From an uncultured Campylobacterales bacterium (lineage in GTDB: Bacteria > Campylobacterota > Campylobacteria > Campylobacterales > CACVAW01), in assembly GCA_902727925.1 (NCBI GenBank), contig CACVAW010000040.1:5075-69074 (forward strand): 64,000 nt of DNA, given 5' to 3'. A program made the position numbers and the translations under genes. The notes beneath the pieces are model-generated. The model searched no databases. It was not told the DNA's origin and saw only the letters and a program-made list of their open reading frames with translations. Below are positions 1 through 64,000 of the stretch, one piece after another (the first letter of the stretch is position 1; each line of letters begins with the position of its first letter).

Positions 1-507
1 GCAAAGACTCAAAGAACTGGCGTATGCAACACAACAGAAACTTTGCTAGTTCATACTGATATAGCAAATAAAATATTACCAAAACTAAAAGCTGAATTTG
101 ATAAGAAAAATACTGAGCTAAGAGGTTGTCAAAATACAACAAAAATATTAGATATAAAAAAAGCAAATAATGAAGATTTTGAAACTGAATATCTTGATAA
201 TATCTTATCTATAAAAGTGGTAGATAGTTTAGATGATGCCATAAAACATATATCTAAATATGGCTCTGGACACTCTGAGGCTATACTAAGTAGTAATTAC
301 TCTAGCATTGAACAATTTCTAAATGAGGTAGATAGTGCTTGTGTATATGCAAATGCTAGTACACGATTTACTGATGGAGCTGTATTTGGCTTTGGTGCTG
401 AAGTTGGAATTAGTACTAATAAACTTCATTCTCGTGGACCTATGGGCATCAATGACCTTACAACATATAAATTTAAGATATATGGTGACGGACAAATAAG
501 AGAGTAA
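1..507 (+). CDS. proA: gamma-glutamyl phosphate reductase, C-terminal part (5' end outside window)
   Basis: Frame 1 is open from nt 1 (AKTQRTGVCNTTETLLVH) into the listed ORF. C-terminal motifs GHSEAI, ASTRFTDG and ISTNKLHSRGPMG are typical of ProA. Confidence 0.85.
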   Translation, partial: AKTQRTGVCNTTETLLVHTDIANKILPKLKAEFDKKNTELRGCQNTTKILDIKKANNEDFETEYLDNILSIKVVDSLDDAIKHISKYGSGHSEAILSSNYSSIEQFLNEVDSACVYANASTRFTDGAVFGFGAEVGISTNKLHSRGPMGINDLTTYKFKIYGDGQIRE

Positions 508-516
508 CCCTCTCTT
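498..516. terminator. hairpin between convergent proA and gltX (possible bidirectional terminator)
   Basis: AAGAGAG-taacc-CTCTCTT forms a 7-bp stem spanning the proA stop codon. Flanks are T/A-rich on both sides. Confidence 0.4.
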
Positions 517-519
517 ATT

Positions 520-1908
520 TTAATTTTCCATAAATGTAAAAAACTTCTCGCTTCTTTTAATTATTTCATCAGTACCAAGAATATATAAAACACTTGATAT
601 TGAAGGGCTATTATGATCTCCTAATAATAATATTCTTAGTGCTGGAGCTACTTTACCCATCTTTAAATCATTTGTTTTTAAAAACTCTTTAAATTTAGTC
701 TCATAGTCTTCTAAAGTATTTGGTCTTTCAATATTAAAAAACTCTATAAAACTTTTTAAAACTTTTATACTATCTTCATTAATATGTTTTTTAATAGACT
801 CATCATTATATGAGTTAGGTGCATTAAGTAATTTATGAATTTCTTCACTAAATTCTTTTAGCGTGTTCACTCTGCTTTTAAAAAGCTCTAGTATTAAGCT
901 TTTATTTTTATTACTACTCAAGTCTAGATCAAACTCTTTTAATAGTTCTAATAAGTTATTTTCTGGCAAAGACTTAATATACTCGCTATTAATCCAATCA
1001 AGTTTACTTGTATTATACGCTGAAGCTGACTTATTAATATCATTTGGATTAAAAAGTTCTATCATCTCTTGCATACTAAAAAGTTCTTGATCTCCATGAC
1101 TCCAACCAAGACGAACTAAAAAATTAAGAAGAGCTTCAGGTAAATATCCAGCTTCTTTGTATTTCATAACATTAACTGCACCATCTCTTTTGCTAAGCTT
1201 CTTACCAGCTTCATTATTAATCATTGGTATATGAAAAAAATTTGGAATATCAAAATCAAGCGCATTATAGATTACTATTTGTTTAGAAGTATTGGATAGA
1301 TGATCCTCACCTCTAATGACATCAGTAATCCCCATAAGAGCATCATCAATAGCCACTACAAAATTGTAAGTTGGCGTTCCATCATCTCTAGCTATAATAA
1401 AATCATCTAATACGTCTTCAGTATAAAGTCTCATATTACCTTTTATACCATCATTAAACTCTATATAACTATCAATTGGAGCTTTTATTCTAACTACAGG
1501 CTTGACATCACTTGGAATTTTCCCTTCATAGTCTCTATATTTTCTATTATATTTAGTTCTTTGTTTGTTTTGTCTTTGAGTTTCTCTTAACTCTTCAAGC
1601 TCATTTTTACTCATATAACAATAATATGCTTTATCCTCGTCTAAAAGTTGTTGTATATATTCTTTATATATATCAAATCTTTTAGACTGAAAGTAAACTT
1701 CATCTGCATTTTCTATACCTACCCAGTTAAAGGCTTTGATAATCTCATCACAAGCTAACTTACTATTTCTTTTAAGATCTGTATCTTCAATTCTAAGTAA
1801 GAACTGTCCATTATTTTTTTTTGCCCAAAGATATGAATATAAAGCTGTTCTAAGTCCACCAATATGAAGGTATCCTGTAGGACTAGGTGCAAATCTAGTT
1901 TTTATCAT
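520..1908 (-). CDS. gltX: glutamate--tRNA ligase
   Basis: 462 aa. It has the class I signature PSPTGYLHIGGLRTA and the KLSKR (KMSKS-type) motif. Confidence 0.95.
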   Translation of the reverse strand: MIKTRFAPSPTGYLHIGGLRTALYSYLWAKKNNGQFLLRIEDTDLKRNSKLACDEIIKAFNWVGIENADEVYFQSKRFDIYKEYIQQLLDEDKAYYCYMSKNELEELRETQRQNKQRTKYNRKYRDYEGKIPSDVKPVVRIKAPIDSYIEFNDGIKGNMRLYTEDVLDDFIIARDDGTPTYNFVVAIDDALMGITDVIRGEDHLSNTSKQIVIYNALDFDIPNFFHIPMINNEAGKKLSKRDGAVNVMKYKEAGYLPEALLNFLVRLGWSHGDQELFSMQEMIELFNPNDINKSASAYNTSKLDWINSEYIKSLPENNLLELLKEFDLDLSSNKNKSLILELFKSRVNTLKEFSEEIHKLLNAPNSYNDESIKKHINEDSIKVLKSFIEFFNIERPNTLEDYETKFKEFLKTNDLKMGKVAPALRILLLGDHNSPSISSVLYILGTDEIIKRSEKFFTFMEN

Positions 1909-1928
1909 AAAAACTCCGTGATATTAAT

Positions 1929-1934
1929 ATTATA
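1929..1934 (-). promoter_or_regulatory. candidate -10 box (TATAAT) for gltX
   Basis: The minus strand reads TATAAT about 20 nt upstream of the gltX ATG. A GGAG Shine-Dalgarno lies at 1914-1917. Confidence 0.3.
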
Positions 1935-1944
1935 TGAATAAATA

Positions 1945-1979
1945 TAAAAAAGAATAGAGGTACTTTAAATGTACCTCTA
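1945..1979 (-). terminator. rho-independent terminator downstream of the OmpA-family gene
   Basis: TAGAGGTAC-7 nt-GTACCTCTA forms a perfect 9-bp stem (1955-1979). On the minus strand it is followed by TTCTTTTTT. Confidence 0.55.
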
Positions 1980-2067
1980 AAAATAGAAAATAAAAAGATT
2001 TACTTTCGTTAGTATCTGATATTTTATCGATATCAAATTGAGATATTGACTGGTGCTTCTCTGTCTT

Positions 2068-2096
2068 ATATATCTTCACTAATTGTGAAGATATAT
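2068..2096. repeat. 12-bp perfect inverted repeat (hairpin) just downstream of the OmpA-family gene stop
   Basis: ATATATCTTCAC-taatt-GTGAAGATATAT. No clean U-run follows on the minus strand. Confidence 0.4.
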
Positions 2097-2121
2097 ATTA
2101 ATTTAGTTTAAATAACTATGT

Positions 2122-3249
2122 TTACGGTACAAAAACTCTAACTTCTACTCTTCTATTTAGTTTTCTAGTTTTTTCTGCTTTATTAGAAGCTACTGGTTCA
2201 AATCCACCCATACCAATAGTTCTTAATCTAGTTTCTTCGATACCTAAGTTAATTAAAGCTTTTTTAACACTACTAGCTCTATTTTCACTTAATGTTATAC
2301 CAACATTTGTTGTTAGGTCAGTTGAAGCGTGACCCTTAATTTGTGCATAATGTTTAGGGAAATCTTTTAAATATTTAGCAAAACTTGCTATATTATCTTC
2401 ATAGTGATTTGCAATACTATATCTGTTTTTAGTGAAAAGAACTTTTAATCCAATTTCAGCAACACAACCATTTTCATCTATTTTATTAATATATTCTGGT
2501 AGTGTATTTACACAAGTATCTTCTGAATCAATAATACCATCACCATCAGTATCAGTATCAGTATCGTTACTTCTTATTGGTTCTACTTCTTTTATTACCG
2601 GAGGAGTTACTACTGTATCTTCTATGCTATTTAGTTCTTCAAGTTCATTAGAAACTGTAGTTTCTTCAACAGATTCTACTAATTCTACTATTTTCTCTTG
2701 ATCATTAGGAGTATCCATTCCACCAAAAGGCATAACTAGACCAGCATATAAATGATATTCTTCTCCCTCACCAAATGTAGTAAATGCTTTACCTTCAAAC
2801 TTAACTGCTAAATTATCTAATAGATAGTATTTAAAACCTGCTCCACCTTGAACATAACCTTGATTAGTAAAACCAAATTCTTCTGTTTCTTCATCAATAA
2901 CTTCATATCCAACACCACCTATAAGGTAGGGTTGAAAATTTTCAGTACCCCAAAAGTCATATATACCATTTATTGATAATCTATAGGCATTTTCAGAATT
3001 AGGAACTAGTCTATCATCTACATTAGTATATTCAAAATCTATTCTTGGTGCTATTGTATCATTAAAAAAACTATGTTTTTTAGACTCAAGTGATAGTTGA
3101 AATGACCCGTGTTCAAAGTCTAAGTCACCACTATTTTTTTGATCAAGAGAGTTTATCCCTATACTTATTCCAGCTTCATAGCTACTATTTGCAGCACTTA
3201 AAAGACCTGCTGCTAAAACCGAAGATATTATTATTTTTTGTAACTTCAT
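2122..3249 (-). CDS. OmpA-family outer membrane protein with thrombospondin type-3-like Ca-binding repeat
   Basis: Signal peptide and an N-terminal beta-barrel-like region. The acidic linker reads DTDTDTDGDGIIDSEDTC. The C-terminal OmpA domain reads ENRASSVKKAL...NRRVEVRV. AGGAGG lies upstream of the ATG. Confidence 0.85.
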   Translation of the reverse strand: MKLQKIIISSVLAAGLLSAANSSYEAGISIGINSLDQKNSGDLDFEHGSFQLSLESKKHSFFNDTIAPRIDFEYTNVDDRLVPNSENAYRLSINGIYDFWGTENFQPYLIGGVGYEVIDEETEEFGFTNQGYVQGGAGFKYYLLDNLAVKFEGKAFTTFGEGEEYHLYAGLVMPFGGMDTPNDQEKIVELVESVEETTVSNELEELNSIEDTVVTPPVIKEVEPIRSNDTDTDTDGDGIIDSEDTCVNTLPEYINKIDENGCVAEIGLKVLFTKNRYSIANHYEDNIASFAKYLKDFPKHYAQIKGHASTDLTTNVGITLSENRASSVKKALINLGIEETRLRTIGMGGFEPVASNKAEKTRKLNRRVEVRVFVP

Positions 3250-3328
3250 GTTACCTCCTAGGAGTGCATTATTTTAAATTTATGATTCCATATTCCATAA
3301 AAATCTTACAAATTGTACAAAGTTTTTC

Positions 3329-4303
3329 TTAAATGGATAGTGATTTTAGCATTTTAGAAAAATCATTATTAAAAGAATTTAAACCATTTGTTAACAATTC
3401 GTCATAAATTTTTCTAATATCAAGTCCAGAATTTAATAAGTTTTTACTCCAATTCATATATTCATCTTCGTTAACTTTACCTTTAATATCTACACTTTTA
3501 TTTTTATAAAAAGCTTTGAATGTTTCAAGAGGTGCTGTGTTGATTGATTCAGAGTAAAGTAACTCTTTTATATAATAATCTTTACTTTGATCGTTATCTT
3601 TCATACTTGTACTTGCAAACAGTGTTCTAGTATTTTTTAAGTTTGATTCTTGAATAAGAGAATATATATATTCAGCATTAACAATACCAAATCTATTTTT
3701 TTCATATTTATTTTTTGTTAATGCTTCATTAAGAAGTCTATCAAACCTAGATACAAACACACTGATAACTGTCTTTGAGTTTTGATTCGAAAATACTTCA
3801 AGACATTTGAGAGCTTGAGTAGGAGAAAATACAAGTGTTGCATTTACATTAATACCATCTTCACTTAGCTTTTTCATAGCTTCAAATCCAGAGGAAGTAG
3901 CTGGTACTTTTATCATTACATTTTTTTTGCCTATTTCGTTATATAATCTTTTACCCTCTTCTATAGTTCCTTTAGCATCATGACAAAGTTCTGGATTAAC
4001 TTCTATACTAATAAACCCATTGTCTTTATTTTCTTTATATAAAGATGAAAGTAAATCAGCAGCTAAACTAATATCTTTAATAGCAAGATATTCATAAATC
4101 TCTTTTTGAGATTTTGCTTTTTGCTTTTTAATATCTTCTTTATATTCCTCATTTGAAAATGCTTTTTTAAATATTGATGGATTGCTAGTAGCTCCATTTA
4201 TTTTTTCTGAACTGATGAGTTCTTTAAATTCTGTTTGTAAAAAATCTCTTTGAATGAAATCACACCAAATTGAGAAATTATTTTTCTTTAGTTTTTCTAT
4301 CAT
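3329..4303 (-). CDS. tal: transaldolase
   Basis: 324 aa. GATSNPSIF and MIKVPAT (Schiff-base Lys region) motifs are present. Confidence 0.8.
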   Translation of the reverse strand: MIEKLKKNNFSIWCDFIQRDFLQTEFKELISSEKINGATSNPSIFKKAFSNEEYKEDIKKQKAKSQKEIYEYLAIKDISLAADLLSSLYKENKDNGFISIEVNPELCHDAKGTIEEGKRLYNEIGKKNVMIKVPATSSGFEAMKKLSEDGINVNATLVFSPTQALKCLEVFSNQNSKTVISVFVSRFDRLLNEALTKNKYEKNRFGIVNAEYIYSLIQESNLKNTRTLFASTSMKDNDQSKDYYIKELLYSESINTAPLETFKAFYKNKSVDIKGKVNEDEYMNWSKNLLNSGLDIRKIYDELLTNGLNSFNNDFSKMLKSLSI

Positions 4304-4305
4304 TT

Positions 4306-4926
4306 TTATATCCTATTTAATATTTGAGTTAAGTCTTTTGTATCTATTGTGATCGTTGCGGCGTCTCTAAGTATAGGCTTAGCACAAAAAGCCACTCTTG
4401 TCTCAGCATACTTAAACATAGAAAGATCATTTGCCCCGTCACCTACGGCTATAGTATTTGCCTTATTAATATTTAATAATTTTTGAAGCTTTTGAATTAA
4501 CACTCCTTTACTATATCCAAACATCATCTCTCCACCTACATTACCACTAAGCTTAGCATCCTGTACTTCAAATGTATTAGCAAAATCGGCGTCACATCCA
4601 AGCTTCTGGCTATAATAAGAGGTAGCATTAACAAATCCACCACTAAATATAACTACAGTGTATCCTCTTTGCTTAAGTTCACTTATACACTCTGTTGCTC
4701 CGTTCATCAAAGGTAAGTTATGACAAATTTCATTTATTTTAGACTCTTTTATACCTTTAAAAAGTTTAGCTCTTGAAACTAAACTCTCATAAAACTCTAA
4801 TTTGCCTTGCATCCCTCTTTCTGTAATCTTTGCAACTTCTTTACCTAATCCTAACTCATCTGCGATAATGTCCATGGTCTCACCATCCATTAAGGTAGAA
4901 TCAAAATCAAATACACACAACTTCAT
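4306..4926 (-). CDS. serB: phosphoserine phosphatase (HAD family)
   Basis: HAD motif I is FDFDSTL, the SGG motif is present, and motif IV is GDGANDL. 206 aa. Confidence 0.8.
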   Translation of the reverse strand: MKLCVFDFDSTLMDGETMDIIADELGLGKEVAKITERGMQGKLEFYESLVSRAKLFKGIKESKINEICHNLPLMNGATECISELKQRGYTVVIFSGGFVNATSYYSQKLGCDADFANTFEVQDAKLSGNVGGEMMFGYSKGVLIQKLQKLLNINKANTIAVGDGANDLSMFKYAETRVAFCAKPILRDAATITIDTKDLTQILNRI

Positions 4927-4996
4927 ACCATACTCCCAAGTTTATTCAATTCTGATATAATAACATCTATTTTTTATAAAGGCTATTTTAATTATT

Positions 4997-5902
4997 ATGT
5001 TTGAAAAGTTCATAAACAAATTAAAAAATGATAAATATATCACCGTAGAAATAACTCCACCAAAATCTGCTGATATAAACTCGACTATAAACAAAATAGA
5101 TACTCTTGATTTTACTAAATATATAGATGGCTTTAGTGTTACAGATAGTCCCCTAGCAAAACTAAAGTACAGCCCTATCATAGCTTCTTATAAGATACAA
5201 CAAGCCCTGAAAAAACCTGTAATAGCCACTATGAATATGAGAGACAAAAACAAAATAGCCCTTCAATCTGACTTACTGGCTGGAAATGACCTTGATGTAA
5301 GATCTATACTTGCTCTTACTGGTGACCCTGTAAGTATCAGTGATCAACCCAAACCAAAAGGTGTATTTGAAGGAACAAGTTCACTTTTACTTGATATTAT
5401 AAATAACTTTAACAATAATATAGACTTAGCAGGGAAACCTATATCTCCAAGTTTAAATACAATATACTCTTACGCAGTGACCAATTCTTATACCAATAAA
5501 CCAGAATTTTTAACAAAAAAAATAGCTAAAAAACTTGAAAAAAATCTAGTAGGTATCATCTCACAACCAGTATTTAGCAAAGACGAAGCAAAAAGCTTAA
5601 TAAAGATTTTTGAAGATGCCTCTGAAATATCACAAAATCATCAAACACAACTTATTTTAGGGTTTTTCCCAATTTTGAGTTTAAAGACTGCTATCTTTTT
5701 GAATGACAAAGTTCCTCATATCAAAGTTCCAAGTTTTTGGATACAAAGCCTTAGCCTTGCAAAAACACCAAAAGAAGAGTTTGATATTGGTATGAAATTA
5801 AGTATAGATCTATTTAATGAGCTAAAAGAACTTCATCCCAAAATACATATAATGTCAGTTAATAAATTTGATATTGTAAAAGATATACTTATTAATTCTT
5901 AA
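4997..5902 (+). CDS. methylenetetrahydrofolate reductase-like protein
   Basis: The N-terminus is YITVEITPPKS...FSVTDSPL, and ALTGDP is present. The TIM-barrel MTHFR-like pattern is divergent. Confidence 0.55.
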   Translation: MFEKFINKLKNDKYITVEITPPKSADINSTINKIDTLDFTKYIDGFSVTDSPLAKLKYSPIIASYKIQQALKKPVIATMNMRDKNKIALQSDLLAGNDLDVRSILALTGDPVSISDQPKPKGVFEGTSSLLLDIINNFNNNIDLAGKPISPSLNTIYSYAVTNSYTNKPEFLTKKIAKKLEKNLVGIISQPVFSKDEAKSLIKIFEDASEISQNHQTQLILGFFPILSLKTAIFLNDKVPHIKVPSFWIQSLSLAKTPKEEFDIGMKLSIDLFNELKELHPKIHIMSVNKFDIVKDILINS

Positions 5903-6955
5903 ATGCAATATTTAGAGTATTTTCATAACTTAAGTTTTAACAAAACTAATTTTTTTCATAGAAAAATCTCTATACAATCAAGTAAAACACTTCTCATAGG
6001 ACCACCTAATTCAGGTAAAAGCTCTTTGATTTATGAATACCTGTCTAATAAAACAGATTTTTTATATCTTGACTTAAATGATATTAGACTTAATACAAAA
6101 ACTTTATATTTGGATTTAATAAATTTCATTCAAAAATTTCATATAAAAACTCTAGTGATAGAAAACTTTGATGAAACATTAAAACTTCCAAATATTGACA
6201 ACATAATACTCTCAAGTATAAAGCCTATAAATATAAAAAATTTTAAAAAAATAGAAGTAAACCCTCTAGATTTTGAAGAGTTTATATCTTTTGAAAAAAA
6301 GTTTATTGATGAAGAAACTTGTTTTAACCACTTCTTTAGTCACGGTTCACTGCCTAGATTATACCAAGAAACAAACTTCCACAACAACTATCAAAAAAAA
6401 TTACAAACTTTTTTATCTAATCCACAACTAAAAATACTCCAAGAACTTTCTTTAAATATGGGAATGAAAAGCTCAATGCTATCAATCTATAATAATCTAA
6501 AAAAACAAAATATCAAAATATCAAAAGATAAACTATATCAAGAAGTAAACTACTTTAAAGATTTAAAAATAATATTTGCATTACAGAAGTGGAATTCAGA
6601 AAAAAGCCCACATAGAATTTATCTGTTTGATTTCATATTAAAAGAAGTACTAACAACAACTTCAAATATATTCAAAAAACTTGAAAATATAATATTTCTT
6701 GAATTAATACATAACAAAAAAGAGATTTTTTATACTGATAATATTAGTTTTTATTTACCAGATGAAAATAGAGCTATTGTGTCAATACCTTTTATAAGCG
6801 ATATAAAAACTATACAAAATAACAAAAACCTAAATAAAGAACTAAAATCTTTAAATATTAAAAAACTTGAAGTTATTTCATTAGGATTTAAGTACTCAAG
6901 TTCAAATTTAGAGATTTTACCATTTTGGGAGTGGGCTACGCTTAACTCTCTTTAG
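5903..6955 (+). CDS. P-loop ATPase (AAA-like), function unknown
   Basis: Walker A is LLIGPPNSGKSS. The gene starts on the nt after the previous stop. 350 aa. Confidence 0.6.
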   Translation: MQYLEYFHNLSFNKTNFFHRKISIQSSKTLLIGPPNSGKSSLIYEYLSNKTDFLYLDLNDIRLNTKTLYLDLINFIQKFHIKTLVIENFDETLKLPNIDNIILSSIKPINIKNFKKIEVNPLDFEEFISFEKKFIDEETCFNHFFSHGSLPRLYQETNFHNNYQKKLQTFLSNPQLKILQELSLNMGMKSSMLSIYNNLKKQNIKISKDKLYQEVNYFKDLKIIFALQKWNSEKSPHRIYLFDFILKEVLTTTSNIFKKLENIIFLELIHNKKEIFYTDNISFYLPDENRAIVSIPFISDIKTIQNNKNLNKELKSLNIKKLEVISLGFKYSSSNLEILPFWEWATLNSL

Positions 6956-7775
6956 AATGATTATAAAAATAATTTGTAGCTTCAATAAAGCCATCAACAC
7001 TACCACAATCAAATCTTTTGCCATCAAACTTATAAGCGATAACTTTACCTTTCTTTGCTTGAGTCAAAAGTGCATCTGTTATTTGAATTTCACCTGCTTT
7101 CCCAGGCTTTGTATCTCTTAAGATATCAAATATATCAGGTGTTAATATATATCTTCCTATTATCGCCATATTTGAGGGAGCATCTTCGCGTGAGGGTTTT
7201 TCTACCATATCAGAGACTCTGTATATATTTGTTTCTAACTCGTCTGCTTTTATTACTCCGTACTTGTGTATCTCATCAGCTGGCACTTCTTCAATAGCTA
7301 CAACCGAACACTTGTATTTTTCATATACTTTAACCATCTGAGAGAGTACTGTATTCCCCTCTTTATTGTGACACAAGTCATCTGCTAAAAGTACAGCAAA
7401 GCTTTCTTGCCCAATTAATGTCTCACCACAAAGAATTGCGTGACCTAGTCCTCGCATATGATTTTGTCTAGTATAACTAAAGGTACATCCATCAATAACA
7501 TCTCTAATATCATTCAAAAGATGCTCTTTAGAGGTTCCTTTTATTTGATGTTCAAGCTCGTAACTAATATCAAAATGATCTTCAATCGCGCGTTTACCTC
7601 TTCCTGTTATTATTCCCATAGTATTGATTCCAGCTTTTATAGCCTCTTCAACTCCGTACTGAATAAGTGGTTTTGTAAGTACAGGTAACATCTCTTTAGG
7701 CATTGCTTTTGTAGCAGGTAAAAATCTTGTACCATATCCAGCAGCTGGGAATAAACATTTATTAATTTTTGACAT
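6942..7775 (-). CDS. galU: UTP--glucose-1-phosphate uridylyltransferase
   Basis: The N-terminus is FPAAGYGTRFLPATKAMPKEMLPV, with VEKP downstream. Confidence 0.9.
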   Translation of the reverse strand: MSKINKCLFPAAGYGTRFLPATKAMPKEMLPVLTKPLIQYGVEEAIKAGINTMGIITGRGKRAIEDHFDISYELEHQIKGTSKEHLLNDIRDVIDGCTFSYTRQNHMRGLGHAILCGETLIGQESFAVLLADDLCHNKEGNTVLSQMVKVYEKYKCSVVAIEEVPADEIHKYGVIKADELETNIYRVSDMVEKPSREDAPSNMAIIGRYILTPDIFDILRDTKPGKAGEIQITDALLTQAKKGKVIAYKFDGKRFDCGSVDGFIEATNYFYNHSKES

Positions 7776-7776
7776 T

Positions 7777-9012
7777 TTAATCCTTCAATATATTTTGTAG
7801 TTTTGTTTTTAGTATCTTTTTACCTGCTTCAACTCCAGGCTGATTATAAGTATTAACTCCCAAAAATTCCCCAACTAAAGAAGTAAGTAATTCATAATAA
7901 TAGATAAGTTTTCCAATTGAACGTTCATTAATATGGTCTATTTCTATAATATCAACGGGAATATCAGATTTGTATAATAAAGACTCAACGATAGAATCAG
8001 CTTGCATATTTATAATCGTTTCAAATTCAAGATTATTAATATTATCTAAACCCTCTAAGAACTTCATCTTAATATCTGGAACCTTTAAATCACTCACAAA
8101 ATCATTAACTTTAATAAATGTAATACTTTTATCTCTTGGTCCATCTTCAATGAGTTGTAAGAATGAATGCTGATCTTTAGGGCCTATTAGTCCTATAGGA
8201 GTAAGTCCTACATTTAATTGTGAATTAGTCTGCTTTTTACCTAGACTCTCACCCCAAAGTTGAACATACCAACTAACAAAATATTTAAGTCTTTCACTAT
8301 ACGCGAATATACAGTTATTAGGATGTTTATCAAAATGACTAGCCATAAAAGATGCTTTTTTCTGTAAAGTTTGATTAATCTCACCATTATTAAAAAATTC
8401 TTTTTTGACTTCATTTGCTCCTGATAAAATTTCTTTTACATCAATTCCTGCTAAAGCTAAAGGGATAAGTCCAACACTTGAAAGTACAGAAAACCTCCCA
8501 CCAATATTAGCTTGAATATTAACTACATTAAACCCTTCATTGTTTGCATACTTTTGAAGATTAGAACCCTCATCTGTAATAAATGTAAAATACTCTTTCA
8601 AATCCAAGTTCAAGCTACACAATTTTTGATAAACATACTTATATATTGATATCGTTTCTATAGTATTTCCTGACTTTGAAATTATCATAAAATGAGCTTT
8701 AACAAGATTAAAACTCTCTAACATCTCTTTTAAAAACAAGGGATCGGTACTATCTAGAAAAACCATTCTTTTAGTTAAATTTTCATCATATCTTAAAAAA
8801 TCATATATAGCTTGAATACCTAAGCTACTTCCACCTATTCCTATTATCACTATTGTTTCTATATCTTTATTATCAAATTTCTTTAAATAGTTTTTAATAT
8901 AAGTGATATCTTGATTAGGTAAATCATAATAACCAATAGTATCTTTTTCTTTTACTAATTTATCTGTAGCATCAACAACTTCATTTATATTAAAGTATAA
9001 TTCATTTTTCAT
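7777..9012 (-). CDS. pgi: glucose-6-phosphate isomerase
   Basis: 411 aa. The SIS-domain motif is IGIGGSSLG, followed by GGRFSVLSSVG. It is adjacent to galU. Confidence 0.88.
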   Translation of the reverse strand: MKNELYFNINEVVDATDKLVKEKDTIGYYDLPNQDITYIKNYLKKFDNKDIETIVIIGIGGSSLGIQAIYDFLRYDENLTKRMVFLDSTDPLFLKEMLESFNLVKAHFMIISKSGNTIETISIYKYVYQKLCSLNLDLKEYFTFITDEGSNLQKYANNEGFNVVNIQANIGGRFSVLSSVGLIPLALAGIDVKEILSGANEVKKEFFNNGEINQTLQKKASFMASHFDKHPNNCIFAYSERLKYFVSWYVQLWGESLGKKQTNSQLNVGLTPIGLIGPKDQHSFLQLIEDGPRDKSITFIKVNDFVSDLKVPDIKMKFLEGLDNINNLEFETIINMQADSIVESLLYKSDIPVDIIEIDHINERSIGKLIYYYELLTSLVGEFLGVNTYNQPGVEAGKKILKTKLQNILKD

Positions 9013-9111
9013 ATTTAAAACTTTGTATTTTTATATTTATTATGCCAATAAATACTTATTAATAAATAAGTTTTGCTAACATTAAGATGTTTTATTAAAT
9101 AAAGGGTTGTT

Positions 9112-9924
9112 TTGAAATTTTCACTTCTTATTTCTATATATCATAAAGAAAACTCACTTTATTTTGATGAAGCGATGCTCTCAATACAAAATCAAACAAT
9201 ACAACCAAACCAAATTGTATTAGTAGAGGACGGAATACTAACAGACTCTTTATATTTAATAATAGATAAGTACAAAAATATTTTCAAAGACAAATTAACT
9301 ATTGTAAAACTACCAAAAAATAAGGGTCTTGGAACTGCATTAAACATAGGAATGCAAGAATGTATCTATAATCTAATCGCTAGAATGGATACAGACGATA
9401 TAGCACTCCCAAATAGGTTTGAGAAACAAATTGAAATATTTAAAAACAGTGATATTGATATCTGTAGTTCTTGGATTTCTGAATTTGTAGATACTCCACA
9501 CAATATAATATCTTACAGAAAATTACCCTCATCACATTCAGATATCATAAAGTTCGCTAAAAAGAGATCTCCTATAAATCATCCAGCTGTAATGTATAAA
9601 AAAGAAGCTGTACAAAAAGCTGGTGAATACAAGAAAATGTTAGGCTTTGAAGATTATTACTTATGGGTAAGAATGATATTAGCAGGTTCGAAGTTCTACA
9701 ATATTGAAGAACCTTTAGTCAATATGAGAATAAATAATCAAATACAAAGAAGAAGAGGATTCAAATACGCCTTAAATGAAATAAAATTATATAAAGAATT
9801 TTTAAACTTAGGGTTTTTAAACTTTTTTGAATTTTTACAAAATATTTGTATCAGATTAACGATAAGAATACTTCCAACAAAAATAGTAAAAATATTCTAT
9901 AACTATTTAAGAGCTTCTAAATAG
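9112..9924 (+). CDS. family 2 glycosyltransferase
   Basis: TTG start. The N-terminus SLLISIYHKE...DDGILTD and the RMDTDD (DxD-type) motif are present. Confidence 0.8.
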   Translation: MKFSLLISIYHKENSLYFDEAMLSIQNQTIQPNQIVLVEDGILTDSLYLIIDKYKNIFKDKLTIVKLPKNKGLGTALNIGMQECIYNLIARMDTDDIALPNRFEKQIEIFKNSDIDICSSWISEFVDTPHNIISYRKLPSSHSDIIKFAKKRSPINHPAVMYKKEAVQKAGEYKKMLGFEDYYLWVRMILAGSKFYNIEEPLVNMRINNQIQRRRGFKYALNEIKLYKEFLNLGFLNFFEFLQNICIRLTIRILPTKIVKIFYNYLRASK

Positions 9925-10825
9925 CCTCTTCTAACAGCTCTTTTGCTCCAAGAGTAATAAAAAGTTTTGCTATACTAGCTCCTGCTTCTTTATAATATTT
10001 TTTATCAAAACAAATTTTTTGTTTGATATATTTCATACTTTTAACTCCACCAACAATCGCAAGTATTTCTATTTTATCATCAATCAAGCAAGCATTTATG
10101 CCTATTGGTGTTTGACATCCACCCTCTAAATATCTTACAAAATCTCTTTCTATTGTAGTTTCAATAAAAGCTTTCTCATCATTTAAAAATTTAATTTTTT
10201 CTTCATTCCCTACTAAACACTCTATTGCAAGACTAGCTTGTCCCATGGCTGGCACCATTATATTCTTATCTATTCTATGAGTATACTTAACCTCATCACT
10301 AAGCTCAAGTCTATCAATTCCTGCACATGCGAGTATTATTGCGTCATATTCACTGTTTTTAAGCTTTTGTATTCTTGTATTAACATTGCCTCTTAAGTCT
10401 TTGATTATTAAGTCGGGTCTATATAAAAGAAGTTGAAGTTTTCTTCTTTGTGAAGTAGTCCCTACAACTGAATTTTTGGGTAAATTATCCAGAGTCTCAT
10501 ATTTTTGGCTTAAAAACATATCTCTAACATCTGCTCTAGTAGTAATTGCTCCTATCATAAAACTCTCAGGTAAAACAACAGGAATATCTTTTAAGGAGTG
10601 TACAGCGATATCTGCTTTGCCATTAAGTATAGCAATTTCAAGTTCTTTTGTAAAAAGACCTTTACCACCTATTGCTGCGAGTGATCTATCGAGTATCTCA
10701 TCACCTCTTGTACTGTACTCTTGTACTGTCACTTCGCAATTATATTTGTCTTTTAATTGTTTTTGTATATTGTAAGATTGCCAAAGAGCCAGCTTACTGG
10801 CTCTTGATGCTATATTTATTTCCAT
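9917..10825 (-). CDS. hemC: hydroxymethylbilane synthase (porphobilinogen deaminase)
   Basis: Motifs are ASRASKLALWQ, HSLKDIP, LRGNVNTR and the C-terminal GGCQTPIG. Confidence 0.9.
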   Translation of the reverse strand: MEINIASRASKLALWQSYNIQKQLKDKYNCEVTVQEYSTRGDEILDRSLAAIGGKGLFTKELEIAILNGKADIAVHSLKDIPVVLPESFMIGAITTRADVRDMFLSQKYETLDNLPKNSVVGTTSQRRKLQLLLYRPDLIIKDLRGNVNTRIQKLKNSEYDAIILACAGIDRLELSDEVKYTHRIDKNIMVPAMGQASLAIECLVGNEEKIKFLNDEKAFIETTIERDFVRYLEGGCQTPIGINACLIDDKIEILAIVGGVKSMKYIKQKICFDKKYYKEAGASIAKLFITLGAKELLEEAI

Positions 10826-10837
10826 ACTATGAGAGTA

Positions 10838-11638
10838 TTATTTAATCAAACTTGCATAATCTCTAGTAAACTCACCATTTACAAAGATTGCAGGTGTTCC
10901 ACTAATAGAAAGATTGTTTGCTAAATCCATATCAGCTTGAAGTTTTTTATCCAAACCTTCAATATCTTTCATTACTAGGTTTGTACCAACCTGAGCGTTA
11001 TATGCTTTTAATAACTCGTCATCCAAGTTAGGACTCAAATCAAAATCTGCTAAATAAGCTTTTTTTACAGCACTTAGATTATTGTTTTTAATAATATCAG
11101 CGATTATAAGCTTGCTTATAAATTTTGCTTTTGGATGCATCTTAAGAGGATAGTGATAATAATATAAAGCAATTTTATCTACATTTTTTTCTGCATATGT
11201 TATTAACTCAGGTATAGTTCTTTTACAAGATGGACATCTTGGATCTGAAAAAACTACTATTTTATTTTTTGCAGTTGCTTTTCCTGATATCAAATGAGCA
11301 TCATTATAAATACTTTTTGGCAAATCTGGATATGTACTCATTTTTAAATCTTGCTTAGTAGCCATATCTATAAAGCCTGTACTAAGAAACTTACCATTAG
11401 AAAAAACTTTTTCAGGAGCTTCAAAAATCTCACCTGTATTTTTGTCTTTTAACTTAAACTTCACAAAGTAAGCTTTATAGTCACCTAACCCAGCAACCTC
11501 TTTACTTCCAACTATATCAACTGATATCAACTCAACATATTTATTGTATTTCATAATTTCTGTGAAATACTCTTTTAGTTTAGCTTCAAAAGAAAACAAC
11601 GAACTAATTACAAACAACAAAGAAAACAAAATTTTCAT
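10838..11638 (-). CDS. periplasmic thiol:disulfide interchange protein (DsbA/DsbC-like thioredoxin fold)
   Basis: Signal peptide, a CPSC active-site motif (FSDPRCPSCKR) and a GTP cis-Pro loop near the C-terminus. Confidence 0.7.
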   Translation of the reverse strand: MKILFSLLFVISSLFSFEAKLKEYFTEIMKYNKYVELISVDIVGSKEVAGLGDYKAYFVKFKLKDKNTGEIFEAPEKVFSNGKFLSTGFIDMATKQDLKMSTYPDLPKSIYNDAHLISGKATAKNKIVVFSDPRCPSCKRTIPELITYAEKNVDKIALYYYHYPLKMHPKAKFISKLIIADIIKNNNLSAVKKAYLADFDLSPNLDDELLKAYNAQVGTNLVMKDIEGLDKKLQADMDLANNLSISGTPAIFVNGEFTRDYASLIK

Positions 11639-11650
11639 AAAAATCCTTTT

Positions 11651-12277
11651 TTAAAATTTAAACGTAAATGATAACATAAGTGAATAGAGTTTGTCCATCT
11701 CTAAAGATGAAGCAACGTCATCATAATGTAAAGTAACATCTCCATCAAAGAACAAATACTCAAACCTAAGGTCTAACCCAAAGTTAAGTTCATGATACTC
11801 ATACCCAACATGTACCCCATAAGCTAAACTATTAAGTTTAACTTTAGTCTCTGTAAAATCATAATTACGATTATCAGCAATTGGATTATCAAGCTTTAGC
11901 TTATGTGTACCTATACTACCACCAACAAAATATCTACTACTATTAACCGGTTTAAAAATATAATCAAACCCAACAGAATACAGATTCATATCTCCATTTG
12001 TGATAGATTTAAAATCATACATACTTACATAAATTCTCTCTCCATAAAACTGAGCACCTAAAGAGTATTTGAAAAAACTTCCATCATTTATTTGTTCATC
12101 TACAGTTCCACTTGGAGTTGACTCTTTTGCTTCTATCCTATTTTCACCCATATTAAAAGTAAAGAAAGCTTTTTCATAAGCAAATAAATCATTCCAAACA
12201 TAATCAAGCGAATTTGAAAAAGCATTTCCAAAAAGTGTAGTACTAACGATTATTGTAGCAATGAATGATTTTAACAT
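11651..12277 (-). CDS. small outer-membrane beta-barrel protein
   Basis: Signal peptide, alternating aromatic/hydrophobic strands and a C-terminal F (LSFTFKF). Confidence 0.55.
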   Translation of the reverse strand: MLKSFIATIIVSTTLFGNAFSNSLDYVWNDLFAYEKAFFTFNMGENRIEAKESTPSGTVDEQINDGSFFKYSLGAQFYGERIYVSMYDFKSITNGDMNLYSVGFDYIFKPVNSSRYFVGGSIGTHKLKLDNPIADNRNYDFTETKVKLNSLAYGVHVGYEYHELNFGLDLRFEYLFFDGDVTLHYDDVASSLEMDKLYSLMLSFTFKF

Positions 12278-12320
12278 TTAATTATCCTATAGTTTTATCT
12301 GAGCATTATACAATACACTT

Positions 12321-13160
12321 ATGAATTTTGATATAAAACTTGGATTACTAAACACTCTTAAAATTAATGAACAATCTGAATATGGACTTTACTTATCATC
12401 ATCAAATGGTGAGGAAGTGTTATTACCTAATATATATACTACTAAAAGTATGAAAATAGGTCACGAAATAGATGTTTTTATATATCTTGATAGTGAAGAT
12501 AGAATAGTAGCTACTACATTAAGTCCAAAACTAAAATTAAATGAATTTGGTTTTTTGAAAATTGTAGACTCAACTGAATTTGGTTTTTTTCTTGATTGGG
12601 GATTACCCAAAGATATTTATATGCCGTTAAGATTTGCCAAAGACCATTTTAGAGTTGGTAATGAAGTCTTCGTATATATAACTCTTAACAAATCTGAAGA
12701 TAAAATAATAGCTGTTAATAAATATGAAAGATTTTTAAACTCTGAAATAAATTTACGAAAAAATCAAAAAGTATCTTCTTTTGTAACTAAAAAAACAGAA
12801 CTAGGCTATGCCTGTATAGTAAATAATCTATATAATGGAATACTATATGGCGATGAAGTTCACCAGAGACTTGAACTAGGTTCTACTGTAGAGTCCTATG
12901 TAAAAAAGATCAGAACGGACAATAAACTTGATCTTAGTATTAATCCTATAGGCAATACAAAATTTGATGTAAATTCTCAAAAAATATTAGAGATTTTAAA
13001 ACAAAACAATGAAAATATGCCTTATAATTACAAAAGTGATGCTGAAGATATTAAAGACAATTTTTTTATGAGCAAAAAAACTTTTAAAAAATCTCTAACA
13101 CTACTAAACGATAAAAAACTAATATCTATTGATGAAAATGGTATAAGAATATGCAAATAA
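12321..13160 (+). CDS. S1 RNA-binding-domain protein (CvfB/YitL-like)
   Basis: 279 aa with repeated S1-like segments and a C-terminal winged-helix-like tail. Recognised by pattern only. Confidence 0.6.
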   Translation: MNFDIKLGLLNTLKINEQSEYGLYLSSSNGEEVLLPNIYTTKSMKIGHEIDVFIYLDSEDRIVATTLSPKLKLNEFGFLKIVDSTEFGFFLDWGLPKDIYMPLRFAKDHFRVGNEVFVYITLNKSEDKIIAVNKYERFLNSEINLRKNQKVSSFVTKKTELGYACIVNNLYNGILYGDEVHQRLELGSTVESYVKKIRTDNKLDLSINPIGNTKFDVNSQKILEILKQNNENMPYNYKSDAEDIKDNFFMSKKTFKKSLTLLNDKKLISIDENGIRICK

Positions 13161-14986
13161 AAGATAATATTAAAGACAAGAGTATAGATGAGCTAAAAGA
13201 TCTCTGCCAAACACTAAGAGATAAAATCATTCAAACTCTTAGTGTAAATGGGGGTCACCTAGGATCTTCACTTGGAGCAATTGAATTAATCGTAGCTATG
13301 CATTATGTCTTTGATTCAAAGAGTGATCCCTTTATATACGATGTCTCACATCAAGCTTATGCACATAAACTTCTTACTAATAGATGGGATAGCTTTGATA
13401 CATTAAGACAGTTTAATGGCATAAGTGGCTTTATAAAGCCTGATGAAAGTGAAGATGATTTTTTCATAGCTGGACATAGCTCAACATCTATATCACTTGC
13501 TGTTGGAGCTGCTAAAAAATTTAAACTCAAAAATGAAGACAATATTCCAATAGCACTAATTGGCGATGGTTCAATGAGTGCTGGAATGGTATATGAGGCA
13601 ATGAATGAGCTTGGAGACCAAAAATACCCAGCGATAATACTACTTAATGATAATGAAATGAGTATTGCAAAACCAATAGGAGCAATAAGTAATTATCTCT
13701 CCCAAATAATGGCAAGTCCTTTTTATAAAAAATTTAAAGGTGGCGTTGAAAATATTTTACATTACCTTCCTGACAGTGCTGAATATATGGCAAAAAGATT
13801 TGAAGATGGATTCAAACTAATAACTCCAGGACTACTCTTTGAAGAGCTAGGTATTGAGTATATCGGACCTATTAATGGACACAATATAGAACAAGTCATA
13901 AATACTCTAAAAAAAGCTAAAAACTTAAAAAAACCAGTAATAATACATGCCCAAACAATAAAAGGCAAAGGCTATACACCAGCTGAAGGACCTCATGAAA
14001 AATGGCACGGAGTTGGTCCATTTGATATAAAAACAGGAACATCTACAAAAGCCAAAAGTACTTCTAAGAGTGCTACTCAAATATTTAGTGATCACTTATA
14101 TGAACTAGCTTCAAAAAATGAAAATATAGTAGGATTAACTGCTGCTATGCCAGGAGGAACTGGTATAGATAAACTAATGCAAGAATATCCAAATAGATTT
14201 TGGGATGTAGGAATTGCTGAACAACACTCTGTAACATCTGCTGCAAGTATGGCAAAACTTGGATTACGACCATTTATTGCTATATATTCTACATTTTTAC
14301 AACGTGCTTATGATCAGATTATACATGATGTTAGTATTATGAACTTACCTGTGATATTTGCCATAGATAGAGCTGGAATTGTAGGAGCTGATGGAGAAAC
14401 TCATCAAGGTGCATTTGATGTATCATATCTTAGAACTATTCCTAATATGACTTTACTCGCTCCAAGAGATGAACAAAGCCTTAAAAATATCATGGACTAT
14501 ACCCTAACACATACATCATCTCCTATAGCATTTAGATATCCAAGAGGTGGATTTGAGCGTTTAGAATTTTCACATACACAAGTAGAACTAGGTAAGTCAG
14601 AACTTCTTAAAGAATCTAATTTAGATACCTTATTCATATCTTATGGAACAAGTATCAACAAAGCCCTAGCTGTATCGAAAAGCCTTGAACTTAATGTAGC
14701 TTTACTTGACCTAGTATTTGTAAAACCACTTGATATTAATATGTTAATTAAACTAAGTAAAAAACATACAAAATGGTATATATTCAGTGATAGTTCAAAG
14801 ATGGGCGGTGTAGCAAGTGCTATTATGGAAGCACTAAGTGAGCACAACATAACTGATATTCAAATAAAATCTTTTGAATTTCCAGATACATTTATACCTC
14901 ATGGAGATAATGCAAATATCGAAAAACTCCTAAAAATAGATACCCAGAGTATCACAAAACAGATAAAAGAAGAACTATGCTTATAA
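13151..14986 (+). CDS. dxs: 1-deoxy-D-xylulose-5-phosphate synthase
   Basis: 611 aa. Motifs are GGHLGSSLG, DVSHQAYAHK, GDGSMSAGM and IAEQH. Confidence 0.95.
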   Translation: MQIKDNIKDKSIDELKDLCQTLRDKIIQTLSVNGGHLGSSLGAIELIVAMHYVFDSKSDPFIYDVSHQAYAHKLLTNRWDSFDTLRQFNGISGFIKPDESEDDFFIAGHSSTSISLAVGAAKKFKLKNEDNIPIALIGDGSMSAGMVYEAMNELGDQKYPAIILLNDNEMSIAKPIGAISNYLSQIMASPFYKKFKGGVENILHYLPDSAEYMAKRFEDGFKLITPGLLFEELGIEYIGPINGHNIEQVINTLKKAKNLKKPVIIHAQTIKGKGYTPAEGPHEKWHGVGPFDIKTGTSTKAKSTSKSATQIFSDHLYELASKNENIVGLTAAMPGGTGIDKLMQEYPNRFWDVGIAEQHSVTSAASMAKLGLRPFIAIYSTFLQRAYDQIIHDVSIMNLPVIFAIDRAGIVGADGETHQGAFDVSYLRTIPNMTLLAPRDEQSLKNIMDYTLTHTSSPIAFRYPRGGFERLEFSHTQVELGKSELLKESNLDTLFISYGTSINKALAVSKSLELNVALLDLVFVKPLDINMLIKLSKKHTKWYIFSDSSKMGGVASAIMEALSEHNITDIQIKSFEFPDTFIPHGDNANIEKLLKIDTQSITKQIKEELCL

Positions 14987-15822
14987 TAATAGGAAATGAA
15001 TACCAACTACTAAAAAATGAAATTAGCTTACTTGAAAATAAATTTGGGAATATCAAATATAGCTTAGAATACGATCCATCTACAAAAGAGACTATTCTTT
15101 TAAATAAAAGCAATCAAATCAGTACTAAAAAAAACATACATACTCTTGAAGAGTTTTTACCTAAATACCTAAAAAAATGCTATATCCCAAAAAATATAGA
15201 TAACTCCGAAATACACTATGATATTAAAAGCTATAGCTTCTTTCAAAAATTTCAAAAAAAATGTATTGATTTTTTTGGTATTTTTTGGTTATTCTTTTTT
15301 TCTTGGCCAGTGATGATTAAATGCAAAAATCAAATCAAAAAAGAGTCTCCTGGTCCAGTTTTATACAAACAAAAAAGGGTTGGAAAAAACAACAAAGAAT
15401 TTACTTGTATGAAATTTCGTAGTATGAAACTTGATGCTGAAAAACACGGCGTACAATTTGCTCAAGAAGACGATGATAGAATATTCCCTTGGGGTGAAGT
15501 TATGCGAAAAACTAGATTTGATGAACTCCCTCAAATGTATAATATACTTAAAGGCGAAATGCACTTAATAGGACCCAGACCTGAACGTAAATACTGGACT
15601 GATAAATTTGAAAAAACAATTCCTTCTTATAGCAAAAGACACAAAGTATCTCCTGGTATTACAGGATGGGCTCAAGTAAATTATCCATACGGAGAAAATG
15701 AAGAGGATGCAAGACAAAAATTAATGTATGACTTATATTATATAAAACATTGGAATATACTACTTGAACTTAGTATTGTTTACAAAACGATGCTAACTGT
15801 AGTACGCAAAAAAGGGGTTTGA
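14977..15822 (+). CDS. polyprenyl-phosphate sugar phosphotransferase (bacterial sugar transferase family)
   Basis: Motifs are PGPVLYKQKRVGKN, KFRSM, DELPQ and GPRPE. It overlaps the dxs stop by 10 nt. Confidence 0.8.
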   Translation: MLIIIGNEYQLLKNEISLLENKFGNIKYSLEYDPSTKETILLNKSNQISTKKNIHTLEEFLPKYLKKCYIPKNIDNSEIHYDIKSYSFFQKFQKKCIDFFGIFWLFFFSWPVMIKCKNQIKKESPGPVLYKQKRVGKNNKEFTCMKFRSMKLDAEKHGVQFAQEDDDRIFPWGEVMRKTRFDELPQMYNILKGEMHLIGPRPERKYWTDKFEKTIPSYSKRHKVSPGITGWAQVNYPYGENEEDARQKLMYDLYYIKHWNILLELSIVYKTMLTVVRKKGV

Positions 15823-15869
15823 TATCAAATTATGGGTTATGAATTATTAATAATAAATTTTAGGATGTT

Positions 15870-16367
15870 TTGATGGAACACATATACGCTCCTTGGAGAA
15901 CCGAATATGTTTCAAACAAAGATAAATCTAGCTGTGTATTTTGTGATATTGTAAGTTCAAAAGAAGATGATGAACTTGGAGTTTTATACAAAGATGAATA
16001 TTGTTTTATTGTTATGAATAAATATCCATATACCCCTGGACATTTTTTGATAATACCAAACTTTCATACTGATAATCTTGAAACTCTTAATACTGATGTT
16101 TGGATAAGAATCAATATTCTTGCCCAGCAAGGTGTAGCTATGCTTAAAAATGAGCTTAATGCCAAAGGTGTCAATATAGGTATGAACTTAGGTGTAAATG
16201 CAGGAGCTGGCATAGCTGAGCATATACACTTGCATTTAGTTCCACGTTGGAATAATGATAGTAACTTTATAACAACAATTTCAAATTCTCGTGTCTATTC
16301 TATAGACTTTGACAAAATTTACAATAAACTAAAATCAAAAAGTCACTTATATTTTAAAGTACCCTAA
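15870..16367 (+). CDS. HIT-family nucleotide hydrolase/transferase
   Basis: The histidine triad is HIHLHLVPR. 165 aa. Confidence 0.8.
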   Translation: MMEHIYAPWRTEYVSNKDKSSCVFCDIVSSKEDDELGVLYKDEYCFIVMNKYPYTPGHFLIIPNFHTDNLETLNTDVWIRINILAQQGVAMLKNELNAKGVNIGMNLGVNAGAGIAEHIHLHLVPRWNNDSNFITTISNSRVYSIDFDKIYNKLKSKSHLYFKVP

Positions 16368-16371
16368 TAGT

Positions 16372-16689
16372 ATGAGAGCACTTGGAAATATTGCAGAAAC
16401 AAAAGCTTGTAAATATCTTATAAAAAATGATTTTGACATCCTTGAAAGAAACTTTTATTCAAGATTTGGAGAGCTTGATATCATAGCTTTTAAAAACAAT
16501 ATCCTTCATTTTGTAGAAGTAAAAAGTGGACAATACAATCCGATAGAAAACATAACATCATCAAAAATCAAAAAACTAATTAAAACTATTGATTTTTACT
16601 TAAATACAAAAAAACTAAACTTCGACTATTGTTTAGATGCCATTATAGTAACAGACAAAATAGAATTTATAGAAAATATCACTCTTTAG
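16372..16689 (+). CDS. YraN-family (UPF0102) endonuclease-like protein
   Basis: 105 aa. GELDIIA...FVEVK matches the PD-(D/E)xK pattern characteristic of YraN. Confidence 0.7.
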   Translation: MRALGNIAETKACKYLIKNDFDILERNFYSRFGELDIIAFKNNILHFVEVKSGQYNPIENITSSKIKKLIKTIDFYLNTKKLNFDYCLDAIIVTDKIEFIENITL

Positions 16690-17639
16690 TAAGCACCTTT
16701 TCGTAAAATCATAACTTTAATCGTTTCAAAAATAATTTTAATATCTTGAATCAATGACTTTTCATCAATATACTTCATATCTAAAGCAACTCTATCATCA
16801 TAATCAATATCATTTCGACCACTTACTTGCCAAAGACCAGTAACTCCTGGTTTTACACTAAATAACTTATCTGCATATTTACCATATTTTTCTATCTCAT
16901 TTTCTACAATAGGTCTTGGCCCCACAACAGACATACTTCCACCAAGAGAGTTGAAAAACTGAGGAAGCTCATCTAAACTACTCTTACGCAAAAAACTACC
17001 TACAATAGGAATAATCCTTGGATCATTTTTTAATTTAAAATCTTTTTCATATTCTTCTTTTATTTCAGGGTGATCATTCAACCATCTATCAAGTACATTC
17101 TCAGCATCATTTATCATAGTACGAAACTTATAAACTCTAAAAAATTTCTTATTTTTACCCATTCTAAGTTGTGTAAAAATAATAGGTCCCTTAGGTGATT
17201 TTATTTTAATAAGAATAGCTATCACAAACATAGGAACCAAAACTATCGTTATAGCACCTAAAGAAAAACATATATCAAATACTCTTTTAAATATATTTTG
17301 AGATTTTCTTCCTGTAATTGCTTTTTGCAGTACAAAATTAAGCCTATTAATAGGAGCTTTTTTATGAAGAAAAATTTCTGAAAATTTCGAAAACGTGATT
17401 ATATTTACACCTAAAAACTCTAGTTCTGTAAGTAAACTTTGAAACCTTAAAGATAATTCTAACTCAAGATTAAGAACCAAATACCTTGGCTTCTGATTTT
17501 TAACTATTTCTATTATATACGCAATATTTTCTTTTTCACTATTATCAATCATATCTATTTGCTGAAATTCTTTAACTTTTGACTTTACACTAACTAAGTC
17601 TTTTTCTTCAACATAATATTTATCACCCAATATAATCAT
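16686..17639 (-). CDS. polyprenyl-phosphate sugar phosphotransferase (second paralog)
   Basis: Motifs are KGPIIFTQLRMGKN, KFRTM, DELPQ and GPRP. A single TM segment precedes the catalytic domain. Confidence 0.8.
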   Translation of the reverse strand: MIILGDKYYVEEKDLVSVKSKVKEFQQIDMIDNSEKENIAYIIEIVKNQKPRYLVLNLELELSLRFQSLLTELEFLGVNIITFSKFSEIFLHKKAPINRLNFVLQKAITGRKSQNIFKRVFDICFSLGAITIVLVPMFVIAILIKIKSPKGPIIFTQLRMGKNKKFFRVYKFRTMINDAENVLDRWLNDHPEIKEEYEKDFKLKNDPRIIPIVGSFLRKSSLDELPQFFNSLGGSMSVVGPRPIVENEIEKYGKYADKLFSVKPGVTGLWQVSGRNDIDYDDRVALDMKYIDEKSLIQDIKIIFETIKVMILRKGAY

Positions 17640-18502
17640 TTTATTCCTATTTCCGTCAATATAAATATAAAAAATATAATTCCTAAATATCCATTAAGTG
17701 TGAAAAAAGCTTTATTAATTTGTTTTAAACCTTTTCTAACAATCAAGTGTTCACAAATAAGAATAATAACTGAAATTATAGTACCTATTATAGCAAATAT
17801 TCCTAAAGAAGCTTGATATATAAATAATGCCCAAAAAATAGATGTAAATACATGAAAAATTAATGATATAAGCAATGTTTTATGTACTCCAAATTTTGCA
17901 GGAATTGAGTGCAAACCATGCTTTTTATCAAACGCCTCATCTTGCAAAGAATAAAGCAAATCAAATCCTGCTACCCAAAAGATAACCCCAAGACTAAGAA
18001 ATATACTCCATAAATTAATACTTCCGCTTACAGCAATAACCCCAGCAAGAGGAGCTAGTCCAAGAGTTATACCCAAAACAATATGAGCTAAATAAGAAAA
18101 TCTCTTAACAAAAGAGTAAAACCCTAAAAAACAAAGTACAGGAACACTAAGAAAAAAAGCTGTAATATTTATAAAATATGCAACAATAACAAAAACTAAT
18201 GCATTAATACTCATAAAAAGTATCATATTAAATTTACTAATTCGCCCATCCACACTTGGTCTGTTTTTTGTTCTTGGATTAAGTGCGTCATGTTTTGCAT
18301 CTATATATCTATTAAAACTCATAGCAAAGTTTCTTGCACTTATAGTAGCTAGTACGGCTAAGAAAAACACTTTCCATCCTATAAGAATAGACCCATCAAT
18401 ATGATACTGCTCAACAAAAATTGCTATAAAAATAAAAGGCATAGAAAAAATAGTATGTTTAAACATTACAAGTTCGTTAATATTTTTTAGTTGATTTAAC
18501 AT
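17636..18502 (-). CDS. UbiA-family aromatic prenyltransferase
   Basis: Polytopic membrane protein with NRYIDAKHD and DLLYSLQDEAFD Asp-rich motifs. Confidence 0.8.
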   Translation of the reverse strand: MLNQLKNINELVMFKHTIFSMPFIFIAIFVEQYHIDGSILIGWKVFFLAVLATISARNFAMSFNRYIDAKHDALNPRTKNRPSVDGRISKFNMILFMSINALVFVIVAYFINITAFFLSVPVLCFLGFYSFVKRFSYLAHIVLGITLGLAPLAGVIAVSGSINLWSIFLSLGVIFWVAGFDLLYSLQDEAFDKKHGLHSIPAKFGVHKTLLISLIFHVFTSIFWALFIYQASLGIFAIIGTIISVIILICEHLIVRKGLKQINKAFFTLNGYLGIIFFIFILTEIGIK

Positions 18503-18587
18503 GCAAAAAGCCTTTAATTATGGTAGTAAAAACTTACAATTATATTAAATACTGCTTTGATTAAAATATTTTAGCTAGAATCTTGCG

Positions 18588-19388
18588 ATGAAGAAAAAAT
18601 ATATTGCCAAAAAAAAATTTGGTCAAAACTTCTTAAAAGATGATTATGTCTTAAATAAGATCATCCAATCGATGCCCCAAAGTAACCTTAAAACAGTTGA
18701 AATAGGGCCTGGCTTAGGTGATTTAACCCACAAGATGGTGGATAAATACAAAGTAGAAGCTTTTGAAATAGATAAAGATCTTTTTCTAGTATTGAAAAAA
18801 AAGTTTTCAAAAGAGATTGAAAACGGTTTTTTAAGTATAAATAATGTTGATGTTCTTGATGTTTGGGATGAAAACCTCATTGATGAGCCTTATAACTTAG
18901 TAGCTAATTTACCATATTATATATCTACAAGAATTATTTTGAATGCTCTTATGGATAACAATTGTAAAAGTATTGTAGTTATGGTTCAGCGTGAAGTTGC
19001 TTTAAAGTTTGAGGAAAATATAAGTTCATCATTAAGCGTAATAGCAAACTTGGTCTCAAATACCAAAATACTTTTTGATGTGAGTCCAGAGTCTTTTGAC
19101 CCTGTACCAAAAGTAACATCATCAGTAATAAGATTTGACAAATTTACAAATTTTGTTGATAAAGATGGTATCTTTGAGAATAAAAAAAGACTAAACGAAT
19201 TTTTGAGTTTTTTGAAAATTTGTTTTAAAGCACCAAGAAAAACATTATTTAAAAACTTATCAAGTGATTTTGACAAAAACATAATAAAAAATGTTTTTGA
19301 AGATTCTGACATTGAGCAAAATACTAGACCTCATCAGCTTGCTACAAGTACCTATAAACAATTATTCGATGCTTTAAACGCATCATAA
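18588..19388 (+). CDS. rsmA: 16S rRNA (adenine1518/1519-N6)-dimethyltransferase
   Basis: Motifs are KKKFGQNFL, VEIGPGLGDLT and NLPYYIST. Confidence 0.9.
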   Translation: MKKKYIAKKKFGQNFLKDDYVLNKIIQSMPQSNLKTVEIGPGLGDLTHKMVDKYKVEAFEIDKDLFLVLKKKFSKEIENGFLSINNVDVLDVWDENLIDEPYNLVANLPYYISTRIILNALMDNNCKSIVVMVQREVALKFEENISSSLSVIANLVSNTKILFDVSPESFDPVPKVTSSVIRFDKFTNFVDKDGIFENKKRLNEFLSFLKICFKAPRKTLFKNLSSDFDKNIIKNVFEDSDIEQNTRPHQLATSTYKQLFDALNAS

Positions 19389-19400
19389 ATAAGGCATAAA

Positions 19401-21185
19401 ATGCAAAATAATAGATATAGAAGAAATAAAGTTAATGTATTCCAAGGTGAATGGTTTGAAAAAGTTAAAAAATCAATCCAATCAAATGAAGCAATTCATA
19501 GAAGAACACTCTTATCACACAATAAACTAAATACCGAAACTGATATAAAAGTAAAAATAACTCCTATCGGTGGACTTGGTGAAATTGGTGGTAATATGAC
19601 CGTCATAGAAACTGACAAAACTGCTATAGTAATTGATGTAGGGATAAACTTCCCTGATGAAACTATGCACGGTGTTGATATACTAATACCTGATTTTTCA
19701 TACTTACACAAAATAAGAAGTAAACTAAAAGCAATAATCATAACTCATGGTCACGAAGATCATATCGGTGCATTACCATACCTTTTTAAAGAGATTAAAA
19801 TACCGATTTATGCTACACCTCTTCCTCTTGGAATGATTGCACATAAGTTTGAAGAGCACGGGCTTAGCCGTGATGTGTCATATTTCAGACCAATAAGTAA
19901 AAGAAAAGTATATGATATAGCAGGATTTAAAATAGAATGGATTCATATGACTCACTCTATTATCGACTGTTCATCACTTGCAATTGATGCAGGAAGTGGA
20001 ACTATATTTCATACGGGAGACTTTAAAATAGATCATACTCCAGTAGATGGATATCCAACTGACTTAGGAAGAATCGCTTACTACGCAGAAAAAGGTATCC
20101 TTTGTTTATTAAGTGATAGTACAAACTCACATAAACCAGGAAGTACAAAAAGTGAAAAATCTGTAGGTCCAGTACTTGATAAAATATTTGCCAAAACAAA
20201 AGGCAGAATAATACTCTCTACATTCTCTTCAAATGTACATAGACTATACCAAGCTATAGAATCAGCACAAAAATACAATAGAAAAATATGTGTAATTGGT
20301 AGAAGTATGGAAAGAAACCTCGAAATTGCAAGAGAACTAAACTATATAAAAGTAGATAAAAATATATTTATCGAAACTCATGAAATAGAAAAATATACTG
20401 ATGATAATATATTAATTCTTACGACAGGATCACAAGGTGAACCTATGAGTGCGCTGTTTAGAATGGCAATAAACGAACATAGACATATCAAAATAAAAAA
20501 AGGTGATCAAGTAATCATATCAGCAAAAGCAATTCCAGGAAATGAAGGAAGTGTATCCACTGTACTTAACTACCTGCTTAAAGCTGGAGCAGATGTTGCA
20601 TATCAAGATTATCCAGACATTCATACATCAGGTCACGCAGCGCAAGAAGAACAAAAACTTCTTTTAAGAATTGCTAAACCAAAATTCTTCTTACCAATTC
20701 ACGGTGAGCATAACCATATTTTAAAACACAAACAAACAGCAGTTGAATGTGGAGTAGAAGAGAAAAATATATACCTAATGGATCACGGTGAGACTATAGA
20801 AGTACACCCAAAATATATCAAAAAAGTAGGCTCTGTAAAATCAGGTAAAGTCTTCATAGACAATAGAGCAAACAGAAGAATAGAAAACAAAGTGATTTAT
20901 CAAAGACAACAAATAGCATCTGATGGACTAATCACAATAATAGCCAGTATCAATGAAAGAAAACTTCTCAAAACTCCTAAAGTAGAATCTTATGGCCTAA
21001 TAGGTGATAGAGATATAGGATACTTCACAAAAGAGTTTGAAGGTCTAATCTCATTATTATTAGCTAATGAATCAAATAAATTCAATAATAATACTGATAT
21101 AGAAAGAGAAATATACAAATCTGTAAAAAAATATATGTTAAGAAAACTAAGTAAGTACCCTACTATATCTGTAACAGTAGTTTAA
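19401..21185 (+). CDS. rnj: ribonuclease J
   Basis: 594 aa. It has the metallo-beta-lactamase HGHEDHIG motif, a beta-CASP region and the HTSGHA motif. Confidence 0.9.
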   Translation: MQNNRYRRNKVNVFQGEWFEKVKKSIQSNEAIHRRTLLSHNKLNTETDIKVKITPIGGLGEIGGNMTVIETDKTAIVIDVGINFPDETMHGVDILIPDFSYLHKIRSKLKAIIITHGHEDHIGALPYLFKEIKIPIYATPLPLGMIAHKFEEHGLSRDVSYFRPISKRKVYDIAGFKIEWIHMTHSIIDCSSLAIDAGSGTIFHTGDFKIDHTPVDGYPTDLGRIAYYAEKGILCLLSDSTNSHKPGSTKSEKSVGPVLDKIFAKTKGRIILSTFSSNVHRLYQAIESAQKYNRKICVIGRSMERNLEIARELNYIKVDKNIFIETHEIEKYTDDNILILTTGSQGEPMSALFRMAINEHRHIKIKKGDQVIISAKAIPGNEGSVSTVLNYLLKAGADVAYQDYPDIHTSGHAAQEEQKLLLRIAKPKFFLPIHGEHNHILKHKQTAVECGVEEKNIYLMDHGETIEVHPKYIKKVGSVKSGKVFIDNRANRRIENKVIYQRQQIASDGLITIIASINERKLLKTPKVESYGLIGDRDIGYFTKEFEGLISLLLANESNKFNNNTDIEREIYKSVKKYMLRKLSKYPTISVTVV

Positions 21186-21240
21186 TATCTAAATAAATAA
21201 GGATAGTTAATTTAAAATTATTATTACTCAGAATATTTTA

Positions 21241-21313
21241 TACACAGGGGGGATTCGAACCCCCGACCTTAGATTTATGAAGTCTATGCTCTATCCAGCT
21301 GAGCTATATGCTC
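21241..21313 (-). tRNA. tRNA-like element, anticodon CAU (Met / Ile2 type), with an acceptor stem that I cannot pair; possible pseudogene
   Basis: The minus strand reads GAGCATA-TA-GCTC-AGCTGGATA-GAGC-A-TAGAC-TTCATAA-ATCTA-AGGTC-GGGGG-TTCGAAT-CCCCC-CTGTGTA. The D-arm and T-arm are canonical. The 31-39 pair is a C/A mismatch. The 5' GAGCATA does not complement the 3' CTGTGTA. Confidence 0.5.
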
Positions 21314-21498
21314 ACAAAATTTAGATAAATCTAATTTTTGGATGAAAAATTCTAACATACATATCTAAAACTAAATAATTTACCAAAACTAATACCTTAT
21401 CTTACATTTCATCAAAAACTATTATTATACCTTTTCATTTAGATAAATTTTACTTCACTATAATAGCATATTGAAAACTGAATAACTATAGGAAATTT

Positions 21499-22113
21499 AT
21501 GGACTTTTTGGAAATACAAAACTTCAGACATGCTTGTAAAATATTTGATACTAATAAAAAAATATCTACTTCAGACTTTGATTATATTCTTGAGTGTGCG
21601 AGACTATCCCCATCAAGCTTTGGTATGCAACCTTGGAAATTAATTGTTATTGAAGATGAGAAAAGAAAAGAAGACATAAAGCCACTTTGTTGGAATCAAG
21701 CTCAAATTACTAGCTGTTCACAATTAGTAATCATAGTAGCAAACAAAGATATAGTTGAGCCAACAAACCCTCATGTTAAGAATATGTTTAGATCTCGTGG
21801 TTTACCACAAGACGCAGTAGATAACTATATTAAGCTTTACACTGACTTTATAGAATCTACAAGACAAACTACAGGTATATATAACTGGGTATCAAAACAG
21901 TGTTATATCCTACTAGCAAATATAATGAACGCAGCAGCAAGTCTAAAGATAGACTCTTGTCCAATAGAGGGTTTCCACAAAGAAAAGCTAGAGAAGTATT
22001 TAGAACTTGATACTTCAAAAGAAGAGATATCTGTAGTATCAACTTTTGGATATAGAGTAAACGAAGCACCTGAGAAAATAAGACTTGATATTAACAAAAT
22101 AGTAAAGAGATAA
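21499..22113 (+). CDS. NAD(P)H nitroreductase family protein
   Basis: 204 aa. RHACKIFD...LSPSSFGMQPW is the typical nitroreductase N-terminus. Confidence 0.8.
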   Translation: MDFLEIQNFRHACKIFDTNKKISTSDFDYILECARLSPSSFGMQPWKLIVIEDEKRKEDIKPLCWNQAQITSCSQLVIIVANKDIVEPTNPHVKNMFRSRGLPQDAVDNYIKLYTDFIESTRQTTGIYNWVSKQCYILLANIMNAAASLKIDSCPIEGFHKEKLEKYLELDTSKEEISVVSTFGYRVNEAPEKIRLDINKIVKR

Positions 22114-22118
22114 CAAAT

Positions 22119-24866
22119 ATGGATTATAAAGATACATTACTACTACCAAAAACCAGTTTTCCAATGCGTGGAAACCTCCCTCAAAATGAACCTAAAAGAT
22201 ACAAGAAGTGGAGCGAAGAAAAAGCTTACGGTAAAATGAAAGCTAATCATAAAGACAAAACTCCTTTTACTCTTCATGATGGACCTCCTTATGCCAATGG
22301 AAATACCCATATAGGTCATGCACTAAACAAAATACTAAAAGATATTGTTGTAAAAACCAATTATTTTTCAGGCGCAGACGTAAGATTCACTCCAGGGTGG
22401 GATTGTCACGGGTTACCAATAGAGCAACAAGTTGAGAAAAAAATAGGCAAAACAAAAAAAGACACCTTACCAAAAGAAGTCATAAGAAGACTATGCCGTG
22501 AACATGCAACTAAGTTTGTAGATATTCAGAAAAAAGAATTTAATGAACTAGGTGTTACTGCGGACTGGGAAAATCCATACTTAACTATGAAATATCCTTT
22601 TGAAGCTTCAATATACAAAACACTAATCGAAATAGCAAAAAAAGGACTTCTTACACAAAGAAGTAAACCAGTATATTGGTCATATGCGGCAAAAACGGCA
22701 CTCGCAGAAGCTGAAGTAGAATATCAAGACAAAGAAGATTTTTCTATCTATGTAGCTTTTGATTTACAAGAAGAAGCTCTGAAAAACCTTGATATTAAAC
22801 AAGCAAGTATTGTAATATGGACAACAACCCCATGGACACTTCCTGCAAATGTAGGGATATCACTAAACCCTGATGAAGACTATGTATTAACAAGTGATGG
22901 ATATATAGTAGCAAACGAACTATATAAAACTCTAAAAAAAAAGAATATAGTAAAAGGTGAAATAGCAAAAACTTTCAAAGCCTCAATACTAGAAAATACA
23001 ACTGCCACAAACCCACTAAATAATAGAACATCTACAATAATACTTGGAGACCATGTAACAACTGATGGTGGAACTGGATGTGTCCATACAGCACCAGGAC
23101 ACGGTGAAGAGGATTATAAAATAGGTCTTAAATATAACCTTGATGTAATTATGCCTGTAGATGAAGAGGGAAAATACGATCAAAGTATTATTACATCAAA
23201 ACTACTTCCAGAAGAGTTTTTAGGAACACATATATTTGATGCCAATGAAAAAATACTTGAACTTCTTGGAAGCAATCTTTTAAATGTAAGTAAATTCACT
23301 CACTCATACCCATTTTGTTGGAGAACCCACAAACCTGTAATCTATAGAGCAACTAAACAATGGTTTATCTCTATGGATGAACCTTATCATGAAAATAAAA
23401 CACTTAGAGAGGTAGCTCTTAATGAAATAGAAAAAATCAATTTCATACCAAAAACAGGCGAAAATAGACTAAAGAGTATGATAGAAAATAGACCTGATTG
23501 GTGTATATCAAGACAACGAGACTGGGGTGTTCCCATAGCATTTTTTGTTGACAAAACTACAGGTGAGCCAGTATTTGATGAAAAGGTACTCAACTTCATA
23601 GCTATGATATTTGAAATAGAGGGCTGTGATGCATGGTGGACAAGAAGTATTGAAGAGCTTCTTAATCCTGCTTCTGGACTTGATCCTAAAAACCTAGAAA
23701 AAGTTACTGATATACTTGATGTTTGGTTTGATAGTGGAAGTACTTGGAACGCAGTACTTAATCATAGTGACTATGACGCAGGGCAAAGTATCTCTGATGT
23801 ATACCTTGAGGGAAGTGATCAGCACCGTGGATGGTTTCAAAGCTCACTTCTTATAAGTTGTGCTTTAAGAGGCGTGTCACCATACAAAACTCTTATAACT
23901 CATGGCTTCACCGTAGACGCCAAGGGTGAGAAGATGAGTAAATCAAAAGGTAATGTAGTTGCACCTGCTGAGATACTTAAGAAGTATGGCTCAGAAATAC
24001 TTCGTCTTTGGGTAGCAAATAGTGACTATACAAAAGACTTAAAAATAAGTGACAATATCTTATCTCAAAGTGCAGAACAGTACAAAAAGATAAGAAATAC
24101 AATTAGATTTCTTTTAGCTAATATAAATGACATAGAATCAATCGATACAAATATAGAGTTTTGTGAACTTGATATTTGGATATTAAATCATGCAAAAGAG
24201 GTTTTTGCGTCTGTTAGTACTGATATGCACAATTACGAATATGCAAAAGCAATATCTACTCTTATGAACTTTATATCAGTTGAATTAAGTGGTATATATA
24301 TGGATGTATGTAAAGATAGACTATATTGTAACGCTCTTACTGATACTAAAAGAATAAGTGCAACTACAACAATGGCAATAATCACAAAAGAGTTATTACC
24401 ATTAATCGCACCGATACTTACATATACAGTAGATGAAATACTTGAATATGCTCCTGAGTTTATCAAAGATGGAGCGACAGATGTATTTGATCTTGAATTT
24501 AGAAATATAGACTTATCAAAAGAAGCAAAGATAGATATAAACTCTCTTCTTGAAATAAGAGAAAAATTCTCTGAAATAGTAGATGCTCTAAAAAAAGAAA
24601 AGATAATAAAATCAACTCTTGAAGTGGGTATCATAAGTAAATATGAAGACTTATACAAGCTTGATAATCAAGATATAGTAGATCTATTTCTTGTAAGTAT
24701 AGTTGAAAAATCAAATGACTCTAAAACACTAAAATCATTTGAATTTAATAATCACAACTTCGATATAGTACTTCTAAACAACGAAAAATGTCCTAGATGT
24801 TGGAAACAAAATATAACAAAAGACCAAAACACTTGCCAACGATGTGAGGATGCTATAAATGTTTAG
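22119..24866 (+). CDS. ileS: isoleucine--tRNA ligase
   Basis: 915 aa. It has the HIGH-type motif PPYANGNTHIGH, KMSKS and a C-terminal Zn ribbon CPRCW...CQRC. Confidence 0.95.
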   Translation: MDYKDTLLLPKTSFPMRGNLPQNEPKRYKKWSEEKAYGKMKANHKDKTPFTLHDGPPYANGNTHIGHALNKILKDIVVKTNYFSGADVRFTPGWDCHGLPIEQQVEKKIGKTKKDTLPKEVIRRLCREHATKFVDIQKKEFNELGVTADWENPYLTMKYPFEASIYKTLIEIAKKGLLTQRSKPVYWSYAAKTALAEAEVEYQDKEDFSIYVAFDLQEEALKNLDIKQASIVIWTTTPWTLPANVGISLNPDEDYVLTSDGYIVANELYKTLKKKNIVKGEIAKTFKASILENTTATNPLNNRTSTIILGDHVTTDGGTGCVHTAPGHGEEDYKIGLKYNLDVIMPVDEEGKYDQSIITSKLLPEEFLGTHIFDANEKILELLGSNLLNVSKFTHSYPFCWRTHKPVIYRATKQWFISMDEPYHENKTLREVALNEIEKINFIPKTGENRLKSMIENRPDWCISRQRDWGVPIAFFVDKTTGEPVFDEKVLNFIAMIFEIEGCDAWWTRSIEELLNPASGLDPKNLEKVTDILDVWFDSGSTWNAVLNHSDYDAGQSISDVYLEGSDQHRGWFQSSLLISCALRGVSPYKTLITHGFTVDAKGEKMSKSKGNVVAPAEILKKYGSEILRLWVANSDYTKDLKISDNILSQSAEQYKKIRNTIRFLLANINDIESIDTNIEFCELDIWILNHAKEVFASVSTDMHNYEYAKAISTLMNFISVELSGIYMDVCKDRLYCNALTDTKRISATTTMAIITKELLPLIAPILTYTVDEILEYAPEFIKDGATDVFDLEFRNIDLSKEAKIDINSLLEIREKFSEIVDALKKEKIIKSTLEVGIISKYEDLYKLDNQDIVDLFLVSIVEKSNDSKTLKSFEFNNHNFDIVLLNNEKCPRCWKQNITKDQNTCQRCEDAINV

Positions 24867-24960
24867 TAACCCTATAGAGTTTGATATCATCATCTATACT
24901 ATATTAGGAATTTTTGTAGTAATAGGTGTTGGTATAGTGGCGGTCAGAATGAAAAAATGA
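24859..24960 (+). CDS. candidate 33-aa single-TM small protein (below the ORF-track cutoff)
   Basis: The ATG at 24859 overlaps the last 8 nt of ileS. It translates to MFSNPIEFDIIIYTILGIFVVIGVGIVAVRMKK. Its TGA overlaps the radC ATG (ATGA at 24957-24960). Confidence 0.35.
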   Translation: MFSNPIEFDIIIYTILGIFVVIGVGIVAVRMKK

Positions 24961-25616
24961 AAAGCCTAACATCTTTATACAAACATGACAAGCCAAGAGA
25001 AAAGTTAGTAAATAAAGGTGTTAGTGCATTAGATGACAAGGAGCTTATGGCTCTTATCCTAGGGAGTGGAGCTAGAGGCAAAGATGTGCTTAAGCTCTCC
25101 CGTGACATAATCAAGCTTTTCAAAGCAGACTTTGAAAATATCGACTACGAAAAACTTATGAACTTGCACGGTATTGGAGATGCTACATCTTGCAAGATAC
25201 TAGCTTCAATAGAACTCTCACGAAGATACCTAATCAAACAAAACAACAAAATCAAAACAGCCAATGATGCCTATCAAGAAGTAAAATCATATGCAAACAA
25301 ACAACAAGAGTATTTTCTTACCCTCACACTTGATGGTGCTTCACACCTCATAGAAAAAAGAGTAGTATTCATAGGAACTCTTAATAGAACACTCATACAC
25401 CCTAGAGAAATATTCGCAGATGCCATATCTGATAGAGCAGCTTCTATAATCCTAGCTCATAATCACCCCTGTGGAACTCTAAGCTCAAGCTTAGCAGATG
25501 AGATGATCACTGACAAAATAGCAGGAGTAGGTAGAATGGTAGGAATAGAAGTCAAAGACCACCTAATAATCACAAAAGAAGGATACTTTAGCTTCAAAGA
25601 AAAGGGACTTATATGA
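24957..25616 (+). CDS. radC: RadC-family JAB-domain protein
   Basis: An N-terminal HhH-like region (LMALILGSG) is followed by the JAMM motif ILAHNHPCG. 219 aa. Confidence 0.85.
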   Translation: MKSLTSLYKHDKPREKLVNKGVSALDDKELMALILGSGARGKDVLKLSRDIIKLFKADFENIDYEKLMNLHGIGDATSCKILASIELSRRYLIKQNNKIKTANDAYQEVKSYANKQQEYFLTLTLDGASHLIEKRVVFIGTLNRTLIHPREIFADAISDRAASIILAHNHPCGTLSSSLADEMITDKIAGVGRMVGIEVKDHLIITKEGYFSFKEKGLI

Positions 25617-26167
25617 GACTAAAAAGTAGTGCCAAAGACTTTTCAATAAATATCAATGGAGCTTCTTGGAAATTCATTGATAGCTTAGTAGCCAAAGATA
25701 TACCCCAACTAAATTTCAAAAAATATGTTTATGATCCTTGCCAAATAGAACTAACAGAACTAGAAAATGACTTTGCACAGTTTTTAGAAGAAAACTCATC
25801 TGATATGCTTTGGTGGTACAAAAACTCAAACCAAACACACCAAAATGAAATATTCATCCAATATCTAAATATAAAAATATCTCCCGACTTTATGGTCATG
25901 ATGGAAGATGGATTTCTAGGACTTTTTATACTAGATCAAAACCAAAGAAACCTAAAAGACATAGCCAAAATATTACAAAATTTCATAAAAATATATAACT
26001 CAAAACATAAACTTTTTGGAGGGATTATCACCAAATGCAACGATTCGTTTTGGATAAGTGATAGTAGCGAATATGAAGAGTTAATCGATGATGGTATCAT
26101 TCAAGAAAACGACGAAAGAAAATGGTACAAACTAAAAACCTATATAAATAATCTAAATTGTGAATAA
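25613..26167 (+). CDS. hypothetical protein resembling the C-terminal endonuclease-like module of type III restriction / ResIII helicase proteins
   Basis: The start overlaps the radC stop (ATGA). The pattern is FAQFLE...WWYKN (25811-25825)...ISPDF (25883-25891)...GLFILDQNQ...LFGGII...WYKL. The expected D/E-x-K reads D-Q-N. Confidence 0.6.
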   Translation: MRLKSSAKDFSININGASWKFIDSLVAKDIPQLNFKKYVYDPCQIELTELENDFAQFLEENSSDMLWWYKNSNQTHQNEIFIQYLNIKISPDFMVMMEDGFLGLFILDQNQRNLKDIAKILQNFIKIYNSKHKLFGGIITKCNDSFWISDSSEYEELIDDGIIQENDERKWYKLKTYINNLNCE

Positions 26168-27200
26168 AAAAGGCAATAATGTGGATAACAACGATGAACT
26201 AAAACAACTAATGGATGAAGCCAAAGAGCTATATACCAAAGGTAAATACAAAGAATCTATAGAACTATATAAAAAAGCTATAGAATTAGATTCTAATAAT
26301 GCTGAAGCATACAACAATATGGGAGCTGTTTATTGTAAATTAAAAGAGTATGACAAAGCGATAGAAAAATATGAGAAAGCTATAAAAACAGATCCTAATT
26401 ATACTAAAGCATATTACAATATAGGGAATACTTATGGTTTATTAAAAGAGTATAATAAAGCGATAGAAAAATATGAGGAAGCTATAAAGCTAAACCCTTA
26501 TTATTCTGATGCATATCATAATATGGGGAATGCTTATTATAGATTAAAAGAATATAACAAAGCGATAGAAAAATATGAGGAAGCTATAAAAATAGATCCT
26601 AAACAAATATATAAAGAGAATCTAAGCTATACAAAAAATCAAATAGCAATTGAAGAGAATAGAAAGAAAATAGAAGAAGAGCTAAGAGCAGAGTATGGGT
26701 CGTTTTATGGTGAATTGATATCAAAAAGAATAAAAGAAGAAAAAATAGAGCTTAACGAAACTAAAGATAAAATAAAGTGGGGTTCTTATCTTCTAATAGT
26801 CATTTTTATTGGTGTCTTAGGATTTTTTATTTTTTTATATATTTGTTATTTAAAAGATGATATTGAAAACTTACATTTTTTTATACTACAATCAAATTTT
26901 ACAGCGTTGTTTATATCCTATCCTATTATATGGGTATTTAACACCTTAAGTAGGCGAAAAAAAGTCTTGGAATTAAGTATCCATGACCTACAAGACAAGC
27001 ACTATCTTATATCACTTTTTCAATCACAGTCAGAAGAAAATAGAGAAAAATACACTGATAAGATGTTTGGTATCATGTCTGAGGACTCCACAGCAAAGCT
27101 ACTAAAATCTATGTACAAAAAAGAGAACAACAAATCAAAAATAGTAGATAAAATATCAATAGACGAACTTACAAAATTAATAGAACAGTATAAAAAATAA
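26160..27200 (+). CDS. TPR-repeat protein with C-terminal two-TM module
   Basis: The GTG start overlaps the upstream gene by 8 nt. At least four 34-aa TPR units occur with a 102-nt period (26343, 26445, 26547). Hydrophobic helices lie at about 26778-26855 and 26877-26945, followed by an 80-aa charged tail. Confidence 0.8.
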   Translation: MNKKGNNVDNNDELKQLMDEAKELYTKGKYKESIELYKKAIELDSNNAEAYNNMGAVYCKLKEYDKAIEKYEKAIKTDPNYTKAYYNIGNTYGLLKEYNKAIEKYEEAIKLNPYYSDAYHNMGNAYYRLKEYNKAIEKYEEAIKIDPKQIYKENLSYTKNQIAIEENRKKIEEELRAEYGSFYGELISKRIKEEKIELNETKDKIKWGSYLLIVIFIGVLGFFIFLYICYLKDDIENLHFFILQSNFTALFISYPIIWVFNTLSRRKKVLELSIHDLQDKHYLISLFQSQSEENREKYTDKMFGIMSEDSTAKLLKSMYKKENNKSKIVDKISIDELTKLIEQYKK

Positions 27201-27223
27201 TTTAATCAAATAAAGGAATAAAA

Positions 27224-27718
27224 ATGACTGAAATACTAATAATATCAGCTACCTCAAACAACAACCTAGCACTAGCTAAAAAAATACAAGAAAACTTAAC
27301 CCTATCATCAAAAATCATCGACATAGAAGAACTAAACCTCCCACTATTCACCACAAAAGAAGCAAAATCAAATGGAGTGCCACAAGAAATACTAGACATA
27401 GCAAAACAAATGATTCCAACAAAAGCATTCATATTTGTAGCTCCTGAGTATAATGGACTAACACCACCAACACTAAGCAACTTCATAGCTTGGCTATCAA
27501 AAGTAGGTGATGACTTTAGAGAAGTTTTCAATACAAAACATATAGCACTCGCAACACATAGTGGTGGACTAGCACCCAAGCTAATGATGGCTATGAGAAT
27601 GCAGTTCACTCACCTAGGAGCTAATCTAATAGGAAGAGAAATAATAACTTCGTACCAAAAAGAACTAAACATTCAAGCAGTAAAAGATATAGAAAAGGAG
27701 TTCAAAAAGATTTGCTAA
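27224..27718 (+). CDS. NADPH-dependent FMN reductase / flavodoxin-like fold protein
   Basis: The N-terminus is ILIISATSNNN, and the FVAPEYNGLTPPTLSNFIAWLS motif is present. The antisense ORF 27202..27609 has low-complexity composition and is rejected. Confidence 0.7.
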   Translation: MTEILIISATSNNNLALAKKIQENLTLSSKIIDIEELNLPLFTTKEAKSNGVPQEILDIAKQMIPTKAFIFVAPEYNGLTPPTLSNFIAWLSKVGDDFREVFNTKHIALATHSGGLAPKLMMAMRMQFTHLGANLIGREIITSYQKELNIQAVKDIEKEFKKIC

Positions 27719-27743
27719 AATCTTATACTCCTATCAGAATTAT

Positions 27744-27786
27744 TTAGCTAAAATTCAGAATTAATAAACTTAAGAATTTTAGCTAA
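27744..27786. repeat. 13-bp perfect inverted repeat abutting the gatA Shine-Dalgarno
   Basis: TTAGCTAAAATTC-17 nt-GAATTTTAGCTAA. The 3' arm ends inside AAGGA (27785-27789), 7 nt before the TTG start at 27797. Confidence 0.45.
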
Positions 27787-27796
27787 GGAAAACGAA

Positions 27797-29158
27797 TTGA
27801 TTACATTAGCACAAGCACTAAAACTACCAAAAGAAGAACTAATAGACTTTAAAAAAGACTTATCAAAAAACATCAAAGAGCAGTCTAAATTAGGTGCTTA
27901 TGTAGAGCAATTCACAAACACAGACATATCAAGCCTAAATGATGCTGGCATACCTATAGCTATAAAAGATAATATAGCGGTCAAAGACTGGGCTATGACA
28001 TGTAGTTCAAACATACTTCAAGGATATATATCTCCTTATAATGCAACTGTAATTAACAACCTACTTAAAAATAACATGACTCCATTTGGCAGATGCAATA
28101 TGGATGAATTTGCTATGGGAAGTTCCACTGAAACAAGCTTTTATGGTAAGACTCTTAATCCTGTAAACAGTGAATATGTTCCAGGTGGAAGTAGTGGAGG
28201 AAGTGCTGCGAGTGTTGCTGGTGGTATTGCAATTGCAGCTCTTGGAAGTGATACGGGAGGAAGTATCCGTCAGCCTGCTGCGTTTTGTGGATGTGTGGGT
28301 ATGAAACCAACTTATGGGAGAGTATCAAGATATGGTCTAAGTGCATTTTCAAGTTCACTTGATCAAATAGGACCACTCACTCAAACAGTCGAAGACGCAA
28401 GTATTTTGTATGACTCAATCAGTGGATATGATGAGAATGATAGTACAAGTGCAGATGTGAAATATACAAGTACACATAAAAATCTCGATCCAAATAAAAA
28501 ATACAAAATAGCTGTAATAAAAAACTATCTTGAAGATGCAAATAAAGAAATAGTAGCTAAAACACTAGACGCAATAAAAGTACTCGAAAATGAAGGTCAC
28601 GAAATCATCTATAAAGAGATGAGTAACTCAAAATATGATGTATCAGCATACTATGTACTAGCAACTGCTGAAGCGAGTACAAACTTAAGCCGTTATGATG
28701 GTGTAAGGTATGGAAATAGAACAAAAGATGCTAGCAACCTATCAGAGCTATACAAAAACACTAGAAAATCTGGATTTGGAGATGAAGTACAAAGAAGAAT
28801 ATTACTTGGAACATTTGTTCTTAGTAGTGGATACTATGATGCATACTACATAAAAGCACAAAAAACTAGACAACTAATCAAAAAAGAGTATGAACAAATA
28901 TTAAGTGAGTGTGATCTTATTCTTACTCCTGTAACGCCAACTACTGCATTTAAGTTTGACAGTGTTAAAGATCCACTTGAAATGTATCTAAGTGATATTT
29001 ACACGATTGCGGTAAACTTAGCAGGTCTTCCTGCAATATCAGTTCCAATAGGAAATGATAGTAAAAACCTACCTATAGGTGTTCAACTAATAGCTGGAGC
29101 ATACGAAGAGCAGACACTATTCAACGGGGCAGCAAGTCTTGAAAGAGGTATAAAGTGA
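27797..29158 (+). CDS. gatA: Glu-tRNA(Gln)/Asp-tRNA(Asn) amidotransferase subunit A
   Basis: The amidase signature is GGSSGGSAASVAGG...GSDTGGSIRQPA. TTG start. Confidence 0.9.
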   Translation: MITLAQALKLPKEELIDFKKDLSKNIKEQSKLGAYVEQFTNTDISSLNDAGIPIAIKDNIAVKDWAMTCSSNILQGYISPYNATVINNLLKNNMTPFGRCNMDEFAMGSSTETSFYGKTLNPVNSEYVPGGSSGGSAASVAGGIAIAALGSDTGGSIRQPAAFCGCVGMKPTYGRVSRYGLSAFSSSLDQIGPLTQTVEDASILYDSISGYDENDSTSADVKYTSTHKNLDPNKKYKIAVIKNYLEDANKEIVAKTLDAIKVLENEGHEIIYKEMSNSKYDVSAYYVLATAEASTNLSRYDGVRYGNRTKDASNLSELYKNTRKSGFGDEVQRRILLGTFVLSSGYYDAYYIKAQKTRQLIKKEYEQILSECDLILTPVTPTTAFKFDSVKDPLEMYLSDIYTIAVNLAGLPAISVPIGNDSKNLPIGVQLIAGAYEEQTLFNGAASLERGIK

Positions 29159-31521
29159 TAAGAGTAACAAAAAGAAACGGTAGAGTAGAGAATCTTGATA
29201 TTACAAAAATACAAAAATATACCTCTTTAGCAGTAGAGAATCTCGAAAATGTAAGTCAAAGTGAGCTTGAAGTTGATGCACAAATACAACTTCGTGACCT
29301 GATAGATAGCTCTGAAATACAGCAAACTCTTATTAAAACTGCAGTTGATAAAATAGACGTAGATAGACCTAATTGGACATTTGTAGCATCAAGACTATTT
29401 TTATATGACTTATATCATAAAGTAACAGGTTTTAATGGATACCCTCACTTAAGAGAATATTTTGAACGTGGCGAGGCTGAGGGAAGACTAATAAAGGGAC
29501 TTAAAGACAAGTATGACCTTAATGAGCTAAACGACTATATAGATACTTCAAGAGACTTGCAGTTTAACTATCTTGGAATTAAAACTCTATATGACAGATA
29601 CCTAATCAAAGACAAAAATGCTGTACCTATGGAACTGCCTCAACATATGTTTATGGCAATAGCAATGTTTTTGGCGCAAGATGAGTTTAATTCTACAGAT
29701 TGGGCAAAGAAATTTTATGACCTTATTTCAAAATTCGAAGTAATGTTAGCAACTCCAACACTTAGTAATGCAAGAACTACAAGACACCAACTATCATCTT
29801 GCTATATAGGCTCTGCTCCTGATAATATAGAGGGTATTTTTGATTCATATCATGAAATGGCACTACTTAGTAAATTTGGTGGTGGAATCGGATGGGACTG
29901 GAATACAGTTAGAGGAATGGGAGGAAGTATAGACGGACACAAACATGCAGCTGGTGGGATAGTACCATTTCTAAAAATCACTAATGATATAGCAATTGCA
30001 GTTGATCAACTAGGTACTAGAAAAGGTGCAATCGCTGTATATATAGAGCCTTGGCATATAGATATACATGATTTTATAGACCTTAAGAAAAACTCAGGTG
30101 AAGAAAGACGCCGTGCACACGACCTTTTCCCATCTCTTTGGATAAATGATCTCTTTATGAAAAGAATAAAAGAAGAGAAAACTTGGACACTTTTTGATCC
30201 TTTTGAAGTTAAAGACTTACCTAACTTACACGGTGAAGATTTTGAAAAAAGATATCAAGAGTATGAAAATGATGACAATATCACAAAAGAAGTAATAAAA
30301 GCAAAAGACCTCTGGAAAAAAATCTTACTTAGTTATTTTGAAATAGGAAGTCCTTTTTTGTGCTTTAAAGATAATGCAAATAGAGCAAACCCAAATGCAC
30401 ACGCTGGACATATCAGAAGTAGTAACCTTTGTACTGAAATATTCCAAAATACAAATCCAAATCACTATAAAATAAAAGTAATCTATAATGATGGTTCACA
30501 AGAATCTTATGAAGAAGAAGCAACTGTAACAACAGATAATGGCGTTACGAAAAAAGCCAAAAAGATAACAGCTCTCGATACAATAAACGGCAAAAAAATA
30601 TATATAGTAGAAAAAGAAAAAATCGATGGACAAACAGCAGTTTGTAACCTAGCATCGATTAACTTATCTCGTGTAAATTCAAAAGAAGATTTTGAAAGAG
30701 TAGTACCAGTAGCTGTAAGAATGCTAGATAATGTAATAGACCTAAACTTCTATCCTCTTAAAAAAGTAAAAGATACTAACCTCTCAACTAGATCAATTGG
30801 ACTTGGAATGATGGGTGAAGCTGAAATGCTTGCTTCTAAAAAAATATTTTGGGGAAGTGAAGAACACTTTGAACTAATAGATGAAATAGGTGAGATGGTA
30901 AGTTACAATGCAATTGAATCAAGCTCAAACTTAGCTGTAGAAAAAGGCAGTTATCCTAAATTTCAAGATTCAAACTGGAGTCAAGGGATATTTCCTATAG
31001 ACAAGGCTACAACAAATGCAAAAAAACTAGTCAACCGTGGTGGACTTTTTGGTAATACCTATGACTGGGATAAACTCCGTTCCAAAGTAAAACAAAGTGG
31101 TATGAGAAATGGTTATTTAATGGCAGTAGCTCCAACAAGCTCCATTTCAATACTAGTAGGAACTACTCAAACAATAGAACCAATATATAAAAGAAAATGG
31201 TTTGAAGAAAACCTAAGTGGAATTATCCCTGTAACTGTACCAAACCTAAGCCCTGAAACCTGGGAATACTACACACCTGCATATGAACTAGATCAAAAAC
31301 TACTAATACAAGCAGCCGCAATTAGACAAAAATGGATAGACCAAGGTCAAAGTCTTAATATATTCATAACACTCGACCGTGCAAGTGGTAAGTACCTCAA
31401 TGAGATATATATGCTAGGATGGGAACTAGGTCTAAAATCTACATATTATCTAAGAAGTCAATCACCTGAAAGTAAAGAAGAGGTAATGGATAGAAGTATA
31501 GAGTGTGATAGCTGTCAATAG
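29155..31521 (+). CDS. nrdA: ribonucleoside-diphosphate reductase alpha subunit (class I)
   Basis: 788 aa. It has an ATP-cone N-terminus, SSCYIG, SNLCTEI and the C-terminal redox pair CDSCQ. Confidence 0.95.
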   Translation: MIRVTKRNGRVENLDITKIQKYTSLAVENLENVSQSELEVDAQIQLRDLIDSSEIQQTLIKTAVDKIDVDRPNWTFVASRLFLYDLYHKVTGFNGYPHLREYFERGEAEGRLIKGLKDKYDLNELNDYIDTSRDLQFNYLGIKTLYDRYLIKDKNAVPMELPQHMFMAIAMFLAQDEFNSTDWAKKFYDLISKFEVMLATPTLSNARTTRHQLSSCYIGSAPDNIEGIFDSYHEMALLSKFGGGIGWDWNTVRGMGGSIDGHKHAAGGIVPFLKITNDIAIAVDQLGTRKGAIAVYIEPWHIDIHDFIDLKKNSGEERRRAHDLFPSLWINDLFMKRIKEEKTWTLFDPFEVKDLPNLHGEDFEKRYQEYENDDNITKEVIKAKDLWKKILLSYFEIGSPFLCFKDNANRANPNAHAGHIRSSNLCTEIFQNTNPNHYKIKVIYNDGSQESYEEEATVTTDNGVTKKAKKITALDTINGKKIYIVEKEKIDGQTAVCNLASINLSRVNSKEDFERVVPVAVRMLDNVIDLNFYPLKKVKDTNLSTRSIGLGMMGEAEMLASKKIFWGSEEHFELIDEIGEMVSYNAIESSSNLAVEKGSYPKFQDSNWSQGIFPIDKATTNAKKLVNRGGLFGNTYDWDKLRSKVKQSGMRNGYLMAVAPTSSISILVGTTQTIEPIYKRKWFEENLSGIIPVTVPNLSPETWEYYTPAYELDQKLLIQAAAIRQKWIDQGQSLNIFITLDRASGKYLNEIYMLGWELGLKSTYYLRSQSPESKEEVMDRSIECDSCQ

Positions 31522-31539
31522 AAAAGTAGGACTTAAAAA

Positions 31540-31782
31540 ATAAATAAAAAACAAACATCAAAGAAGCTATCCTCATTAGCTTCGAAAATATTAAAGAGTT
31601 CTAATACATCTAAAATAGCGAAAAGTTTAGCTGGATCTGCACTGTCTCAATCAGATACTAAAAAAGAAACAGGTAAAAATATGGAAACTAAAGCGTCAAA
31701 AGTTTTACAAAATGACAAATATAATACTAATACAAAAAAACTAGCAGCTTCAATTTTATCTCAATCTAATAAAGAAAGATAA
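31540..31782 (+). other. start-less open frame encoding a Lys/Ser-rich repeat peptide (possible small protein with non-canonical start, or gene remnant)
   Basis: The frame is open over 31537-31782 with no ATG/GTG/TTG before 31681. AGGA at 31528-31531 lies 8 nt upstream of an ATA codon at 31540. The peptide carries 4 copies of an (S/K)LAxSxL(S/K)QS-like motif. Confidence 0.25.
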
Positions 31783-31817
31783 TACTTTAAGTTTCTATTA
31801 AAAGAAACCTTAAAATA

Positions 31818-33056
31818 TTAATTTTTAGGTTCTACAATATAACCTATTTCATTTTCTTTAATCTCTTTTATTTCATCAAGGTATATATCAAAACCTTTTT
31901 GATAACTATTTAATAAATACTCTTTTCCCCATACTACTGATATGTTTTGATTCTCTTTTTCAAGTACAATAAGACCTTTTTTTGCACTTATCTTACTGTA
32001 TGTTATTTTACTATCTTCTATGATATGAATGATGTGTTTGAGTACAAAAAATGACTTGTATTTTACAAAACCTTCTCTATCGTCTATCAGACCATACCCA
32101 GGAGCTATAAGCTGATGCCAATACACTCTATCAATCATACCTGAACTAAGTGCTATGAAAAAATACTTAACTAAATACTCACTATATTCTTCTACACTTA
32201 CACACTCTTTTTCACTTGTAGGAGCATACGGTGCTGTACCTGATATTGGCCAGTTTGTTTCTGTTATGTAGATTTCATCTTTTGTTTTGGGACTTGTTTT
32301 AGATATAGCAAAAAGCAATTTGATTTTTTTGTATAGATCAAACCCCATTTGAGTGTTTGTAGGATCACCTCTTCTGTCTACATAAAGAAGTGAACTTAAT
32401 ACATCATATTTGATTTTTCTAAAATTAAATAGTGTTCTAATTGTGAAGTAGTATTCAAAGTCGATTACACAAGATCCTATAAGTTTAATATGCGGATACT
32501 TATCATCTCTAATATCTTGAACTATTTTATAAAAGTCCATATATTCACCCATATTAAAAAATGCCCATTTTTTACGGTTAACAGCATTTCCTATTTGATA
32601 CTTACTCGCATATACACTTGTAATTTCAAAAATCTGTGAAATGGAGTCTTTAAGTAGCTTTAAATCTTCAATATGTCTTCTATCTTGTAATATATTGATT
32701 AATATATCAAATCCTTGAAACTCTTTAATGAACTCCACATATTTATCTAAATTTTCTATATCACTAAGAGGTATTCTTATAAGGACTTGTTTTATATTTA
32801 AGTCTTTGAGTAGTTGAAATTGGATTCTTGCACTTTTGTTACTATCTACGCCTAGTCCTATAAACTTATCTGTATTAATATTTTTTTTTGATCCAATAAA
32901 AAGATATCTTAGTAAAACAATAGGAAACATTATTAAATTAGTAAATATTAATTTGAAGTTTTCAAACAAACTTTTTTTGAAGATAAGTCTTTTAAAGGAC
33001 TTATCTTTTATTGGATATGGTTGATCGGAATGTTTATCCCAAATAAAATTAGTCAT
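31818..33056 (-). CDS. membrane-anchored TIM-barrel glycoside-hydrolase-like protein (clan GH-A-like)
   Basis: 412 aa with an N-terminal TM (FKLIFTNLIMFPIVLLRYLFIG). QIGNAVNRKKW sits where GH-A enzymes have GNExN. ITETNWP is nucleophile-like, and YWHQLI is present. It overlaps the xseB stop by 8 nt. Confidence 0.7.
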   Translation of the reverse strand: MTNFIWDKHSDQPYPIKDKSFKRLIFKKSLFENFKLIFTNLIMFPIVLLRYLFIGSKKNINTDKFIGLGVDSNKSARIQFQLLKDLNIKQVLIRIPLSDIENLDKYVEFIKEFQGFDILINILQDRRHIEDLKLLKDSISQIFEITSVYASKYQIGNAVNRKKWAFFNMGEYMDFYKIVQDIRDDKYPHIKLIGSCVIDFEYYFTIRTLFNFRKIKYDVLSSLLYVDRRGDPTNTQMGFDLYKKIKLLFAISKTSPKTKDEIYITETNWPISGTAPYAPTSEKECVSVEEYSEYLVKYFFIALSSGMIDRVYWHQLIAPGYGLIDDREGFVKYKSFFVLKHIIHIIEDSKITYSKISAKKGLIVLEKENQNISVVWGKEYLLNSYQKGFDIYLDEIKEIKENEIGYIVEPKN

Positions 33057-33246
33057 CAGTAGTATTAAGCTCTTGATATTCTAGTTTAGCATCTTCGAGC
33101 TTCTTAGTTGCGAGTTGAAGCTCTTTTAAGCCATCTTTATAGTGTTTTATACCTTCACTCATACTTATTTCTGGATCCATCAATTTTTCTAAAATCTCTT
33201 TTGCTTTATCTATATTCTCTTCAAAACTTGATTTATCTTTTGCCAT
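33049..33246 (-). CDS. xseB: exodeoxyribonuclease VII small subunit
   Basis: 65 aa and helical. FEENIDKAKEILEKL...SEGIKHYKDGLKELQ matches the XseB pattern. Confidence 0.8.
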   Translation of the reverse strand: MAKDKSSFEENIDKAKEILEKLMDPEISMSEGIKHYKDGLKELQLATKKLEDAKLEYQELNTTDD

Positions 33247-33254
33247 CTTTCCTC

Positions 33255-35588
33255 CTATCTTAGATCAATATTAAGATCTGCTTTAAGTGTTTTTAAAATA
33301 GTATTCATGATATCGTCTATTTCCTCAACTCTAAGAGTTTTATCATTTGACTGAATTTCAAACTTGATACTAATACTAAGTTTATTTTCAAGCTCATCAG
33401 ATCTATATAAGTCCACGGGATAAAAATCTATCAAGCTTGGGATATTTATCTTAGCTATACTTGTCTTTATATTCTCATACGCCATATCCGAAGGTACAAG
33501 TAAACTAAGCTCTCTTGTATTTAGTTGAAACTTAGAATAATTTTGTGCATTTATCTTTGAATACTGGATTTTTGTAAAATCACATTCACATACATAGGTA
33601 GTTCCTAAGTCAAAATCTTTTTGTACGGATATCCCTAGTTTTGATATAATTCCAATTTTTTCACCATTTTGAAAAATTTCACCATATTCATACGGATTAA
33701 AAAAATCTTTATTTATATCTCTCGTTTTTTTAATTTCAAAATCCCCTATTACACTAGAGATTTTTTTAGCAAATTCAAAAAAGCTTATATCTTGAGGTTT
33801 ACCATGATTTGAAACATTCTCAGAATCTCTTTTCCCACTGAATATAAAACTAATTTTTGTAAATTCATCTCTATTTTGATTAAAAGTCTTACCTATCTCA
33901 AAAAGTTTTATTGACTTTTTACCTATGTTAGTATTATTTTTAGCTGATTGTAAAAGATTTATTAATATTGTAGAACGTAAAGTATTTAATTCACTACTTA
34001 TTGGATTTAAAAGTTCAAATTTTTTATCTAATAAATCAAAACTATATTTTTCTAATATAGTTTTATCTGTAAAAACAAAACTTAAATTTTCAAAAAAACC
34101 ATTTGAAGTTGCTTTACTTCTAAATGAATTTGTTTTATGAAAATTCAGCATAGCACTATTTATTCTGTTTTTTTCTTTGAACTCTAAAGCATTAGAATCT
34201 ATATTATCTATGCCTACTATTCTTATAATCTCTTCTGTAATGTCTTGAATATTTTTAATATCATTTCTAAATATTGGTACATTCACAGCAAAGTCTTCAT
34301 TTGATTTACTAAGTTCGATCTCAAACTGCAAGGATTTGAGTATTGATATTATCGTGCCTTTATCTATTTCTTGACCTATTAAAGATCTCACTTTTTTAAG
34401 GTTAACATCAATAGTATGTCTATTAACACTCGGTTCAATTCTTTCTTCACCTGAATACCATTTAATACTCTCATTAAATACAATATAATGAAAAAAGTCT
34501 TGTGCATAACCTGTTCTATACTCTGTACCTCTACTAGATCTATAAAACTGATCGTCACTTATTTTTAACTTATTTTCATAAACTAATTTAGAAATCAAAT
34601 CTGGGTTTGTATAACTAGACTGTAATACAAATAATCTATCTTCAATACTAGCTTCAAATTTATCAGAATAAATACCTATAGTTGATATCTCTTTGTTATT
34701 AAGAAATACACTATCCATCCCAAATTTATTTTTTTTGATATCAAACTTTATAGTTTTGTTATCATCTTGTAACATATTTGTTACGGAATATACTTTGAAA
34801 AGTACTCCAGTAGAATGACTAACATATTTAACAATGTCTCTAACATCATTGCTAAGAGTGTTACCAACTAACATATTTTTTAGCTTGATATTTAAATCTG
34901 GTCTTACTTCATCTGATGACTCAAAAACTCTAAAGCATAGCTTAGAGTCTATATTCTCACTATTAATTTCTAATATTCTTCCTATACCTTTTTTATCTTG
35001 TGATTCGATTTTTTCAAATTCTAATAACTCTTTTTTTAGATATGTGGCAAGATCTCTAGCTACTCCATATATACTTAGACAATCTCCTCTATTTGCAGTA
35101 AGCTCTATTTCGTATACTGTATCATTAAGTAAGCTATACTCTTTTAACTCTTTTCCAACTACAAGTTCGCCAATACTACTATCAAGTTCAAGTATACCAT
35201 CATTGATATCTGGAAGACCTAGCTCTTTAGATGAACATATCATCCCACTTGATTCTTCACCTCTAAGTTCTGTTTTGACTATTTTAAAGTCACCAAAACT
35301 CGACCCTATCAAAGCAACTGGAACAAAAAGTCCAGCTCTTACATTTTTTGCTCCACATACAATTTGTACTATACTTCCACCAATATCTACTTTTGTAATG
35401 CTAAGCTTATTTGCATCTGGATGCTTTACACACTCTTTTACATATCCAACTACTATTTTTGAAGGTATAATAAGTTCTGTCATACTATCAACTTCAAGAC
35501 CTATATTATCAAGGGCCTTGTATATTTCTTTATTGCTTAAGTCTTCTAAATTAATCCATTCATTTAGCCAATTTCGTGTAATTATCAT
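33255..35588 (-). CDS. pheT: phenylalanine--tRNA ligase beta subunit
   Basis: 777 aa. It has the N-terminal tRNA-binding domain ([15 protein letters not shown]), B3/4 and B5 regions, and overlaps pheS by 4 nt. Confidence 0.95.
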
Positions 35589-36580
35589 CTAAATTGCTCC
35601 AATAATCTGAGGTCACCTTCATATAAAGATCTTAAATCCGGAATCTCTCGGAGTAACATAGTAAACCTCTCAACTCCTAATCCAAAAGCATAGCCACTCA
35701 CACCTTCATATCCTACAGCTTTAAATACATTCGGATCAATCAATCCACAACCAAGAACTTCAAGCCATCCTGTCTTAGAACATACTCTGCATCCCTTGCC
35801 TTTACAGAATATACAGCTAATATCAACTTCTGCACTCGGTTCAGTAAAGGGAAAAAAACTTGGACGAAATCTAACATCAACACTACCAAACATATGTTTT
35901 AAAAATTCTTCTAAAAGACTTTTTAAATTTGAAAAAGAAACTTTATCTTCATCATCAACAACAAGCCCCTCGACTTGATGAAACATAGGTGTATGAGTCA
36001 GATCAAAATCTCTTCTAAACACACTACCTGGACTAATCATACGAATAGGAGGTTTTTTGTCTTTCATTGTTCTTATTTGTACTGGTGAAGTGTGTGTTCT
36101 AAGAAGCTTTTCATCTTTAAAATAAAAAGTATCTTGCATATCACGAGCTGGATGATGTTTTGGTAAATTAAGAGCTTCAAAATTATGAAAATCATCTTCT
36201 ACTAATGGTCCATCTTCAATAGAAAAATTAAGGTTTAAAAAATAATCGATTATCTCTTTCATTGTTTCATTAACAGGATGCATAGCACCTCTATTTTTAT
36301 CACTCTTAAACATAGTTACATCAACTGCATCTTTTTGCATTAATATATCATTTTCTTCTACTTCTAAAGCTCTTTTTTTCTCTTCAAGAAATAAAGTAAT
36401 ACTTTGCTTAATATCATTAATATTTGCAGCAAAATCTTTTTTTTCTTTTGGTTCTATTGTTTTTAACTTTTTAAATTCTGCCGTTAAAATACCATTTTTA
36501 CCAAATATTTTACTCTTAGTTAACTCTAATTCTTTTAAATTTTTTGTATTATTTACTAAATCTATTAATAAGCTTTTCAA
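35585..36580 (-). CDS. pheS: phenylalanine--tRNA ligase alpha subunit
   Basis: Class II motifs are [25 protein letters not shown] and GFGLGVERF. Confidence 0.95.
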
Positions 36581-36667
36581 ATAAATAACCTTTAGTATTT
36601 AGGGATTTATGACTCTGTATCTTTAAACTAGTATATTAGCAAAATAAGGTTATAGTTGCGTGACGTA

Positions 36668-37933
36668 TTAACATCCAACTCTCTTGATATTTATACCTAT
36701 ATTGGTGAGTTTTTGTTCTAAAAATTCATATCCTCTATCTATATGATAAATTTCATGAACCTTTGTAGTATCAGCAGCAACACTTCCAGCCATACATAAA
36801 GACATTCCAGCCCTTAAGTCATTTGTAGTCACATCTGTTCCCATCAGTTTTGATGGACCTTTAATGATTGCTGTATCACCTTTAATTACAATATCTGCAC
36901 CCATTCTTCTTAATTCTGAAACGTGCATAAACCTGTTTTCAAATATTTTTTCTTCTATTATACTAGTTCCATTTGCTTGAGTAGATAATGCCATAAATTG
37001 AGCTTGCATGTCTGTAGGAAATCCTGGGTACTCTTGTGTTATTATTTCAACTGGTTTTATTTCATTTGTTGGATATATGGTTATTTCATTTTCATTAATA
37101 TCAAAAGTAAAACCCATTTCTTTTAATTTTACAATTATCATATTGATATGTTCAGCATTAACTTTTTTGATTGTGAGCTTTTTATTTAGCATTGCACCAA
37201 TACACAGATACGTACCTGCTTCTATTCTGTCAGGTATTATGTCAATATCTTTAAATTTTAAAAGTTTTGATCCTGTTCCTACAATTTCTAATTCATCTGT
37301 ACCAATACCTTTGATATCAAGGCCAGCATCTCTTAAAACTTCACAAAGCTGTACAACATCAGGCTCTTTTGCAACATTACTTAATATACTTTTACCATTT
37401 GCCATTGCTGCTGCCATTATTATATTACTAGAACCAGTGACTGTTATTTTATCAAATATAATATGAGTGCCTTGAAGTCCATACGGAGCTTCAGCTATAA
37501 TATAACCTTGCTTTAAAGTTATTTTTGCACCCATAGCCTCAAGAGCTTTTAAGTGTAAATCTATAGGTCTTTCTCCTATTGCATCTCCTCCAGGCAAAGA
37601 AACTTCACAATAACCAAATCTTCCAAGAAGTGGACCTAGTACAAGTATTGATGCTCTCATTTTACTTACAATATCGTAAGTCGCTTTTGAAGAGTTAAGT
37701 TTACTTGTATCGATAATTGCTCTACCATTAGCTACTTCTACATTTGCGCCTAAATTAATTAACAACTGACTTAGTAATTCAATATCCAAGATATTAGGGA
37801 CATTAGTAATATTAACAGCTGTACTTGACATAATAGTCGATATAAACATTGGCAAAACAGTATTTTTGGAGCCACCTATTGTTATACTGTCTTTACTTTT
37901 ATGTGTACCTTTTGAGACTTCAAAACATTCCAT
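36668..37933 (-). CDS. murA: UDP-N-acetylglucosamine 1-carboxyvinyltransferase
   Basis: 421 aa with the EPSP-synthase fold pattern. [24 protein letters not shown] and FPTDMQAQ are present. Confidence 0.95.
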
Positions 37934-37952
37934 ATAATTTATTGCCTTGTGT

Positions 37953-39185
37953 TTATTTTAATGCGCTTGAAAGATCCCACATTGGTAAGAAAATACCAAG
38001 AGCAAGCATTAGAACCATACTAGCCATTAAAGCTATCATTATAGGTTCAATATATGTAGAAAAGTTATCTACAATATTGTCAAACTTCTCTTGAAAATAC
38101 TCTGTAATTTTAACAAGCATACTATCAAGCTTACCCGTTTTTTCACCTGTATCTATCATCTGAAGAAGTATTGGATTATACATTTCTGTAATACTAAAAG
38201 CATCAACAAAAGGAACACCATTTTTAATGGATATACTAATTGATTCTAATTTTGCTTTTATACTAACGTTACCTACTGTATCAACTGCAATTTTAAGAGA
38301 ATCTTCTACTGCGATACCTGCACCAATAAGCTCAGCAAGAACTAAAGAAAATCTACTCATAGTACCATATCTAACAATATCTTTTATCAAATAAATTTTT
38401 AGCCAAAAATTATCAACTTGATAATGAAATTCTTCATCATTTCTATAAAAATATATAAGTAAACTAACTATTATAATAAGAGCGATTAACATATATCCAC
38501 CATAAGAGCTAACAGCACTCTCAGTTCCAAGAAGTATTCTTGTAGGTAAAGGAAGATCCGCTCCAAGTTCATTAAATATACTTTTAAATTCTGGTACAAC
38601 TTTAGTAATTAATATTAAAAAAGCCACTATAATACTTCCCACAACCATAATAGGATATCTAATAGCTTTTTTAAATTTTTGAATATTCTTTTTCATCTCT
38701 TCTTGGATAAAGACAAGTTTTTTTAGTGCATTTGATATATCACCTGTATTTTCACCTAGTTTCATCATAGCTACTGTTATATGACCTAGTTCTCTTGTAT
38801 ATTCTCCAAAAGCATCTGAAATTGACTTACCTGAGTTAAGTGAATCATCTATATTCTCAAATATATCTTTAAGTAACAAGTCAGGTGTAGATTTATGAAC
38901 TTCTGTAATTGAATCATGAATTGAAATACCAGCATCAGTCATAATATATAGTTGTCTAATAGCTGCAATCAAAACTTCTTTTGAAACTTTTTTTCTTTTT
39001 AATTTGATATTTTTAAAAGCATTTTTTATTACTACTTCAAAAGGAGGTTGAGTTTGTACTACTCTTAGTATGGTACCTTGAATGCTTTTTTTAGCAAGAC
39101 CAATAGCAACGTTTTTATTTCTGGCATTAAAAATTTTGATTTGTTTTTTACCTTTTGATAAGTACGTAACCTCATAATATAACAT
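37953..39185 (-). CDS. type II secretion / type IV pilus platform protein (GspF/PilC family)
   Basis: 410 aa. It has two GspF-type repeats (Gx[14 protein letters not shown]) and three TM segments. Confidence 0.9.
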
Positions 39186-39194
39186 ATTTAAACC

Positions 39195-40964
39195 TTATTT
39201 AATAACTCTATAAACTTCTTCTATCAAAGTAAGACCTTGTGAAGCTTTACTCATACCATCTGCAAACATACTAACAAATCCATTTTCATTTGCTTGCTTT
39301 GTAATTTCTACCTTTGAAGCGCCTCTGGCAATAAGACTTTGCATAGAAGCATCAATATCCAATACTTCTGATATCATAACTCTACCCAAAAATCCAGTTC
39401 CTGAGCATCTAGCACATCCAACTTTTTCAAAAAACTTAGGATTATCATCAATATGATCTTTTATTTTTTCTAATACTACTGATGGTATTACAGCTGGTCT
39501 TTTACAATGTACACAAAGCCTTCTTACAAGCCGTTGTGCTTGGATAGCTACTATCGCTCCACTGATATAGTATGGTTCTATACCCATATCAGTAAGTCTT
39601 GTGATTGCACTAATAGAATCGTTTGTATGTAATGTAGAAAAGACCAAATGACCAGTAAGTGCTGCTCTAATTGCAATTTGAAGTGTTTCTTTATCTCTTG
39701 ATTCACCTATCATAATAACATCTGGATCTTGTCTCAAAATACTTCTTAAAGCTCCAGCAAAACTGTGTCCAACAGACTCATTAACTTGCGTTTGTTGTAT
39801 ATTGTTCATTGTATATTCAATTGGATCTTCTACTGTAATAATCTTCTTTTCTATACTTTTAACTTCATTTAAAATTGCATACAAAGAAGTTGTTTTACCA
39901 CTACCTGTAGGCCCTGTAATAAAAACTATACCATAAGGATGAGAGATCGATTTTCTAAGAAGTGTAAGAGCTGACTTATTCATATTTAGCTGATCTAAGC
40001 TAAGCATCACTTTAGAGTTATCAAGTATTCTAAGAACTATTGACTCACCTGTAGAAATTGGTAAAGTTGATATACGAAAATCTAACTTTCTATCCATAGT
40101 ATTATAAGAAAATCTTCCATCTTGGGGTTTACGTCTTTCTGCGATATTTAAATTTGCAAGCAGTTTAAGACGAGAGGTAAGAGGAAAATATATATCTTTA
40201 GAAAAAATAAAGATTTCACTCATTACTCCATCTATCCTTATCCTAACATGACAATTTTTTTCACTAGGTTCTATATGTATATCACTTGCTCTTGAAATAA
40301 CAGCAGATTTTATGATTCTATCAATAAGCTTTAAGATACTTGAAAGTTCTTGTAAGTTCTCAACTGATTTTATTTGAAGCTCATTCCTAATTTCAGAAAT
40401 AAGTTCAGACATTCCTGCACTCATTTCAACTTTATTAAGAAATCTATCTATTTGATTTAAATCTGCTATAACTACTTTTAAAATTCTTTTTTGAAATAGT
40501 CTTTGAACTTTTTCTTGAGCTAAGAAATCTCTTGGGCGTTTAAAAGCTACAAAAATATTCATTTCAGTAGCCTTCACAGGAAGTATACCAAGCTTTCTAA
40601 GCTGCTCAATTTCAAAGTTTGCTGATAATGAAAAGTCAATATCTATAGAATCTAAATTAAAATAATCTAATTTCAATTTATTAGCGAACTTCTTTAAAAA
40701 TGTTTCGCTATTACCTATTCTCAGATGTGTAGTAAAATCTGGAGTCATAAACTTGTAGTTATTACTTACATGCATATCTACAAGTCTATCAATAAAGTCT
40801 TCTTCAGAAAGTAAATCGTTTGAGATTAAGTAATCTGTTAAATTAAAAGTCTCATCATTTGCTATCAAAGACTTTAATTTTCTACTGTTTTGATTATCTA
40901 TAAAATTATTTTTTTCAAAATAATCACAAACAGCTAATTCAATTTTATCAAAAGATACTTCCAT
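39195..40964 (-). CDS. type II secretion / type IV pilus assembly ATPase (GspE/PilB family)
   Basis: Walker A is GPTGSGKTT. Asp box, Walker B (DPDVIMIGESRD) and His box (GHLVFSTLHTN) are present, with the tetracysteine CVHC...CARCSGTG. Confidence 0.9.
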   Translation of the reverse strand: MEVSFDKIELAVCDYFEKNNFIDNQNSRKLKSLIANDETFNLTDYLISNDLLSEEDFIDRLVDMHVSNNYKFMTPDFTTHLRIGNSETFLKKFANKLKLDYFNLDSIDIDFSLSANFEIEQLRKLGILPVKATEMNIFVAFKRPRDFLAQEKVQRLFQKRILKVVIADLNQIDRFLNKVEMSAGMSELISEIRNELQIKSVENLQELSSILKLIDRIIKSAVISRASDIHIEPSEKNCHVRIRIDGVMSEIFIFSKDIYFPLTSRLKLLANLNIAERRKPQDGRFSYNTMDRKLDFRISTLPISTGESIVLRILDNSKVMLSLDQLNMNKSALTLLRKSISHPYGIVFITGPTGSGKTTSLYAILNEVKSIEKKIITVEDPIEYTMNNIQQTQVNESVGHSFAGALRSILRQDPDVIMIGESRDKETLQIAIRAALTGHLVFSTLHTNDSISAITRLTDMGIEPYYISGAIVAIQAQRLVRRLCVHCKRPAVIPSVVLEKIKDHIDDNPKFFEKVGCARCSGTGFLGRVMISEVLDIDASMQSLIARGASKVEITKQANENGFVSMFADGMSKASQGLTLIEEVYRVIK

Positions 40965-40975
40965 AAGTTAAACCA

Positions 40976-42568
40976 CTAATCCAAATTCAAAATTGCTTTA
41001 TCTATAGTATCATTAGGATTTTCTCTACTTTTGATATCACAAATAAATTTATTTTCTTTAATAATGATTTCATTTGCAAACATATTTTCTAATATTTGAT
41101 CAACTACAGCACCATTATCTTCACCATCATCTATAAGATTTCTTATTTCTTCTTCATCACTATGTTCAAGATCTATTATTTTAGGAGTAATAACAAAAAT
41201 TAATTCTTCAGTAGTTTTGACATCACTTTCATAAGAAAAAAGTTTACCTAAAAGTGGAATACTTCTTAAAATCGGAACACCATTTTGTTCTCTATCGTTA
41301 TTTGTTGTTATAAGACCACCTAAAATAACAGTATTTTTATTTTTGGTTCTAATTACAGTTGAAAGTTTTTTCTCTACTGTATCAGGAGGAAGAACTCTAA
41401 CCGTATCCTGTCTTAATTCGTCTTCACCATATTTAAAGTTACTAATTGAAGGGTTAATTCTAAGAGTTATTTCATCATCATTTGATATTTCAGGAGTAAT
41501 GTTAAGCAGTATTCCAATAAATACAGATTCAATTTCATAAGTGACACTTATTTGATTGTTTTCTCCAGTTGAGCTTTCTGTTTGTATTCTATAATTAATA
41601 TTATCACCAATTGTAATTAGAGCTTGTTGATTATTCATAGCCAATATTTTAGGATTTGAAACAACTTTTGATTTTCCTTGAGTGTCAAGAAAATTTAATA
41701 AACCCTCTATTGAAAAAGATAAAGTATTTCTAAGATTCAAAGTATTTGTAAAATCAAATGGATTATCGTAATCAGTACTTGTGTAAGTGACTTGATTGTT
41801 TCCTGAACTATTAGGATTTATGTCTAATTGAAACTTAGACCAATCTATTCCTGTCTTATTTGACTGACTAAGTGCAACAGAAACTATAGAGACATCAATT
41901 AATACTTGTTTATATAACCTATCTTTTAAAAGTTCTATATATTTTTCAACTGCATTAAGTTGTCCAATAGTACCACTAATTGTTATCAGTCCTGTTTCTT
42001 TATTTATAATTGGTTCAGCTATATCAGTTAAGTCTTGTGAAGAAGATTTTAAAATTTTTGATATTTGATCTGATATTTGATCCCAAAAATCAAAACTATC
42101 AGTTGATGCAATGGTATTTTCATCAGTATTGTCATTGTTTTCTTCACCACTACCTTTTAATTTAGCTCCAATTATAGATTTACCTGCTCTACTTGAAGAC
42201 ACATAATTTATTTTAAACGTTTTTATTTTATTTCCATAAATTCTTAAAACATCATCTTCAAAATCATAGAAAAGACCATTATCTTCAACTAAAATATTCA
42301 AAACTTTATCTAATTTAAGTCCTCTAATGTTTATACTATTACTTTTTGCTTTTAATTTTGTATTTGCTATAGAGTCTTTTACTACAGTAGTAAAACTACA
42401 AGATTTTGAAATTTTATCTATCACTTCTTTTATTGTAACACTATCTAATATATTTATATTGAACTTTTTATTCTTATCACAAATACCATAGCTAGTTGCA
42501 CTATACAAAACTGAACTAAGTAATATGAATGTTGCAATATTAAAAAATATTGATTTTGATTTTTTCAT
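40976..42568 (-). CDS. secretin (GspD/PilQ family)
   Basis: Signal peptide and N-domains. The C-terminal secretin motifs are VVSNPKILAMNNQQA, TVILGGL and VPILRSIPLLGKLF. About 70 aa of acidic C-terminal extension follow. Confidence 0.85.
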   Translation of the reverse strand: MKKSKSIFFNIATFILLSSVLYSATSYGICDKNKKFNINILDSVTIKEVIDKISKSCSFTTVVKDSIANTKLKAKSNSINIRGLKLDKVLNILVEDNGLFYDFEDDVLRIYGNKIKTFKINYVSSSRAGKSIIGAKLKGSGEENNDNTDENTIASTDSFDFWDQISDQISKILKSSSQDLTDIAEPIINKETGLITISGTIGQLNAVEKYIELLKDRLYKQVLIDVSIVSVALSQSNKTGIDWSKFQLDINPNSSGNNQVTYTSTDYDNPFDFTNTLNLRNTLSFSIEGLLNFLDTQGKSKVVSNPKILAMNNQQALITIGDNINYRIQTESSTGENNQISVTYEIESVFIGILLNITPEISNDDEITLRINPSISNFKYGEDELRQDTVRVLPPDTVEKKLSTVIRTKNKNTVILGGLITTNNDREQNGVPILRSIPLLGKLFSYESDVKTTEELIFVITPKIIDLEHSDEEEIRNLIDDGEDNGAVVDQILENMFANEIIIKENKFICDIKSRENPNDTIDKAILNLD

Positions 42569-42989
42569 TTAACTCTCCTATTTTTACTTTATAAATTTTT
42601 TTAGAATATTTACTTTTTAACTCTACTCTATCTTCATAGACTTTTTTAACCAAAAATCTTTTTCCTATATATTGCCCTTGCTTATACCATTTACCTCTAA
42701 CTAATACACTATCATCAAAAACACCTTCAACTCCAAAAGAAAGCTTTTTCGTATAACGTCTACTACTCTTAGTTTTAGATTTTATAACACTTGTCTTATT
42801 TTTTGATTTTAAAAGTTTTTTCTGATCATTTTTAGTTACAAATGGATCTTTCGTTTTTGACAATTTAACTCTATCTAAACTTATTTGTTCTTTTTCAACA
42901 TCCTTAACTATACGGTCTAACTTATCTGTATAGGTTTGATAAGAAAATAAGCTTAAAGAGAAACTAAATAATAAAATGATTTTTTTCAA
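42540..42989 (-). CDS. PilP-like periplasmic protein (assignment tentative)
   Basis: Signal peptide and a DPF motif. The C-terminal beta-rich segment reads LSFGVEGVFDDSVLVRGKWYKQGQYIG...VKKVYEDRVEL. It lies immediately upstream of the secretin. Confidence 0.5.
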   Translation of the reverse strand: MKKIILLFSFSLSLFSYQTYTDKLDRIVKDVEKEQISLDRVKLSKTKDPFVTKNDQKKLLKSKNKTSVIKSKTKSSRRYTKKLSFGVEGVFDDSVLVRGKWYKQGQYIGKRFLVKKVYEDRVELKSKYSKKIYKVKIGELNEKIKINIF

Positions 42990-43624
42990 TACTTCAACTC
43001 CCTTACAGCAATATCAAAATCTAAGTTTAAATTTTTACTAGTTTCAAGCTTAAGATTTTTAAGTTCAACGAAAGTAGCACTTCTCTCAATATCACTTAAA
43101 AATTTAACTATATTTTTAAAGGTACCTGTTACATTGATATTAAACTTTATGTATTCTTCAAAACTTTTCAACTTAACTTTTAAAATCTCATTTTCAATAT
43201 GATTAACTTTTACATTATATTTTTTTGCCAAATTAGAATATTCATCTAAAAGTAATGTCCACAGATTATCACGAGAAAGTTTTTTTGAGAGTTTTTTCAT
43301 TTTATCATCGATTAAAGCATCTTCTATCACTATAGTTTCATACTCTAATTTCATTTTTGATACTTCTTCTTCTAATCTTCTTTTTTCCAACTCTTCGTTA
43401 TTTCCTCTTAATCTAGAGTTAAGATAGTCTTGTTGTACTTTTAGTTTTCTTTCTGATTTACTAAGTTCAGTTTTAGCTTTTTTTAATTTTTGTTCGGTGA
43501 TAGGAAAAACATTTGTCCAAAAAATATAAAGAATCAAGCCAAAAACAGCGAATAATATAATAAATTTCTCACTTGATTTTCTCTGTCCCATAAAAGAATC
43601 TATTTTATCAAAAAATTTATTCAT
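42986..43624 (-). CDS. PilO-like bitopic membrane protein (assignment tentative)
   Basis: N-terminal TM (FIILFAVFGLILYIFW), a long coiled coil and a C-terminal alpha/beta segment. 4-nt overlaps with both neighbours. Confidence 0.5.
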   Translation of the reverse strand: MNKFFDKIDSFMGQRKSSEKFIILFAVFGLILYIFWTNVFPITEQKLKKAKTELSKSERKLKVQQDYLNSRLRGNNEELEKRRLEEEVSKMKLEYETIVIEDALIDDKMKKLSKKLSRDNLWTLLLDEYSNLAKKYNVKVNHIENEILKVKLKSFEEYIKFNINVTGTFKNIVKFLSDIERSATFVELKNLKLETSKNLNLDFDIAVRELKY

Positions 43625-45140
43625 TAATTAGTACCTCCATTTTACTTCTATATATTGAGGTATTATCATCTAATCTTTTAGTATATACATCAAACTTATT
43701 GTCAATATTTATTGTTTTTATAAGTTCAGTAATTTTTTTATCTTTATAACTAATAACTTCCATATTTATTTTTGTGTCATTAAACTCAAAACTATCTATT
43801 AAAACCTCTGAATTAGAAAAATACTCTACAAGATTATTTATAACACTAGCTCTTGATTTATACTCAAATTTGTACTTTATTATATTATCTATAATATTTT
43901 GTTTACCACTTATAATATTTTCTACTTTTTTTATATCGATATGTAACTTATCTTTTTCTCTATTTAATGCTTGAATTTGCGATTTTATATCATCTTTTTT
44001 TTCTGTCAATTCTTGATATCTTCTATCAACCGAAGTTTTATCTAATTGAAGCTTATAAGAATATACAAGTTCGCCTAAAGGATAAAGTGATCCCACAAGA
44101 ATAGATATAAGAACTACACTCATCAGCTTTCCACTATCCCGGTCTTGAAAAGGTATAGGTCTTTGAATATGTGATACATTAAATGTAGGATAATCTCCTG
44201 AGATATAGTCTCTAGCATTTAAAAATAATAATGTGTTTTTAGTATCATCTTCAAAATTATAATTTTTATAATTAATATCTAATTCAGCAACATTCGCTTT
44301 AGATGAAAGATACTTTTCTGCATGTTCAAAAAATATTTTACTTTTATTTCTATCCATAGAAATAAAAATATTTGAAAAAGCATCTATTTTTTTAATTCTT
44401 TGAGAAAATGATAAAATTTCATTTACACCAATAAAGGCTTCTTCTAATACTTGAGCCATATATGAATTAAATATTTCATTTGTGCTTTCGTTATTTGTAT
44501 AACTCTCTAGATTAGCATAAAAATTAGACCCTATAAGATTTTGTCCTAATAGCTCAGAAATTTTTTCATTTATTCTTTTTAAAGAATAACCAAAAGATTT
44601 AGAATAAATAAAATCTCCACTCTTATAAATACTTAAATACGCATCATTTTTATCAAAGGTAATAAAACAATCTACTCTAGTTTCATTTTTAGGAAAAATT
44701 TGTTTATTATATAGCGATTTATATATTAAAGGTGCCGGTAATATATAATCAACAAATCCAACTTCTGAAGACAAGTCTTTAAAACCTTCTTCTAAATCAA
44801 TTGTATTTATAACAAAAGTATCAAATACTCTATGTCCAGACTTTTCAGGTTCAGTATGTTTATTTTCTATATAAAGTATTTTATAGTTTTCAGCATAATT
44901 AAGTTTTAATTCTTCATAGAGTTCAACTTCAATAGTGTCATACAAATCTTCATCAGCGACATTCCGGTTTATTTCTATGACTTCTGATATATACTTTGTA
45001 CTATTTAATGAAGATATTCTAAAATCACTCTTTTTTACACTTTTTAAATTAGAAATTTTTTGCAAAGTTCCATTGGGAGAGTATCTAAGAACATGATCAA
45101 GTTCTGTATCAAAAGCAACGATATTGGGATTCTTTACCAA
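43617..45140 (-). CDS. PilM/PilN-like fusion protein (assignment tentative)
   Basis: 507 aa with a TTG start. A roughly 330-aa cytoplasmic region is followed by one TM (LMSVVLISILVGSLYPLG), a coiled coil and a C-terminal domain. It is the first gene of the pilus-like operon. Confidence 0.45.
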   Translation of the reverse strand: MVKNPNIVAFDTELDHVLRYSPNGTLQKISNLKSVKKSDFRISSLNSTKYISEVIEINRNVADEDLYDTIEVELYEELKLNYAENYKILYIENKHTEPEKSGHRVFDTFVINTIDLEEGFKDLSSEVGFVDYILPAPLIYKSLYNKQIFPKNETRVDCFITFDKNDAYLSIYKSGDFIYSKSFGYSLKRINEKISELLGQNLIGSNFYANLESYTNNESTNEIFNSYMAQVLEEAFIGVNEILSFSQRIKKIDAFSNIFISMDRNKSKIFFEHAEKYLSSKANVAELDINYKNYNFEDDTKNTLLFLNARDYISGDYPTFNVSHIQRPIPFQDRDSGKLMSVVLISILVGSLYPLGELVYSYKLQLDKTSVDRRYQELTEKKDDIKSQIQALNREKDKLHIDIKKVENIISGKQNIIDNIIKYKFEYKSRASVINNLVEYFSNSEVLIDSFEFNDTKINMEVISYKDKKITELIKTINIDNKFDVYTKRLDDNTSIYRSKMEVLINE

Positions 45141-45166
45141 AAAACAACCTTATATAGAAATTTAAC

Positions 45167-45201
45167 TTTTGTGTATAAGTTCAAAGACACTATACACAAA
45201 A
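45167..45201. promoter_or_regulatory. 11-bp perfect inverted repeat between carB and the pilus-like operon
   Basis: TTTTGTGTATA-13 nt-TATACACAAAA, lying 27-61 nt upstream of the TTG start at 45140. Confidence 0.4.
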
Positions 45202-45274
45202 ATTATTTTATTTTAACTAATCAAGTAAATGAAAAGTCAATGAATCTACATATAGTATTCAAATATTTTTAAAT

Positions 45275-48200
45275 TCAGGCTAAATATTCTTGTAAACTTT
45301 TAGGATAATAGATATCTACACCATTTTTTATCATCTTTATAGCTTTAATAGCCGTATTTGCTGCTGATATTGTAGTAAAATAAGGAATATTTTGCTTCAA
45401 AACTAATCTTCTAATTTGTGCAGCATCATCTTTACTTGATCTTTCATCACTAGTATTAATAACACAAGATATTTCATCATTTTGAAGTAAGTCAGATATA
45501 TTAGGTCTACCTTCACTAATTTTTAATGTTCGTTCACATTTAATATTATGTTCATTTAAAAATTTTGCTGTACCACTTGTAGCTACTAACTCAAATCCAC
45601 TCTCAATATATTTTTTAGCTATTAAATTAAAATATTTTTTATCTTCATCTCTTAATGACACAAAAACTCTACCTTTTTCTGTAGGTAATTTATTGTTTGA
45701 TGCAAGTTGTGCTTTTGCAAAAGATGCCTCAAAACTATCACTTATCCCCATAACTTCACCTGTACTTTTCATTTCAGGTCCAAGAATAAGATCAGCCCCA
45801 CTTAATTTATTAAAAGGAAAAACTGCTTCTTTTACGGATACAAAATCAGTTTTTTTAGGCTTATATAGACCTTCTTTATTCAGATAAACTATATTAAACT
45901 TATCATAAAAACTTAATGCACTTTCAAGACTATCACCATACATTACTCTAGTAGCAACTTTTGCAAGAGGTACACCTGTTGACTTACTAACAAAGGGTAC
46001 TGTTCTACTTGCTCTTGGATTAACTTCTATTAAATAAACTTCCGTTTGATATACTGCAAATTGAATATTAAGTAATCCTTTAACTCCTAAATTCAAAGCA
46101 ATCTTAGCTGTTTGAGATTCTATCTCTTTAATTGTATCTTCATCCAGACTAACTGAAGGTAATGAACACGCACTATCTCCACTATGTATACCAGCCTCTT
46201 CAATATGCTGCATCACACTACCAATATAAACATTTTTTTCATCACTAATCGCGTCAACATCAACTTCAATTGCATTGTCTAAAAATTTATCTATTAATAC
46301 GGGAGAATCATTACTTACACTTACAGCTTCATCCATATAAGTCATAAGTTCTAGCTCTGTATATACTATTCTCATAGCTCTTCCACCAAGAACATAACTT
46401 GGACGTACAAGAACAGGATAACCTATCTTTAATGCTTTAGCAGTCGCTTCTTCTTTTGAAGTTGCTGTATCATTTTGAGGTTGAAGTAAATTATTTTTTT
46501 GGGCAAATGCTGAAAACTTTTTTCTATCTTCTGCTAGATCTATAACTTCTGCTGTTGTCCCTATTATTTTACCACCCATCTGAGTAATTTTACGAGATAG
46601 TTTAAGTGGAGTTTGTCCTCCAAAATGTACTATTATTCCATCTGGATTTTCTCTTTCAATCACGGATCTAACTCTTTCAAAATTAATAGGTTCAAAATAA
46701 AGAATATCACTTGTATCATAATCTGTAGATACAGTTTCAGGATTACAGTTATACATTATAGTTGTAATTCCCATATCTCTAAGGGCATATGAAGCATGAA
46801 CACAACAATAATCAAATTCAATACCTTGACCAATCCTATTTGGACCTCCACCGATTATAAGAACTTTTTTATCTGTACTCTTAGATTGTTCTTTTTTAAA
46901 TTCATCATTAATATTAATACTTGAATACAAATACGGTGTAAGTGATGCAAACTCAGCAGAACATGTATCAACTTCACTGTAAGTATATTCAATCCCAAAT
47001 TCTTTTCTTTTTAAATAAACTTCATCTTCACTTACATCAATTAACTTAGCTATAAAGCTATCACTAAACCCATCAATTTTGGCTTGCTTTAATTGTGATC
47101 TATCTTTTAATATACCTTTTGTTATTTTCTTTTCAAATTCAATTAATTCTTCAAATTGATATAAAAACCATCTGTCAACAGCACAAAGTTCAAAAATCTC
47201 TTCTACAGTATAGCCTCTTCTAAATGCTTCAGCAATATATAAAAATCTATTAACGTTTGGTCTTCTTATATCTTTTTTGAGTAATTCATCACTTACATCA
47301 ACCTTCTCAAAGCCATCAAGGTCAGTTTCCATAGAACAAAGTGCTTTTTGAAAGCTTTCTTTAAATGTACGGCCAATAGCCATAGCCTCACCTACACTTT
47401 TCATACTAGTACCCAAAGTTGAATCTTCTTTTGGAAACTTTTCAAATGTAAAACGAGGAATTTTTGTAACAATATAATCTATAACAGGTTCAAATGAAGC
47501 TGTAGTACCAGTTATATCATTTTTGATTTCATCTAGACTAAAGCCCATAGCAAGTAATGTTGCTACTTTAGCTATTGGGTATCCCGTAGCTTTAGAAGCT
47601 AACGCAGAACTTCTTGAAACTCTAGGATTCATTTCAATTACTATCATTCTTCCAGTTTTTGGATTGATAGAAAACTGAACATTACTTCCACCTGTATCAA
47701 CTCCAATTTCACGCAAAATTGCAAAAGAGGCATCTCTCATTCTTTGATATTCTTTATCTGTAAGAGTAAGTGCAGGAGCTACTGTAATACTATCTCCCGT
47801 ATGAACACCCATAGGGTCTACATTTTCAATTGAACATACTATTATGCAGTTATCTTTATGATCACGAATAACTTCCATCTCATATTCTTTCCAACCAAGA
47901 AGTGACTCTTCAATAAGAATTTCATTTATAGGGCTATGATCAATACCATTTTGAGCAATTTTTTCAAATTCATCTATATTATAAGCGATTCCACTTCCTG
48001 CTCCACCCATCGTAAAAGAAGCTCTTATTATTAGAGGAAACCCTATCTCTTTTGCAGCACTCTGTGCTTCATTCATATTATAAGCATATTTACTAATTGG
48101 TAAATCCATACCTATTTTTATCATTGATTCTTTAAAAAGTTGTCTATCTTCACCTTTTTTAATTGCCTCAGGATTTGCCCCTAAGAACTTAATCCCCTCA

Positions 48201-48523
48201 AGCATACCTTTTTCGTGCATACTCATAGCAACATTAAGAGCAGTTTGCCCTCCCATAGTAGGAAGAATTGCATCAACATTTTCTTTTTTTATTATATTTG
48301 ATATTACATTCTCATTTATAGGTTCTATATATGTAGAATCTGCGAACTCTGGATCAGTCATGATAGTTGCAGGGTTAGAGTTAATAAGAACTACTTTATA
48401 CCCTAGCTCTTTAAGTGTTTTTGCAGCTTGTGCACCTGAATAATCAAATTCACATGCTTGACCTATAATGATAGGACCTGAACCTATAAGTAAAACTGTT
48501 TTTATATCATTTTTTTTTGGCAT
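45275..48523 (-). CDS. carB: carbamoyl-phosphate synthase large subunit
   Basis: 1082 aa with duplicated ATP-grasp halves ([12 protein letters not shown] / [11 protein letters not shown]) and an MGS-like C-terminus. Confidence 0.95.
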
Positions 48524-48547
48524 ATTTTCCTCTTAAAATTGTAACTT

Positions 48548-49291
48548 TTATATAACCATATTTAATATGTCTGTTATGTAATTCTTTTTATTGACATTAA
48601 CTTTTACTGTAATGTAATCTTCATCTTTAATAACTTCTTTTACAATACCTACATTAGTACCTCTATAAAAGATATTGTCAAGTCCACTAGTAAATACTTC
48701 ATCTCCAACTTTTGGAGACATCCAAGTAGGAATAAATTTGATTAACATACCATCATAAGAGCCAAAAGCTATTCCAGGGACCTTATCTTCACCTATATAA
48801 ACAGCATAAACACACTCTTTATCAAAATTTGTAATTAATTTTAAACTATTATCTTCTAATTTTGCTGTACCATAGGTAAATTCACCAGCTATTACTCCAT
48901 AGATTTTTTCATTATCTAATGTAATATTTGTCGGTTTTGTAATCCAAAGCTTATTTAAATCTTTTAAACTAACATAAGATAACACTTTTACAGGCTTGAC
49001 ATTTGCTTCTAGTGAAAATCCAAAATTTTCGTATTTTCTAACTTCTTCTTTGAGCTCTTTATATTTATGATATTTTATTTCTAAAACTTCATTTCTTTTA
49101 CTTAGTTCATCTATTGTATCAAGTTGAAAAAAATATTTGTCTTTTTTATAACTTACAAAATCTACAAAACTAGAAAAACTAAGTTTATATCCATTTGAAA
49201 ATTCTAATAAAAATGACTTAATGTCATTTCTAAAAAAAAAGAATAATACTAATAAAACAAGTAATAATATACTTTTTTTATTTTTAGTCAT
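48548..49291 (-). CDS. mreC: rod shape-determining protein MreC
   Basis: N-terminal TM and coiled coil. GDEVFTSGLDNIFYRGTNVGIV matches the MreC motif. It overlaps mreB by 8 nt. Confidence 0.8.
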   Translation of the reverse strand: MTKNKKSILLLVLLVLFFFFRNDIKSFLLEFSNGYKLSFSSFVDFVSYKKDKYFFQLDTIDELSKRNEVLEIKYHKYKELKEEVRKYENFGFSLEANVKPVKVLSYVSLKDLNKLWITKPTNITLDNEKIYGVIAGEFTYGTAKLEDNSLKLITNFDKECVYAVYIGEDKVPGIAFGSYDGMLIKFIPTWMSPKVGDEVFTSGLDNIFYRGTNVGIVKEVIKDEDYITVKVNVNKKNYITDILNMVI

Positions 49292-50327
49292 TTTCGCTGT
49301 GAACCAACTTTAATATATCAATATTTTCTAACGCTTCACCTGTACCTTTAGCAACTGCTAAAAGTGGGTTCTCAGCTACAAAAACCGGTAGCTTTACAAC
49401 ATTCTTAAGATAAACATCTAATCCTCTGATCAAAGCTCCTCCACCAGTGAGCACTATCCCGTTTTCTACAATATCACCTGCTAAATCAGGAGGCATTTGT
49501 TCTAACACTTCTTTTAAAGCATTTGCAATATCTTTTAGAGGTTTTTCCATAGCATCTTTAATGTCTTTAGATGTAAGTTCTATTTTTGTAAGCAATCCTC
49601 TTATTTGGTCTTTACCTTTTACATACATTTTAAGTTCTTCATTTGGTGGTAAAACTACAGCTGAACCTATTCTGATTTTGATTTCTTCACCTGTTCGCTC
49701 ACCTATTAAAAGATTATATTTTTCTTTTACAAAATCTACTATAGCTTTATCTATCTTATCACCTGCAACTTTAATAGATTTACTTATAACAAGACCTCCA
49801 AGAGATACAACACCAATTTCAGTTGTACCACCACCAATATCAACTACCAAGTTACCTACTGGTTCCATTACAGGAAGACCTGCTCCGATGGCTGCTGCCA
49901 TCGGTTCTGCTATCAAATGAACTTCTCTTGCGTTGGCATTATATGCGGCTTCTTTTACAGCTTTTCTTTCTACTTGAGTTAAATCATAAGGAACACAAAT
50001 AATAACTCTAGGGCTTACAAATCTTTTTCTTGCATGAACTTTTTGAATAAAATATCTTATCATAGTCTCAGTAATATCAAAATCTGCTATTACTCCATCT
50101 TTCATAGGTCTAATCGCTTCAACGTTACCTGGTGTTTTACCAACCATTTTCTTAGCTTCTGTACCTACAGCTAAAACTTTATTTACACCAAATTTATCTC
50201 TTTTGACAGCTACAACTGAAGGCTCATTTATAACAATGCCTTTTCCTTTGACACTCACTATTGTGTTTGCAGTTCCGAGATCTATACTCATGTCAGTTGA
50301 AAACAACTCTAATACTTTACCTACCAT
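49284..50327 (-). CDS. mreB: rod shape-determining protein MreB
   Basis: Actin-fold motifs are DLGTANT, DIGGGTTE and GIVLTGGGA. Confidence 0.95.
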   Translation of the reverse strand: MVGKVLELFSTDMSIDLGTANTIVSVKGKGIVINEPSVVAVKRDKFGVNKVLAVGTEAKKMVGKTPGNVEAIRPMKDGVIADFDITETMIRYFIQKVHARKRFVSPRVIICVPYDLTQVERKAVKEAAYNANAREVHLIAEPMAAAIGAGLPVMEPVGNLVVDIGGGTTEIGVVSLGGLVISKSIKVAGDKIDKAIVDFVKEKYNLLIGERTGEEIKIRIGSAVVLPPNEELKMYVKGKDQIRGLLTKIELTSKDIKDAMEKPLKDIANALKEVLEQMPPDLAGDIVENGIVLTGGGALIRGLDVYLKNVVKLPVFVAENPLLAVAKGTGEALENIDILKLVHSEND

Positions 50328-51574
50328 TATGCACTCTTTTTAGTTAATTTTTTTAATTTGTGTTTTACTGTATGTTTTAATACTAACTCTTTTGTAATTT
50401 CTACTTTTTTCAATTTAGACTCTGGTAATTCATACATAATATCAAGCATTATCGTTTCTAAAATAGACCTTAAACCCCTTGCCCCTGTTTTTCTTCTAAT
50501 AGCCATATTAGCTATTTCATCAAGAGCATCTTTGTTAAATACCAATTCAACTCCATCTATTTTGAATAAACTTTGATACTGTTTAACTAAAGAGTTTTTA
50601 GGTTCTGAGAGTATTCTTACCATATCTGGAGCACTTATCTCATCAAGTGAGGCTATAGCATGGAGCCTACCAATTAATTCTGGAATTAGTCCAAAACTAA
50701 TTAAATCATCGGGTTCTAAAAACTTAAGTATATCTATACTTTGATCTTTTGTAACTTTTGTTTGATTAAAACCTAAAGTATTAGTACCTAGTCTTCTTTT
50801 GATAATATCTTCAATACCAGCAAAAGCCCCACCACAAACAAAAAGGATACTTGAAGTGTCTATAGAAATAAAATCCTGATTAGGATGTTTTCTTCCACCT
50901 TTACTTGAAATATTTACTACACTTCCTTCTATGATTTTAAGAAGTGCTTGTTGTACACCTTCACCTGAAACATCTCTTGTTATAGATCTATTTTCACCAA
51001 GTCTTGCAATTTTGTCAATTTCGTCGATAAAAACTATACCTTTTTGAGCACGTTTTACATCACCGTCAGCAGCTTGAAGAAGTCTTGTTAATATATTTTC
51101 AACATCTTCACCTACATAACCAGCTTCTGTTAAACTTGTAGCATCTGTAATAGCTATTGGGATATTAAGTATTCTTGCAAGTGTTTGGGCAAGTAATGTT
51201 TTACCACTTCCCGTAGGTCCCACAAAAAGTACATTAGTTTTTTGAATTTCTACATCATCTTTATTTTCTTGAAATATTCTTTTGTAATGGTTATAAACAT
51301 TTACAGCAAATACTTTTTTTGCTCGGTCCTGAGAAATAACATATTCATCAAGCGTAGCTTTAATACTCTTAGGAGTAAAATCTTTTAAAGTGTTTTCATC
51401 TAACTCTAATGAAGATTTTGTAGGTTCTTGTGATGAATTTTTATCCAAAATATCTGAAAATAATACTTCATAACCTGACTCTACACAGTCTTCACAAATA
51501 TTTGCATTTTCACCTGCTAATATTCTTATGTCTTTAATATTTCTTAAACAAAAATCACATATATTATCACTCAT
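50327..51574 (-). CDS. clpX: ATP-dependent Clp protease ATP-binding subunit ClpX
   Basis: The N-terminal C4 zinc finger is CDFC...CEDC. Walker A is GPTGSGKT, and the IGF-type loop region is present. Confidence 0.95.
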
Positions 51575-52358
51575 TAATTATCCTCTTATAAGGTATTCCT
51601 CTATTTGTATTAAGTACAAAATTACATAATTTTTCAACACTTTGAAATTTTGTAGTACTTAAAATATTTGTAGCGCTATCTTTTATTGGATCATTTGTTC
51701 TAAAAAGCTTTCTGTAAACTTGTCTTAACTCATCAATCTCAGTTTTATCAATGTTACTTCGTCTTAAACCCACAAGGTTAAGACCCTTAAGTTCAGCGCG
51801 GTTTCCTTCAGCTACACAATATGGAGGTATATCTTGTGAAACGGCAGCTGCTCCAGCAATCATAGAAAACTCACCAAGCGTAACAAACTGATGAACAGCA
51901 GAACCTCCACCTATTATAGAGTTATTCTTAACTTGGACATGACCTGCGAGTATAGCAGCATTAACTAGGATAACATTATCAGCTATAACAACATCATGTG
52001 CTACATGAACTTGCCCCATAATAAGATTGTTATTACCTATTACAGTTTGACCTTTATCTTTTAATGTCCCTGTATTTATCAGTATATGTTCTCTAAACGT
52101 ATTATTTTTACCAATTAAAAGCTTAGTAAAATCACTTTTTTTATATGAAAAATCCTGAGGATCCGTCCCAAGAACAGCAAAAGGAAATACTTCACACCCT
52201 TCATCCATCTCAGTGTTCCCAGTAATAACTGCATTACTATGAATTTTTACATTATTTGCTATTTTTACATTTTTACCAATATAGCTAAATGGTCCAACTT
52301 CTACATTTTCACCTAATACAGCACCATCTTCTATCACAGCTCTTTTGTCAATTGCCAT
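51567..52358 (-). CDS. lpxA: acyl-ACP--UDP-N-acetylglucosamine O-acyltransferase
   Basis: Left-handed beta-helix hexapeptide repeats. 263 aa. It lies upstream of clpX and downstream of fabZ. Confidence 0.9.
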
Positions 52359-52805
52359 TTACTTGTCCACTATCATCGCTTTTAATTCAGCCTCAGCACA
52401 AAGTGTACCCTCAACATAAGCTTGACCTTTAAATACCCAAATACTACCTTTGTTCTTAACCACAGCTAATTCATATTCTAGCTTATCTCCAGGTTTTACA
52501 GGAGATCTAAATTTACATTTATCTATACTCATAAAGTAGACTACTTTATTTTTTATTTTTTCTGGGGTAATTCCATCTATACTTTTAAATGCAAGCACTC
52601 CACCCACCTGAGCCATACCTTCAACTATCATGACACCTGGATATATAGGATGTCCAGGAAAATGTCCTTGAAAGATAGCTTCATTAATTGTAATATTTTT
52701 ATATCCACGAATACTTTCTTTTTCTTTTACTTCGGTAATTCTATCAACCAATAAAAATGGATACCTATGAGGAAGTATTTCTTGAATTTCATTAACATCT
52801 ACCAT
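52359..52805 (-). CDS. fabZ: 3-hydroxyacyl-ACP dehydratase
   Basis: [11 protein letters not shown] and [11 protein letters not shown] motifs. 148 aa. Confidence 0.92.
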
Positions 52806-53365
52806 TATTTTGCCTTTTCTAAATATTCACAATTTTGTGTATCAACAAAAATAACATCACCTTCAACTATATGAAAAGGTACTTGAATTACTGCTCCATT
52901 AGCTATAGTAGCTGGTTTTTTACCACCTTGAGAATCACCTTTAAAATTTGGAGGAGTCTCTGTAACTGTATATTTTATTTTAGTGTCTATATCAACACCT
53001 ATTGGCTTATCATTATAAAAAAGGATTGAACACATCATACCGTCAATAAACCATTTTTCATTATCACCTACTTGATCATAAGTAAGACCTATTTGATCAT
53101 AAGTGTCTGTATTCATAAATTGCATCATTTCACCATCGTCATATAGAAATTGCATTTTTATCTCTTTTAGATCAGGAAGCTCAAATTTATCACCAGGCTT
53201 AAATGTTTTATCTATAACTTTACCATTTAAAAAAGATTTTATTTTAGTTCGTACAAACGCTGGACCTTTCCCAGGTTTTACATGTTGATATTCCACTACT
53301 CTATAAGGAACACCATTCATCTCTATTTTTAAGCCTTTTTTTAAATCACTCATACTAAGTGCCAT
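52805..53365 (-). CDS. efp: elongation factor P
   Basis: [12 protein letters not shown] loop. 186 aa. Confidence 0.95.
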
Positions 53366-53535
53366 ATGTACTCCTACCTAACGATACAAAAATGTTTTTA
53401 AAATATTAAAATATATGTGATAATTTAACGCGTTAGTGTATCAAATATAAGTTAAAATGGTTTATTATTTATAACTTTTATGTAAAAATCAATATAATAA
53501 TCTTTTATAAAATCAATATCCTTTAAGGAAGTACC

Positions 53536-54849
53536 TTGTCAAGAAAAACAAAAATCTTAATCGCTTTTATAGCTTTGGTAATACTAATAATTATATGCAC
53601 ATGGTTTAACACTAAAAAGTTAACGCCAAAAGCTATAGAAATAAAAGAAAACATTAGTTTTGTAATTAATAAAAATAACAACAATATTAACTTAAATGGT
53701 ATTTTTTCATCAAAAGAACAACTTATGATATTAAAAAAAGAGTTTGATAAAAAAAACATGATTCCAAAGAATTCAAAGCTTAGTATTAAACATGATATTG
53801 AAGATTCTAATAATGTCTTCCCAAAAATAGCGCAATTTATGCCTGTGTTTTTAGATAACTATGAAAATGGTCAAATCGTCTATACAGATAAGAACTTAAC
53901 TATAAGTGGAACAACATACAACAAAAACTTACCAAAAATAACAGAACAAATATTTAACCCAGTAACTGGACTAAATATCGTTAACAATACTAAAGTCCAA
54001 GACAAGACTCCTTCAGGAATAGTCATAATTAAAAATGGTTCAAATATTACACTTGATGGTAACTTTGCAAACCAAAACGAACTAAATAGTATTTTAAATG
54101 GTAAAGTTATTCCTGGTGAACAAAATATTCAAAGTAAATACAACAAGTTTACGCAATTATCCCAAATTAGTAATATTTCAAATCTTTTTTATCAAAATTT
54201 CACTAAAGGACAACTTTCATATACAAATAATAAGCTAACGGTAATTGGAGAGACAAACTCTACTGAAGCAAAAGAATCTTTTGTTAACTTCTTAAATGCG
54301 AATAATATAGATTCAAATGTAGATATAAGCTTAGTAAACATAGAACCTGTATCTATAGACTCTAACACCACAAGTATAATAAAAATTAAACCAGATACAA
54401 ATAAAACTGTTGCGACTAAAAGACTAGCCCTATCAACAAAACTTTATGACATAAAAAAAGAACAGAACTTAACACAAAAAAGTAAAAAAATTCAAGATGA
54501 ATTAATTGCAATGGCAGAGTCAGAAAATATAGAGTTTAGAAAAAGTAAAGCAACACTAACAACTAAAGGGAAGAATAGTGTTGTAAATATTGCTAACATA
54601 TTAAAAAAATATCCAAATATTAAAATTCAAGTTGCAGGTCATACTGATTCTGATGGTGATGCATCATATAACAAATGGTTATCGCAATTAAGAGTAAACA
54701 ATGTAAAGCAAGAATTAATAGATAATAAAATTAATCAAAATAGAATTGAAGCTGTAGGATACGGTGAAACTAAACCGCTGTTTTCAAATGACAATACTTT
54801 TAATAAACAAAAAAATCGTCGTGTTGAATTTATCATAATAGGAGAATAA
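53536..54849 (+). CDS. inner-membrane-anchored OmpA/MotB-domain protein with internally duplicated modules
   Basis: TTG start after AAGGAAG. One N-terminal TM. Four modules carry xN(I/L)T(L/I)xGxxxxxxE signatures (INLNGIFSS, LTISGTTYN, ITLDGNFAN, LTVIGETNS). The C-terminal OmpA domain reads GHTDSDGD...NRRVEFII. Confidence 0.8.
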   Translation: MSRKTKILIAFIALVILIIICTWFNTKKLTPKAIEIKENISFVINKNNNNINLNGIFSSKEQLMILKKEFDKKNMIPKNSKLSIKHDIEDSNNVFPKIAQFMPVFLDNYENGQIVYTDKNLTISGTTYNKNLPKITEQIFNPVTGLNIVNNTKVQDKTPSGIVIIKNGSNITLDGNFANQNELNSILNGKVIPGEQNIQSKYNKFTQLSQISNISNLFYQNFTKGQLSYTNNKLTVIGETNSTEAKESFVNFLNANNIDSNVDISLVNIEPVSIDSNTTSIIKIKPDTNKTVATKRLALSTKLYDIKKEQNLTQKSKKIQDELIAMAESENIEFRKSKATLTTKGKNSVVNIANILKKYPNIKIQVAGHTDSDGDASYNKWLSQLRVNNVKQELIDNKINQNRIEAVGYGETKPLFSNDNTFNKQKNRRVEFIIIGE

Positions 54850-54850
54850 A

Positions 54851-55279
54851 ATGTTAGAAATCGCTTCACAAATTATACTTTGCCTAATACTTGCTGCCAT
54901 TCTTGGCTTTATTATTGGATATCTACTTGGTCGTATATGTTCTACTTCTGAGAAAAAGAACACTACAGGTGTATCAATAGGCTCAAAACCAAAATTTTTA
55001 CTTAGCCCTAGAAGAGGTGGTAAAGATAATCTATCAAAAATAAAAGGTATTGGTGTCAAAATAGAGGGTATTTTAAACGATCTAGGAATATATCACTTTG
55101 ATCAAATAGCTTCTTGGAATAAAGAAGAAACTTCCTGGATAGATAATAATGTAGCTTTCCCAGGGCGTGTACAAAGAGAGCAATGGGTAGAACAAGCAAA
55201 AGTACTTGCTACAGGAAGAGAAACTGATTTTTCAAAAAGAGTAACTGCTGGAGAAGTATCTTCAAGCAAAAAATCATAA
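54851..55279 (+). CDS. membrane-anchored helix-hairpin-helix (H3TH / DUF4332-like) protein
   Basis: An N-terminal TM is followed by DNLSKIKGIGVKIEGILNDLGIYHFDQIASW, a typical HhH module. It starts 1 nt after the upstream stop. Confidence 0.65.
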   Translation: MLEIASQIILCLILAAILGFIIGYLLGRICSTSEKKNTTGVSIGSKPKFLLSPRRGGKDNLSKIKGIGVKIEGILNDLGIYHFDQIASWNKEETSWIDNNVAFPGRVQREQWVEQAKVLATGRETDFSKRVTAGEVSSSKKS

Positions 55280-55316
55280 CTTCAAAACTCTCATAAATAT
55301 TCACATAATATATTTT

Positions 55317-55350
55317 CTATATGGCATTTCGGTGTCATGTAGCTTTTTTT
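55317..55350 (+). terminator. rho-independent terminator
   Basis: CTATATGGCA-tttcgg-TGTCATGTAG forms a 10-bp stem with 2 G-U pairs, followed by CTTTTTTT. Confidence 0.6.
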
Positions 55351-55400
55351 GATATTATTCCAGTTTTAACTACAATATATAATAAGGAACATAATTTTTT

Positions 55401-55970
55401 ATGAAAAAACTATTTTTAATTATAGGCGCACCGGGTTCAGGTAAAACAACAGACGCCGAAATCATAGCAAAAAACAACAATGGAATTTCACACTTTTCAA
55501 CAGGTGAACTCCTACGTGATGAAGTAAAAAGTGGCAGTACCCTAGGTACAAAAATAGATGGCTTTATATCTAAAGGTAATCTAGTACCTCTTGAAATAGT
55601 AATAGATACAATAATAACAGCAATTAAAAATGCTAATGACGATATTATTTTAATAGATGGCTACCCAAGAAGTATTGAACAAATGATATCTCTTGATAAA
55701 ATACTTATTGATCAAACTGATATAGAACTTACTTCAGTAATAGAAGTTGAAGTGAGTGAAGAAGTTGCACGTGATAGAGTTCTAGGACGAGCGCGTGGAG
55801 CAGATGATAATGAAACAGTATTCACAAATAGAATGAAAGTTTATACAGACCCATTAAAAGATATTCAATCATTCTATACAGAAAAAAAATTATTAAAAGT
55901 AATCAATGGGGAAAGAACTATAGAAGCAATAGTTGATGAAATGTTTTCATTTATACAAACAAAGATATAA
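55401..55970 (+). CDS. adk: adenylate kinase (short type)
   Basis: P-loop GAPGSGKTT and the DGYPR motif. 189 aa. Confidence 0.9.
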
Positions 55971-55975
55971 ACAAT

Positions 55976-57037
55976 ATGAAAAACTATAATATAGCAGTAA
56001 TAAAAGGTGATGGTATAGGTGTTGAGATAGTAGACCAAGCACTAAGAGTACTAAACAAAATATCTTCAAAGTTTAATATAAATTTTGACTTCAAAGAATA
56101 CCTTATGGGTGGATGTGCAATTGATGCAACAGGTAACCCTCTTCCAGATGAAACTCTTAAAGGCACAAAAAATAGTGACGCTGTACTTTTTGGAGCTATT
56201 GGTGGACCTAAATGGGATAACGTTGAACGTCACTTAAGACCTGAAAGCGGACTTCTTAAACTAAGAAGTGAACTTGAAGTATATGCTAACCTAAGACCTG
56301 TTGCTATATATGACGAGCTTCTAGATGCAAGTACGCTCAAACCTGAAGTAATTAAAGGTGTAGACCTACTTGTAGTGAGAGAATTAACAGGTGGAATATA
56401 CTTTGGTCAGCCTAGGGCTAAAGAAGACAACAGAGCTTACAATACAATGGTATACTCAAGAGATGAGATAACAAGAATAGCTAAAATTGGTTTTGAAAGT
56501 GCAATGATACGAGACAAAAAACTTTGTTCAGTAGATAAAGCAAACGTACTTGAAGTATCACAATTATGGAGAGAAGTAGTTGATGCAATGAGTAAAGACT
56601 ATCCAGAAGTTCAAGTTAGCCATATGTATATAGATAACGCAGCTATGCAACTAATTCGTAATCCAAAACAGTTTGATGTAATCCTTACTTCAAATATTTT
56701 TGGAGATATATTAAGTGACGCTGCAAGTATGGTAAGTGGCTCTATAGGTATGCTTGCATCTGCATCTTTAGGTGGTAAAGTAGGTATTTATGAGCCTATT
56801 CATGGTTCAGCTCCTGATATAGCTGGTCGTGGTATATCAAATCCAATAGCTACTATACTAAGTGCTGCAATGATGCTTGAATATTCATTAAATGAAATTG
56901 ATGCAGCAAACGCAATAAAGCAAGCTGTAAAAAAGACTTTAGAACTAGGATATAGAACAACTGATTTAGCTTCATTTGGGGCGAGACAAGTTTGTAATAC
57001 TACTGAAATAACTGATAAAATTTTAGAAAACTTATAA
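55976..57037 (+). CDS. leuB: 3-isopropylmalate dehydrogenase
   Basis: The signature is [13 protein letters not shown], with GSAPDIAG. 353 aa. Confidence 0.95.
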
Positions 57038-57044
57038 GAATATA

Positions 57045-57078
57045 AAGTCTAAGTGCTAAATCATTAGTACTTAGACTT
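57045..57078 (+). terminator. leuB terminator hairpin
   Basis: AAGTCTAAGTGCT-8 nt-AGTACTTAGACTT forms a 13-bp stem with one G-U pair, followed by CTTTTAT. Confidence 0.6.
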
Positions 57079-57085
57079 CTTTTAT

Positions 57086-57111
57086 AGTCTGAAGTATTCC
57101 CAATTCAGACT
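57086..57111 (+). repeat. second hairpin directly after the leuB terminator
   Basis: AGTCTGAA-10 nt-TTCAGACT. It shares the AGTCT/AGACT core with the first hairpin. Confidence 0.35.
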
Positions 57112-57158
57112 TATTACTCCACTAGTTAAATACAGTATAAATTATATGAATAATTTAG

Positions 57159-57181
57159 TAAAAAAGTTAGTAACTTTTTTA
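57159..57181. repeat. 23-nt perfect palindrome
   Basis: TAAAAAAGTTA-G-TAACTTTTTTA, in the 343-bp leuB-downstream spacer. Confidence 0.4.
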
Positions 57182-57380
57182 AACATCCTAGTATAAGTTA
57201 TGCTGCTTGATTATTGAGATATTTTTGTGAGGAAATAATAAGTCACAAAGTAATATAAAAATGTAGAGTGTAGCTTGACACTTTTAGTGTGAGCTTTAAC
57301 ATTTTAGCATTTATTACAGCTTAGTTTTAATAAAGTTATACAAAAATATCGTTATAATAAATTTGTAAGTAGGAAGCTCA

Positions 57381-57839
57381 ATGTATAGTTTTGAAATTGA
57401 AAAAAAGGTGCAAGGCAAAGAAAGCAAAAATTCTTTGTTTATATATATAGTATCTTTTTGTTGTTTGGGGGCTTTATGTATTGGGTACTTTTTCTTTGAT
57501 ATGCAAAATAGCTCTAATAAAGAAGCTATAAGTAATGAAGAAATTTCTTATAAAAAACAATCTATACGCAAGATAGATGAAGAAATAAAAGAGATTGATA
57601 GTAAAAATAAAATAATAAATGCTGTTAATACAAATAATTTGATGATATTAAAAAAGCTTAGTTTAATTCCGCAAAAAGATATTATAAGTATTTCTATCAA
57701 AGAGAAGTCTATAGAAGTAAAAGGTAAAGATATAAATCAAAGTGGGCTTCTTTATAAAGCAAAACTTGATGAAGTATTTTTAAATACTAGATATACAAAA
57801 GAGGATAATGAAACTTTTTTGATAGAGGTTTATGAATGA
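57381..57839 (+). CDS. bitopic membrane protein, PilN-like topology
   Basis: AGGAAG lies 4 nt before the ATG. One TM (LFIYIVSFCCLGALCIGYFFF), a coiled coil and a small C-terminal domain. 152 aa. Confidence 0.7.
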   Translation: MYSFEIEKKVQGKESKNSLFIYIVSFCCLGALCIGYFFFDMQNSSNKEAISNEEISYKKQSIRKIDEEIKEIDSKNKIINAVNTNNLMILKKLSLIPQKDIISISIKEKSIEVKGKDINQSGLLYKAKLDEVFLNTRYTKEDNETFLIEVYE

Positions 57840-58309
57840 GTTTATTAATAAAAATGTTTCTTATACTTGGGGTTATTGTATATATCTTTGTTTTTACTTA
57901 TGAAGATGATATTAAAAAATACAAACAAAATATCAAAAGTCAAAACATAGCTAAGCAGGAATTAAAAAATATTAGTAAAACAGAACTTCTCAAAAAAGAG
58001 TTTTTATATAATAAAAAAGAACAAAATATATTTAATATTGCTAGATTTTCACAGAATTCAAAAGATGAGTTACTGAGCTTTACTAGTAGATACTTTGATG
58101 ATATTAAGATGAAAGATATCTCAAGTGATATATCGTCATTTCAAGTTAAGAGTGATGATATGAGTAAGTTTTATTATTTTATTGAAGATTTGGGATACTT
58201 TAGATCAGTTGTAGAAGTACTTAATGATATTGAGATTGTAAGGGGTGATAATAGTTTTGATATAAGCTTTAAGCTTAAAACTTATAAAGATAGAGTGATT
58301 GCAGAGTAA
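57836..58309 (+). CDS. bitopic membrane protein, PilO-like topology
   Basis: ATGA overlap with the upstream gene. N-terminal TM (MFLILGVIVYIFVF), a coiled coil and a C-terminal alpha/beta segment. 157 aa. Confidence 0.7.
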   Translation: MSLLIKMFLILGVIVYIFVFTYEDDIKKYKQNIKSQNIAKQELKNISKTELLKKEFLYNKKEQNIFNIARFSQNSKDELLSFTSRYFDDIKMKDISSDISSFQVKSDDMSKFYYFIEDLGYFRSVVEVLNDIEIVRGDNSFDISFKLKTYKDRVIAE

Positions 58310-58312
58310 TCT

Positions 58313-58885
58313 ATGAGGTGTTTGCTATGTCAGTCATGGTCGCTGAGATATATATGCAAAACTTGCGAGGAACTGCACCTCAAACCAAGTTTACAAAAAA
58401 GAGTATTACCAAATGGACTAGAAGTCTATTATTTTTATAAATATAAAGAGATAGAAGAGTTAATCAAGTCAAAATATTTTTTTATAGGATATTTCATATA
58501 CCGTACTTTGGCTCGTCTTAGTTTTAAAGAGTTTAGCAAGAGCTTTCTTTTTGACGAAAAAGTATATGCTTTTGCTTGTGACGCAAGTATCAAAAACGGT
58601 TATTCTAATACTTCACTTCTAAGTAGATATCTAAAATCAAATACAATAAAACCTCTTTATAATAAACTAATTTCTACTACAAATATTAGCTACGCAGGTA
58701 AAACTCTAGATTTTAGACTACGCAATCCAAAACAATTTGAGTATAAATTCAAATCAAACATAAATGCAATACTTGTAGATGATACTGTAGTGTCTGGAAC
58801 GACCTTGTCACAAGCGGAAAAAGAGTTAGCTAAATATAATGTGAATGTTTTGTTTGCTATTACTTTATGTGATGCAAAAGAGTAA
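58313..58885 (+). CDS. comFC: ComF-family competence protein (ComFC / CtsW-like phosphoribosyltransferase-fold)
   Basis: The N-terminal zinc-finger-like motif is CLLCQ...CKTCEE. The C-terminal PRTase motif is ILVDDTVVSGTTL. 190 aa. Confidence 0.85.
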   Translation: MRCLLCQSWSLRYICKTCEELHLKPSLQKRVLPNGLEVYYFYKYKEIEELIKSKYFFIGYFIYRTLARLSFKEFSKSFLFDEKVYAFACDASIKNGYSNTSLLSRYLKSNTIKPLYNKLISTTNISYAGKTLDFRLRNPKQFEYKFKSNINAILVDDTVVSGTTLSQAEKELAKYNVNVLFAITLCDAKE

Positions 58886-58886
58886 T

Positions 58887-61394
58887 ATGAAGCTAATAGA
58901 GAATCAAAAATTATTTCTTATTGATGAACTGAAGAAAAATCTATTTGAGTGTAAGAAGTTTTATTTCAATGTGGCTTTTATGAGTTTTTCTGGGGTGCAA
59001 CTTTTGTTAGAAAGCTTGCATCAAAGTAGAGGCAAAATATTGACATCTTCATATCTTGGGTTTACAGATGTTAAGTCACTAGAAGTTGTGAATGATATTA
59101 CGGGTATTGAACTAAAGATATTTATCACAAAAACCCAAGGTTTTCACTCCAAGGGCTATATCTTTGAGTATGAAAATTATTATAAAATAATAATAGGATC
59201 GTCAAATCTAACTTCAAGTGCCTTGAAGTCAAATATTGAATGGAATGTAGAGATTATAGAAAAAAAAGATTCTGTGTTTCTAGGAGAAGTACTTGATAGC
59301 TTTGATTCTTTATTTACACAAGCTAATGATATAACCCCTGAGTTTTTGGGTAGCTATAGAGAATATATAAAAAGTTTGATACAAAAGCCTTTTGAGTTTG
59401 TGTCTAAAAAAATCATCCCTAATAATATGCAAATAAAAGCACTTAATAATCTAAAAGAATTAAGAACTGAGAATAAAACAAAAGCTCTTTTGATAGCTGC
59501 AACGGGAAGTGGTAAGACATACTTAAGTGCTTTTGATGTGAAAGCTTTTGCTCCTAAGAAATTTTTGTTTTTGGTGCATAATAAGAGTATATTGACTCAG
59601 GCAAAAAGAGCGTATGAAAAGGTGATAAACGAAGAAATGGGTCTTTATACAGGTGAGAGTAAATCGAACGCTCCTTATTTGTTTGCTACTATTCAAAGTA
59701 TGAAGAAATTTTATAGTAGTTTTGCAAGAGACTATTTTGAATATATAGTTGTAGATGAAGCACATAGGTCAGTTACTCAGAGCTATGATGAGGTGCTTAA
59801 TTATTTTAAGCCTCAGTTTTTGCTTGGTATGAGTGCTACGCCGTATACTAAAATATATGCTAGGTATGATAATATTTGTTTAAATGTAGGCCTTAAAGAA
59901 GCTTTAAAAAGAAATTTTGTATCGCCTTTTCATTATTATGGTATTAGTGATGATACTGATGTCTCGGGTAGCATCAAAGAACTTTCAAGTAAGTTAAGTG
60001 TACATAAAAGAGTAGATTTTATTATCAAAAAGATGCAGTTTTTTGGCTATGATGGAGATGCTAGAAAAGCACTTGGATTTTGTGTTGATATCAGTCATGC
60101 TAAGTATATGTCAGACCAGTTTAATTCCATGGGTATTGCATCAGCATATTTGTCTGGTGAAGACAGTATACACAAAAGAGAGTCTTATATAAAGAGACTT
60201 GAAAATGCAGAACTAGAAGTACTTTTTGTGGTTGATATATTTAATGAGGGAGTTGATATCCCTTGTATAAATACGGTGCTATTTCTTAGACCTACTGAAT
60301 CGATGGTGGTATTCGCTCAGCAACTCGGACGTGGTCTTCGTAAAGCTAAAGGCAAAGAGTTTGTAACAGTACTTGATTTTATCGCTAACTATGATAGAAG
60401 TTTTATGATAGTCTTAGCTCTAAACTCAGGGCTAATAGGAAGTAAAAAAGCACTTATAAAAGAGTATAAAAACAACTTTTATGGTTGTCATATATCTATG
60501 GACAGAGTGGCTGAAGAACTGATATTAAAAAAACTAGAAAGCACAAACCTAAATACAAAAAAATATTTACTACAAGAATACAAAGAATTAAATTTATTTA
60601 ATAAAACACTTAGTATCGGTGATATATCTAATATGGGGTTTGATAATACAGTATATAGAATCATCAAGGTATATGGTAGCTATTATCACTTTTTGAGTCT
60701 TACTCAAGATATTAAATATAGTGAAGATTTTTTGGATTTTGCCAAACAAATCAGTAGATTACTACCTATAAAAAGAGAAGATGAGTTTGTAGTTCTCAAA
60801 AATCTAATTAATAAAAATATTGAAGATGGATACATATATGCAAAAGAGTTTTTAAGTGGTAAGTATAAAGATAGTAGACAAAAATTAACGGTATTAAACA
60901 GTAATTTTGGTTTTTCAAAAGAGTTTAAAAGTGTGGTAAAGAGCTACAAAAAAGAGATTTTAGAACTTCTTGATTTTGGACTATCAAAATATGAAGAGAT
61001 AAAAGATGATAGGAAAATAGGAGATTTTTATACAAATAAATATTATACTCTTTTTGATGTATCACTTATTGCTAAGTATAAAAAAACTCTTTCATCGTTT
61101 AGAGGAAGAGGGCTTATTCATTATGAAGGTATATATTATTTGTTTGTAAATCTTAATGATAATAGTAAATATGAAAATACTTTGATAGATAATACGTTAA
61201 GATGGCATATAAAAGAAAAAATAAGTTCAAACATAGTAAAAAACATCATTAATAGCAATAAAAGAATATATCTATTCGCACGTAGAGAAAAAAAAGTTGA
61301 TGGTATTATTATGGAGTATAAGTTTTACGGTGAGCTTAGATATGTTAATCATATTCAAAATGAATTGATATCGTTTGATTTGAAAATAATTTAG
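58887..61394 (+). CDS. PLD-family nuclease / SF2 (ResIII-type) helicase / DUF3427-type C-terminal domain protein
   Basis: I prefer the ATG at 58887, 1 nt after the comFC stop, over the track start at 58845. The HKD motif is FHSKGYIF...IIGSSNLT (His codon 59145). Walker A is AATGSGKT (59496-59519) and DEAH is at 59754-59765. MSATP and QQLGRGLR follow, then a roughly 250-aa tail. Confidence 0.88.
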   Translation: MKLIENQKLFLIDELKKNLFECKKFYFNVAFMSFSGVQLLLESLHQSRGKILTSSYLGFTDVKSLEVVNDITGIELKIFITKTQGFHSKGYIFEYENYYKIIIGSSNLTSSALKSNIEWNVEIIEKKDSVFLGEVLDSFDSLFTQANDITPEFLGSYREYIKSLIQKPFEFVSKKIIPNNMQIKALNNLKELRTENKTKALLIAATGSGKTYLSAFDVKAFAPKKFLFLVHNKSILTQAKRAYEKVINEEMGLYTGESKSNAPYLFATIQSMKKFYSSFARDYFEYIVVDEAHRSVTQSYDEVLNYFKPQFLLGMSATPYTKIYARYDNICLNVGLKEALKRNFVSPFHYYGISDDTDVSGSIKELSSKLSVHKRVDFIIKKMQFFGYDGDARKALGFCVDISHAKYMSDQFNSMGIASAYLSGEDSIHKRESYIKRLENAELEVLFVVDIFNEGVDIPCINTVLFLRPTESMVVFAQQLGRGLRKAKGKEFVTVLDFIANYDRSFMIVLALNSGLIGSKKALIKEYKNNFYGCHISMDRVAEELILKKLESTNLNTKKYLLQEYKELNLFNKTLSIGDISNMGFDNTVYRIIKVYGSYYHFLSLTQDIKYSEDFLDFAKQISRLLPIKREDEFVVLKNLINKNIEDGYIYAKEFLSGKYKDSRQKLTVLNSNFGFSKEFKSVVKSYKKEILELLDFGLSKYEEIKDDRKIGDFYTNKYYTLFDVSLIAKYKKTLSSFRGRGLIHYEGIYYLFVNLNDNSKYENTLIDNTLRWHIKEKISSNIVKNIINSNKRIYLFARREKKVDGIIMEYKFYGELRYVNHIQNELISFDLKII

Positions 61395-61403
61395 GAGAAT
61401 AAT

Positions 61404-62366
61404 TTGTTTAAAAAAATAGAATTTGATTTTAATATTGGTGTTTACTATGCGATACTCTCAATAGTGCTTTATACAATGAGAGATGTACTAATAAAGTCTT
61501 ATATATCTTTACCCTCAATTGAAATACTTTTTTTCAGTAGTATTTTGGGAATAATCTTGATATTTCTTTCACTTAAACATACATCTTCTAGTTCTATATG
61601 TAAAAAAGAATATAGAAATAAAGCTCGTAAAATGTTGGTATTTAGAGGTGTAATGGGCTTTTTGTCTTCTGCTGCATTTTTTTATTGTATAACTCATACT
61701 ACTTTTGTTAATACTATTGTTTTTATGCAGTCTTCTGCTTTATTTGCATCACTATTTATGTTTATACTTTTTAGAGAAAAGCTATCATTAATACAAATTG
61801 CAGCTATTTTTGTTGGGCTTGTTGGTATTATTATGATAGTAAGTCCAAGTGGTATTAGTGTGGATAAGGTTAGTTGGGTTGGTTTAATATGTTCTATTAC
61901 AGGGGCAATTGCTTTTATGAGTGTAAGAGAACTTAGAAAGTATTATGGTGCAAGAACTATAGTTTTAGCGTTTTTGGTAGCAAACACTATAGGTAGTGGA
62001 TTTTGTATTATTATGGCTTATATAGTTGATATACCATCAATAGACTTTTTGTTCCAAAAATTTGTTATGCCAGAGATTAGTTTGATATATATATATTTAT
62101 TGCTGATTGCTTTTCTTAATGCTTTGTCTCAAATTTATAAAACTAAAGCATTTGCAGTTGCTAAAGTTGGAGTTGTAGGAGTTGTTTCATATTTAAGAGT
62201 TCCTATGACTTTATTTGTAGGAGTGTTTTTATTAGGAGATGATTGGCCTGTTAGTACAGTGTTTATTGGTATATTATTTGTTACTATTTCTTGTGTTATG
62301 GTGTCGTATATGAGTGAAGATGACAAAATAGACAAAGTATTTAGAAAATATGAACGTTCAGACTAA
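61404..62366 (+). CDS. DMT-superfamily (EamA-like) transporter
   Basis: TTG start 6 nt after AGGAG. About 10 hydrophobic helices in two EamA-like halves. 320 aa. Confidence 0.8.
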   Translation: MFKKIEFDFNIGVYYAILSIVLYTMRDVLIKSYISLPSIEILFFSSILGIILIFLSLKHTSSSSICKKEYRNKARKMLVFRGVMGFLSSAAFFYCITHTTFVNTIVFMQSSALFASLFMFILFREKLSLIQIAAIFVGLVGIIMIVSPSGISVDKVSWVGLICSITGAIAFMSVRELRKYYGARTIVLAFLVANTIGSGFCIIMAYIVDIPSIDFLFQKFVMPEISLIYIYLLLIAFLNALSQIYKTKAFAVAKVGVVGVVSYLRVPMTLFVGVFLLGDDWPVSTVFIGILFVTISCVMVSYMSEDDKIDKVFRKYERSD

Positions 62367-62578
62367 GCAAATAATTTGGTTAAAGACTTAATTAGTCAAG
62401 CCTAAAAAAACCAACAAACCCCTACACAGTAGGCTATCACACAGAAGAATACAGTATAATAAAGACCAGTAAGTAAAGAAGAATACGAATAGCTATTGGT
62501 CGAAAAGAGTAAAAAAGTGGTCAGAATGAAGTTCCCCCAATAAACTGGACAGATATATTCTAACATTGAAAAATTCAA

Positions 62579-62764
62579 TTAAGCAATTTTTTTATAAAAA
62601 GATTTTTCAAAATCATTTGGTGATTGATAATCAATTGTCGAATGTAACCTAGTAGAATTGTAAAATAATTCTATGTACTCAAAAATTGCCAATCTTGCTT
62701 CATCTCTAGTTTGATAAGTTTTCAATTGAATTGACTCTTTTTTAATAGAGTAAGAAATCAACAA
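62579..62764 (-). pseudogene. IS3-family transposase (OrfB, rve domain) C-terminal fragment
   Basis: [39 protein letters not shown] is the conserved IS3 OrfB tail. Everything N-terminal of about 62765 is missing. A candidate terminal IR begins TGGTCAGAATGAAGTTCCCCC at 62518. Confidence 0.75.
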
Positions 62765-63334
62765 ATCAAAGACAAAAATAAAGTATATTCACTACATGAA
62801 CAAGATGTATATGTCATAACAAAAGGTAAAGATCATAAGAAGTATGAATATGGTACAAAAGCTTCTATTGTAACAACAATGAGTAGTAACATAATAGTAG
62901 GAGTATCGTGCCACAGTAAAAATGAACATGATTCAAAAACACTAGAAGATGCACTAACTTCAGCAAATAAAAATAGAACCAAGCCTATCCTTGAGGCTAT
63001 ATGTGATAGAGGATATAGAGGGAAAAAAGAAGTACTAGGTACAGCTATTTGTATCCCTGATACTCCTTGCAAAACAGACTCAAAATATCAAAAAGAACAA
63101 AAGCGTAAGAAGTTCCGGCGTAGGGCTGCAATTGAACCTATAATTGGTCATTTGAAGTCTGATTATAGGCTTTGTAGAAATTATCTCAAGGGGTTTATTG
63201 GAGACCAGATAAACTTACTAATGGCTGCTTGTGCTTGGAATCTTAAGAAGTGGTTAAATCTCTTCTTGTGCCATTTATTTTATGCTTTATTCTTAGTTTT
63301 TAGAGTCAAATTATTCTTTAAATATAATTTTTAA
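62765..63334 (+). pseudogene. IS5-family DDE transposase C-terminal fragment
   Basis: [30 protein letters not shown]...CDRGYRG...RRRAAIEPIIGHLKSDYRLCRNYLKG is the conserved IS5-group core. The N-terminal half is absent. The frame opens only at 62735. Confidence 0.75.
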
Positions 63335-63631
63335 AGTTATATTTCTTCTTCTTGTCTTTTTACTTTAACTCTAATATAACAATAGTTATGAGAATCGAGT
63401 TTTTCAGGTTTGACTAGTTATAAAAAACCTATGAATATTTATCTTGATTTTATACAAAAATCGGCATAATTGAAAAGATGGAAATAAATCTTCACTAAAA
63501 CCTGTCTCGATAAATCAGGGCATTATCATTTAAAATTAAATTAGTTGATTTTTATTTGGTAAATTACTCCAAAAAATGAATTCTCAAACCCCCGTTTTTT
63601 TTAATTAACTCGAATTGGCGTATTGAAGTAC

Positions 63632-63988
63632 TTATTTAACGCTAGCTTCTTTCTTCATAATACTTATAATACTTTTTGAAATTTCAGAATTCTCTTCCTT
63701 TTGGACACTAAGTAATAGTTTATCTTTAAGGGATGAAATAACATCTTCTGCTATTTCTTGATGAGATATTATCACAGCCTCTTCAACAAAGTTATCAAAT
63801 GTAGTTTTGTAAAAATCTTCAATTAAAGAAACACAACTGTTATAAATAATATCTGACTTCTCATATCTTTTGATATCTTTTGAATTATAAATATTACCGC
63901 AAATAAATTTTTGATTTTTCATAATAGCAACAAGATAAAAGTCACTATTTTCATAAATAACCAAAGTACTACTATTTGAAGTATTCAT
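63632..63988 (-). CDS. hypothetical protein (no recognisable motifs)
   Basis: 118-aa ORF with coding-like composition, beyond the IS debris at the window edge. Its upstream region is outside the window. Confidence 0.5.
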   Translation of the reverse strand: MNTSNSSTLVIYENSDFYLVAIMKNQKFICGNIYNSKDIKRYEKSDIIYNSCVSLIEDFYKTTFDNFVEEAVIISHQEIAEDVISSLKDKLLLSVQKEENSEISKSIISIMKKEASVK

Positions 63989-64000
63989 CTTATTAACTTC

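What the first reader, a model, noticed from the sequence alone, without database searches (positions are those of the whole stretch)
58313..61394. comFC immediately followed by an 835-aa PLD-nuclease / SF2-helicase / DUF3427-type gene
The ComF-family gene stops at 58885. An ATG at 58887 opens an ORF that carries three elements in order:
- one HKD phospholipase-D nuclease motif (FHSKGYIF...IIGSSNLT);
- a complete ResIII-type SF2 helicase core (AATGSGKT, DEAH, SAT, QQLGRGLR);
- a long C-terminal tail of the kind that accompanies PLDc+ResIII+Helicase_C architectures (DUF3427).

That architecture looks restriction- or defence-like. Yet the gene is packed with 1-nt spacing behind a DNA-uptake gene. 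This echoes the Firmicute comFA (helicase)-comFC pair in reversed order. Gram-negative and epsilonproteobacterial transformation machines have no recognised ComFA equivalent.

I see two readings, and I am not aware that either has been described. A nuclease-helicase may have been recruited to process incoming DNA. Alternatively, a defence-type enzyme may be wired into a competence operon to police it.
Basis: partly seen in the sequence, partly recalled or inferred. Interest (0 to 1): 0.68.

Follow-up and report, generated by a model that had tools for sequence, protein, structure and literature searches.

The report
SauUSI-type restriction gene inserted beside comFC
The 835-aa gene is a divergent member of the known SauUSI family of methylated-DNA-cutting (Type IV) restriction enzymes, and it sits next to the DNA-uptake gene comFC only in this one lineage, so the pairing looks like an accident of insertion rather than a new competence mechanism.

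Summary
comFC runs 58313-58885. One base later an 835-aa ORF (58887-61394) carries an HKD nuclease motif and a complete DEAH SF2 motor.

- PDB 7clg by sequence, E=6e-117
- Foldseek against 7clg, E=1e-54
- PADLOC mREase_IV, E=9e-120

The C-terminal tail no longer matches Pfam DUF3427, even at E<=10. It still aligns with that domain in homologues, and modelled alone it folds like SRA-type 5-methylcytosine readers. It is strongly eroded: it keeps 39% of family-conserved positions against 81-83% in the nuclease and motor, and it lacks the last ~20 residues.

The link to competence is not supported:
- The closest relative (comFC 67% identical) has orfA-orfB-comFC followed directly by the same eamA gene, with no restriction gene between.
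- None of 80 other Campylobacterota comFC loci carries a homologue.
- Arcobacter homologues sit next to glucokinase.
- A 1-nt gap is normal in this genome (median same-strand gap 4 nt).

Co-transcription with comFC is likely but incidental. This is a new, divergent member of a known family and of low interest.

The parts
57045..57078 (+). Terminator-like hairpin after leuB; probable 5' boundary of the transcription unit
   Evidence: Consensus scan, (15-pair stem followed by a T-rich tail). Prediction only.
57275..57302 (+). Best sigma-70-like promoter match upstream of orfA (TTGACA-16-TAACAT, 10 of 12)
   Evidence: Promoter-like matches are not enriched over shuffles (45 against 35.2 +/- 6.6), so this is weak evidence.
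57381..57839 (+). orfA, a 152-aa small protein of unknown family that overlaps orfB by 4 nt
   Evidence: no family. Conserved upstream of comF in L005 at 31% identity.
57836..58309 (+). orfB, a 157-aa small protein of unknown family that ends 3 nt before comFC
   Evidence: Conserved in L005 (29% identity) and weakly in L009.
58313..58885 (+). comFC (190 aa): 4-Cys zinc finger plus phosphoribosyltransferase-like domain
   Evidence: PDB 7p0h (H. pylori ComF) E=4.8e-36 over the full length. 41-42% identity to H. pylori ComF. TIGR00201 comF gives only a weak hit.
58887..59381 (+). SauUSI-like protein, residues 1-165: PLD/HKD nuclease domain (H87, K89, N107, E118 kept)
   Evidence: Pfam PLDc_2 27.1 bits. 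Family-invariant residues are retained. 83% of family-conserved columns are kept.
59382..60416 (+). SauUSI-like protein, residues 166-510: SF2 DEAH translocase (motifs I, II, III and VI intact)
   Evidence: Pfam ResIII 2.9e-38 and Helicase_C 1.4e-11. 81% of conserved columns are kept.
60417..61001 (+). SauUSI-like protein, residues 511-705: alpha-helical coupler, shortened (43 family-occupied columns deleted)
   Evidence: Alignments A1 and A3. Helical in the AF2 model. Corresponds to SauUSI coupler residues 618-805 (PMC7913695).
61002..61394 (+). SauUSI-like protein, residues 706-835 plus stop: eroded SRA-like target-recognition domain. It lacks the last ~20 residues of the family and has Asn764 in place of the base-contacting Asp.
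   Evidence: No Pfam hit at E<=10. 39% of conserved columns are kept. The tail-only AF2 model matches the SauUSI TRD, SUVH6 and KRYPTONITE SRA domains, AbaSI and LpnPI. Only 21 weak hits among 1.84 billion representatives.
61404..62366 (+). eamA-family transporter gene. In the nearest relative it lies directly 3' of comFC. Its AGGAG ribosome-binding site overlaps the stop codon of the restriction gene.
   Evidence: Pfam EamA. 47% identical to the gene after comF in L005. Sequence context.
62579..63334 (.). Two transposase fragments: rve_2 tail on the - strand at 62579-62764 and DDE_Tnp_1 fragment on the + strand at 62879-63334. These are insertion-sequence debris just beyond eamA.

Best explanation
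ORF 58887-61394 encodes a divergent member of the SauUSI family. These are single-polypeptide, ATP-dependent, modification-dependent (Type IV) restriction endonucleases.

Mechanism, inferred by homology with SauUSI and not shown here:
- Two N-terminal PLD/HKD domains dimerise to form one nuclease site.
- The C-terminal SRA-like domain flips out and reads a modified cytosine in foreign DNA.
- This switches on the DEAH SF2 motor through the helical coupler.
- The translocating enzyme then cleaves the DNA.

The gene was acquired by this lineage as a single-gene insertion into the short spacer between comFC and eamA. No terminator intervenes and the genome is tightly packed. The gene is therefore probably read through from the orfA-orfB-comFC promoter, but that is a by-product of where it landed and not a functional coupling to DNA uptake.

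The recognition module (coupler plus TRD) has diverged far more than the catalytic modules. The enzyme either has an altered or relaxed modified-base specificity or is losing target recognition.
For: Family assignment:
- PADLOC mREase_IV PDLC03658, E=9.1e-120.
- phmmer against PDB gives SauUSI 7clg, E=5.8e-117, over residues 9-809.
- Foldseek of the AF2 model gives 7clg at E=1.4e-54 over about 870 columns. The next hit is the Type ISP enzyme LlaBIII at 7e-20.
- Thousands of PLDc_2+ResIII+Helicase_C+DUF8090+DUF3427 homologues at 40-44% identity.
- Nuclease and ATPase invariant residues are retained.
- The tail-only model matches the SauUSI TRD (2e-5), SUVH6 SRA bound to methylated DNA (3.7e-4), KRYPTONITE, AbaSI and LpnPI.
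- No methyltransferase is adjacent, as expected for Type IV.

Insertion and lineage specificity:
- L005 (comFC 67% identical) has orfA-orfB-comFC followed by the eamA orthologue (47% identity) after a short AT-rich spacer.
- L006 has comFC followed by gyrA.
- 0 of 80 GTDB Campylobacterota comFC loci (63 with at least 2.6 kb downstream, 66 with at least 2.6 kb upstream) contain a homologue.
- The downstream neighbour of comFC varies. It is AsmA-like in 15 loci (my reading of the sequence), gyrA in 10-11, with many singletons including an integrase-like and a transposase-like ORF.
- No defence family hits the 67 downstream neighbours, apart from H. pylori, which I added deliberately.
- Homologues elsewhere lie after glucokinase in Arcobacter, between PTS and NUDIX genes in C. 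difficile, and near NERD and Mrr genes in Salipaludibacillus.
- The adjacency is real and not an assembly artefact. Two independent assemblies of the same species show it.

Spacing: the median same-strand gap is 4 nt, 24 of 44 gaps are 5 nt or less, and about 95% of the window is coding. There is no terminator-like site between 57078 and 62421.

Domain-specific erosion: window identity relative to within-family identity is 0.80 (PLD), 0.80 (ATPase), 0.57 (coupler) and 0.43 (TRD).
Against: - No biochemical or expression data exist for this protein. Modification dependence is inferred only from homology.
- The Pfam DUF3427 and DUF8090 models fail on the tail. The TRD lacks the family's C-terminal ~20 residues and carries Asn at the position of SauUSI Asp-858. 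Target recognition may therefore be lost or changed.
- No insertion scars such as direct or inverted repeats flank the gene. Its GC content (0.293) equals the genome's (0.296). The direction of the event (gain here versus loss in L005) rests on parsimony from one close relative plus the phylum-wide absence.
- Only one relative closer than 60% comFC identity was available.
- H. pylori also has a restriction system (Type IIG) immediately 3' of comFC. This is a second, independent comFC-restriction adjacency.
Confidence: 0.82

Rival explanations
1. Competence-coupled restriction. The Type IV enzyme is deliberately embedded in the comFC transcription unit, so that a nuclease which screens modified DNA is made together with the uptake machinery and polices incoming DNA.
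For: - 1-nt spacing, and no terminator-like site between orfA and eamA.
- H. pylori independently has a Type IIG restriction-modification system 34 nt after comFC.
- SauUSI is reported to cut ssDNA in vitro, the form in which transforming DNA enters (bioRxiv 10.1101/2022.12.11.519956).
- An R-M gene under competence control has a precedent in dpnA (PMC3573125).
Against: - The adjacency is confined to one species-level lineage. It is absent from the nearest relative and from 80 other comFC loci.
- None of 67 other downstream neighbours is a defence gene.
- Tight spacing is the genomic norm.
- H. pylori carries many R-M systems (my own background knowledge), so one next to comFC is unsurprising.
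- The recognition domain of this copy is eroding rather than being conserved.
Confidence: 0.1
2. A ComFA-like motor. The SF2 helicase has been recruited as the missing Gram-negative equivalent of ComFA, pulling or processing ssDNA together with ComFC.
For: - A helicase is adjacent to comFC, echoing comFA-comFC.
- No ComFA orthologue is known in Gram-negatives (PMC9005727).
- The TRD is decaying while the motor and nuclease are kept, which would fit a change of function.
Against: - The protein is a full-length SauUSI homologue with an intact HKD nuclease.
- The closest helicase relatives are restriction and repair motors (EcoAI HsdR, RadD, LlaBIII), not ComFA.
- The gene is absent from every other Campylobacterota comFC locus examined, including naturally competent Helicobacter and Campylobacter. 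It cannot be a general solution.
- An active PLD nuclease on incoming DNA would work against transformation.
Confidence: 0.03
3. A decaying, non-functional remnant. The gene has lost target recognition and is on the way to becoming a pseudogene.
For: - The TRD keeps only 39% of conserved positions and the coupler 50%. 72 family-occupied columns are deleted and the C-terminal ~20 residues are missing.
- Pfam models fail on the tail.
- No other sampled protein shares this tail variant.
Against: - An uninterrupted 835-codon ORF persists in a 29.6% GC genome.
- All nuclease and ATPase catalytic motifs are intact.
- The tail still models as an SRA-like fold.
- The Asp-to-Asn change is shared with intact, DUF3427-positive homologues (P0002 and the Arcobacter proteins), so it is a subclade trait.
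- The gene is identical in two other samples.
Confidence: 0.05

Closest known systems
SauUSI (S. aureus USA300; PDB 7clg), an ATP-dependent Type IV modification-dependent restriction endonuclease (PMC3141236, PMC7913695)
   Same: - Same domain order in one polypeptide: PLD/HKD nuclease, DEAH SF2 translocase, helical coupler, C-terminal SRA-like TRD.
- Alignable over residues 9-809 (E=6e-117), and the best fold match.
- Catalytic H, K, N and E residues and helicase motifs I, II, III and VI are conserved.
- No partner methyltransferase.
   Different: - 835 aa against 953 aa, and about 30% identity.
- The coupler and TRD are shortened and the C-terminal ~20 residues are missing.
- The position of SauUSI Asp-858, which contacts the flipped cytosine, is Asn764.
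- The TRD is not recognised by Pfam DUF3427.
- Specificity and activity are untested.
- The host is a Campylobacterales bacterium, not a Firmicute.
DUF3427/DUF8090-containing PLDc_2-ResIII-Helicase_C proteins of Clostridia, Bacilli and Arcobacter (e.g. P0002, P0095 Arcobacter arenosus)
   Same: - Closest sequence relatives, at 41-44% identity over the full length.
- The window protein shares the Asp-to-Asn TRD variant with P0002 and the Arcobacter proteins.
   Different: - Those proteins are 918-970 aa and score DUF3427 at about 1e-58. The window protein scores nothing.
- None of the contexts examined has comFC next door. Note that the P0002 contig starts 28 nt before the gene, so its upstream neighbour is unknown.
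ComFA-ComFC of Firmicutes (competence DNA-uptake ATPase and its partner)
   Same: An SF2-type ATPase gene lies adjacent to comFC on the same strand.
   Different: - The gene order is reversed.
- The window protein carries a nuclease and a modified-base reader and belongs to a restriction family.
- The adjacency is not conserved.
- There is no evidence of membrane association or interaction with ComFC.
H. pylori comFC (HP1473) locus with a Type IIG R-M system downstream; pneumococcal competence-induced dpnA
   Same: These are examples of restriction-modification genes that neighbour competence genes (H. pylori) or are regulated with them (dpnA, PMC3573125).
   Different: - The enzyme classes are unrelated: a Type IIG methyltransferase-endonuclease and an ssDNA methylase.
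- dpnA protects incoming DNA rather than cutting it.
- No regulatory link has been shown for the H. pylori or window loci.

Membership tests
SauUSI-family Type IV restriction endonuclease | N-terminal PLD/HKD nuclease domain with catalytic His, Lys, Asn and Glu | tested here: met
   Pfam PLDc_2 at 27.1 bits (cut-off 27.0), which is marginal. H87, K89, G104, S105, N107 and E118 sit at family-invariant columns. The region aligns to the SauUSI nuclease domain.
SauUSI-family Type IV restriction endonuclease | SF2 DExH helicase-like ATPase with two RecA lobes | tested here: met
   ResIII 2.9e-38 and Helicase_C 1.4e-11. Motifs AATGSGKT, DEAH, SAT and QQLGRGLR are present. Fold match to 7clg.
SauUSI-family Type IV restriction endonuclease | Alpha-helical coupler between the ATPase and the TRD (Pfam DUF8090 in homologues) | tested here: inconclusive
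   The region aligns with homologues and is helical in the model. It has 43 deleted columns and keeps 50% of conserved positions. PF26350 is absent from the precomputed domains of P0001.
SauUSI-family Type IV restriction endonuclease | C-terminal SRA-like target-recognition domain (Pfam DUF3427) | tested here: inconclusive
   The profile test fails: no Pfam hit at E<=10. The fold test passes: the tail-only AF2 model (pLDDT 65.7 overall, 70-88 in the beta-rich region) matches the SauUSI TRD at 2e-5, SUVH6 SRA at 3.7e-4, and AbaSI and LpnPI. Motifs SSFRGxG, W773 and R799 are kept. The base-contacting Asp is Asn764.
SauUSI-family Type IV restriction endonuclease | Solitary gene with no cognate methyltransferase | tested here: met
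   The neighbours are comFC and an EamA transporter gene. No methyltransferase family was hit among the five locus proteins.
SauUSI-family Type IV restriction endonuclease | ATP-dependent cleavage of 5mC/5hmC-containing DNA | not testable with these tools
   Needs purified protein and modified or unmodified substrates, or restriction assays in vivo.
ComFA (competence DNA-uptake ATPase) | Stand-alone DEAD-box-type ATPase, conserved partner of ComFC and required for transformation | tested here: not met
   The protein is a four-domain restriction-enzyme homologue. No ComFA-named family appeared among the NCBIfam hits at E<=0.01; I did not verify that such a model is in the library. The gene is absent from 80 of 80 other Campylobacterota comFC loci. 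The requirement for transformation cannot be tested here.
ComFC (for the upstream gene 58313-58885) | N-terminal 4-Cys zinc finger plus C-terminal PRT-like domain, homologous to H. pylori HP1473 | tested here: met
   7p0h at E=4.8e-36 over residues 1-190. C3, C6, C15 and C18 and the motif LVDDTVVSGTT are present. The TIGR00201 hit is far below its cut-off (34.5 against 233.55 bits), as it is for Helicobacter-type ComF proteins in general (inference).

The most novel reading that the evidence does not exclude
The Type IV enzyme is genuinely co-expressed with ComFC from the orfA-orfB-comFC promoter and acts as a gatekeeper on DNA taken up by transformation. This could work through the methylation-independent ssDNA endonuclease activity reported for SauUSI, with the eroded TRD reflecting a shift away from modified-dsDNA sensing. 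On this reading the independent comFC-restriction adjacency in H. pylori hints at a recurrent, selected arrangement.
Probability: 0.07. Interest if true: 0.55.

Novelty: new member of a known kind. Interest (0 to 1): 0.15.

Why it matters
It matters little beyond annotation. The public record calls the protein a 'Helicase conserved C-terminal domain-containing protein'. It is better described as a SauUSI-type Type IV restriction enzyme homologue with a degenerate SRA-like recognition domain.

Two modest points could interest specialists:
- The Campylobacterota subclade (window protein, P0002, Arcobacter proteins) carries Asn in place of the cytosine-contacting Asp. This may mark a different modified-base specificity.
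- This copy shows how the recognition module of a Type IV enzyme can erode while the nuclease and motor stay intact.

The hoped-for link to natural transformation, a Gram-negative ComFA substitute or a competence-wired defence, is not supported by comparative genomics.

Tried and rejected
- Insertion scars. I looked for direct or inverted repeats flanking 58887-61394. Only chance-level AT-rich matches turned up. Aligning the junctions with the L005 spacer shows homology stopping exactly at the comFC stop codon.
- Compositional evidence of foreign origin. The gene's GC (0.293) and GC3 (0.225) cannot be told apart from its neighbours', so this is uninformative.
- dN/dS within the species. L003 and L004 have no differences at all in the 1.4-1.8 kb of the gene they cover, so there is no power.
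- Exact look-up of the 835-aa protein in the contig index. Not on record.
- Context of the best homologue, P0002. Its contig starts 28 nt upstream of the gene, so the upstream neighbour is unknown.
- An exhaustive search with the tail alone, hoping to find a family of short-tail variants. Only 21 weak hits came back, all tails of ordinary SauUSI-like proteins or fragments.
- The 849-aa reading from ATG 58845. Rejected because homologues begin at the position of ATG 58887.
- Promoter scan. Matches are not significantly above shuffles, so the promoter assignment stays tentative.
Full report
**Observation**

The ORF map and raw sequence confirm the layout.
- A 190-aa ORF runs 58313-58885 and ends in TAA.
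- One base follows.
- ATG 58887 then opens an 835-codon ORF ending at 61394.
- The EamA-family gene starts 9 nt later at 61404.

A longer reading from ATG 58845 is possible. Homologues begin at the MKLI that corresponds to 58887, so 58887 is the supported start.

**The upstream gene is a real ComFC**

- It matches the H. pylori ComF crystal structure 7p0h over its full length (E=4.8e-36).
- It is 41-42% identical to H. pylori ComF proteins.
- It keeps the four zinc-finger cysteines and the PRT motif. Both were shown to be needed for H. pylori ComFC function in PMC9005727.

**What the 835-aa protein is**

Pfam finds ResIII (2.9e-38), Helicase_C (1.4e-11) and a borderline PLDc_2 (27.1 bits against a cut-off of 27.0). 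Three further searches identify the family.
- PADLOC gives the Type IV methyl-directed restriction model PDLC03658 at E=9.1e-120.
- The best solved structure by sequence is SauUSI (7clg, E=5.8e-117), aligned over residues 9-809.
- An AlphaFold2 model built on 68 sequences (mean pLDDT 74) matches 7clg by Foldseek at E=1.4e-54 over about 870 columns. The runner-up, the Type ISP enzyme LlaBIII, scores 7e-20.

The large protein database returns thousands of homologues at 40-44% identity. Nearly all are 918-975 aa long with the domain string PLDc_2-ResIII-Helicase_C-DUF8090-DUF3427. The only identical entry comes from an 'uncultured Campylobacterales bacterium' MAG.

SauUSI is a characterised enzyme.
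- It is a homodimer built of a PLD nuclease (residues 1-191), an SF2 motor, a coupler (618-805) and an SRA-fold TRD (806-953) (PMC7913695).

The window protein is therefore a member of this known family. Its mechanism is inferred by homology, not shown here.

**The tail**

The profile test fails. The last 335 residues hit nothing in Pfam even at E<=10, while two homologues score DUF3427 at about 1e-58.

The tail is nevertheless homologous to that domain.
- MAFFT aligns it with the DUF3427 region and conserves LPxKR, SSFRGxG, W773 and R799.
- A model of residues 690-835 alone finds modified-cytosine readers as its best PDB matches:
  - the SauUSI TRD (2e-5)
  - SUVH6 SRA bound to methylated DNA (3.7e-4)
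  - KRYPTONITE
  - the 5hmC-specific AbaSI
  - LpnPI

The tail is also strongly eroded.

| Domain | Family-conserved columns kept (>=90% conserved) | Window identity relative to within-family identity |
|---|---|---|
| Nuclease (PLD) | 83% | 0.80 |
| ATPase | 81% | 0.80 |
| Coupler | 50% | 0.57 |
| TRD | 39% | 0.43 |

- 72 family-occupied columns are deleted in the coupler and TRD.
- The last ~20 residues of the family are missing.
- An exhaustive HMMER pass with the tail alone over 1.84 billion representatives found only 21 weak hits. The best was E=5e-11 at 34% identity.

The residue equivalent to SauUSI Asp-858 is proposed to hydrogen-bond the flipped cytosine. Here it is Asn764. The same Asp-to-Asn change occurs in the closest homologue P0002 and in the Arcobacter proteins, which are otherwise DUF3427-positive. 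It is therefore a subclade trait and not a sign of decay unique to this copy.

**Is the adjacency to comFC meaningful?**

The evidence says no.

1. The nearest available relative lacks the gene. L005 (comFC 67% identical) has the same two small upstream ORFs and comFC. A short AT-rich spacer follows, and then the orthologue of the window's eamA gene (47% identity), with no restriction gene between. A more distant relative has comFC followed by gyrA. Two other assemblies at 99% comFC identity share the window's arrangement. The junction is therefore real but confined to one species-level lineage.
2. The gene is absent from other comFC loci. A scan of one genome per GTDB species returned 80 Campylobacterota comFC loci. 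tblastn with the 835-aa protein found no homologue in any of them. 63 loci have at least 2.6 kb downstream and 66 have at least 2.6 kb upstream.
3. The gene after comFC is highly variable.
   - It is an AsmA-like gene on the opposite strand in 15 loci (my reading of the sequence).
   - It is gyrA in 10-11 loci.
   - GrpE, YggS-like and sensor kinase genes occur too, with many singletons.
   - The singletons include an integrase-like ORF (L080) and a transposase-like ORF (L011).
   - By contrast, the upstream neighbour is lepA in 38 of 72 loci.
   - A PADLOC scan of 67 downstream neighbours found no defence gene.
4. Homologues elsewhere sit in unrelated contexts.
   - In Arcobacter arenosus and a related metagenome the gene follows glucokinase.
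   - In C. difficile it lies between PTS and NUDIX genes.
   - In Salipaludibacillus it lies in a region with NERD and Mrr genes.
5. The 1-nt spacing carries no information in this genome. The median same-strand gap in the window is 4 nt, 24 of 44 gaps are 5 nt or less, and about 95% of the window is coding.

**What remains of the coupling idea**

- No terminator-like site lies between the hairpin after leuB (57045-57078) and the end of eamA. The best promoter-like match is at 57275-57302. Read-through transcription of orfA-orfB-comFC-restriction gene-eamA is therefore likely, though it is only predicted.
- H. pylori comFC is itself followed 34 nt later by a Type IIG restriction-methyltransferase plus S subunit.
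- SauUSI has been reported to cut ssDNA without ATP or methylation.

These points keep a competence-coupled reading alive at low probability. Each also has a mundane explanation:
- the genome is compact;
- comFC lies at the end of an operon next to a variable site;
- H. pylori is rich in R-M systems (my own background knowledge).

The concept is not unprecedented either, since pneumococcal dpnA is competence-induced (PMC3573125).

A ComFA-like role is very unlikely. The protein is a complete restriction enzyme with an intact nuclease, and it is missing from all other Campylobacterota examined, including naturally transformable ones.

**Origin**

No repeats or scars flank the gene. Its base composition matches the host's. 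Its closest relatives are all about equally distant at 41-44% identity, so the donor cannot be named. Two transposase fragments lie just beyond eamA, which shows past mobile-element activity nearby.

**Verdict**

This is a correctly observed gene pair. The large gene is a divergent, tail-eroded member of the known SauUSI Type IV restriction family, inserted by chance next to comFC in one lineage. It is a new member of a known kind and of low interest.

Noticed in passing
window 57381-58309 (orfA, orfB); L005 9058-10004: Two small ORFs (152 and 157 aa) with hydrophobic N-termini overlap each other (ATGA) and end 3 nt before comFC. They are conserved with comFC in the nearest relative at only 29-31% identity and match no Pfam or NCBIfam family. 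In most other Campylobacterota comFC is preceded by lepA instead (38 of 72 loci). They could be lineage-specific partners of comFC.
   Followed up: partly
window 57934-58375 versus L003 and L004: All 11-13 nucleotide differences between the window and two same-species assemblies fall in a 440-nt stretch covering the orfB 3' end and the comFC 5' end. The next 2.3 kb, including 1.8 kb of the restriction gene, is identical. This suggests a recombination patch or a recent sweep.
   Followed up: no
window 62579-62764 (-) and 62879-63334 (+): Two truncated transposase ORFs (an rve_2 integrase-core tail and a DDE_Tnp_1 fragment) lie 200-1000 nt beyond eamA. This is insertion-sequence debris next to an otherwise housekeeping region containing carB, ileS, nrdA, pheT, gatA, adk and leuB.
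   Followed up: partly
L087 7001-10869 (H. pylori): H. pylori comFC is followed 34 nt later by a Type IIG restriction-methyltransferase (PADLOC E=0) and a specificity subunit, then polA. This is a second, unrelated restriction system immediately 3' of comFC.
   Followed up: partly
L089, L090 and L091 at 7842-8240; L092 at 4537-4941; L001 at 10574-11435: A small NUDIX_4 gene lies directly next to the SauUSI homologue in C. difficile and in Salipaludibacillus. The Arcobacter locus has MazG-like and nucleoside deoxyribosyltransferase genes two genes away. These may be a nucleotide-pool sanitising partner that keeps modified dNTPs out of host DNA. The window locus has no such neighbour.
   Followed up: no
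window 61176-61178 (codon for Asn764); P0002, P0095 and P0072: The TRD Asp that contacts the flipped cytosine in the SauUSI model (D858; Asp in at least 90% of homologues) is Asn in the window protein, in its best homologue P0002 and in the Arcobacter proteins. This suggests a subclade with a different modified-base specificity.
   Followed up: partly
window 61388-61406: The TAG stop of the restriction gene lies inside the AGGAG Shine-Dalgarno sequence of eamA (TTTAGGAGAATAATTTG). The ORF ends about two codons after its last residue that aligns with homologues. The family's final ~20 residues may have been lost when the gene was packed against eamA.
   Followed up: no
L080 2804-4003; L011 8663-9439: In two other Campylobacterota genomes the gene immediately after comFC looks, by my reading of the sequence, like a tyrosine integrase (L080) or an IS200/REP-type transposase (L011). 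This fits the 3' flank of comFC being a permissive insertion site.
   Followed up: no
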